From: Eledone cirrhosa
Lineage: Eukaryota
NCBI GenBank assembly: GCA_964016885.1
Contig: OZ024741.1
Location: 141,422,001-141,486,000 of the forward strand
Direction: 5' to 3'
DNA length: 64,000 bases
The notes below the pieces were generated by a model. The model was not told the origin of the DNA. It was given only the letters and a program-made list of their open reading frames with translations, and searched no databases. Positions 1 to 64,000 of the stretch are shown piece by piece (the first letter of the stretch is position 1; the number at the start of each line of letters is the position of its first letter). A program made the translations under genes and the position numbers.

Positions 1-1
1 T

Positions 2-1312
2 GGACATTGCTGAGTTTTTGAGTATCAGGTATTTGGAGGCCATGGGTTTAGCATAGTGTGAGTGGAGAATTTGGGCTCTCTCGTCTATAGTGTTAATCCA
101 GAGTTCTGTGTCTAATACAGGTAGTCTATTGTTAGGGTGTTTGGAAGGGAAGTCGATAGTTACAGTTATACTCTGGTGTATGGAATTAGCTATTTGCTGG
201 ATGCTTTCCATCGTGCTACGTTCTAAATCAAACTTGTTAGTGCTCTCTAGTGGGGGTGTTCTTATAACTATATTGATATCGTCTACATAACGATAGTACA
301 TGATGAGGTCTATGGAGCTTTCATTAAGGAGATCTTTAAGTCTCCTTTCCCACCATACCATGAGAAGGTTGGCAACATCACCAGCTATGCTGACGCCGAT
401 GACTGTTCCCTCATTTTGGGTGTAGATTTTCTCGTTGAACTTAAATATGTGGCCCTTTAGGGTAGTTTTGATACTAGCCCCTATTGCATGTGCGACCATT
501 TTTCTTACCTGATCATTGTTTTGGGGGGTCCGTATAGCTTTGGTCCACCCAATCCACCTTCCCATGGGAGTCTTTTTTGCCATTGAGGTTATGGTGGAGG
601 GTCTACCTCTTATAGGTCTACTAGGGCAGAAACATCTAAGGTCATGGCTGTCTAGGTAGACAGTGTCGTAGGTAAGTCTAAGTAGGAGGCCCGGTTCGTC
701 TGTGTCGACGTCGCAGAACTCCACCTCACTCTCAATGATCATCTCCACACATCTTTTCACAGCAAAATCAATGTTAATGGATGGGTACAGTGACACCACA
801 TCCATGCTGCCTATTATGCAGTTGGATAGGCTCCTGTTTTTGTTGCACTCACTGATTCTGCTGAGGAGGTCCTCTGTACTGTCACATACATCTGGGGACA
901 TCTTGATTATGGGGCGTATAACCATTGAGAGGAAGTAGGAGATCCTGTAGTTGCTAGCTATATTAGCTCCGCATACGGGTCTTGTTGGTGGTCCTGTTGT
1001 CGGGTCATCGACTGTCTTGTGGTCTTTGCGGAGCCCATACAAGGGTGGTATGCCATTGTTAGACGCCTGGAAGTTGTTGGCAGTGCGTCTGCTTGGCTTT
1101 AGGATGTCAGTCCACATCATCATGTGAGCGTTGAGGATTTTTTCTCTCCCATCGTGTTTTTGTTGTGCAATTTCGCTCGTCTTGGTGATGTGGGGTTGCA
1201 TAGCCTCGATGTAGTTCGGCATGCTATCTATTGACATCCTACCAGACTTATCCGTGGGTAGACACACTACCTCACCATCCCTTGTGCGCTGCTTGGGGCT
1301 AACCAAGCCTTC
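2..1312 (-). CDS. PLE reverse transcriptase, partial; frame runs off the left edge
   Basis: Manual translation gives PTDKSG, PPLYGLRKDHK, PPTRPVCGA, GSMDVVSLYPSI, GTVIGVSIAGDVANLLMVWW, YRYVDD, LPVLDTELW, HYAKPMAS. Both ends of the interval are in the same frame. Confidence 0.88.
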
Positions 1313-1330
1313 TACAGGTTTCCTCCCAAG

Positions 1331-1807
1331 TTGTTGGTAGAAAAGCTAGGAACCGCCATAAAATCCCTGATCAGCAAAACCTACCCTTTTAAGAAAACCC
1401 ACTGTACTAATAAGAAATGTATCATATGTAAGGTGAACCCCCGGATAAACTGTAAAACTAGAAACGTAGTCTATAGCATAAGATCTACAGAGGGTACTTG
1501 CAGAAACATGACAACAATATACATAGGTGAGACAGCTCGTAGCATAGGTGAAAGGATAGACCAACACTGGGGGGAACTAAAAGGACGAAAAAACGGGTCA
1601 GTACTATACGAACATGCTAGACAACAACATGACGGTAATATAGACAACATAGAAATTAGAATAATATCTAAACATAGAAATGACCCAGCAGATAGGCAAA
1701 TCAGAGAGGCCAGTGAAATAGAAATTAGAAGACCAAAGCTAAACAGAAAGAATGAATGGAATAACAACAACACCCAAACAAACAACACTGACCTAGGAGA
1801 AGTATAA
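1331..1807 (+). CDS. PLE C-terminal GIY-YIG endonuclease (5'-truncated copy)
   Basis: CIIC...CKTRNVVYSI...IYIGETARSIGERIDQH...LYEHARQQHDG...RQIREA...LNRKNEW. Confidence 0.88.
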   Translation: MLVEKLGTAIKSLISKTYPFKKTHCTNKKCIICKVNPRINCKTRNVVYSIRSTEGTCRNMTTIYIGETARSIGERIDQHWGELKGRKNGSVLYEHARQQHDGNIDNIEIRIISKHRNDPADRQIREASEIEIRRPKLNRKNEWNNNNTQTNNTDLGEV

Positions 1808-2439
1808 ATAAGTAAATAAAATAAAATAAATAAATAAATAAATACATACACAAGCACAATAACAACACGCACATAAACACACACTAGTCAACAAAACACT
1901 ATACACACACGCAAACGCATGCGCAAAGAAGACAAAATAAAATAAACAAACAAGCAAATAAATAAATAAATATATAGACAGACTGAATAAAAATAGCGTA
2001 GACATACAGTACAACAGGAGGAAGATATAACACCACCGACGATGTTGCAGATGTGCAATGAAAGATTTATGATAAACTATATATATGTGTTTGTGTCTAT
2101 ATTTTATGTGTATTATTTTTGACCGTCGGTCAGTCAATGGCAACATTGAGGACCGAGTAAGTTAGATTACCGATATAAAAGACAGCGAGAAGCGAAAACC
2201 AACCAAACAGTGAGTGTGTTCTGTTATTAATTCTGGCAATATTACACAAATATGACCCTCCCCAAGTATAACAATATATATATATATATATATATATAGG
2301 TAAAATAGTCTCAAGTAACACTGATGAATTTTACTTACCAACCAAAATAATGTTATTGTATTTAACCGAGCCTCACAATCATTAGATTTCAAATGAACTT
2401 AAATCCGTAAAATGCATCATGCATTAAATTCTAACCACT

Positions 2440-2865
2440 AATGCGGCCTCATGTGCAGGCCTGTGGGTTTGGGATTTCGTAAGTTTAGGAGTTCTATTCT
2501 TGGGCTGTGCCATGTGTGTGTCCTTGAGCAGGACACTTCTACTCACTTCGGAACATCAGTTGTATCAGTTATTTAAAGGGCTAGGCTTGTCAACGTTTCA
2601 GTCCTTGAGAACTATAATGTTCACATATCTATGAAATGTGCACTCACTAAAACTGTCGTTCACGATGGACTACAGCTGTAATTCAAAGGAACAGCCTTAT
2701 CTCATGTTGTGTCCCACTAAATCTCTCCAAAAACTACGTTAAGTGTATACGTGTCAGTGCAATACTCAGTTACTGGCACCTTAATTTCACGAGCAGGCTG
2801 TTTCACTGTTTCATTTCTTAGAATAACTGGAACACTTGTCGTCGTTACTGACGGAGATTCATCCA
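2440..2865 (+). mobile_element. Degenerate SINE-like repeat, family 2
   Basis: gtgtccttgagcaggacac...ttaatttcacgagcaggctgtt...gtcgtcgttactgacggag; shared with 28168, 46490 and 59130. Confidence 0.6.
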
Positions 2866-3881
2866 ATACAACACACACATATATACACACACAAACACAC
2901 AAAGCAGCCTCTATAATCATTGTGTTTTATCAGTTACAGACACACCACCAGTGAACGATGTTGTAAATACATACATATTTACGAGTTCCTGAAATATTTA
3001 AATAGTGTGTTCATGAAATCCTTATCGCTTCACTTCAATTCCTTGCTTCAGTTTCATATGTTAAACACAAACAAATTGGACCGCTACTGCAATCTCTATG
3101 TCATGGCGTAAAACTTCAATAGAAAATTTCCATTACAATGTATATACGGCACCAGAATATATAATGCAGGAGTGGGTGTGTGGTACACGCATTAAATGTT
3201 TTTCTTTGAAGATCTTAAACAACCTAAATGTGAAACTAATTAAATATTCTAAGAAAATATATTCTCTAGTTAGCTCTTATTCACATTAAAACATCTATTC
3301 AGAAAATAATGTGATCTAATGCATATACATATAAATAACTCCGTTTATTTAAGTCTAAATGTATGAAAATGTATTACAAACATACATATACATATATATA
3401 TATATGTGTGTGTTTGTGTTTGAATGTATGCATATATACATACACAGACATGTATATATATATATACATATATCAATGTATTTATGTGTATATATATACA
3501 CACACACATATCAATATTAAACATTTCAGAAGGAGCACGGATGTGTTTATGTACGTGCCTGTCAGTTTGTGATTTATCATATTATTATACGTAAATATTT
3601 TTTGTATCGCAATCAAACAACCACAGTTTATTATGTTGTTGTGTCGTGAATGCCACTTAAAGAAATTAATTAAAATATTATTTCATTTCAACATACAGAA
3701 AGTTAATCTGGTTTGACGTAGGGTCAAATTTAAATACATTCATTATATAATCTCTATTGTCACACTTTATTACGATAAGAAATATATTTATCTTTTTTTT
3801 ATGTAGCATAAAACAAGGAAGTATTGATCTGTCAATCTGGTTGATTCTCATCTGTATGTATATCTATCTATCTATCTATCT

Positions 3882-3939
<58 letters not shown>

Positions 3940-5054
3940 ATAAGAATTGCAGCTTTTTGTGAAACTTTATTGCATATTGTTTCTATATCGATCAGCTCGA
4001 GTTTGATCAAGCGATCGAATCCCGACTCGTAATTGACACATCTTTAGATATGCGAGTTTACATGTTTGGTCCCATCCAAGCACACACGCACACACACACA
4101 CGCGCACACACACACACGCGTACACACACACGCACACACATGCACACACACCCACACACACGCATCCACACACATACACATATATATATATATATATTTA
4201 ATATTGGATTATGAATCGAAGTTGAGTTGTACCCGCCATATAGCAAGTACTAATCGAGTTTTTTAGGCAATCATATGTATATATAAAGATATATATATAT
4301 ATATATATGTGTGTGTGCGTGTGTATGTGTGTGTTGATGTACATATGAGTATATACAGTGTGTATGTAAGTATGTAAATTTCCGTATTTCCAAGTATATG
4401 CTGACATGTATTTATTTTATATTTAGACTACTTAATGCACAATGCAATGTATGTGTGTTTGTGAACATACATATATGATGTATATTCTCATTTTATTTTT
4501 TAAAGCCAATGTGGGGAAATGAATGCTGCCTATGAAATTATAATTGGTGACTGGAGTGCGCATTCAGTATAAAAATTGACTTATGCCTCGTTACCGCCAA
4601 TCTTAATATATAATGGAAGAAGTATTTCTAGATTCCATTACTGTTATACAGATTTATTTGTATTGCTGTTGGTTTGATTTTCTTCTGGTTCATTGATTAA
4701 CACGTAATCTATTCTTGTTTTAATTCTTTCTAAAATTTTCTTCTCTATATCAAGAAAAATGAAGGAAAGGAAAGGAGAAGATCGTCAGATCGAGCTAAGG
4801 GAGCAATTTTTCAATAAGTCTTTCCATTACTGATATTATCTCCTGGTTTAACATAACTTGAGTATATATATATATAAAGAAAAGATTCGATCGTCAGATT
4901 AGCTGAAAAGAACCAATGTTTCCATTTGTCTTTCCATTGCTTATACTATCTGTCGGCTACAGCTCTTGGCTGAAGGAAGCGGATTTTGAACGCAGAAACC
5001 ACAGATTTAAATGAGATATCGCAAAGCTTCCTAAGTGATTTTATTATAATTTCG

Positions 5055-5190
5055 TCAATCCACCTCCCATGAATTGGTACTTTATTTATCAGTCCCGAAA
5101 GGATGAATGACAAAGTTGAGCCTGTCTAGAATGGTTCTCACAGTGAAGTGATGTGAAACAAATACAGAGACCTTTAATATGACGCCCTGA
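5055..5190 (-). mobile_element. Degenerate SINE family 1 copy
   Basis: tggtactttatttatcagtcccgaaaggatgaatgacaaagttga is the reverse complement of the SINE core at 63369. Confidence 0.55.
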
Positions 5191-5893
5191 CGGCTCTGCT
5201 ACTTCGATATTTTTAGTGAATATGAATGTGGTGTTCTTTGCTCACGTTGCCTGTATTAAAATAGACTTCAAACGTTTAAAGCTTTGATCATTTTCCTTTA
5301 AATCGCGAGAAACCTGTCATGAATTTGTAGGGGTAAAATTCACTTGCCATACATAGATCTGTGCGAATTTTAATTGAGATCCACTGGACAATACAATTAT
5401 TGAGGTTTTAAAAGCTTGCCCATGTTAATACGGCGTTCGGATGAAAGATTACCAGATGGCAACTCGTAATAGGGGAAGAATTTAGGAGACTTAGGATTGC
5501 GAAAGGACGAATATGACCTAGGACTCTGAGAAGCACTGCCCTAGAAGTTCAATAGAAATATTGTGGCGCCTACTAGATGTCATTTATATGGTAATATAAA
5601 ACTCTTTCTGTGGTAATAAGCCGATATGATTTTTAATGCAATATTTCTACTTGGTGTTGTGAAACAACTAATGTTATGTGTTAAGGACTTTGTTGGTGTC
5701 TACACCACTTAGCAACCGGTGGTGTTATGTCAGATAACTTAGCAGTTCAAAAAACAGAGATCAATATATTAAGTATTAGGCTTAGAAATATCGATTATAT
5801 CTATGTAGATGGTGACCTAGGAGAGTTGCAGTCGGATGTCTGAAACCAATGAATGAATATATATGAATATATATAAATATATATCTATATATG

Positions 5894-5932
<39 letters not shown>

Positions 5933-6053
5933 GACAGTGAGAGATGAATAGCAAGATAATAAGATACATGATTCAGATAATATAAAAGATATTATGTTTC
6001 AATATTTATTCATCTGTTCGTCTAATAGCATTCAAATGGAACTAACCTGATGC

Positions 6054-6174
<121 letters not shown>

Positions 6175-6843
6175 TTGTGTGTGTGTGTGTAGATGTGTGT
6201 GTACATGTATGTATGATGCTATTGGAATACAGAGAAATAAAATGTAGGCGGCTGCCTATAATTAAATTTGGTAAACCTCTTCATTTGAGTTTGTATATTA
6301 AAATCTCAGACTACTAAATATTAGACAAGATAGTCGTTAGGTAATGATTCAGCTGTGTGATGTCAATTTTCAAGTGGAATGAGTGGAAAAGCTATAACAC
6401 CATTAATACATTTTTTTCGGCTCCTTCTAAACTAAAACACTTCAGATGTCGTCATAGAATTATCGACATCTAAATAAATACAATGTTGCAATTATGAAGA
6501 ACATGTGTGTAAAAGAATCATTTTTATCCTTGTCTCTGTCGTATAAAATATATATATACAGATGGACTCACCTATATACAGTATGTTTCAAATGTATTCA
6601 ACAAAAATTGTATATTGATTATCTGTCAGTATTATAACATATATGTGTATCTTGCTTATAGTTAGTAATCTTATGTAATAAGAAAACTATTTCACTTCAG
6701 AGCAATTTCATATTAATAATTTTATGATAGGATTACAGCCATCTACGTATCATATTCAGAATGTACAAAATTCTTATTCACAATATATGCTATAGATTAG
6801 AGTAACCTATATCTCTCAGCAGAATGCAAAACACACATACACA

Positions 6844-6893
<50 letters not shown>

Positions 6894-6940
6894 TGTGTAT
6901 GTGTGTTTTGCATTCTGCTGAGAGATATAGGTTACTCTAA

Positions 6941-7490
<550 letters not shown>

Positions 7491-7534
7491 ACTGTAGATT
7501 TGTTTTTGAACTTCTTCCATTATATCTTGACCAA

Positions 7535-7760
7535 GGGAGGTGGATTGGCAGTATCGGTAGAGCGTCGGAGACCATGTTTTTTTAGCATAGAGTTACGTCC
7601 ATTTATGTTCTGAGTTCATATCTCGCTGAGGTTAGCTTTGCCTTTTATCCTAATGGGGTCGATCGAATAAAGTACCAGTTACACACTGGTGTCAATTTAA
7701 TCGACTTTCCCCTCGCCAAAACATTTTGCTGACCTTGTGCCTAAATCAGAAGACATTATA
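7535..7760 (+). mobile_element. tRNA-derived SINE family 1
   Basis: A-box-like tggcagtatcgg, B-box-like gagttcatatc, core gccttttatcctaatggggtcgatcgaataaagtaccag. Confidence 0.75.
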
Positions 7761-7980
7761 TCCTGACCATAATATTCTGTAAATTTATTGATTCAAGAAA
7801 TATTTTTTTTTTATTTTACTTAAAACAAAACGTCTACCAAATGGATAGAGACGCCTATATCCACTTTTATCCGCCAGCACGCGTACTTTACCCGATTATC
7901 CCAACTATTATTTATGAAGGTTGATTGTTATCATGGTCATTTGATTTGGGGCGTATTTATTCGAATTTTCCCCAATTCTT

Positions 7981-8109
<129 letters not shown>

Positions 8110-8574
8110 AAGTGTGTGTAAGTGTGTGTGGGCGTCACGGGCTACTATAGTTTCCTTCTATCAAATTTACCTCAAAGTTAATGGTCAAATCGAGGATAGA
8201 GTGGAAAACATATGCTGAATATGTGCCATGAATTTCAAGCCACAGAGAAGGAATTTTAGCCAATGGATGAATTAGGGAGGAATCATAATTGGGAAAGAAT
8301 AGTGTATGCTGTGTATATATCAAGTGAAATACTAATGTACCCAACTATAGGATTATATATATCAAATGATATATAATAGACTACATTGTATTTTGTTATA
8401 TATTAAATGAAATGCCAATGTACTCAACGATAATGTACACTGTGTATTTATCAAATAAAATAACTATATACTATATATATATATATATGTATTGTTATAC
8501 TTGGGGAGGGTCATATTTGTATAATATTGCCAGAATTAATAACAGAACACACTCACTGTTTGGTTGGTTTTCGC

Positions 8575-9570
8575 TTCCAAACACCCTAACAATAGACTAA
8601 CTGTATTAGACACAGAACTCTGGATTAACACTATAGACGAGAGAGCCCAAACTCTCCACTCACACTATGCTAAACCTATGGCCTCCAAATACCTGATACT
8701 CAAAAACTCAGCAATGTCCAGTAGTGCTAAGTTTAATATTCTGATCGCAGATTTGGTACGAGTGATGAAGAATGTGTCCCGCATGTGCGACCCAACAGAA
8801 ATGGAAAGACACATCCAACACTTCATCAACCGCATGCAGTTCTCTGGCTACAACCAAAGAGACAGAGTTAGAGTATACGAAGGAGCCATGGAGAAGTATA
8901 AGACCCACATAGAACTGGACATGAAAGAAATTTGCCCATTATACAGGAGCAAATCATGGAATAGCTTAGATAGGGCTAGACATAAGATAGGGAAAGCCAC
9001 CTCATGGTACGACAACCAGAGATACCAGAGTGTCATGTTTGTGGACGCTACCCCCGGAGGGAAATTAGCTAACCAGTGTAGAAAGGCCCTGAGAAAGACC
9101 CACTTAAAAATTAAGGTGGTAGAAAAGCCAGGAACCACCATAAAATCCCTGATTAGCAAAACCTAGCCTTTTAAGAAAACCCACTGTACCAATAGGAAGT
9201 GTATCATATGTAAGGTGAACCCCCGGATAAACTGTAAAACTAGAAACGTATTCTATAGTATAAGATGTACAGAGTGTACTTGCAGAAACATGACAACAAC
9301 ATACATAGGTGAGACAGCTCGTAGCATAGGTGAAAGGATAGACCAACACTGGGGGAACTAAAAGGACGAAAAAACGGGCCAGTACTATACGAACATGCTA
9401 GACAACAACATGACGGTAATATAGACAACATAGAAATTAGAATAATATCTAAACATAGAAATGACCCAGCAGATAGGCAAATCAGAGAGGCCAATGAAAT
9501 AGAAATTAGAAGAAAGAAGGAATGGAATAACAACAACACCCAAACAAACAACACTGACCTAAGAGAAGTA
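8575..9570 (+). pseudogene. PLE RT C-terminal/thumb plus GIY-YIG, disrupted
   Basis: ORF 8564-9166 (VLDTELW, HYAKPMAS, MQFSGY, VMFVDATPGG). Stop at 9164 (TAC>TAG relative to the copy at 1382) and a frameshift near 9355. Confidence 0.85.
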
Positions 9571-9812
9571 TAAATAAGTAAATAAAATAAAATAAATAAA
9601 TAAACAAATACATACACAAACACAATAACAACAAGCACATAAACACACACTAGTCACCCATCACACAGCAAACAAAACACTATACACACACGCAAACGCA
9701 TGCGCAAAGAAGATAACATAAAATAAACAAACAAGCAAATAAATAAATAAATATATAGACAGACTGAATAAAAATGGCGTAGACATATAATACAACAGGA
9801 GGAAACGATAAC

Positions 9813-9854
9813 ACCACTGACGATGTTGCAGATGTGCAACGAAAGATTTATGAT
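9813..9854 (+). ncRNA. Minimal type I hammerhead-like motif in the family A terminal repeat
   Basis: CTGACGA-t-gttgca gatg tgcaac-GAAA-gattTA. Stem I is weak. Related copies near 2035 (core mutated) and 38063. Confidence 0.5.
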
Positions 9855-10117
9855 AAACTATATATATGTGTTTGTGTCTATATTGTATCTGTATTATTTT
9901 TTACCGTCGGTCAGTCAATGGCAACATTGAGGACCGAGTAAGTTAGATTACCGATATAAAAGACACAGAAGCGAGAAGCGAAAACCAACCAAACAGTGAG
10001 TGTGTTCTGTTATTAATTCTGGCAATATTACACATATATGACCCTCCCCAAGTATAACAATATTTGTTTCGACACACGATTTCATATAAAAATCCTCGCA
10101 AAACTAATTCATCGCCG

Positions 10118-10208
<91 letters not shown>

Positions 10209-10555
10209 CATATACGTGTTTTACAACGGGTCACATTGTGGCTCAATGAAAAGTTAATAAATTAAATAATCAGAGCTATATATCATAAAACATGTCTATA
10301 GAATCACCAGATAAAATATATACCATTTCCTCTCCCAATTAGCATAATCAACTATATAAAAAAAATCGAATAGACCAGGCTATATGAATAAGGCTTCTAT
10401 GATAAATCCACAACAAATAACCGAAACTAGCCCTTTGCGTCGGCTACGATGGAATATGTATCGAATATTTCGACAGCGTAATCGCCCAGATATACAGTTA
10501 ATTAAACAGAATTAGGTGTAATATAAAGTAGGAAAAAAGAGAATACATTTATTTA

Positions 10556-10630
10556 CCTCTACCATGGTTTCGTCCGCATTTTGAGATTTCCAATATATTC
10601 GGAAATTCGAGCATGGCACTCTTCAGGAGT
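10556..10630 (-). ncRNA. Type I hammerhead ribozyme
   Basis: Minus strand: ctc CTGAAGA gtgc...gcggac GAAA ccatgg TA gag; palindromic stem III. Confidence 0.7.
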
Positions 10631-10682
10631 TTGCTCTAATCTAGACATTAAATTTTCCAAAGTATCGCGCCGAGAATACATT

Positions 10683-10716
<34 letters not shown>

Positions 10717-10899
10717 TTAATATATAAGGGAACAAAGAATCAGTATTGCATCATATACATATTTAATTATATATTATATTACCTATGTTTCACTGTCAAT
10801 CAGCCCGAGAAACGATCTATTAATGATCGAACCTGACTCTGGAATCGGAAGCTCCTCGTATATGTTTTAACATGTTGGCTCGGGAGACAATCGACCCAA

Positions 10900-11030
10900 G
10901 CACTTGTCAGGTACTTTTTATTGATCTCGAAAAGATGAAAGGCAAATTTGGCCTTCGCAGGAGTGTAAAGTGCTGGAACGAATACTCCAGACTTGTCTAT
11001 ACCTACGTTCTAATGACTCTGCTAATTCTA
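10900..11030 (-). mobile_element. Degenerate SINE family 1 copy
   Basis: ggtactttttattgatctcgaaaagatgaaaggcaaattt. Confidence 0.55.
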
Positions 11031-11513
11031 CGACGGATCACGATTTAACAGATCAATGAAAAAATCTACAGCTTTCGATTTAATCCCGTTTGGGATTATA
11101 CAATGTTTGAGGTTTGAAAAAGTTGCTCAAGTAAATATGGTGCTTGGTTGAACAATTACTAGATGGCAGTTCGATATGTGGGTGGTTAACCGAAGTAACC
11201 TGTGATTGCAAGGAGCACAGTGCGACCTGCATTTCGGAGAACTACTGAAATACATAATTACTGAGGTTTCAAATGTTTGCTCATGTTAATATAGTGTTCT
11301 GATGAAAGATTACTAGAAGACAATTTACAATAGGGGACGAATTGAGGAAACTTGTGATTGCAAGTGTGGATGTTGTCAAGGTCACTAAAAAACCCTGCTT
11401 TAGATATATCGTTTCTTGTATATTTTTTTTAGAAAACGGAGGATTGGTTTGGCTTACTAGTGTAAAGTTTATCTTTGAACTTTACTGTACGGAAACCTTT
11501 ATAGTGCTCTTCT

Positions 11514-11577
11514 CATAGCCCATCGGCATCATAGCCCATCGGCATCATAGCCCATCAGCATCATAGCCCATCGGCAT
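11514..11577 (+). repeat. 16-bp minisatellite (catagcccatcggcat) x4
   Basis: Direct inspection. Confidence 0.9.
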
Positions 11578-12227
11578 GAATGCAATATTCTAAGCTGTAT
11601 AGTTTCATAGATACATAGGATATATATATATTATGTCATCTAAATCGATTTTGCTGCCATTCAAAGAAATTAATATTTTCAAGATACATTGTTCTTAATG
11701 CTTCCCATCAGATCGGCTCTAATATAACAGATATATTTTTACAAGTGTTTTAGCCATGATCGTACCAAATATTTTTAAAGGAAGTGTATTATGGACTACA
11801 TTATCCAATACATACTTAAATCTATAACGAGAGTGTTACTTGAGAAGGATTCATATATAATTTCTGAGGCATGGAGCTAAATTTTCCCTTATTCGCTGAG
11901 GTTGAAGCATAGGTGTAATTTTCTAAAAAGCCAAGACTCTAAAAAGCTTACTCCTTGCCTGACTGCGCTTATTTGGCAAATGGTACTTAATGCATATTCC
12001 ACAACACTTACCTTATTATATAACCATTACATCAAAGTAAAATTCTGAAAGTAATACAAGGAAAGTTATTGCTTGTCCCATGTATTAAACGAAGTAGAGG
12101 GTCTGCAGCATTTGAATGATAATCTAACACATTTTTTAAATATAATTCTTAATTTAAGTTGTTTTCAACATTGACGTTGAAACCATTTTCTTTACTTTGA
12201 CTAGCTCTTTATATTGTAGAAATCAAA

Positions 12228-12267
<40 letters not shown>

Positions 12268-14249
12268 ATATATATACATATGTGTATGTATAGATATATG
12301 TATGCCTACTGTTTACTATCACGTGAATGGGTATGCAAAGACACAATACCATAGTAGAGATTTTTTTTTTATTAAGGCAAAGTTTCGGTCGTATTACACA
12401 ATGATTCGCTTGTGTATTCATAAGATCATTAAAAAAATAAAAGTTTCGTGTGTGTGTATATATATATATATATATAACGGTTGTTTCTTCTACATGTTTT
12501 TCTACTAGATTCTACCCATTAGTTTAGCTAACCTCTTAAACACAATCATAACTTGCTAGAATTATTCATTTATAGAATATATTTCTATTTGATTGAATGT
12601 TATAACCGAATCCTATGAAATGTTTAAAATTAAAGAAACGTACATATAATTATATGTGCTTGAGGAACATATGTTCTTGTTAATTTATCATAGGAAAGCT
12701 CTTGAAAGTGCTTTTTACCAATGAAGTGCTCAGAAAGCTATGATTGAATATTGTTTCACAATATATACTTACTCAAATAACATACACTATAGAATTATAG
12801 ATATAGTTTTTGCAACAGAATTTATTAAATAATCTCAACTCTTTAAGTAAGACCCTATAAGGAAAGACGATTGAAGTCAGCCTACGCAGTGTTGCATCAA
12901 TTTAAAATAATTACTCGAGGAAAATAAACAGATATGATAATTTCTATACGGAATAACTCCTTCTATGCTAAGAAGTATTTTTATTTGCAGCCATTTTTAT
13001 GTTGAAAAGACGACATGATATGATGCCATATTGCACGTTTCCATTTATAATACCATATCCTTAATGTAATGTTTATTTCTACTTTTAGACATCAAGTAAG
13101 CGAAGTATATTGCATTCTACAATATTTCTAAAAATATATATTTATTAATTTCTAAATTTTCTACTTCAATATTTTCTATTTTTCTCTGAAAATGAAAGAA
13201 GAGTATATATATGATCTTCTTTAAACAAACATTTACTTAAAACAAATTCTTCTGGAATGTTTGAACATTTATCTTTATTTGGATTTCAATATTTCGGTAA
13301 ATATTGATGGTTTCCCTTTTAAAACTTTTATAGCTTAAAAACATCACTTTCAAATTATATCATATAAAACGTGTGTTTTAGTTATGATATGAACGAGCTC
13401 GTTTTATATTTAGTTATGATGTAATCCAGCAACGTTTTGTTTTTCTTATCTTATGTATATTATTCTAACATTATTACGGAGGTTTATTGCTTTTCCAACG
13501 AAATCAAAATGAACATGGTTCGCCAAACATACATATATGGCAAATCTGAAACTCAATATAATATTGAAATGTGCCAACTAGCGAGTGAGAATTGTTTGTT
13601 TTTTTATAATTTCCTTCAACTTCATTTTAGTTAAGAAAGACATTGCTTTGAAGTAGCAAAGGGAAAGAGTGGGTATTGTTGACATTGAACAAAATATACC
13701 TTTTCATAAAGTTGGGGAATTGAGATTGAATGACGTTTGATCGCACCTCATGCCCATTACAAATATATGACAATATATAATTCAGGAATCAAATAAAACT
13801 GGATTGTGGAAAAAATAGAAAAGAAATCTCTGCTTACTGCTATTCAGCGTTATTCTTAAAGGTATATTGTTGACGTTTTCTATCGCTTTCATAAATAATA
13901 TCATCTTTTTATGGAATAGATCTTCCTACATACGCTTGCTTATAAAGAAAGAAATCACTTTTACATGGATATCATTTTTTTGTAGATTGTATAGAAGAAA
14001 ATATGTTTCTGAAGTTCTTTGGTGATCTGTAACAAAAAACCTCAAGAAGGTTATTCAGTGATATGTCAAATAAATTGTTTTCACACATATACTCTGGTAG
14101 ATAACGTTGACATTGTTGACATTTCTATTCAGCACATTTACAATCTACCATGAAGTATTATTTTTACTTATTTAACGGACTTTTGGGAAGAAAGTCACAA
14201 ACTCTGTCTACGACTAATTTACACTGATATACATATATATTGCAAACAC

Positions 14250-14312
<63 letters not shown>

Positions 14313-14314
<2 letters not shown>

Positions 14315-14436
14315 AAGAAGATGTAAGATACCAGGTGGACCATAACGCACCAGAGTACTCAATACTTAGGGTAGTAGAGTGGGTATTATGAAAAGAGTCA
14401 GGACTCCGACGGGTGAGCTCCGGCCGTTTTGACAGT
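14313..14436 (-). mobile_element. Solo family a PLE-type 3' terminus
   Basis: ccaggtggaccataacgcacc..agtactcaatactt..ggtagtagagtgggt shared with 7065-7120. Confidence 0.7.
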
Positions 14437-14470
14437 GTGTGTATGTATATATATATACATATGTATGTTC

Positions 14471-14547
<77 letters not shown>

Positions 14548-14681
14548 AAATAGATAGATAGATAGATATATTTCTTTATTAGCCACAGGGGCACAAAAGA
14601 AGGGGACAAATACAAAGGGGGAAGTTTACATACAATAAAAACGTGTAAAATGTTATCACAGATGGAATTTAAAAGTTAGTC

Positions 14682-14682
<1 letters not shown>

Positions 14683-14764
<82 letters not shown>

Positions 14765-14765
14765 G

Positions 14766-14796
<31 letters not shown>

Positions 14797-14797
14797 G

Positions 14798-14864
<67 letters not shown>
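14683..14864 (+). repeat. (GATA)n microsatellite
   Basis: Direct inspection. Confidence 0.95.
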
Positions 14865-14865
<1 letters not shown>

Positions 14866-15017
14866 TACACGGATGTGTATGATTGTGTATAGAAGATTAT
14901 ATTAATAAAAGGAATTCCAACTTTGTCTGATTTACACGTTTTATTTACAATCCTTTAAAATGTATAATGGTATTAGAATGAAATAGTATGGTGGAATATT
15001 AAATGTTAAGTGTTAAT

Positions 15018-15056
15018 TGAACAAGTACTTTCATGCTTTCGCAATCTTCAGGTTCA
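15018..15056 (-). ncRNA. Minimal type I hammerhead ribozyme (family B left arm)
   Basis: tgaac CTGAAGA t-tgc gaaa gca-t GAAA gtac TT gttca. Confidence 0.75.
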
Positions 15057-15765
15057 TAATGTGTGGTGATAGTCAAGTTTACAATTTTCAACTGTAATGA
15101 GATGGGTAAATTTTGTGCCTTATATAACAGTGAAAAGTGGCTCCAGAATGCTAAATCTAGCAAATTGTATTTTGACCAATCGGTGTGTAGTTTCACTGGA
15201 TTACTAATGCTGATTGGTTTAGGCGTCACGGTTGGTTGACTAACGACTACTAATTGACCCTATCCAACGCATCAATTGTTTTGCTATTTTTAGAAATGAT
15301 GAAAATAGCATCACCATCAACATCACTTTTATTATTATTATTATTATTATTATTGTTGTTGTTGTTGTTGTTGTTAGTGGTCGTAGTCATAGTCATAGTA
15401 GGAGACCCCATTATTATTGTTTTTTTAGCTTGGGTTTGAATTTATCAATAAAATTATTTTCTTTGATTTTTCTCTTGATTTCACTTGGGCTGTGTAATTT
15501 GTAGAATGGGAATATTATAAATATTCCGTGACCACATGTTGCTAGATGGTTACTTAGGGGTATCTGACGGACATTTGCGTCTCTGATTTGCTGTCGGTGT
15601 ACCCGTGCACGTTCCGATAGTGCATTTCCAGTTTGATCGACATATAGTTCTTCACAATTCGGGCATTTAATGCAGTAAATTAGATTTCTGCTTTTGCAGT
15701 TCATATTTGCATTTGGGAATATTTTTCCAGTTTTTGTTTTCATATATTGACCGGTGTGTATGGAT

Positions 15766-18700
15766 CGAAATGGCTCTCTCTAACAGCACCCATACTCCCT
15801 CGTAAATACCTAATTACAGAAATTGCAGGAGAACCAGAAGAAGAAATAAAACTCCGATGGAAACTTACATTGACAAAATTCAGGACCGACATCTCCATTT
15901 CTCAATGTAAACAATCCCGCTACAAAGCCACATATGAAGCTATCGATGACCAAATTGAAGTTGAAATTTCAAAGCTAACGACTGGTATTATAGCTGAAAA
16001 ACTACGAGAACTATGGATCAGAGATATCTCAAAAGAAGAAAACAAATCAAGAAAGGTATTGCAGCAGAAACAATTATTTCTCGACGAATATGCTGCAATT
16101 ATGGTTAAGACTCTGGAACCCTGAGAAAAAGCATTAAAAGTGGACAATCTCACCAACACAACATACGCCAGAACACGTGCCAACACAAACACTCACCTTA
16201 CCTTGAATCAAAGAAGAACTACGGTAATAACTCTTCGCTTTTTCTACAAAAACACCCTAACGCACACAACATGAACAAAAAGCACAAACACAATAGATAT
16301 TCCCCTAAGTAACCATGAGAAGTAGTAAAACCAGGAGATCACTCTCAAGATCTCAACAGAGATTACCCACAAGAAACTGGGCGAAAAAATGATCTAAACC
16401 TGAAAGCAAACCTAGGTCATTTCCCCAGATTGTTAAAAATAATGCTAACAAGAAATGGAAAAATAATATACATAATACCAAAAATAGGACAAAATACATA
16501 ACGAAACCAAATATATCACGACCAAAAGTTCATCAAGCAAACACCAACAGGAATATAAATCCTGAACAGAGAAAAATCCATTTTTTAACGTCAGGACAAC
16601 AAAAACCGAAAAAAGAAAAACTCCAGGAGGAAACCTACCCAAAACAACTGTACACGCAGATCCTAAAATAATTAATTTATCCAAAAGAGATCTTGACACT
16701 GATGAAATGCAAATTCTGTCAAAAGGACTGAAATTCACACCGACTCCAACAGTCAACCACCAAGAACTGAAGGAGGATACCCAAGAATTCTGTCGAAAAT
16801 TACGTCTTATAGAATTCTTCGCTGATAAAAGTAATGAGAGTGATGAATCACTAGTAAAGAATAAATCAAATTTCACTCCACCAAAAGGAAGAAATATCTA
16901 TCTCGACCAATACATTGACATCCTGTCTAAATTTCCTGTTAGACGTAATACTAATGTCAGGCCAAACATTAACAAATCAGAAATGTCTGCACTTAAACGT
17001 ATATAAAATGATAAAAAAAGAATAATTTAACAAGCAGATAAAGGGGGTGCAGTTGTTATAATGGATGCTGAATACTACAGGGATTTGGTTGAGGAACAAC
17101 TGAAAGACACAACATTCTATCATGAAATACCGTCAAATATATTACCACAACATCATGAAGAAGATCAACAACCTGTCTTCAAAATACCACAACTCACTTA
17201 CTGATAAGGAAAGAGACTACATCACCAATTTTGAGCCAAAATACAGCAACCTGTATGGCCTACCGAAAGTTCATAAGTCAAAAGAAATACAACTGGCAGT
17301 AAGAGAACAAAACAGTGAGTACATTAAATTACTACACCCAAAAGACTTAAAACTTAGACCTATTATAGCTGGTCCAACATGCCCCACCCACCGTCTAAGC
17401 AATTTTGTTGACATTATTTTGAAACCACTATGTATTCACATACCCAGTTTCATCCGGGATGATATTGACTTCTTGTCCCATCTTCCCAAAACCATAGAAA
17501 CGAATTCACTTTTACTTAGTTTTGATGTGGTAAGCCTTTACACCAACATTACACATGATTTAGGAATAAAGGCGGTTAAATACTGGGTGGAAAAACATAG
17601 AGAAGTGATTCCCATCAGATTCACAGCGCCATTTATATTAGACGCAGTTAAACTTATTCTGGAAAACAACACTTTTTTCTTCAATGGAAAGAATTACATC
17701 CAAATTAGAGGCACAGCGATGGGAACGAAGTTTGCTCCCGTTTACGCGAACTCTGTAATGGGATACTTAGAACAATAACTCTACCAAGAAATAGAGGAAA
17801 AATATAGTACTGACTTTAGAAAGTACATTGAAAAATCTTGGAAGAGATACCTTGACGACTGTTTCATCATCTGAACAGAATCTCTAGATACTCTGGATGA
17901 GTTCAATATTGTCCTGAATAACCTACACCCATCTCTCCAATTCACAAAAGAGGTGAGTAGTACCAAATTACCATTCCTAGATATAATGATAATCAAAAAC
18001 GACACCACCAATACCACGGATATATATTATAAACACACAGACACCCATCAATATCTGAATTTTAAGTCGTGCCATCCACCTCATACAAAACGCAACATCC
18101 CATACTGCCTAGCCAGAAGAATTTGTACCATTGTAGAAGATACGAATACCAGGTACAAACGCCTAACAGAACTAAGAGAATTTTTGCTCAAACAAAAATA
18201 CCCATCTCTACTTATGGAAAATGGCATACAGCGGGCTATAAACATACCTATACAACAACTTAGGACAACCCAAGGAAGAAGAAACCAAGAACTGGTCATA
18301 CCATTTATAATGACACACAACCCATGTCACCAGAATATCTTCAACACTGCCAAAGCAAACCTACCGATCATTGCTCAAAGTAATGAATTAACAGGTTTAA
18401 TCACAGATCGATCTTTGACACTTAGTAAAAGACAGCCGAAAAATTTGAAGCAATTACTAACAAAAGCAAAGTTTGACCTTAACAACAAAGACCAATCATT
18501 CACTGTATCTAAATGCAATGATAGTCAATGCGGCACATGTCAATCCATACACGCCGGTCAATATATGAAAACAAAAACTGGAAAAATATTCCCAAATGCA
18601 AATATGAACTGCAATAGCAGAAATCTAATTTACTGCATTAAATGCCCGAATTGTGAAGAACTATATGTCGATCAAACTGGAAATGCACTATCGGAACGTG

Positions 18701-18894
18701 CACGGGTACACCGACAGCAAATCAGAGACGCAAATGTCCGTCAGATACCCCTAAGTAACCATCTAGCAACATGTGGTCAGGGAATATTTATAATATTCCC
18801 ATTCTACAAATTACACAGCCCAAGTGAAATCAAGAGAAAAATCAAAGAAAATAATGTTATTGATACATTCAAACCCAAGCTAAATGAACAATAA
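15766..18894 (+). pseudogene. PLE polyprotein (N-terminal region, RT, GIY-YIG) with stops and frameshifts
   Basis: INLS..LSKGLKFTPTP, ADKGGAVVIMD, LYGLPKVHK, LRPIIAG, FDVVSLYTNI, GTAMGTKFAPVYAN, WKRYLDD, LPFLD, YYKHTDTHQYL, CGTC, NLIYCIKCPNC..YVDQTG. Confidence 0.92.
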
Positions 18895-19253
18895 TAATGG
18901 GGTCTCCTACTATGACTATGACTACGACCACTAACAACAACAACAACAATAATAATAATAATAATAAAAGTGATGTTGATGGTGATGATTACTAGAAAAT
19001 GCTATTTTCATCATTTCTAAAAATAGCAAAACAATTGATTCTTTGGATAGGGTCAATTAGTAGTCGTTAGTCAACCAACCGTGACGCCTAAACCAATCAG
19101 CATTAGTAATCCAGTGAAACTACACACCGATTGGTCAAAATACAATTTGCTAGATTTAGTATTCTGGAGCCACTTTTCACTGTTATATAAGGCACAAAAT
19201 TTACCCATCTCATTACAGTTGAAAATTGTAAACTTGACTATCACCACACATTA

Positions 19254-19292
19254 TGAACCTGAAGATTGCGAAAGCATGAAAGTACTTGTTCA
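19254..19292 (+). ncRNA. Minimal type I hammerhead ribozyme (family B right arm)
   Basis: tgaac CTGAAGA ttgcgaaagcat GAAA gtac TT gttca. Confidence 0.78.
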
Positions 19293-19954
19293 ATCAACAC
19301 TTAACATTTAATATTCTACCATACTATTTCATTCTAATACCATTATAAATTTTAAAGGATTGTAAATAAAACGAGTAAATCAGACAAAGCTGGAATTCCT
19401 TTTATATATAATGTGTGTGTGTGTATTTATATATATATATATATATATATGTATTTATATATATCTATTTATATATATCTATTTATATATATATTCAGGT
19501 TCGATGTTCACCACTGGATAGAGCTGGTCAATTCCGTATGGTCAATTTTGTTTGCCTATATTTGACCGGTAGTAGTTGTTAAGATACGGGTCCCTTACAA
19601 TAAAAATTTGTTCGCGACATTCATGGCCTGACTGTAATACCGACCTTTCCTCCTCTTTCTTTCTGTCTTTCTTCTTATAGCTGACATTAACCCTGGCTTC
19701 TCTTCTTCTTCCTTCCCCCTTCTTCTCTCTTCTTTCTCTCTTTCTTTTTTCTTGTGGCATGATATTAACTCTAACTTATGTTCCTCTCCCTTTCTATTTT
19801 CCTTTATTTGACCGGTAGTAGCACCCTGTAAGCTTTAGCCACGTCACTCGAGGGCGACCGGCAAAGGTAGAAGATGCTGGATGGCGGTTGCCCTCGGGTC
19901 TTTCATTTTCAGCCCCATGTATTTTATCTATTACATTCACTTATTATATTTCGA

Positions 19955-20012
19955 ATACCTGATGATATCACCGATTTCGTACGGAACCCGGTCATTGAAA
20001 TGATCATAGTAT
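19955..20012 (+). ncRNA. Type I hammerhead ribozyme in a non-coding insert (about 19495-20065) between TA tracts
   Basis: atac CTGATGA t-atcaccg..cggtcat-t GAAA tgatca TA gtat. Confidence 0.75.
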
Positions 20013-20072
20013 AATAAACCTTTCAAGGATTTACACAAATCCGGCCTCCTGTCATTTCATTATTATATATAT

Positions 20073-20126
<54 letters not shown>

Positions 20127-20132
<6 letters not shown>

Positions 20133-21057
20133 ATACTTTGGGAGGGTCATGTTGCCAATAAGAAACACACGCACCAGCTGCTTTCACTTCAATTTATTAT
20201 ATATTTATAAATTTATAAATTTACAAATCTACAAACTTATAAATTTCTGGTTGGTTGGTTGGTTCCACAACCAGATAGTTGTTTATATATAGTCATAGTC
20301 CTTTCGTCATACACTCTGTGACCTCTTCAGTGACTGGGGATTCCTTTCTTTGTTTCTGTGCCTTTCCTTTCTTCTGACCTACGCCATTTTGTTTCTGTGT
20401 GTGTGTTGTGTGCTCAGTTTGCGCATGCGCCACATCCGGATATCTATGTGTGTTTGTGTTCATTTATCTATTTGTTTATTTATTTACATGTTGTTGGTTG
20501 GTTGTTTGTTCTTTGTGTGTGTGTGTTTTCATTTTGTCCTTAATTGTAAGTTGTGATGTTGCTGTTCCACTCATATTTTCTATTTTCTATTTAATTTTGG
20601 TTGTAATTCTTTTATGCTTACTGCCTCTGTAATTTGCCTAAACATTGCATCTTTTCTGTGTGTGGATTCTATTTTTATTTCTATGTTCTCTAATTTACCC
20701 TTGTGTTCTATCTTAGCATGTTGGTAGAGTACAGATGATTCTTTATTATCTTGAAGGTCTCGCCAGTGTTCATTTATCCGTTCCTGTCTTTCTTCTTATG
20801 AAGAGGTCACAGAGTGTGTGACGAAAGGACTATGACTATATATAAACAACTATCTGGTTGTGGAACCAACCAACCAACCAGAAATTTATAAGTTTGTAGA
20901 TTTGTAAATTTATAAATTTATAAATATATAATAAATTGAAGTGAAAGCAACTGGTGCGTGTGTTTCTTATTGGCAACATGACCCTCCCAAAGTATAACAA
21001 TATCGGTTTCAACACACGATTTCAGATAAAGAATCTTGCTAAACAAATTCAGAAACG

Positions 21058-21060
<3 letters not shown>
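20127..21060. mobile_element. Fold-back PLE related to family A, with a GIY-YIG C-terminal remnant on minus
   Basis: Arms 20127-20329 / 20799-21002, right tail to 21060. Minus 20570-20785 reads ERINEHWRDL..SVLYQHAKIEH..RQITEA..PKLNRK. Confidence 0.88.
20291..20335 (-). ncRNA. Minimal type I hammerhead ribozyme
   Basis: agtca CTGAAGA g-gtca..tgac GAAA ggac TA tgact. Confidence 0.75.
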
Positions 21061-21148
<88 letters not shown>

Positions 21149-21403
21149 GTTGTGTGTATATATATAGATGTGTGTGTGTATTTATATATATGTATATATA
21201 TATATGTGTATTTATATATGTATATATAGATGAAATACTGTTAGCTGATAAAACAATGTATTTCTAAGCACTCTTTGGATATTCCTAAAATTTTAACGGC
21301 TCTGTAGTATACTAGTTATCCTACGTTGAGCTAAAACCACACTGTCGTACCAAGGGTAATATATATACGTGTCTGGGCACATTGATATACTTGTCAACGA
21401 AAC

Positions 21404-21542
<139 letters not shown>

Positions 21543-21549
21543 ATATATG

Positions 21550-21630
<81 letters not shown>

Positions 21631-21674
21631 TATATATATATATACATATATATATGATGTATATATATATACTC

Positions 21675-21900
21675 TTGTATTATTTCACCTGTTCCAGCCA
21701 TCCGGCTGAGGCCATGCTGGGGCACCGCCCTTGTTGTTACACGTTCTTTCTCCAGCCAGCTTTGCCTGGCCATTGATGTAAGAGGAACATTCGTGGCTGC
21801 TGCCCTTAGGTTACCTTCCTTCCATAATGTGGGTTCGTCTGTGATCTTGGATGGCAGTGTGTCAAAACGTCTCTTGAAAACATCCACAGTAAAACCAACA
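21675..21900 (-). mobile_element. 3' end fragment of a CR1/L2-like LINE
   Basis: DVFKRRFDTLPSKITDEP resembles the ORF2 C-terminal FK..LD...IPDEP motif, followed by a short 3' UTR. Confidence 0.55.
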
Positions 21901-22259
21901 ACTTAGTAGTAGTTGGGCTCTTTAGGCCACCCTAAACACCTCTACCATGCTTCAAGGAATCCCTCAACAGCTAAAGAGTTTCATCTAACAGTATCATAAT
22001 GCAAACTGGGAAGCGATCTTGCACATGTGGATTGGTCTTTCACGCACACTCACACACCCACTAACATCAAAAAATCCTGGTAGACATTTGTAGACACTGT
22101 AGCAAATATATGTGCATAACATACTCCATTAAGATTTATACTCAAATATAAGTACAGAATCCCTTGAAATGGAAGACCATACAACAGAAAAATTGAAAGA
22201 AACTAAAATACTGCCAGCAGCAACACACCAATTTGATTGCCATTACATCACTACAATCG

Positions 22260-24157
22260 AAAAAACAACCGCCAAAACAGCTTGATGTCCATCATCAACA
22301 ATCAAAGAGCAGCTGAAGAGGCCTGGCCCATTGAGAAAATCAAACTCAATCCCAAGATGTTCTTTTCATTTGCGAAAAAACACAAAGTAATTGGCTCCAG
22401 TTGGCCCTCTAATTGATGAAAATGGCATTCTCAAATATAATGCTAAAACCATGGGTGAGATACTGCAGAAACAATACTGCTCTGTTTTCAGCACTCCTGA
22501 TATTGCCGATCTGGGCTGCATCAGTGATGTTAATCCCCAACACACTATATCGGACATAACGTTTGGCGCCCCTGCCCTGATGTCTTAGCGGCAATAAACG
22601 AAACTAAACATAATTCAGCAGTAGGCCCCTATAGGTTTCCTGCTTGTGTCCTAAAGTTGTGTTGACACCAGCTTGCATGTCCTCTTGCTAATCTGTGGAA
22701 GAACTCACTGGATGCTGGATATATACCAGAAAACTTACTATCCCAGTCTGTTGCCCCAGTTTTCAAAACGAGAAACAACTCCCTTGCTGTGAATTACTGT
22801 CCGAGCTCACTCATATCATTAAGGTATTTGAGAGAGTGGTGCGGTCATGAATAACTCACTTTCTTGAAAGCAAATATCTGCTGAACTCCAACCAACATGG
22901 GTTCCGTAATGGAAGGGATTGCCTAAAGTAGCTATTGCATCATTCTGATGACATTTTGAGAGCTCTGGAAGAGGTCTCTAACACTGATGTCATATACCTT
23001 GATTTCAGCAAGGCTTTTGACAGGGTAGATCATAACATTCTACTGAGAAAACTATCCAAAATTGGTGTCACTGGAAAGTTGCTGAGGAGGATCAAGTGTT
23101 TCCTGTCAAACAGATCGCAACATGTTGTATTCAAAGGAGTAAAGTCCAGCCCAGCCAAAGTCAGGTGTGGTGTCCCATCCCACAAGGCACTGTGGTGGGC
23201 CCACTTCTTTTCATTATCTATATTAATGACATTACTGACATCTTCAAGCACAACAGCATAAGAATCTTTGCAGAGGATTCCAAGCTCCAGAAGGTCATCA
23301 ATGGTGTGGGTGACCGGACTTGCCTCCAATCAGATCTACTGTGCGTAAAAGAACAATATGCTGCTGAACGAGGATAAAGTTAATCCACTTTGGAAAAAAG
23401 GATTCCCTGAAATTCCCATGCTCCCTAACTTCAGGTGAAACACTCGTAGCATCCAACAACATCAGAGACTTGAGAGTAATTGTGGACAACAACATAAGCT
23501 GGGCCACTCACATTAACAGCAAAGTTGAATTGACCCGCAGAATTTGTTTCTGGATTCTCAGAACCTTCCAGACGAGAGATATCTACACTATTATCCTTCT
23601 CTTCTCCACTTTTGCCTAAACCCACATTGAATACTGATAACAAATTATCATGAAAATTGAAGCTCCTCAAAGGTTAATCACGAAAAGGATAGATGGCATG
23701 TCAGCCCTTGGCTATTGGGTCGACTAGAAAAGCTCGAACTTTATTCTCTCCAACGCCGCTGTGAGCGCTACATTATCTGTATGATGGGGAAAATATTCCA
23801 TCAGCATTGCCCAAATGATGTTGACATCACCTTTAAAGTACACCAAAGGCTTGGGCCCCGTGGTATACGCCTACAACAAAAATCAAACTCGCATCTCATA
23901 ACAACAATACGGCACAATTATTTCACCTCAATTTGACCCCGCTCTCTTTAACACTAAACCAAAATACATTAAAACAGAAACAGACCCCATAAAATTAAGA
24001 AGTCGTTCGACAAATTCATTCAAGAAATCCTGCAAACAATAACTCCCATCTTGGGTGTCCAAATCCTGATTTGAAAGACCTGGCCAGGTGGTGCTATTTA
24101 GTTAGACATGGCCTGGGCCAATACTGGCCAAAACCTATCAAAGTTATAAAAGTTATA
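22260..24157 (+). mobile_element. Decayed CR1/L2-group LINE ORF2 (RT) with 3' end
   Basis: NQHGFRNGR, DVIYLDFSKAFDRVDH, PQGTVVGPLLFIIYINDI, IFAEDSK, LYSLQRR.ERY; many frameshifts; short tandem aaagttat at the end. Confidence 0.88.
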
Positions 24158-24162
24158 TCTAC

Positions 24163-24191
<29 letters not shown>

Positions 24192-24195
<4 letters not shown>

Positions 24196-24582
24196 AGTGG
24201 AAGGGATATTTAATTTGTTGGAAATTCAACAAATATAAATGTTTATAACTGATTCAGAGCACTCGACAGTTTCTGGAGTAAATATTCAATGATATTAAAT
24301 AAATGGAAACTATATTTATAAAACAATATTTATTCTATTATATATATATTACAAGGGTACCAAATATGTTGGTACGCTTTCATCAGATAAAATACAAAGA
24401 GTGTTTTATAAATTTTGACATAGCCAAGGGAAACATAACTTATCAGTTGAATATTCTTTGAGTAGTCTACTCTTTGTATTTTATCTGATGAAAGCGTACC
24501 ACATTTTTTTGTACCCTTGAAATATATATAATAGAATAAATATGGTTTTATAAATATAGTTTCCATTTATTTAATATCATTG
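24192..24582. mobile_element. Non-coding fold-back element, family b, with HHR
   Basis: Arms about 24286-24403 / 24468-24582 with a left tail; same family as 54125-54554 and 63683-63820. Confidence 0.8.
24477..24538 (+). ncRNA. Type I hammerhead ribozyme (family b)
   Basis: tattttat CTGATGA aagcgtac..gtaccctt GAAA tatata TA atagaata. Confidence 0.72.
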
Positions 24583-24600
24583 TATATATATATATATATA

Positions 24601-24790
24601 GTTTTAATATAGATGAGATTCTACAGGACTAGAACTGTTTCATTCTTTAGAAATCATCAGCCTGATGATTTCTAAAGAATGAAACAGTTCTAGTCCTGTA
24701 GAATCTCATCTATATTAAAACTGTTATACTCTGCAATGTACTGAGTACCTTACTTACTGTGGTTACCTCCGATTCAACCCGGAATAACGT
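24601..24790. mobile_element. Perfect 60-bp-arm fold-back element whose apex is at an HHR core
   Basis: 24601-24660 / 24662-24721 form a perfect palindrome. The right arm starts CTGATGAtttctaaagaatGAAACaGTT. Right tail to 24790. Confidence 0.8.
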
Positions 24791-24814
24791 ATATATATAT
24801 GTGTGTGTGTGTAT

Positions 24815-25365
24815 ATATATGTATATTTGTATGTGTGTTCTTCTGGTTTTATAATTTCACAAATGTTTATCAATAGAGTGAGAGTCGTTTTCTAACATAG
24901 ACAGAAGACTCTCTCATTGGAATTTACACAACATCAACTAGGTAGATATGTAGGCATGTCTGCATGCATGTGTATATGCTTTGTATCTGTACATGTGTAT
25001 ATGCAGTTATTAGATGCAAAATGTTTGGAATGTTTTACATATTTTTACTGTTCCATTAAATGGATTGTACTTGTAATTTCCTAACTAGTTGTGTTATTTC
25101 TGTTCCTGTGAAGCCTAGCTTCTCAAGATTTGTATTCAGGCAGTTACTAACATATCCCAGTGCCCCAATAATCACAGACATAAATCTGAAGACATGATCA
25201 GGGTGAAGTATCTGCAGACCTCTCATCAGTTCTGCATAAATATTCTCCTTTTGGCTAATCTTTGATATTATATTGGCATCTGCGGGGCAGCTAACTTCCA
25301 CAACTGTGCATGCTTTCTTTTCCATGTCCCATATTATAATATGTGGTCTGTTATGCCTGCATAAT
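24815..25365 (-). mobile_element. 3' fragment of an RLE-type LINE (R4/Dong-like) with restriction-like endonuclease
   Basis: [30 protein letters not shown]...VIIGALGYV matches the RPD..E..P..K..Y endonuclease motif series, with the catalytic D changed to H. Confidence 0.78.
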
Positions 25366-25742
25366 ATGTATGTATGTATGTATATAAGTATGTATGAATA
25401 TGTATGCATGTATATATGTATGTATATGTATGTATATATGTATGTACATATGTATATTTGTATATATGTATATATGTATGTATATATGTATGTATATATA
25501 TATATATATGTATGTATGTATGTATATATGTATGTATGAATATGTATGTATGTATGTATATATTCGAGGAATCTAGGAGCAGTTTAGGTATGATACATTT
25601 TATTACTAATTATATCTAAATGTTTCTTCTCTCTTCATAATGTATATATATGTATGTATGTATATATATATGTATATATTTGTATATATATATATGTATA
25701 TATATATATATGTATATATGTATATATATATATGTATATATG

Positions 25743-26745
<1,003 letters not shown>

Positions 26746-26841
26746 ATTAAAATACTGGAGCGTGTTGGAGTTAAACACCCTCTTCGTATTATAGAAATGA
26801 CAGTAAAAGGTATAGCTCAATGTAATTAAACAGAGCCGAAG

Positions 26842-26917
<76 letters not shown>

Positions 26918-26954
26918 ATATATATGTGCATGTAACAAGCTTGATGTATTCCAC

Positions 26955-27325
26955 CGTCGTTGCATTCGGACCATATTGAAAATTTCAATGGAGAGACCAA
27001 GTTATCAACGAGGAAGTGATGAGGAGGTCAGGATTGGAGAGGTTAAGGGACATTGTTCAGAAAGGAGACAGCGATTCGCGGGCCACATCCTTCGTTTGCC
27101 GGCAGATCGACCTGCTCATATTGCCACGGATTGGGTACCAGAAGGTGGCAGGAGAGAATGGGGAAGACCACGAAAAAGATGGCGGAGCACATTGAGGGAG
27201 GACCTGCAGGAGATGGGAATTACCTGGAGAGGTGCTAGAAGGGTCGCCAGTGACAGGATCAGGTAGAGGAAGCTCGTCGCCCAATGTTCCACAGGGGATT
27301 GGAGGAACTAAGACTAAGGCTAAGA
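26955..27325 (+). mobile_element. RTE-clade LINE 3' fragment
   Basis: [46 protein letters not shown]; 3' tandem taagac/taaggc/taag. Confidence 0.85.
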
Positions 27326-27353
27326 TGTATATATGTATATATACATATATGTA

Positions 27354-27424
<71 letters not shown>

Positions 27425-27975
27425 ATGTATGTGTTGTATTAATATATATATATGTCTGTATGTGTGTGTGTATGAATATATGTATATATGTATGTATACA
27501 TATGTGTGTGTGTGTGTACATATGTATATATATATATATAGGGCATAACAACCACTATACGAGATATATAAGAAGTACTTTATTGTTGACTTCTGCAGTA
27601 TAAAAGTGAAAAGTTGTGAAGGTAACAACTTAGACACGTTTCATCAAATAGAGACATATCATTCATACTTCTCAAGTATATGGAACATTTCAAACAACAT
27701 TTACAACACCCAGCGAACGTTTTCTTGTAACTGTTGGCCTAACATCTACACATACTTTCCTTCATAAACATAAGATATAGCAGAAAAATTATTGATATGC
27801 AGAATTCATATATATGTGAGGTGGGGTATGTGTGTGTGAGTGTGTGTGTATGTGTGTGTTGCAGAGACGGGTCCGATCGATACGGACGGAACTTTGAGCT
27901 GATCAATCGCGAAAGTACGCTTAAATGTAATTTTCAGGAAGATTCACCATGTGTATGCTTAAATGGAATTCTGTG

Positions 27976-28078
<103 letters not shown>

Positions 28079-28167
28079 TGACTGAACTGATCAATGTTGA
28101 ATTGGAACACTGATATTTGAATGTTTAGAGTTGTTGGTTATTTATAGTTGTTGTTATACGAATTATG

Positions 28168-28455
28168 AAGCCACGTAGCTTAGTGGTTGTGGCAGTTGAA
28201 ACAATCGGTTGGCTTTCAGTCCAAATCCCGTCTCCGAGTTTTATACTTGAGTAACACACTCTATTTCCGCTTACTCTATTCCACTCAGATGGATAATGAG
28301 TTGTACCTGTAACTCAAATGACACACACTATATCACGCTGAATCTAACTGGTAACAACTTAAAGAGAACTCGTGTCTACAGAATGCCCGATACCCTTGCA
28401 TGTTAATTTCTCGGGGAACAGGAATATTTATTGTCGGGACCGACAAAGTTCCAAC
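28168..28455 (+). mobile_element. SINE family 2 copy
   Basis: tagcttagtggtt A-box-like head; ccactcag..atgagttgtacctgta; tcacgctgaatct. Confidence 0.6.
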
Positions 28456-28734
28456 ACATATACAATATATATCCCTTTTCCTATGTATTGAGTTTTGGTT
28501 TCTCTCGTATGAAAGAGTGGTAATAAAATCATGTATGCCCTGACCGTACAATAGATATACATAGACGCGCAACTTCTAGTTGATTCATAGAGAGGCCATG
28601 GTGATATATTGTGCGTTTTGGACATTTTATACATGGTAGAGCCCATCCCCTCCCAAGATCTATGCACAGTCGATATCTACCAGAGAAGGAAAATGAGAGA
28701 GAGGGAAAGTGAGAAGGCTACATAAAGGAAGGGT

Positions 28735-28870
28735 CTTCCCCAGTATTGGACGGGTACTTGTTATATTGATCTCGAAAGGATAAAAGGAAAGTTCTCCTCG
28801 AAAAGGTTTGAACTCAGAGAATGCAGAACGCCGGAACAAATACTGCAAAACCTTTCCTCCGAGGTTCTAA
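28735..28870 (-). mobile_element. Degenerate SINE family 1 copy
   Basis: ggtacttgttatattgatctcgaaaggataaaagg..tttgaactcagag. Confidence 0.6.
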
Positions 28871-29178
28871 CTCTTCTACCAATTCACCGTCTTCATATGT
28901 TCATAGATTCATAGAAAACAAGGAAATATTATCTTAGCGTCTAATATTAAGGGGATTCATGAAAAATGTTTTGATTACTTTTATATCCCATTGAGAGAAC
29001 AATGGGCTGGATTGAATCTGTGATTGACTGGTCAATATCGCTATAAGTATATTAAAATATTGATTTGGTTTCTTACGACGCAAAACCAAATTATTTGACT
29101 CTTGTTCTATATTTCTATAGAAATATAGAAAAATCAGACACACGTATATATATATATAGTCTGATTCTATACACACAC

Positions 29179-29243
<65 letters not shown>

Positions 29244-29414
29244 CTGTGTGTGTATAGAAGCAGGCTATCAAGCATGGAAGAAGAACCGAGAGCTGAAAGG
29301 CCTAAACGTAAATATAATGAAGACGAAAGCTTTGAGAATGTATTTAAATATTGGTATAAGCGCCTCTAGAATGGTATTTCTTTTGTGTTACACACGCACA
29401 CGCACGCACACGCA

Positions 29415-29650
<236 letters not shown>

Positions 29651-31039
29651 AAAGAGAAATCATCAGGAATGTCAGATAGAGTTGGTCAGTTCTGGTTATT
29701 TATAGATGTCTCAATTGATAGTTGGGGTGATGGTGGTGGTGGTGGTGTGGTCTATCTAATAATATAGTATCTAGTTGTGGTGGATAGGAAAGATGGATGA
29801 GGAAAATATAAAGGTCTCTTGATAAATGAGGAGTGAGATAAGAGCGAAGAAGGTCAAGAAAAAGAAGACGAACCAGAAAAGAAGAAATAAAGAGAAGCAG
29901 GGAAAGAATGCTATTGGGAAGTAATCAGGGAGGGGAAGAGAGGGTACGCAGGGTATATTTGTTGCAATAATGTTTAAGGCAGAGGGAAGGATGGGAGGCA
30001 ATTCTAAAGTGTACGTCAATGTACGTCAATGAGCCACGGCCTTTCTATATATATATAGAGAGAGAAATGCTGTGGCTCATATATATATATATAACAATTA
30101 CCTGATGAGGTCTCGAACGAAGGAAAGAAATCTTGACTATGGCACCATGGAAAATACCAATGAGACATTTCTAACATGTAAAACTAGACATTACACAGAT
30201 CTTAGGCCTATTAATATACATATTTTGCAGTAGTAAAATTCTATACGTTCTTTTTGTTATTATTATAATCTTAGCCACATTAATAATGTTGATGCTGGGG
30301 TTTGCAGCAACAAATGCAACTACAAAATTAGAGTAAATAGTTGAAAGGAAGAGAAAAAAACAAACTTCTTAACAGAGAACAATGGAATTAATACCTTAAG
30401 ACATTTTGTCGAACTCTGTATATACTGGAATCTGTTCTAACGTTGCCGAAGCAGGGCCACCTATCGTTGAAACTGATCAGCTGTTGTGTTGTTGTCTTTG
30501 TTGTGGTGTGTATACTGTGAAATAATATATATACTTTTGGTCATGTCTATTTCAATGTTCAATGCTCTTGTTATCATATTTTGAAAGATTTAGTAATGTA
30601 ACTAACTCTCCCCTTACTAAAAGAGATCAGAGGTACTACACACATTCAATTCATTTGTTATACGAAGTTTTGGTTTTTATGATTTCTAGGAAATTTTGTT
30701 CGTTCTCTTCCTTTCTAACCCACTCAGCACATGGTGTAGCTTGATAGCTGTTCAGTCGGAGTGCCACAACTGAGCCGGTGGGGGGAGGGGTAAGAGAGAA
30801 AAAAAGTATCAAACTTAATCATTGACTTTGCTTTTCAATCAAGCATTGCACACTAATAATTTATTTATTCATTTATTTATTATTTATTTATTTATTCAAT
30901 TTTTTTCATTTTTTTTTTGTCTCTGTCTCCACTCCCTTTATATTTTACTTTTCTTACCCCCCCCCCCCCAAAGGGAAAAAAGTTTTTCTCTTGCAGTTTT
31001 TTCGCCTTTTCCTTTTTTCTCGTTTACTATCAATGCTAC

Positions 31040-31345
31040 CTTTTTAAATTCCTTCCACAAGAAGTGAATGAGTAAACGTTCCAGTGCAGTCACACGTAGA
31101 CCAGGTGGTAGTAGATAACGGACGCGATGGACACGTTGAACACTTCTGCACAACCTTTCAAGAATAGCTTCACATTGCCCGCTTTCTGGGTGAGAGAGGC
31201 CAACCTGCTCGTTATCACGTCCCAGTTTTTGTCCATCTGGAAGTCCAAACCACATCCCCAGCAATTTACCCGGTTCGACCGTCCAGCGCCCAACACCGCT
31301 GTTGAACGGCAAGGACATTTCTCCAGATGCCCAGCTGCAGGCTCA
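31040..31345 (-). mobile_element. Tx1/L1-like LINE ORF2 fragment (post-RT region)
   Basis: Across frames: KLLGMWFG, DKNWD, LFLKGCAEVFNVSIASVIYY, LERLLIHFLWK. Confidence 0.55.
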
Positions 31346-31497
31346 CCGACGTTTCCCGGTTACTTTTTGCTCCTGTTACCGCTTTGTACTCATCGTCGGC
31401 ATATGTTGACACCGACTCCGACATCCTCTTCACGCGAAACGCCCCTCAACGTCTCCAGTTTTTGTAGTAATAATAAAGATAATATATATATATATAT

Positions 31498-31658
31498 CAG
31501 AATGGAGGCGGTAAAAATCAGTTAGACCATTACTCACCAGACTACTCGATATTTGGGGTAGTAGAGTGGGCAATATGAAAAGTTCGGGACCCCGACGGCT
31601 TAGCTCCGGTCGATTCAACAGCTAGATTCGAACGGAGTTCGAATTAGGGTCCCGAATT

Positions 31659-31666
<8 letters not shown>
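31498..31666. mobile_element. Family a short fold-back copy
   Basis: Arms atatgaaaagttcgggaccc (31573) / gggtcccgaatttttcatat (31647); tail similar to 7043-7120. Confidence 0.7.
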
Positions 31667-31691
<25 letters not shown>

Positions 31692-31694
<3 letters not shown>

Positions 31695-31882
31695 GAGTGA
31701 GGTTTTTTTACAAAATGAAAAAAAAAACGAGGTGTCCTACACGAGTGAAAGTATAAGGAAAAAAGATGAAATCGAAAATGCAACTGGAGTTTTTTTTTTT
31801 AATATATTTATTTGGTTCCTTTACCGGTTTCGCAGTTCTTGTGCTTTTCAAAAGTAGAATTGAGATTGAGTGTTTGTGGTTT
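31692..31882 (-). mobile_element. Short TA-flanked repeat with a degenerate HHR-like motif
   Basis: Reverse complement of 48488-48698; related to 47380-47500. Minus strand tTTGAAAAgca..tgcGAAAccggTAaag. Confidence 0.6.
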
Positions 31883-31896
31883 ATATATATATATAG

Positions 31897-32098
31897 GACT
31901 AAACAAATTTTAGCCTGCTAGTGAGGTTGAGAACCCTCTAAGAAATGGAAAAAGATGAGTATTTATGCTCATCATTTTCCATTTCTTAGAAGGTTCTAAA
32001 CCCCACTAGCAGGCTAACATTTCTTTAGTCAATAAATACGGCGCAAGCTTGTATTTATATTTCTAATTTCAAACTCGCTCGCTGTTTCAAAACATTCT
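31897..32098. mobile_element. Fold-back element with right tail
   Basis: Arms about 31897-31961 / 31967-32030; TA tracts on both sides. Confidence 0.72.
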
Positions 32099-32172
32099 TA
32101 TATATATATATATAATAGAGAGAAAGAAAGAGACAGAGAGAGATATTATATATATATATACACACATATATA

Positions 32173-32267
<95 letters not shown>

Positions 32268-33887
32268 ATATTATGAATTTATTAAATATATGATTGCACA
32301 GTGAACTATGAATGCACACCATATAGACTGACCAGTTTCTGTGAGTCATATTTTATATATACTGTAAATCACTATAATCCGCTAACCTCACTGTGAATAA
32401 TTTAAACTATAGTAATAATGCATATAAGAGTAACTATGCAGTAAGTGCAATTGTTATATGATGCACTCAGAACTCTTAATTCCCACGCTAAAAGAAAAGA
32501 ATTTAGCTTCAGTATGATAAAATTATAGGCTACGAATTGACAGCGACGTTAGAACATCGGATAAAATGCTCGCTGTTGTTGTTCCGACTATCTACCTCCA
32601 CTGGGTTCTAAATCCGCCAATGACAACTTTACCTTCCATCATTTCAAGGTTGAGAAAAAAGTTTCAGTAAACTACGAAGGTCTATTTTCTTTCTTTCTAT
32701 CTAGGTCTCTCTCTATATATATATATATATATTTCTGCCTCTTTTTGTCTCTCTATCTAATAAGACCTCTCTCTCTCTCTCTCTCTCAGTTAATTATATT
32801 ACATAATCAACTCGTCTTTAGGTAGTCATATTGAAAAGTGGTTTTCATGTGAAAAGCTGAACATGGAGGCTGGTTATGAAAGATACAAGCTAAGCATGAT
32901 TAAACATGTAGTAAATGCCTATTTCGAGGTAGAAAATATATGTGAGTGTGTGTGGTAGGGTATATTTATTATGAAAATAGTCTATGTTGGGCAACTAAGC
33001 GCCTAGGCGAATAAAAGGTGGATAGCATCATTCGTGGGAATCGAACTTACACCGGAAGTATATTGTGTGACTATGGTATTATTACACCCCAGTGAGACCG
33101 ACTATTTCCCCGTTAATTTAAGCTATATCAATCAGTCTTGATATTTCACTCATATCTTATTATTTCCTATTCTTCTGTCTTGACAGATAAACATTATTTT
33201 TTTTTTAACATAATTCAAAAAAATCAATATGAAGGCGTATATTTTAGATTGTATTGAACTGCATCGATTTCATACGATCGGAAACACATGCTGATTTTTA
33301 TCTTAGGGGAATATAATGAGTTAGTAACATCATGTTAAAGGTACTACTAACCATTTCTTTCTGCTTTTAAAAACATATGACGTCAAGCATAGACATCTTT
33401 CGTAATTCACATATATTAGTAAATTATATGATAATTTATATAACGCGGTGGGTTGATAGTATCGGTGAGCGTCAGAAAACATGTTTTGCAGCATAGAATT
33501 ATGTCCATTTTACGTTATGAGTGGAAACCCCGCCGAGGTTAGCTTTGCCTTTCATCCTTACGAGGCACCAGTAATGCACTGGAGTAATTGCTGCTCTTGT
33601 GAACATATATTAATTTATATAATAATTGTTTCTAATTTTGGATATGATCGATTAAATAGATATGATCGATTAAATAGATATGATCGATTAAATAAAGATT
33701 ATGCTCCATCATGGCCACAGTCTAATAAGTGAAACCAGTAAATAATCAAGGAGTATGAGAACAATACACTAAAATGTATTACAACATGAATTGGATGTCT
33801 ATTCATTAGATTAGAAACGTATACGAAACACATAGAATAGATTTAGATAACAACCTACTTCCAAATAACAATTTAAATACTAATTAA

Positions 33888-34003
33888 TTGTTTCTACTAT
33901 TGGCACAAGGCCAGCAATTACCCAGTACATTACTGGTACTTTATTTTATCGACCCCGTAAGGATGAAAGACAAAGTTAACCTTGGCGGGATTTGAACTCA
34001 GAC
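33888..34003 (-). mobile_element. SINE family 1, truncated
   Basis: tggtactttattttatcgaccccgtaaggatgaaag..gggatttgaactcaga. Confidence 0.75.
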
Positions 34004-34053
34004 CATCAAATCCCGCCAAGCTTCATATACGTTATTCTCAAGCTTCATATACG

Positions 34054-34184
<131 letters not shown>

Positions 34185-34330
34185 CATAAATATATATATA
34201 TATAAATATATATAAATATATATATACATAAATATATATATATATAAATATATATAAATATATATATATATATATACACATATATATATATATGAAAAAG
34301 AACACAAGAGCGTCTACAACATCAAAAGAG

Positions 34331-34392
34331 TTTTATTGGCTAACAATGTTTCTTCCTTACGTGTAACCGTAGGATTCATCAGAGCTATAAAA
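34331..34392 (-). ncRNA. Type I hammerhead ribozyme (left arm)
   Basis: Reverse complement of 37339-37400. Confidence 0.72.
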
Positions 34393-37338
34393 GGGGTTTG
34401 ATTGGTGTTATGGACTCTACCAACCAAACACCCAAGAACAAAGAGTAAAGAGAGTAAAGAGCAAAAGTAGGGGACGAAAAGTCTAATTTTGGTGCGGGGG
34501 GTGGGGTGTTGGTCCTTGTTTACTAGCTGCGGTCATATTCATTCCCGGGGGTCGGGTGGTTAGCTGAACCATAGATGGGGTGGCGTGGATAGTATGGTGC
34601 AGAGGGTGCGCAGAGGCTACACAAACACAAAGGGCGTAGAATACATATATACATATAGCGGAGGAGAAGGTACATGAGGTAATTAGAAATGGAAAAAGAG
34701 TAATAATAATAATCTATAATTAATAGTGTATAATAAGGCATGGGGAAGATTACACTATAATAAGGTATAAAGGTAAGAATAAGGTAAAATATAAAGGAGG
34801 ATAAAAGTGGAAATAATAATAAAGATAAAAAATATATAGAGAATATATAAGGAAATATAAGCGAATATTTGGAGGGGAAAACACAATGTAAAAAAACCGC
34901 TTTTTTTCAAACAATAATAAAAAATAATAAAAATATAATAATTATGGGGGGAGAAACAGGATAGAGAAATATGATCAAGTGTGATTCGTTGTGAGAATAT
35001 AGGATGATAACAGTTGTGTCCAGTTTATACATCTTAATAATAAATAATAAACAATATGTGTATCAGAGTTGCAGAACCTTCAATTCACTTACGGGTTCAA
35101 GCCACGTGGCATGGTCCATTGTTTATCTGTGCTGTCATGTGCGTTTGTTTTTGACACCACAGCAGATACACAAGTTTGTAAATTCCAATGCAGATAGAAG
35201 TCAATTTTTGCTCACCCGGACATTGACCGAGGATCCAATATTCCTAGTTCAATATGTGTTTGGTGTTATTTTGTTCGCACAAATCAATCAATTGGTTCAA
35301 TATATGGAGTATGGTTTCCTGGTCTTCGTGACAGTGTCAGTGGTTGTATATTTGGAAGTCACAAGGATCACAGTACTCCGGTTTGGTGTGATACCGAAAC
35401 GTTGAACTTTGGTGTCGATAGGACATCAACGAAGCAGGGTGATATCGCATCTGTGGTACAAAATGGTGCGGAAGGAAATTCTTCGTCTTCGTTTCATCCG
35501 GGTCCAGTAGTCACGTGCAAGAACCGCTACGTAGTAATTGTGGGGTTAATCAGTCAAGTCAGCAACTGACCGAAAATTCAGGCAGGCATAACAGCTTTTT
35601 TATGTGTGTACGTGTGTCCGACACACACACACATATATCTATATGTATTTCAACCCAAAAAACTCAAATGATTCACCCAGTGGTACTACAATCGGTCAAG
35701 AGAGTAACTGGCCGACAGTTCCCTTAGGGATTCAGACAGGCATGACAGGTATATTTAGGTCAAGAGCCTCCTTATGTGTTCGTGTGTTCGATACACACAG
35801 ACACATATCCACATGTATTTCAACTCAAAACATTTCAGTTGATTCCCCCATTGATATCATATCTGTGCTATTTCAACTCAAAAAATGTTTCAGTTGATTC
35901 CTCCATTGATATCATATCTGTGCTGTTTGGATATGCATGCTGTGGTGTTCTGGTTGTGCATATCATTCACTGTATTTTGCCACTACATTGGAATGTGATG
36001 TTATGGTCATCAATAGTCCGGCAAGCGCATTTCGCTCTTATATTGCGAAGAATGGTGTTCTGGTCCTCAGTAAACATCCAGGTCAGCAGGAGGGGTGGTG
36101 GTTCTCAGTTTCAACTTCGGGAATCCATATGTGTTACTCTGCATATCGTGCTCCTCTCAGAGAAGAGTATTATAGGGGGAATTCATGCCACACAGCACAC
36201 ATAGAGAGAATTTCTACAGAAGAGTATACATACATATATACATACATACATTATACACTTACACATAGCCACTCATACGCATACATACATATATTCACAT
36301 ACATGTCACACATACACATACACACAATATAATACGCATGCATACAATATACACATACACACACACACATGCATATACATATATATACACATACATATAT
36401 ATACATACATATACACACAATATACTTACATACAATGCACGCACACATGCGTGCATGCATGCACACACGCACGCACACCCACACATATGTCTGCGTGTGC
36501 GTGCGTGTGAGAGATAAAAGGAGAATACACACACACACACACACACACGCAAGAGCACCAACCTTGTAGGAGACTGCACCACCCTTACGGTACCTATCTA
36601 TCTAGGTTACGGGTTGGGGGGAATGGGGGGGACTATAGTCTAGGTGGGTGTTGCGTGATATATGTTACGTCTATGTGCTAGGTTTAAAATAGAAGAAGGA
36701 ACTCAGGATTTTGTGTTGGCATGAGGAGAAAATTTCCGATATCCTGTTAAGTAGGTTCAGTTTAGAGTGTATTATGGCATGGCATTCCAGTAAACACAGG
36801 ACACAACTTCCGCTCTGCGGTCGGTATGGATCTAGTAAGCTTCCTCCAAAAAAGTTTGTATGGGGTACTATTATTTTTTAAGAAGGAGATGTATCCCGCC
36901 AGTGAGGTGGCATTCTTATGTCTGTCGTGTCTAAATGTGTACATATGCGCGTTAAATCTAGTTTTAAATGTATTGGACGTTGCTCCTATATATGTTTTGG
37001 TAGAGTTGTGTGTGGTTACGTCACATGCATATACTATGTTTTTCGTGAGGCAATCCCCCCTTAGGGGACAGTTACTACTCCGCCTACAATTGCAACTGCG
37101 GGTTCGATTAGTTAGCTTACCTCACGAAGTTTGGTTACTCGCATTATCACTAGGTGCCTCTATATCATTAGATGGCTCATTGATGCTATTATGTTGCCTA
37201 TTTTCTAGTGCAGTCGGTTGCTGGTGGTTAACTGCCATTTTAATTGCTTCGAATCCCTCCTTAGTTTTCCTAATGTTCGTACGTGCTAGGTGTTCTTGGG
37301 TGTTTGGTTGGTAGAGTCCATAACACCAATCAAACCCC

Positions 37339-37400
37339 TTTTATAGCTCTGATGAATCCTACGGTTACACGTAAGGAAGAAACATTGTTAGCCAATAAAA
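37339..37400 (+). ncRNA. Type I hammerhead ribozyme (right arm)
   Basis: ttttatagct CTGATGA a-tcctacg..cgtaagga-a GAAA cattg TT agccaataaaa. Confidence 0.72.
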
Positions 37401-37541
37401 ATCTTTTGATGTTGTAGACGCTCTTGTGTTCTTTTTCATATATACGGCTCTGCTCCAAAGCATAGAGCTAATTATTATGCTGCCAATACCTTAACGGGAC
37501 ACGGGTATATAATACCTAACTCCTACTAACCTAAGTATTTC

Positions 37542-37611
<70 letters not shown>

Positions 37612-37637
37612 ATATTTATATATATTTATATATATAT

Positions 37638-37685
<48 letters not shown>

Positions 37686-37691
<6 letters not shown>

Positions 37692-38348
37692 ATACTTGGG
37701 GAGGGTCATATTTGTGTGATAATATTGCCAGAATTAATAACAGAACACACTCACTGTTTGGTTGGTTTTCGCTTCTGTGTCTTTTATATCTGACCTAAGA
37801 GAAGTATAAATAAATAAATAAATACATACACAAGCACAATAACAACAAACACATATAAACATACACTAGTAAACTAAGATAGAATACAATAACCAATACA
37901 CAGTCACCCAAACACGAACACACATCAAACAAAACACTATACACACACGCAAATGCATGCGCAGAGAAGACTAAAAAATAAACAAATAAATAAATAAACA
38001 GAGAAGACTAAATAAAGATGGCGTAGGCATACAATGCAACGGGAGGAAACATAATAGCTCCACTGACGATGTTGCAGATGTGCAACGAAAGAACTTTGTT
38101 AGACTATATATATGTGTTTGTGTCTATATTGTATCTGTATTTTTGACCGTTGGTCAGTCAATAGTAACATTGAGGTCCGAATAAATTAAATTAACCGACA
38201 TAAAAGACGCAGAAGCGAAAACCAACCAAACAGTGAGTGTGTTCTGTTATTAATTCTGGCAATATTATCATACAAATATGACCCTCCCCAAGTATAACAA
38301 TATTTGTTTCGACACACGATTTCATATCAAAACCGTCGCAAAACTAAT
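37686..38348 (+). mobile_element. Non-coding family A derivative (3' UTR only) with inverted arm and right tail
   Basis: Left arm 37686-37790 is the reverse complement of about 38197-38301; same tail as 10063-10105. Confidence 0.88.
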
Positions 38349-38392
38349 ATATATATATATATTAGAGGCTTCCAAACGACTTAAAGATATTT

Positions 38393-39261
<869 letters not shown>

Positions 39262-39282
39262 TACATATATATATATATATAT

Positions 39283-41400
39283 GTTAAAAAAACAGATTAA
39301 AGTTTAAGCAAAGAATCGGTGATTTCACCCTTAGCGGGATCTTTAAAAAACACAATCTGTGAAGGCAGAAGTAAATATTTCGAAAAACGTTGCAACCGAA
39401 GGAAAACAGTAAGACGATACTTTGCTACGTGGAGACGTTCCCTGGTAATGAACGGAAAAAAGGCGAAGATAAAACGTCGTTATGTGGTGCGTGAGAACAA
39501 TTACACGCAAAGACAAAACCACGTTTATGGTATAAGTGAAGTCGTAGACTAATATTCTATTTGGGAAACTGTATGATTCTCGGCTTCAGAGTGAAGAATA
39601 ATGTAAATAAATTAGTAGAACGAAAATGACAGAGGTTATTGAAATCAACAATAATTAAATATATACATACACGCATCCATATACGTACATACACATGTAT
39701 ACGCGAAAACACCTGCCATGGTATGCAAATACAAGAACGTACACATAAACACACGCACACATACAAAAACCGCGCGACACCTGTACCCGCACACCTACGA
39801 ACGTATACACCAAATACACATAAAAATATATATATGTGTGTGTGCGTGTATACACATAATTATATAAACGTATATAAATATACAGACATAAATACGGATA
39901 TAACGCACGCACACACATACCTACAGGTAAATACACATATGTTCACTAAACGTACGTCAACCAAAACACAAAGTACACATATACGCACCTTACATATGTG
40001 CAAACCCGCATACACACACAAACTCAAAATACACATATACACATAACCATATACACATGTACCAGTATATATAATATAATATATACACCTATGACAAATA
40101 CAAGCAAATATACGTACGAGAAAGTATACGTACCTTCACAAAACATACGGGTAATGTATACTTACCTATACAAATAAGTAATGGTATAAACATAAAATAT
40201 ACTTAGCTACCACATCAAGACGTAAATTATCCGCGTATTGTTCGTACTATCCGTTAGGGTATAATGTGGGGCTGTAATACAGCAAATGTTATGCAATTTA
40301 TGTTTACAAGCCGAATTTGCCTCAGATGTTTTGTTTAAGATGTGGTCATTGACGTGGAGTATTTCCAGGGCTTCAGCGGCGCAAAGATCGCATGGTCTTT
40401 TATTTCCGTTATACGATCTAGCCTTAGCTAGGATCGCCCTATATTGCATGCGGTTGTCTTTTAGAGTCCAGATATAAGCTGAAAGTGACGTTATTTTCCT
40501 TCTTAAAGGGTTAAAAAAGAATGGATGTGCATATAAAGACTCTGCTTGAATCTATTGGCGGTTAACCCTATGTAGGCCCTGTGGGACGTGGGTGTTTCGA
40601 CTTTACATTTGTAGACAATGTTACTGGAGATGCATTTCTCGGATAGGGGGCAGTCAACCCGATTCCTACAATTACAGTTAGTACTAGCTACAGGGTTGCA
40701 CGTGTTCCTACGGCTAGGTAATTTAGCTAAATTTGAAGCTGTGATGTTATTTGCAAGGTTAGGAGTCGTAGAGTAAGACATTTTAATGGTATTTCTATTA
40801 AAAATGTTATTATATTTATGAGCTGAGGGGAAATGCTTCTAAATAAGGGACAGAAAGATCTTAGCTAAAGGTGTGGCCACCTCCATATTATATGGTGGGT
40901 TATACCATATAATGCGCCGGGATCTAATTTTCCTTGGTCTATGCTCATACCTAGTATATGCTACCTTATCGAAATTCCACTCCAAGCAAGAGCTTCATTG
41001 TAATATGTGGAATGGTCGGTGAAAATATGCTCGTTTGTAGATAGACGCGAAAGCCTCAAAGAAACGTTTCTTACCAGGTTCTTGGTTATGCTGGCAGGAT
41101 GGTTATAATGCTTACTTGTGTAATTAAGCGTATCATTGGGCTTTCTATACGGGTAGTGCAAGCCATTCGACAGATTGAGGGTAACGTCGAGGTAATTAAC
41201 GACCGAGAGGTTGAAGCCTCTAAAGAAGGCTGTGAGTTCTTTTCTGAACCTGTCGCAAGCGCGTGAATCGCACTTTGTCATGGTCTAAAGACCATCATCA
41301 CAGTACAAAACACCGCCCACATTGGGGAATTCTTCCTTGATAGAGAAAAGAACGAAAAGGCTGATAAGATCAGTAGGCTCCGCGGAATCGCTGGCGCCCA
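39283..41400 (-). mobile_element. PLE family C-type copy (RT, GIY-YIG and 3' UTR), decayed
   Basis: GASDSAEPTDLI, LYCDDGL, VNYLDVTLNL, PYRKPND, HPASI, IIWYNPP, CNCRNRVDCPL, NIVYKC, AYIGLT, CDLCAAE. Confidence 0.88.
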
Positions 41401-41423
41401 GAATTTCATATAGTCATTTCTAT

Positions 41424-41461
<38 letters not shown>

Positions 41462-41499
41462 ATAGAAATGACTATACGAAATAGTATTGTAGGTATTAT

Positions 41500-43196
41500 T
41501 AACTAATAATAATACCTACAATACTATTAATAAAGAAGCTAAAGAACTAGCTAGTTCTTTAAAAATAGACAACCGGATTGAAAGCCTAGCTAAGCGTAAA
41601 GTATGTATTACCCTTAAAGACCATAAATTAGACGTTTCTAATCGACCTAGTTGTAGACTGATTAACCCGGCTAAATCCGAAGTTGGCCTTGCAAGTAAAA
41701 AAATCTTAAGAAAAATAATTCTCCAAATTAGAACTAAGACTGACCTATCACAATGGTTAAATACATCCGCTGTTATTTCTTGGTTTAATAATATACAAGG
41801 TAAAAATAAGTGTAGATTTACCCAATTTGATATTGTTGATTTTTACCCCTCTATTACTGTTTCCTTATTAACTAATGCCTTAGAGTTTGCAAGACCCTTC
41901 ATCAATATTTCTAAATTAGAAGACATTATCTTTCATGCTAGAAAAACTTTACTCTTTACTAATGAAAGTATTTGGGTTAAAAAGTCAAACCCTGAAAACT
42001 CTTTTGATGTTGCAATGGGTTCATATGACAGTGCGGATGTGTGTGACTTAGTAGGATTATTCCTTCTCCACACCCTCAAAGAGAAATTTCCTTTCCATAT
42101 GATGACGGATTGGCAGTTTCTCATACCACCAACGGCCATAACCTTGATAAATTCCGTAAAGATTTAATCAATACTTTTGCTAATCTTAACCTTAAAATTA
42201 CTATAGATACGAACCTTACCAATGCTAACTTTCTTGACATTAATCTTTATCTACTTACCGCCTCTTTTAAACCTTATCATAAACCTAATGAAAATTTTAG
42301 ATATATACACAAAGAGTCTTGCCATCCCCCTATAGTTTTTAAAAATCTTATTCCCAACATTAGCCGTAGGATTTCTACCTTATCTTCGTCTCTAGACATT
42401 TTTAATAAAGCCGCCCCTTATTATAATAAAGCCCTTAATAACAGCGGTTTTACAGAACAAATTTATTATTTACCTACTCCCCCCCCCCCCCCCCTAAAAC
42501 TAACCATATTAACAGGAAAAGGAAAATTATTTGGTTTACACCCACCTTCTCTCTAACTGTCAAAACTAATATAGGAAGGAAATTCCTTGACCTCTTAGAT
42601 AAACATTTTCCTCCTAATCATAGATATTATAAGATATTTAATAGACATGTAGTTAAGATCAGTTACTCTTGTTGCCCATCAATGAAGTCTAAGGTCACTA
42701 ATTCAAATCGTACGAGAACAAATCCAGGATGCAGTTGCAGGAAGCCGGATGAATGCCCATTAGAGGGAAAATGTAACACCAAATCTGTTGTTCATGAGGC
42801 CAAAGTGACACCTTTAATCAACAACCAGCCAGGAGTGAGCGATATGTTGGCATGACCCAGGACAGGTTTAAAACCAGGTTTTATGCACATGTCGCTTCTT
42901 TTAAGCACTCCGATAAACGAACAGCAACGGCCCTCGCAAGTAAGCTGTGGGAATTCAAGGATAAAAACATCCCGTACTCTATCGATTGGTCTATTTTAGA
43001 CCATTCGAAGGAGTACCAAAGGGGCACAAAGAATTGTTCTTTGTGTACCACAGAAAAATATAGGATTTTGCTAAACTTGAGAGCCACTTCTGCTTGCCTG
43101 AACTCAAAGACCGAGATCTTCAGATGTTGTCCTCATCTGAAATCACATCTGATCTGTAACTGGATTGACATTCCTATGATAACTCAACCACCTTGA
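41500..43196 (+). pseudogene. PLE RT plus GIY-YIG, frameshifted
   Basis: ITLKDHK, CRLINPAKSEVG, FDIVDFYPSI, MGSYDSADVCDLVG, DDGL, NFLDINL, PYHKPN, CHPP, FKTRFYAHVASF, TALASKLW, CSLCTTEK. Confidence 0.9.
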
Positions 43197-43861
43197 ACGC
43201 CTTCTCTGGTCTTTACTTCCACTACGGTTTTTTTACCTGCTGAATCCACGTTCTGTACTCTCGTATTCTCTTTGTCCCTTATCTCCACTTATATTTAAAC
43301 CTTTTCCTATGTCATTTATTTCCCCCTTTTCACCCCCACACCCCCTACTTTCTGCCTTACTCTTCACATACCAATTTTTTTAATTTTTTTATATATTTTT
43401 TTTTGTGTGTTGCGTATATGTATGTATATGTGTATATATGTATATATATATATATATATATATGTATATTTATATGTGTATGTATATGTGTGCATATGTA
43501 TATGTGTATGTATATATGTGTGTGTATATATGTTTATATCTATCTGTATGTATATGTATATGTATATGTATATATAATTGTATATTATATATTTCTGTTA
43601 TTTTAATAAATATATATATATATATATATGTATATGTGTATGTATGTATGTGTGTATATATAGATTTAATGTGTGTGTATGGGCGTGTGTATATTTGTGC
43701 GTGTATATGTATTTTTTATATAATGGTTTTGTGTGTATATATATAATAGCCTCAGAAACGGCTTGAGCTCTGCCGTGTGTGTATATACATATATATACGT
43801 AATTGTATGTGTGTGTGTATTTCTGTGGTTGTGATTTTGTGTGTGTGTATGTATATATATG

Positions 43862-43924
<63 letters not shown>

Positions 43925-44159
43925 GTATGTATATGCATAATTACATACAGTGATTTAATGCTTATTTTCATTGATCTTTTGCTCCCAGACATGTTGAGTG
44001 CTCTAAATCTACTATAAACATTTATACCATTTTCTAAATATAATTTATTTATTTATTATTTGTCGTATTCCCAACTTTTTATTTTCATTTTTATTTTTAT
44101 TTTTATTTTTATTTTTATTTTTATTTTTATTTTTATTTTTATTTTTATTTTTATTTTTA

Positions 44160-44190
<31 letters not shown>

Positions 44191-44985
44191 TTTATTTATT
44201 TTTTATTTATTTTTTTATTTTTATTTTTATTTTTTTTTTTATTTTTATATATACAATATTTAGGTTTTTTATATATATAATATTTATATTCTTTCTCATA
44301 TATATAATTATATGTTTGTGTGTATGTATGTATGCATACGTATGTGTATGTATATGTGTGTGTATGTATACATATGTATACATATGTATACATATGTATA
44401 CATGACCCCTTAGCCTTTGTCAAGGCAGAATTCTAGGAGAAGGAAAACTCTGATATAACACCTGCAACCCTGATGGTATCCAATGATGTTGACTTGTTCT
44501 TCTTTTTGGTAAATATCATCTTGGTTAAGAGAGTGGGACTGGCTTTGTGCAGTGCCTTTGCTCACTATAAAAGCTTCACGGCACAGGCATTGCTTTATAT
44601 CTGGAGATCTCTCTGCACTTGTCGTCACATGGTACCATGGGCCCAGCACTATGTGCCAATAATTGTCACAAGTATAGTGTTTGTACCATAGTTTTCAAGT
44701 CGCTGGGTGGACTAAAAAGTCACACTCGTTCAGCACATCGGTAGGGGTTCTCCTACATGGATATAAAGTAGTGGCCGTACTCGAAAACGAGTTGGCAGCC
44801 ACCATATATATATGTATATGTATATATGTGTATGTATATATATATATATATTTTAGAGTTAAACAAGGTTCATATGAATTATCTAAGAATGAGTTTTACA
44901 CACATATATGTGTGTGTTTGTATTTGTATGTATGTGTTTGTGATATGTATGTATATGTATGTGTATGTATGTATGAATATGTATG

Positions 44986-45023
<38 letters not shown>

Positions 45024-45184
45024 AATGCATGTACACATACATACGTAAAAATAAATACATACACACACTATCACACATACACATACATATACAAATACAT
45101 AAACACATACATACGCATACACATATACATACACACACACACACACACACACACATACATATACACACACACAAACACACACAA

Positions 45185-45223
<39 letters not shown>

Positions 45224-45563
45224 ATAGTGTGTGTATGTATTAATTTTTACGTATGTATGTGTACGTGCATTTGTGTGTATTGTTCACCACGTGTGTTTGT
45301 TCATTTATTTGTTGCCTGTATCGCTGTCAACACTATAATAATCTTTATATTCATTTTTATTTTTTTATTATTGTATATTTTTTATTATATTTATTCGTGT
45401 GTGTGAGTATGTAGGTGTGTGTATATATGTCTATATTTGTGCATGCGTATGTATGCGTGTATATATGTGTGTATGTATGTGTATGTATGTACGTGTGTAT
45501 ATACGTATGATTGTGTGTATGTATGTATGTGTATGTATATATGTATGTATATGTATGTGTATG

Positions 45564-45594
<31 letters not shown>

Positions 45595-45939
45595 ATACAT
45601 ATGTTTATATATATATATATATGCATGTATATGTGTGTGTGTGTGTATGCACGTTTGTGTATTTGTATGTATGGATATGTTGATATTTATGTGTGTATGT
45701 ATGTGTATATGTATGTGTATGTATATATATACACATATATATGTGTGTGTGTATGTGTGTGTGTATGTATGTGTGTATGTATATATATATATATATGTGT
45801 GTATGTATATAATTGTGTGTGTTCGTGTGTTTGCATGTGTGTTTTTATTTTTCCTTTCCTTCTTCCTTTTCCAGCCTCACTTTCATATAGATTATATTTT
45901 TGTTTTTAAAATCCAACGCCAATAAACACACCAGGATTT

Positions 45940-46001
45940 TTTCATTCTGATGATTGAAAGCAAAATTTGTTTAGCGTTTAAGAAACCACTGGTAAATGAA
46001 A
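45940..46001 (+). ncRNA. Type I hammerhead ribozyme
   Basis: tttcatt CTGATGA ttgaaagc..gcgtttaa GAAA ccactgg TA aatgaaa. Confidence 0.8.
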
Positions 46002-46097
46002 TAATTGCCTTATGTTGTTTATTACATAACTATTAAGCTCTGTTACCTACATAAATCACTCTTTTTTCCTGGACTTTTCCGAAGGAATTACTTCATT

Positions 46098-46185
<88 letters not shown>

Positions 46186-46489
46186 ATGTTATATATCCAA
46201 TGTTGGCTGAGCACTCAGCCCGGAGGATGAATTGCAATATACAAAATTTGGTTAAATTCCCATTTTTATCTTTTTAATACACGCGTTTCGCTGGGGAAAT
46301 TGTTATTTCCGCAGCTCGTCAGTATAGCATCTTTGTTGTGGAGGTTGTAATTCAAGTTCTTAAGCTTTGATCTATTAATCAAAGGTTTACAGATTTAGAA
46401 TATTTTTATCATTTCTATCTACATTATATTTCTATCAATTTGGTCCCCGATCGCCATCAGGTTTAATCGAATCCACGGCGTCTTTGAAA

Positions 46490-46757
46490 ATGTGCATTGC
46501 TTATTGGGTTAGAGTGTTCGGCTCACAGTCGTAAGGTCGTGAATTTGATACATTGTATTCTTGAACAAAACACTTCGTTTCACGTTGGTACAGTCCACTC
46601 AGCTAGAAAACATGAGTTGTAGCTGTTATTCAAAGGATCAACCTTGTAGCACACTCGGTCAAGCTGAATCTCCCTGAGAACTCCGTTACGTTTCGCGAGC
46701 AGGCAGTTCCGTCGGTCAAATAACTGGGATACTCATTGTCAGAACCAACAGAGGTTG
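46490..46757 (+). mobile_element. SINE family 2 copy
   Basis: ttcggctcac..gtaaggtcgtg..cagtccactcagct..gctgaatctccctgagaact. Confidence 0.7.
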
Positions 46758-47260
46758 AACACACACACAATGTAATTCTGTAAATATTGATACGTTTTTG
46801 AAGCATTGGGGGAATGTTTAATATGTTTACTTTTTGAGAAGCTGCCACAATGTAGATGAACAATAATAGGTAATATACTACCGGAGGGAGGATAATGTAG
46901 ACATCTTGTTGATCTTTGACGTCTTTTCAAGAATCAAATTTTTTTTTCATAACTTTCTGAATTAATTAGTAATATTTCTCTCCTTCACAGCTGCAAGTCT
47001 AAAGTTCTGAAACCTCCTGAAAGTTTATGAAATTTATGTAAGTATATTTTTGTTGAAAAATATTAAGGTTGTATTTTTTTAAATGCTTAGATATTTTCAT
47101 TCACGTAATGTAGTAATCAAAGCAGGGAATTGAATGAGACTTTAGAATATCTAATAGAATGGTTTGTAGTGGGTCGTCCCAGTTCCAATCTCGTCGAGGC
47201 CAAATTTGGTTCTCATCTTTTCGAGGACAACAAAAAAGGGTACGGTCCAATACTAGTGTC

Positions 47261-47340
<80 letters not shown>

Positions 47341-47499
47341 TCTCTCTCTCTCTATCTCTATCTCTCTCGCATCTGCGAGACAAACCACAATCCCTTCATC
47401 TCATTTTTTTCTTTTGAAAAGCATAAAAACTGAAACCGGTAAAGAAAATAAAAAAATAATCTTACAGACTCCTCTTGTATTTTCGATTTCTTTTTGTTT

Positions 47500-47622
<123 letters not shown>

Positions 47623-47681
47623 GTGTGTGTATGTGTGTGTCTATATATATATATATGTGTGTGTCTATATATATATATGTG

Positions 47682-47712
<31 letters not shown>

Positions 47713-47749
47713 GCATAGATATATGTATATATATGTATATATGTATATG

Positions 47750-47826
<77 letters not shown>

Positions 47827-47847
47827 ATATATATATGTTTATATATG

Positions 47848-48188
<341 letters not shown>

Positions 48189-48193
48189 TATAC

Positions 48194-48267
<74 letters not shown>

Positions 48268-48283
48268 GTATATATATACATAT

Positions 48284-48975
48284 TAGAGCAAACATCACGG
48301 GCGCTCTATCTCAAAATTATTTTTGAAGAGCATTAGAAATGCGCAACTGGTAAAACTTAAAACCAAAACTGAATACTAACCAATGTTATTACTAATTTTT
48401 ACTTATTCCTAATTAAACTATTTTTCACTGGGAACAATTTGACAGAATTTTCTTTTCCTTTTACCAATATATATATATATATATACAGATGTGAGAAAAA
48501 CCACAGACGCTCCATCTCAACTCTACTTTTAAAAAGCGGAAAACTGCGAAACCGGTAGAGGAACCAAATAAATATATATATTTTTTTTAAAATAAGACTC
48601 CAGTTGCATTTTCGATTTCATCTTTTTTTCTTTATACTTTCACTCGTGTAGGACACCTCGGTTATTTTTCATTTTGTAAAAAAAACCTCACTTTCTAATA
48701 TATATATATATATATTGGTAAACGGAATAGAAAATGGTGACAAATCAGAGCAAACAACACGGACACTATATCTCAAAATTATTTTTGAAAAGCATTTAGA
48801 AATGCGCAGCCGGTAAAGACTTAAAAACTTAAAACCACAACTGAATACTAACCCATACAATTACTAATACTCTTTTATTCCTAATTAAACTATTTTTCCA
48901 CTGTGAACAATTTGTCAGCATTTTCTATTCCGTTTACCAATATATAATAACTTGTGTGTTACACCTCTATTCTTT

Positions 48976-48980
<5 letters not shown>
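48284..48980 (+). mobile_element. Cluster of three short TA-separated elements; 48716-48980 has 30-bp inverted arms plus a tail
   Basis: 48284-48470 resembles 48747-48940; ttggtaaacggaatagaaaatg / cattttctattccgtttaccaa. Confidence 0.65.
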
Positions 48981-49050
<70 letters not shown>

Positions 49051-49051
49051 G

Positions 49052-49163
<112 letters not shown>

Positions 49164-49227
49164 TGTATATATATATGTATATATATATATATACGTATAT
49201 ATGTATATATATATGTATATATATATA

Positions 49228-52200
49228 TAGTAGAATAATCAAGTATCGAAAAATCGGCGCACGAGTTCACGATAAACAAAATTCGAGATGAGCGGCAGAG
49301 GGCTCCATAATTCAAATAAATCAGAGCTATAACTATCGTTAAAATACCGTCACACGTAGAATATGTCTACAATCAACCAAAACGACCGAAAAATTGCGAT
49401 ATGGAAGATTCGGGACACTCAGATAAATTATCAATAAATCAATAAATCAAATGAATGTAAAAAACATACCCGGACCCACTAGAGAGATGGTATATCTAGC
49501 TTCTTGGGTTTCTGTAAATCCTTAAACCGTCCTCTATCAGCTCACATAAAAATATAAGACTTACAGACGACGGGGGACTGGAGTTACTTCTTCAACGAGC
49601 TTTAGTCCGAACGAATGAAAAGACAAAAACCCAGGCTGAAAATACGCAGATGGATTTCAGCAAGGGAGATAACATTTATATCCGCAAAAAAGATTCGGGA
49701 AAATGTGGAATAACACATATCGAATAAGATTGCTCAATAGACATGTTGAAATAAACAGGAGCTATTCATCATTCAATAGAATCGACAAAAAATGAACAAT
49801 AAAATTAACTGGTCAATAGCTAGGTCTAGAGCTAAATATAGTAGAATAATCGAGTATCGAAAAATCGGCGCACGAGTTCACGATAAACGAAATTCGAGAT
49901 GAGCGGCAGAGGGCTCCATAATTTAAATAAATCAGAGCTATAACTATCGTTAAAATACCGTCACTCGTAGAATATGTCTACAATCAAACAAACCGACCGA
50001 AAAATTGCGATATGGAAGATTCGGGACACTCAGATAAATTATCAATAAATCAAATGAATGTAAAAAGCATACCCGGACCCACTAGAGAGATGGTATATCT
50101 ATCTTCTTGGGTTTCTGTAAATCCTTAAACCGTCCTCTATCAGCTCACATAAAAATATAAGACTTACAGACGACGGGGGACTGGAGCTACTTCTTCAACG
50201 AGCTTTAGTCCGAACGAATGAAAAGACAAAAACCCAGGGTGAAAATACGCACATGGATTTCAGCAAGGGAGATAACCTTTATATCCGCAAAAAATATTCG
50301 GGAAAATGTGGAATAACACATATCGAATAAGATTGCTCAATAGACATGTTAAAATAAACAGGAGCTATTCATCATTCAATAGAATCGACAAAAAATGAAC
50401 AATAAAATTAACTGGTCAATAGCTAGGTCTAGAGCTAAATATAGTAGAATAATCGAGTATCGAAAAATCGGAGCACGAGTTCACGATAAACGAAATTCGA
50501 GATGAGCGGCAGAGGGCTCCATAATTTAAATAAATCAGAGCTATAACTATCGTTAAAATACCGTCACTCGTAGAATGTCTACAATCAACCAAAACGACCG
50601 AAAAATTGCGATATGGAAGTTTCGGGACACTCAGATAAATTATCAATAAATCAATAAATCAAACGAATGTAAAAAGCATACCCGGACCCACTAGAGAGAT
50701 GGTATATCTAGCTTCTTGGGTTTCTGTAAATCCTTAAACCGTCCTCTATCAGCTCACATAAAAATATAAGACTTACAGACGACGGGGGACTGGAGTTACT
50801 TCTTCAACGAGCTTTAGTCCGAACGAATGAAAAGACAAAAACCCAGGCTGAAAATACGCACATGGATTTCAGCAAGGGAGATAACCTCTATATCCGCAAA
50901 AAATATTCGGGAAAATGTGGAATAACACATATCGAATAAGAGTGCTCAATAGACATGTTAAAATAAACAGGAGCTATTCATCATTCAATAGAATCGACAA
51001 AAAATGAACAATAAAATTAACTGGTCAATAGCTAGGTCTAGAGCTAAATATAGTAGAATAATCGAGTATAGAAAAATCGGCGCACGAGTTCACGATAAAC
51101 AAAATTCGAGATGAGCGGCAGAGGGCTCCATAATTTAAATAAATCAGAGCTATAACTATCGTTAAAATACCGTCACACGTAGAATATGTCTACAATCAAA
51201 CAAAACGACCGAAAAATTGCGATATGGAAGATTCGGGACACTCAGATAAATTATCAATAAATCAATAAATCAAATGAATGTAAAAAGCATACCCGGACCC
51301 ACTAGAGAGATGGTATATCTATCTTCTTGGGTTTCTGTAAATCCTTAAACCGTCCTCTATCAGCTCACATAAAAATATAAGACTTACAGACGACGGGGGA
51401 CTGGAGTTACTTCTTCAACGAGCCTTAGTCCGAACGAATGAAAAGACAAAAACCCAGGCTGAAAATACGCACATGGATTTCAGCAAGGGAGATAACCATT
51501 ATATCCGCAAAAAATATTTGGGAAAATGTGGAATAACACATATCGAATAAGAGTGCTCAATAGACATGTTAAAATAAACAGGAGCTATTCATCATTCAAT
51601 AGAATCGACAAAAAATGAACAATAAAATTAACTGGTCAATAGCTAGGTCTAGAGCTAAATATAGTAGAATAATCGAGTATCGTAAAATCGGAGCACGAGT
51701 TCACGATAAACAAAATTCGAGATGAGCGGCAGAGGGCACCATAATTTAAATAAATCAGAGCTATAACTATCGTTAAAATACCGTCACACGTAGAATATGT
51801 CTACAATCAACCAAAACGACCGAAAAATTGCGATATGGAAGTTTCGGGACACTCAGATAAATTATCAATAAATCAATAAATCAAATGAATGTAAAAAGCA
51901 TACCCGGACCCACTAGAGAGATGGTATATCTATCTTCTTGGGTTTCTGTAAATCCTTAAACCGTCCTCTATCAGCTCACATAAAAATATAAGACTTACAG
52001 ACGACGGGGGACTGGAGTTACTTCTTCAACGAGCTTTAGTCCGAACGAATGAAAAGACAAAAACCCAGGCTGAAAATACGCACATGGATTTCAGCAAGGG
52101 AGATAACCTTTATATCCGCAAAAAATTTTCGGGAAAATGTGGAATAACACATATCGAATAAGAGTGCTCAATAGACATGTTAAAATAAACAGGAGCTATT

Positions 52201-52966
52201 CATCATTCAATAGAATCGACAAAAAATGAACAATAAAATTAACTGGTCAATAGCTAGGTCTAGAGCTAAATATAGTAGAATAATCGAGTATCGAAAAATC
52301 GGCGCACGAGTTCACGATAAACAAAATTCGAGATGAGCGGCAGAGGGCTCCATAATTTAAATAAATCAGAGCTATAACTATCGTTAAAATACCGTCACTC
52401 GTAGAATATGTCTACAATCAACCAAAACGACCGAAAAATTGCGATATGGAAGTTTCGGGACACCCAGATAAATTATCAATAAATCAATAAATCAAATGAA
52501 TGTAAAAAGCATACCCGGACCCACTAGAGAGATGGTATATCTAGCTTCTTGGGTTTCTGTAAATCCTTAAACCGTCCTCTATCAGCTCACATAAAAATAT
52601 AAGACTTACAGACGACGGGGGACTGGAGTTACTTCTTCAACGAGCTTTAGTCCGAACGAATGAAAAGACCAAAACCCAGGCTGAAAATACGCACATGGTT
52701 TTCTGCAAGGGAGATAACCTCTATATCCGCAAAAAATATTCGGGAAAATGTGGAATAACACATATCGAATAAGAGTGCTCAATAGACATGTTAAAATAAA
52801 CAGGAGCTATTCATCATTTAATAGAATCGACAAAAAATGAACAATAAAATTAACTGGTCAATAGCTAGGTCTAAATATAGTAGAATAATCGAGTATCGAA
52901 AAATCGGCGCACGAGTTCACGATAAACAAAATTCGAGATGAGCGGCAGAGGGCTCCATAATTCAAA
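49228..52966 (-). repeat. Tandem array of about 610-bp units (6 full + 1 partial), each with a hammerhead-like motif; retrozyme-like
   Basis: tagaataatc recurs at 49231, 49842, 50445, 51054, 51665, 52276 and 52881; (TA)n on both flanks. Confidence 0.92.
49468..49600 (-). ncRNA. Variant type I hammerhead (UUGAAGA core), repeated in each unit
   Basis: gctcg TTGAAGA a-gtaactcc..ccgtc...gacgg..ggatttac-a GAAA ccca...tggg TC cgggt. Confidence 0.62.
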
Positions 52967-52968
52967 TA

Positions 52969-53013
<45 letters not shown>

Positions 53014-53037
53014 GTATATATATATGTATATATATAT

Positions 53038-53990
53038 GGAATAGAATGAAACGAAATTTCATTTCTCACTCTTACTATGGCACTTACTTAAATGTAAGTA
53101 TGTATGTATACGTACATACATATATGTATACATACGTACAGTAGTATGTATATATATACACACATGCACACATATATATATATGCACGTATCGGTTTACC
53201 GAACATTTATTATAATGCTCGGTCTGTTTGTTTGTAAACAAACAAACAGCCCGAATTACGCCGTACAGTGTTTAGGCAACCACGTCACCTTTTTTGTTCA
53301 AGACTGACACAGGAACGATGTACTAGTTTCAAGCTTATTAGCTATCGTCAGCATCGTATACCTTCCTGCCAGATGGTTGAATGTCTGAAAGTATATACTT
53401 TCCCGATGCATATTAACGGCTGAGCAGCCTAATTTGCATATCGAGTGAGTTCAGTCGGCCGGGCACAACGAAAACGATAAATGGAAAAGAATGAAACGAA
53501 ATTTCATTTCTCACTCATAGTACGGCACTTACTTAAATGTAAGTATGTATGTATACGTACATACATATATGTATACAGACGTACAGTAGTATGTATATAT
53601 ATACACACATGCAAAACATATATATATGCACGTATCGGTTTACCGAACATTTATTATAATGCTCGGTTTGTTTGTTTGTAAACAAACAAACAGTTCAATC
53701 GGCCGGGCACACCGTTAATATGCTTAAGGAAGGTATACGATGCTGACGATAGCTAATAAACTTAAAACTAGTACATCGTCCCTGTGTCAGTGTTGAACAA
53801 AAGGTGACGTGGTTGCCTAAACACTCTACGGCGTAATTCGGGCTGTTTGTTTGTTTGTTTACAAACAAACAAACCGAGCATTAGAATAAATGTTCGGTAA
53901 ACCGATACGTGCATATATAGATATATGTGTGCTGTGTGTATATATATACATACTACTGTACGTCTGTATACATATATGTATGTACGTATA
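53038..53990. mobile_element. Non-coding HHR element: partial tandem (about 445-bp period) plus inverted arm
   Basis: 53038-53248 repeats at 53482-53693; about 53727-53990 is the reverse complement of 53107-53367. Confidence 0.8.
53316..53356 (-). ncRNA. Minimal type I hammerhead ribozyme
   Basis: cgatg CTGACGA t-agct aata agct-t GAAA ctag TA catcg. Confidence 0.82.
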
Positions 53991-53991
53991 C

Positions 53992-54022
<31 letters not shown>

Positions 54023-54024
54023 AT

Positions 54025-54632
<608 letters not shown>

Positions 54633-55111
54633 GAGCATTCTTATTCTGATGATGGGGCTGTGAACGTCTTGAAATATTTATAGACAGATGGATTTAGGAA
54701 CGCTATAATGAATAAATATGGAAATCCTTAATGAAAGGATCAAACTTGAGCACAATCGTGTTTTCAATATACTTACACACATACTGACATATACATATAG
54801 CAATACGCATATATATATACGTGTGTGTGTGTAAGTATTTGTGTGCAGATGCTTGTGTATTTATTATTAATATCAGTACTGAAACTTGTACACAGAGAGA
54901 GAGACAAACAGAGAACGGGGGTAATATATCTTGAGAAAAATTAAGATAACATGAAGTAGAAGTAATAAGAAATAATATCTAAGATGGAGAAAAGAAAGAT
55001 AGTGTAAGACTTTAGCAACTTCAAAGTTATCGTATAAAAACTTATTCTCAAGGAAAATGCGTGTTTCGTGTGATAATTTCAGATATGGATGTAAATATAT
55101 GTGAGAAAATT

Positions 55112-55231
<120 letters not shown>

Positions 55232-55261
55232 GTTAAATATGTGATTCATGATATGTGTGTG

Positions 55262-55313
<52 letters not shown>

Positions 55314-55530
55314 TGTGTGAGTAATAGCAGCTCGTATATCACAAAATATACGCTAGCAAGCAGACACGACTATGAAAGATATTTTGTTGTACACAAGCAT
55401 ATCAATGGAGTCTTTATATTCATTTGTATTCAATGGAGCCAGCACAGCACATTTATTCTGATAAACAAAATAACTCACAGCGACCTACCTTATTTCAGCT
55501 CCTACAAAAAGAGTTGAATAATTTACATAC

Positions 55531-55705
55531 AGGTGCAGGCATGACTTTAGTGGTTAAAGAGTTTTACTTCATAACTAAGTGGTTCTGGGTTCAATCTCAC
55601 AGTGTTGTAACTTGAGCAAGTGTCTTCTACTGTAGCCTCGTGTTAACCTGTTTCTTGTGTGTGGAATTAGGGAGACGGAATGTTCAGAGGTACGAAGACC
55701 GTCGA
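55531..55705 (+). mobile_element. tRNA-like SINE family 3
   Basis: ggtgcaggcatgactttagtggttaa..gggttcaatctc..cttgagcaagtgtcttctactgtagcctcg. Confidence 0.65.
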
Positions 55706-55915
55706 TTGCCCTAACACATAAACAAACTACTCAGAAAATATTGCTAAACTCACCGTTGACCTACAATCATAATTCCCTTAAACTACCCATAGACACGTAC
55801 CAACCACCGGTACAGAGCTGAAAGCCATTATAAAGCAGCAGCCGTCATATTGCGTATTGTCTGTATAATAAAACTATTATTACTATCTAATGTATGTATA
55901 AATGTGTGTGTGTGT

Positions 55916-56019
<104 letters not shown>

Positions 56020-56307
56020 TTATGTCGCTTAACGCAAGTGTTCGCTAAAAATGAAACCGATAAAATAAGTAAAATTCTTTAAAAATTAAATACTGGTGTA
56101 GATATGATCGATTAAATAAAGATTATGCTCCATCATGGCCACAGTCTAATAAGTGAAACCAGTAAATAATCAAGGAGTGTGAGAACAATACACTAAAATG
56201 TATTACAACATGAATTGGATGTCCATTCATTAGATTAGAAACGTATACGAAACACATAGAATAGATTTAGATAACCTACTTCCAAATAACAATTTAAATA
56301 CTAATTA

Positions 56308-56487
56308 ATTGTTTCTACTATTGGCACAAGGCCAGCAATTACCCAGTACATTACTGGTACTTTATTTTATCGACCCCGTAAGGATGAAAGGCAAAGTTAA
56401 TCTTGGCGGGATTTGAAATCAGAATGGCAAGGGCCATAACTATGCGTCAAATCATGGCGTCCGATCCTCTACCGATACTGCCAATCC
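56308..56487 (-). mobile_element. tRNA-derived SINE family 1
   Basis: Reverse complement of the 63369-63565 consensus. Confidence 0.8.
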
Positions 56488-56811
56488 TACTAATTAATAA
56501 CTAATAGAGAGGAATGAGCTCACTCGAGCTTAAAATATCCAAGAATGGCCGTGTATCACGACGGCGCCCCTACGTCTTCATAAGGAGTTACAGAACTTAT
56601 ACCATACCAATACAGATTCTATTGAAATAATTAGGTACTCTGCAATATAATCTTATATTTTTGAAAACATTTCTTTGCTGTATCTGCTTGCTAAAATATA
56701 TTTTGTATTAAGATTTCAACGATATATGTTGTTCATCATATCTAACATATATCGAAAACGCAGATGTTTTTTTTTTTCGAAATTGTGTTTTAAAAACACA
56801 TATACACACAT

Positions 56812-56865
<54 letters not shown>

Positions 56866-56867
<2 letters not shown>

Positions 56868-57325
56868 AACATTTCGCTCTACATGGCTGAATACAATAAA
56901 TGTAATCTGAGTTTTTCGAATATTAATAACATTCGATTCGTTTGCAATTTTGCGAACAAGCCTAAATTTTATAGCCATGTCAGTAGAATGAACACTTCAT
57001 TCTTGCTCTTGTGTTGGCATGCGAACAGAACTGCAGACACTAATGTTTCTGGGTATCACCCTTCATTAGTACAGTATTTTTGACAATAGCATATATTTTC
57101 ACTAGCTCTGACAGATTGGCAGGTGAACAGTGAGCTGTACTGATGAAGGGTGATACCCAGAAACATTAGTGTCTGCAGTTCTGTTCGCATGCCAACACAA
57201 GAGCAAGAATGAAGGGTTCATTCTACTGACATGGCTATAAAACTGAGGCTTGGTTGCAAAATTGCAATCGAATCGAATGTTATTATTGATATTCGAAAAA
57301 CTCAGATTAAGATTAGATTTATTAT
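56866..57325. mobile_element. Fold-back element with HHR and left tail
   Basis: Arms about 56903-57075 / 57135-57310; TA flanks. Confidence 0.82.
57132..57181 (+). ncRNA. Type I hammerhead ribozyme, GUC cleavage site
   Basis: gagctgta CTGATGA a-gggt gat accc-a GAAA cattagtg TC tgcagttc. Confidence 0.85.
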
Positions 57326-57456
57326 ATATATATACATATAAGCTGGTGAAACTGCAAGAACTCGGCCATCGGGCTCTGACTCTTTCTAATATAGTCATAC
57401 TCTACTATCCCAAGTATCGAGTTCTCTGTTGAATAACTACTTTTAAACTCGTTCAA

Positions 57457-57501
<45 letters not shown>

Positions 57502-57507
57502 GTATGA

Positions 57508-58218
<711 letters not shown>

Positions 58219-58417
58219 TTATTAAAAAATAAATCAGTGAATAGGAAATAGCAAAGCGTGGACTTACTTCCTAGCCATTGAAAAAATCACTGCCTCTGTG
58301 TCTTATTGTTCTGCAACCCCATGCATTGAACCACAATGTTTTTAAGACAAAACCTATATATTTGCTAGCATCGATATGCATTTGTTTGTATATATATGTT
58401 ACTAGATATAAATTCTT

Positions 58418-58452
<35 letters not shown>

Positions 58453-59129
58453 AATTGGCAGTATCGGTAGAAGGTCGGACGCCATGCTATGTATACATAC
58501 ACACACACACATATATATATATATATACGCACACACATATATATATATATAAACACACACATATATATATATACAGACACACATATATATACGCATATAT
58601 ATATACACGCACATATATATATATACGTATATACACACACACATATATATATATATATATACACACATATATATGTGTGTGTGCGTGTGTGTTTGTCTGT
58701 TTTGCTCTTATATAACTCATTTGCACGGGTTAAGTAAATAGTGGCTACATCTGATTAAACTCAACGAACCTGTACTTCATAAGACGTGGGATGGTGAATG
58801 GTGAGGTGTGAGGTGGGGTAGAATGGAGCATGGAAGCTATCTATTTTCAGGTAGGCTGACTAACAACTCAGACATTAATGGCAAAAATAACGTACAATAC
58901 CATTAACTGAAAATAGAAACCTCGACGTAGTTGGCGCAGCAGACATATCGTTTGCTCTTCAGTGTACAGCAAAGATAAATGAATAACTAAATTGATTTCT
59001 GAATACATCTTAGCTGAATGTATTAACACATATCTAATCTGAGAATGTAAGATGGTGTATCTGCTTCATTGATCAATCATCAGTTTCATACGTGCCATAG
59101 TAGTGTGAAGACCTGCAGGATTTATTTAA

Positions 59130-59420
59130 TAGCTGTGCCCGGCTCACGATTGTAAGGTTATGAGTTCGCTTGAGCAAAATACTTTCTTTCCCGTTGCTCC
59201 AGTCGAACCAATAGGAAACATTCATCTGTTGCCTGCATATCAAAGGAACTGCTTTGTTACATTCTGAAAAATGGTGCACCTCTCTGAGGGCTACTTTAAT
59301 GGTGAATATATCTCTGTGTCTGTGAAATACTTAGCCATTTGCATGTAAATTTAACAAGCAGGTTGTAGCGTTAATCAAACAACTAGAACACTCCGCCTCG
59401 AAGCCGTCGGAAGTCCAAAA
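59130..59420 (+). mobile_element. Degenerate SINE family 2 copy
   Basis: cggctcacgattgtaaggttatgagttcg..cgttgctccagtc. Confidence 0.6.
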
Positions 59421-59720
59421 GCACTAAAAATATGCCACAGTATGTTGGAGAGATATGTTTTTAAAATTAGCTTATTATAGCGCTGTGTGTGTGGGGGGGG
59501 TGTATGTGTGTGTTGGATCGTGTGCTTCAGTTGTTCGTACAACTGAACAATTTGATTGTGTAAGCTAGTTTTATTGTTACAATCTAAAGAAAATTGTACA
59601 GCCACATACCTACTGATATCCACAATTCGCATTACATATTTAAAGCTCAATAGGCTTGGCAATACAATGGTAAATCTATGGACCATTGACTGAGTAGTCG
59701 CTATTTTCTAGTAGTACAGA

Positions 59721-59760
<40 letters not shown>

Positions 59761-59902
59761 TGGAAATTAACATGCGAGAGGTACCGGGATCGATGCGCGG
59801 ATTCTCCATGTGTCAAAGTTTCAATTATATATATATATACTATCACAGAAATACAGTGCTAAGTCTATGAACCATTGACTAAGAAGTCGCTGTTTACTGC
59901 TA

Positions 59903-59984
<82 letters not shown>

Positions 59985-60439
59985 CCACACCATTCAGAAT
60001 TCTTCGTATCAATATTGATATAGTATGAAAAATACTAAAACACATTATTGATATCGTTCTTTACGGATCAGTGGATATCGTTCCAGAAACTTTGAAATGT
60101 TTATCAAGTAAATACCCTACGTGACAGTCCACAGTAGTGAAATATTTATTTAATATTAACCAAGTAATCAGGAGGATCCGTGAAAGTGCGTTATGGTCTG
60201 CGTTGTTAAACATTAGTGAGGCTAGACAGTTCAACGGTGGGATATTTTCTTTTGTGTTTGTAGTGTGTAAATAGGAAATGTGAACATGGGGAGTTAGCAA
60301 AGTCGTTAGAACGTTAAACAGAAGGATTCGCAATATTCGTTCCAGTTCCGTACAATCTGAATTAAAACCTCGTCGATGTCAACATTTCATTTCATCCTTA
60401 CCAGCTCGATAATTAAAGTACCAGTTCAGTATTTGGGTC

Positions 60440-60522
<83 letters not shown>

Positions 60523-60848
60523 TGCTATGTTCAGACCCAGAAAGGTTAGCCCCCGATAGATGTAAATATCCAAGAGACGTCTCTTCGATTTCCTAGGGAG
60601 TTAAAGGCCCATGGTTGGAAGAGAAATGGTGAAACGTTTCTGATAGAACCCATCGTCCAGGAGTGACATTTTGTAATTGGCCTATTAATGACGAGAAACG
60701 AAAATAGGGAAATATAAGGAAGGTGTGTCCGACAGCGGTCAGAAAATCAAAGTAATACACTATAGCGAATTGGTCAATTCAAGGAAAAGCAAGATGTTTA
60801 GGTCAGGATAATGGAAGAAGAAATATTTTATAAATATATGTGTGTGTG

Positions 60849-60992
<144 letters not shown>

Positions 60993-61002
60993 CGTGTGTG
61001 CG

Positions 61003-61035
<33 letters not shown>

Positions 61036-61054
61036 TAGTGTGTGTGGGTGTATA

Positions 61055-61540
61055 CTAGACCTGAAAAATGCGCAAGCTCAAAAGAGACACAGAATGTTAT
61101 AATAAACCTTCAAAAGAGTGGAACTAGAGTTGTTGCTCAAAAATATTGTAATCATTATCTATCATACACTCTGTGGCATCCTTTTATATAAAAAATACTC
61201 ATAATGAACTCAAGACGACACGATAATTGTTTAAGCTAATGTTCAATATCTCATATTAGATGTTTAGTAATGTTTAATGCGAAATGCACTTAAACCGAAT
61301 TCTATATTATAAATTCACTTAAATAAGTATCGTGTCGTCTTGAGTTCGTTATGAGTCTCTTTTTTATAAAAGGATGCCACAGAGTGTACGATAGATAATG
61401 ATTACAGTATTTTTTAGCAACAACTCTAGTCCCACACTTTTGAAGGTTTATTATAACATTCTGTGGCTCTTTTGAGCTTGCGCATTTTTCAGGTCTAGTT
61501 TAATATTTTTTAAGGCAACGCTTGTAATAACTCTAGTTAA
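61055..61540. mobile_element. Fold-back element, about 180-bp arms with an 80-bp spacer
   Basis: 61055-61236 is the reverse complement of 61318-61499. Confidence 0.8.
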
Positions 61541-62186
61541 ACATGATATATATTAATAATAAATTATCGTTGTAATGTAATTAGATTATATAATTGTTAT
61601 TTTATAAATGATCTTAAAAAAATTTAAGTAAGCTTTATAAAAATATTTTCAGACTTTTAATATAAACAACTACAAAAAACAATCAATATTAAATAAATAT
61701 ATTTTAGATAATAATTGCTATAGTTGAATTAATAAAAATTAAATATTACATACAAATAGTCTAACATAATAATAAAAAAAATAATCTAACATAATAATAA
61801 AAAAATAATCTAACATTAAACGAACAATAATATGGACAAATATACAAGTAAATATGATACAACCAATATTATAAGCATGTTATAACGAATTGAAAAAAAA
61901 ATAGTTAATATAAATTTTAAAAAATCATATATAAATTAACAATATAAGATACCAAAACGAGAAATATATTTTGTTGATAAACGACGAAATACAGGAGGAA
62001 GATTCGAAAGCGAAACGATAAATAAACATACAAACAAAGTGACGGATGCTTTTGAGCAACAATTACTCTCATTGGTTGATTAGCCAATAAGACGATACAT
62101 TACAAAAGATGTTTGAAAGGGATCACCACGGCCAGCAAAACCCCTTGATTTTTTTATTCACAAGCTACGCATATATGTTAGATCAG

Positions 62187-62289
62187 ACACGCAGACTTAA
62201 AACATTCTGTTGTTAGTCAGTGCGTGTCTAACAGACAGAACACGCAGACTTAAAACATTCTGTTGTTAGTCACTGCGTGTCTAACAGAT
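62187..62289 (+). repeat. 53-bp direct duplication
   Basis: acacgcagacttaaaacattctgttgttagtca.tgcgtgtctaacaga occurs twice. Confidence 0.85.
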
Positions 62290-62410
62290 ATATATATACA
62301 TATACATATGTAATGTGTGTGTGTGAATGTGTGTCCTAAAAGGCACTCCCAAAATAATGATATATATATATATATATATGTGTGTGTTAATGTGTATGTA
62401 TATATGTATG

Positions 62411-62506
<96 letters not shown>

Positions 62507-63020
62507 TGGGCGTGTGTGTGACCAAAAAAGCTCTCACAAAATAAAGATGTATATATATAAGGTAATTGGGTAAGATTATTCGGATTATAATGATAATACA
62601 TTCATCAAAATCACATAGCCGTGTACAATATGCTTGTAATCTGCTACATCCAAATCGGAAGAAGAAATGCATAAAAGAATTGACTTTCCATTCTCAGATA
62701 TATACTTGCCATCTATATACGGTATATATGTACAGCATCGATTTTCAGATCTATGCAAACCATCTATATCTGATCTATTTTCTGATCTATTCATACCATT
62801 TATGGAAACTATTTATGTCTGAGTTGCCATTGCCAATTGTACAGTGGTAATCTCTTCTGAGGAAGGGTTAAGTTTATTTCGGTTAATACCATTCTATATA
62901 GGAAAACATGGTCTGAGAGGTACTTGTGGTATTATAAAACTGAAGTAATTTCGAATAAAATTGCAATTTCTTATATCATATTAATGAAGTGCGTTTATTT
63001 GTCTCGGGAACCTTACGCTA

Positions 63021-63340
<320 letters not shown>

Positions 63341-63368
63341 TTATATTATATTATATTATATCATTATA

Positions 63369-63565
63369 GGGCGGTGGATTGGCAGAATCGTTAGAGAATC
63401 GGACACCATGCTTTGAAGCATAGAGTTACGTCCCTTTATGATCTGAGTTCAAATCCCGCCGAGGTTAACTTTGCCTTTCATCCTTACGGGGTCGATAAAA
63501 TAAAGTACCAGTAATACACTGGTGTAATTGCTGGCCTTGTGCCTAACGTAGAAACAATTATATTA
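63369..63565 (+). mobile_element. Full-length tRNA-derived SINE family 1
   Basis: A box tggcagaatcg, B box gagttcaaatc, central gcctttcatccttacggggtcgataaaataaagtaccag, (attat)-like tail. Confidence 0.85.
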
Positions 63566-63816
63566 CATATTATATGAAGGTATACGGTCAGTTAGGGCAC
63601 TGTTGAAACATTTGTAATGGAAAATTTCCGAATAAATTGTTATAAAATCCCATTATGCATACCTATTCTCCACTATATATACATATATATATATATATAT
63701 ATACGATATTAACAAATGGAAACTATATTTATAAAACCATATCTATTTTATTATACATATTTCAAGGATACCATGTATTGCTTGTTGTATCCCAACAATT
63801 TAAATAGAACTTTTGC

Positions 63817-63848
<32 letters not shown>

Positions 63849-64000
63849 TCTGAATGCAAGTTTATCAAAATATACATATCACTCACGCACATACACATAA
63901 CCATATACATATGAAATTAGAAATGTCTGCTTAAGATCACTGTCATTTTTCTAAACATGAAACTTTTTTTATTTTCTAATATAGCAGTATTGAGTACTCA

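Follow-up and report, generated by a model that had tools for sequence, protein, structure and literature searches.

Organization of the array

The window, that is, the whole 64-kb stretch of DNA that we analysed, contains between positions 49230 and 52971 six full units and a partial one of ~90 bp (52880-52971), arranged head to tail without LTRs and flanked by (TA)n on both sides, as an earlier sequence-only reading of the locus had described. The units start at 49230, 49841, 50444, 51053, 51664 and 52275 and measure, in that order, 611, 603, 609, 611, 611 and 605 bp; when compared with unit 3, used as the reference, they show 96.7-98.4% identity. No stop-to-stop frame within the array is longer than 80 codons, indicating that the units are non-coding, which that reading had also held, and no further copy of the unit was found elsewhere in the window. 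We took the minus strand as the RNA strand because of the orientation of the hammerhead motif and the polarity of the insertion ends (see below). The features of the insertion are as follows.

49230..52971, minus strand: insertion read as a retrozyme, six full units and a ~90-bp partial one; the predicted RNA is the minus strand
48980..49229, unstranded: (TA)n target, left flank
49225..49247, minus strand: fixed end, 3' in the RNA, where (TA)n meets GTAGAATAATC; putative start of reverse transcription
52966..53037, unstranded: right-hand (TA)n target; the variable end (5' in the RNA) resolves here at a microhomology, ATAT
49740..49870, minus strand: best-conserved stretch of the unit (unit positions 511-611 plus 1-30, 0.4-1.6% variation)

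At the fixed end, the target and the unit's internal junction share a microhomology of 5 nt, ATATA, and the right flank contains a possible target duplication of 23 nt that is not above chance. Two hairpins are predicted around the fixed start within 49740..49870, likely the region recognized by the reverse transcriptase (RT).

A variant hammerhead motif in every unit

On the minus strand, each of the six full units contains one type I hammerhead motif with a variant core. The parts proposed by the sequence-only reading, which are stem I (GCUCG/CGGGU), the core UUGAAGA, a helix II of ~78 nt, GAAA, stem III (ACCCA/UGGGU) and a GUC site, were confirmed in 6/6 units.

49461..49609, minus strand: hammerhead motif of unit 1, predicted cut between 49473 and 49472
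49596..49600 and 49468..49472, minus strand: 5' and 3' strands of stem I, unit 1
49589..49595, minus strand: core UUGAAGA, unit 1
49513..49588, minus strand: helix II, unit 1
49509..49512, minus strand: GAAA, unit 1
49604..49608, minus strand: 5' strand of the predicted pseudoknot, GGACU
49575..49579, minus strand: 3' strand of the predicted pseudoknot, AGUCC, within helix II at its internal loop
50064..50212, minus strand: hammerhead motif of unit 2, predicted cut 50076/50075
50673..50821, minus strand: hammerhead motif of unit 3, predicted cut 50685/50684
51284..51432, minus strand: hammerhead motif of unit 4, predicted cut 51296/51295
51895..52043, minus strand: hammerhead motif of unit 5, predicted cut 51907/51906
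52506..52654, minus strand: hammerhead motif of unit 6, predicted cut 52518/52517

As in type I hammerheads, U4 G5 A6, A9, G12 A13 A14, the pair A15.1-U16.1 and H17 are present, and three helices surround the core with helix I open. The canonical C3-G8 pair is absent and U3-A8 or U3-G8 stands in its place, making the motif a variant and not a canonical hammerhead. The core had previously been called non-canonical on account of U3, which is indeed present, not as a lone mutation but as half of a U3-A8/U3-G8 pair. In the window, the core combines the U3-G8 wobble with an A-A mismatch at 10.1-11.1, and either of these alone may slow cleavage.

To describe the core, we compared 193 distinct motifs of this genome, from all fetched loci, with a search expression that fixed the rest of the core and left 3, 8, N7 and 17 free. 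Positions 3-8 were U-A in 112 motifs, U-G in 79 and another combination in 2; C17 was kept in 189 of the 193 and the base before GAAA was A in 191, while N7 was unconstrained (A/C/G/U = 36/35/56/66). Judged by the pairing of positions 3-8 and the retention of C17 while N7 varies, the motif exceeds chance. Copies gathered by BLAST, and not by the motif, carried the consensus base in 78-79 of 79 cases at the 5' positions of the core, in 86-89 of 87-89 at the GAAA columns and in 96 of 98 at C17, with position 8 and N7 variable and the other core positions nearly invariant. Sister families carry U3-A8 almost throughout and A8 is, therefore, likely ancestral. G8, the version found in the window, persists through many successive subfamilies and is replaced by A again in a subfamily among the most derived; the ladder-like tree requires at least three A/G switches. 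G8 also recurs in a 615-bp branch.

Stem covariation among other genomic copies, which the earlier reading had made a test of its proposal, was found: among 24 diverse copies, 87.7% of cells pair and 11 of 39 pairs change on both sides, with a covariation score of 0.207 versus 0.154 when shuffled and 0.05-0.09 (maximum 0.093) when slid, statistics that ignore kinship. Among 48 closer copies, kinship again ignored, 94.7% of cells pair. In three window units, the hammerhead fold without the pseudoknot lies 0.8-4.2 kcal/mol above the minimum and makes up <1% of the ensemble, which counts against the reading that we favour below; it is the minimum-energy fold in the 577-bp family and the 615-bp branch.

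A pseudoknot is likely between the 5' flank and the internal loop of helix II. The strands predicted to pair lie 6-9 nt from the core on its 5' side and in the loop, ~8-12 nt into helix II, and would form covarying helices of 4-9 bp (GGACU/AGUCC in the window; UGGACA/UGUCCA, GGAA/UUCC, UCGAACUG/UAGUUCGG and GAGCAA/UUGUUC in relatives). The mean helix score was 12.4, compared with 8.6 when the letters were shuffled (200 shuffles, highest score 9.1). In the sister families, the 5' strands paired worse with the loop of the window family (7.9 and 7.3 versus 14.1 and 12.1), in a swap for which the families were assigned from the very letters being tested; the reverse swap was uninformative because G-U pairs were allowed.

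The expectation that strict hammerhead searches could miss the motif was borne out, since an Rfam search of 48500-53800 returned 43 matches at E<=1, none of them to a hammerhead family. Rfam and canonical descriptors miss it because of the variant core, the long helices and the predicted pseudoknot, and counts of animal retrozymes are, consequently, likely to be underestimates. We found no description of a natural U3-G8 core in the open-access article texts searched. Two other candidate ribozymes were rejected: a second core at a conserved CUGAUAG inside helix II, which pairs within helix II and has no matching stem, and a plus-strand ribozyme, for which a descriptor search found none.

A dispersed family within a larger superfamily

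A DNA search of the 3.0-Gb genome returned 2,391 candidates for the unit. The fixed end, searched for as (TA)n plus the first 19 bases, had 1,210 exact matches, against 0 for the control, and unit bases 1-18 had 1,924; the dispersed copies that the sequence-only reading had proposed to look for thus exist. Families of ~577 bp and ~622 bp are about 60-65% identical to the unit where aligned, and a young 615-bp sister branch, 80% identical, has 770 matches to its start sequence. When the 3' half of the motif was searched for as a pattern, 7,166 matches were obtained versus 2,054 for the control, and the superfamily comprises about 5,000 motif copies above background. The window array is, then, one insertion of a dispersed non-coding family inside a larger superfamily. 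A tree built from 84 copies has the ladder shape expected when one lineage replicates. No octopus or cephalopod retrozyme family of this type was found described in the open-access article texts searched.

Insertion ends and target

One end of the insertions is fixed. At the other independent loci from the DNA search it lies at unit position 1 in 22 of 22 cases, and loci picked by internal patterns begin at unit position 1-2 in 27 of 29, the remaining two beginning at position 70 and at a gap. The unit junction reads AAATATA/GTAG (the slash marks the junction), so that the target TATATA can pair with UAUAU of the RNA, and priming may occur through this TA/UAUA microhomology.

The variable end was examined in 91 insertions, for which 90 loci were taken from the first 100 listed on contig C1; these 90 had been selected by their fixed end and were not counted as evidence for it. 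Of the 91 variable ends, 31 fell within unit positions 201-243, immediately before the cut predicted after 243, a density of 8.4 ends per 1000 nt at risk versus 1.5 before this interval and 1.65 after it. The rate ratio was 4.6 with a microhomology term (p 7e-10), for an interval chosen after seeing the data. By position, 13 ends were at 230, eight at 231-242 and one at 244-268; the 13 of 31 at this single position would also be accounted for if the RT stalled at the base of stem I. The excess was found in passes 1, 2 and 3 (22/73, 6/18 and 2/2 of the insertions reaching it, respectively). In the 622-bp family, 6 of 20 later-pass ends were at 217-237, with the cut after 234, in a sample in which long copies were over-represented. 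The 615-bp branch shows a weak excess (5/35), which counts against the favoured reading; locus L277, of this branch, ends exactly at the predicted cut.

Target duplications were not above chance (7/47, versus a mean of 3.7 and a maximum of 10 in shuffles), with one convincing duplication, of 16 bp, at locus L097. An A-to-G strand bias, sought as a sign of an RNA stage, was not found (A>G 30 versus U>C 61, as expected from composition, p 0.74), and one of 10 array-wide private variants is A>G.

Clonality and recombination of units

Adjacent units of one insertion share the same subfamily haplotype, with ~1% private changes. Differences between units at sites with both alleles elsewhere numbered 11 in 12,906 nt, one of them recurring twice. 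The 615-bp branch contains four long arrays, whose motif copies number 16, >=16, >=7 and >=13; two of these arrays adjoin gaps. The four have an identical majority sequence with 0-2 private changes, an identity that could partly be an assembly effect. Variants present in every unit of an array and in 0 of 46 other loci were found in 7 of the 21 multi-unit arrays of this branch, for instance one private change in all 15 units of L381, and just two variants were common to a subset of units in the 21 young arrays. Such array-wide private variants fit repeated copying of one monomer.

Array length was related to age in 40 further loci, taken in list order on C1 after skipping 7 sampled earlier (20 at 9.9 kb and 20 at 3 kb). 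At least two units were present in all seven loci at least 99% identical to the youngest haplotype, versus 4 of 24 loci below 97%, and the longest arrays were the youngest (Spearman 0.63, n=40, lengths capped at 4.5).

The window array presents another picture, with units showing 2.0% pairwise divergence and 16 of 28 informative site pairs four-gamete-incompatible. It is older, and its units are mosaics, probably through unequal recombination after insertion. Its shared variants are absent or nearly so from 170 unit pieces outside, and for this reason we rejected the window array as a master locus. An array of ~65 units on C1 is also mosaic and spreads changes that hit the motif, with 42 shared changes among 37 units sampled.

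Penelope-type elements in the genome

The genome contains 10,596 GIY-YIG candidates, with some ORFs carrying both RT and GIY-YIG, and 59,438 Hydra-type protein candidates, many with long open frames. We found no partner sharing DNA with the unit among 80 loci of Penelope-like elements (PLEs; 50 GIY-YIG and 30 Hydra-type), a small share of the PLEs of the genome, and hence did not find there the PLE with a common 3' terminus that the sequence-only reading had envisaged. The Penelope assignment, therefore, rests on the anatomy of the insertions: Hydra, Neptune and Naiad elements favour (TA)n targets (PMC8557442), and a PLE begins reverse transcription internally on AT-rich targets (PMC11167929).

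A covariance model gave a single weak match to the 80 loci, of 20.5 bits, in L163. PLE fragments near superfamily copies are in mixed orientations and as numerous as expected at their density. In one young Hydra-type family, a motif combines an A-A slot like that of the window units and a long helix II with a C3-G8 core and no clear stem I; it is a lead only. We rejected the possibility that the element is itself an autonomous PLE, given that there is no RT plus GIY-YIG ORF in the array and no sampled copy continues into a shared ORF.

Proposed mobilization of the element

Our preferred reading is that the array belongs to a non-LTR retrozyme and that a Penelope-type RT probably makes repeated copies of its minus-strand monomer RNA, in the form of a circle either ligated or nicked, into nicked (TA)n. 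It is supported by the fixed end, the end excess, the shared unit haplotypes, the clonal young arrays, the covarying fold and the abundance of RT and GIY-YIG elements; the lack of a partner among the 80 PLE loci, the non-minimum fold, the wobble and mismatch of the window's core, the lack of A-to-G bias and the chance-level target duplications count against it, as do the published results on Xenopus retrozymes and on hammerhead mutants of a PLE given below. The retrozyme proposal of the sequence-only reading is supported: copies are dispersed, stems covary, and the insertion ends agree with reverse transcription of the minus strand primed at the target.

A linear, partly cleaved multimer, copied by the same retrozyme and PLE machinery, could also serve as template, with no circle or nick to cross and with DNA-level expansion keeping arrays long. 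The cut 5' end of such a molecule accounts for the pile-up of ends at every pass, and turnover at the DNA level is real, as the incompatible pairs of the window (16/28) and the 42 shared changes of the ~65-unit array demonstrate. However, unit-specific differences should then pass to daughters, and only one such pair recurred; the array-wide private variants of 7/21 young arrays require that a monomer stage coincide with insertion or directly precede it; and the longest arrays are the youngest, the opposite of slow expansion. We consequently regard this template as unlikely.

We give little credence to a hammerhead that is a relic or structural element no longer cutting, at least in the U3-G8 branch, in a plain PLE-dependent non-autonomous repeat whose RT stalls at stem I. 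This would agree with the non-canonical core, the non-minimum fold and the 13 ends at position 230, at the foot of the stem I extension, and hammerhead mutants left PLE insertion in vitro unaffected, the hammerhead being dispensable there (PMC11167929). Nevertheless, positions 3, 8 and 17 stay within the catalytic rules across ~60%-identical families while N7 is free, and G8 has been kept through many successive subfamilies, reverting only to A. Moreover, the stronger stems II and III, just beyond, cause no comparable pile-up. Finally, a Helitron-type DNA rolling-circle non-autonomous element or a mobile minisatellite, its clonal arrays derived from circular DNA, is hardly credible: Helitrons, too, insert at A/T targets, form clonal tandem arrays and have one end fixed and the other variable, all of which would fit, but their conserved 5'-TC and 3'-CTRR termini are not found here, where termini differ among related families, and a strand-specific hammerhead under pairing constraint and ends at the cut site would be left unexplained.

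Under the preferred reading, of a monomer RNA copied by a Penelope-type RT, transcription across a multi-unit copy and self-cleavage would release a monomer of ~610 nt, both ends of which the ribozyme fold would keep together. After nicking (TA)n, the PLE protein would begin synthesis by priming at the internal UAUA and continue around the monomer. If the monomer is unligated, the RT would be lost at the nick in roughly a third of passes in the window's branch, leaving copies of 0.4 and 1.4 units; if it is a ligated circle, the RT would run on, producing clonal 10-kb arrays with scattered ends. Recombination would later shorten or reshuffle the arrays. Every RNA-level step (transcription, cleavage, circularization, priming and the fall-off at the nick) is inferred from genomic DNA, as is the Penelope identity of the enzyme.

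More tentatively, and with somewhat less than even confidence, we suggest that the superfamily may combine a new hammerhead architecture (an 80-nt helix II, an internal-loop pseudoknot, an N-A slot and a toggle between U3-A8 and an active U3-G8) with insertions that record rolling-circle reverse transcription. The monomer would have been copied at least 16 times (at least 10 kb of cDNA), with array length set by ligated versus nicked circles and later shrinkage by recombination.

Comparison with known retrozymes and hammerheads

Head-to-tail units, a hammerhead in each, the lack of coding capacity and dispersal are features of non-LTR retrozymes, and the window family has them all; it is neither a canonical hammerhead nor an autonomous PLE. 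Metazoan retrozymes of 170-400 nt have been described (Cervera and de la Pena 2020, PMC7229834), and non-LTR retrozyme units span 51-972 bp (Li et al. preprint, 10.64898/2026.07.22.740005). The earlier description of the ~610-bp unit as unusually long was consequently overstated, the ribozyme architecture being what is unusual. As in metazoan non-LTR retrozymes, the repeats are non-coding, with one type I hammerhead per unit, dispersed as monomers to multimers, low in GC and coexisting with PLEs. Unlike them, the window family has a U3-A8/U3-G8 core, a helix II of ~80 nt, a long helix III and a predicted pseudoknot; it shows no pLTR homology among the 80 PLE loci. Homology to PLE pLTRs was reported for 24 of 57 Xenopus retrozyme families, and 8 of 9 Xenopus retrozymes tested showed no cleavage (10.64898/2026.07.22.740005). 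We consider pLTR homology supportive of, and not required for, membership among non-LTR retrozymes.

The life cycle proposed for retrozymes leads from a circle, through a Penelope RT, to tandem cDNA, the last step not being demonstrated there (PMC7229834, PMC4209133). Insertion ends and clonal arrays are mapped here for the window family, whereas we found no such mapping in the available text of PMC7229834 or 10.64898/2026.07.22.740005. A defined RT start and target, cut-linked end statistics and young clonal arrays make this final step directly testable.

Pairs U3-A8, U-U at 10.1-11.1 and pseudoknots have been published in active hammerheads (PMC3088659; PMC4209133; PMC7229834). The pLTR hammerhead of Cercyon, from Schistosoma, has a U3-A8 pair (PMC4209133), which 112 of the 193 motifs compared here share. 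Both PLE pLTR hammerheads, including Cercyon, and Hydra-clade hammerheads resemble the window motif in an extra base after A9 and a G10.1-C11.1-like pair behind the mismatch slot (PMC4209133, PMC8557442), and some listed Hydra motifs carry an additional base on each side (PMC8557442, file S2). However, all these published motifs are minimal, with a helix II of ~3-8 bp and a short palindromic helix III, whereas helices II and III are long in the window family, its slot is N-A and G8 occurs with U3. Known from sequence, the variant motif widens the hammerhead consensus, and the natural occurrence of both A8 and G8 makes it possible to ask how much catalysis an element of this kind requires. Compared with the pseudoknotted hammerheads of Perreault et al. 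2011 (PMC3088659), the predicted partner is here an internal loop of a long helix II, 8-12 nt from its start, and the family is a high-copy animal retroelement.

The Poseidon PLE of Anolis (Frangieh et al. 2024, PMC11167929) shares with the window family an internal RT start, an AT-rich target, partial-tandem insertions and 5' truncation. Poseidon is autonomous and has two starts without target homology, whereas the window family has no ORF and a single start, with 5 nt of target microhomology.

Long arrays and a young branch of the probable retrozyme family

The window's family of ~610-bp retrozyme units also forms a 40-kb array of ~65 units elsewhere in the Eledone cirrhosa genome (G000:C1:81709000-81749000, loci L188-L190). 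Its units are mosaic, and changes in hammerhead stem III are spreading within the array, being found in 10 and 16 of 37 sampled units. The sister 615-bp branch (L271-L277, L368 and L381) is very young, with arrays of at least 15 identical units, and is likely still active. Two-armed, inverted insertions, namely L206 (G000:C28:82652000-82659000) and L095, are rare in the window's family and the related 622-bp family, most copies having a single arm.

Penelope-like elements with hammerhead-like motifs

A young family of Hydra-type Penelope-like elements (PLEs; L341-L364), with 98-99% identity and 2,085 candidates, carries in its 3' UTR the core CUGAAGA, an A-A slot (a mismatch at 10.1-11.1, near the base of helix II), a helix II of ~90 nt and a palindromic helix III; no obvious stem I was found beside the core of this motif.

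The window itself holds a broken PLE at 15400-19400, with one arm inverted and truncated and (TA)n as its terminus. Its predicted RT and GIY-YIG resemble the Neptune-type ORFs of the genome, and its 3' UTR contains a putative, minimal hammerhead-like motif whose helix II has U-U at its base. A fragment on the minus strand at 644-1042 shows weak reverse-transcriptase similarity.

Other repeats in the window

A perfect 215-bp tandem repeat (57608-58218; 2.8 copies, 100% identity), with (TA)n tracts on either side, could be another very young insertion. The retrozyme array is flanked by dispersed repeats, on the left an inverted-repeat element (48718-48950) and on the right a duplicated element of ~440 bp (53040-53800).
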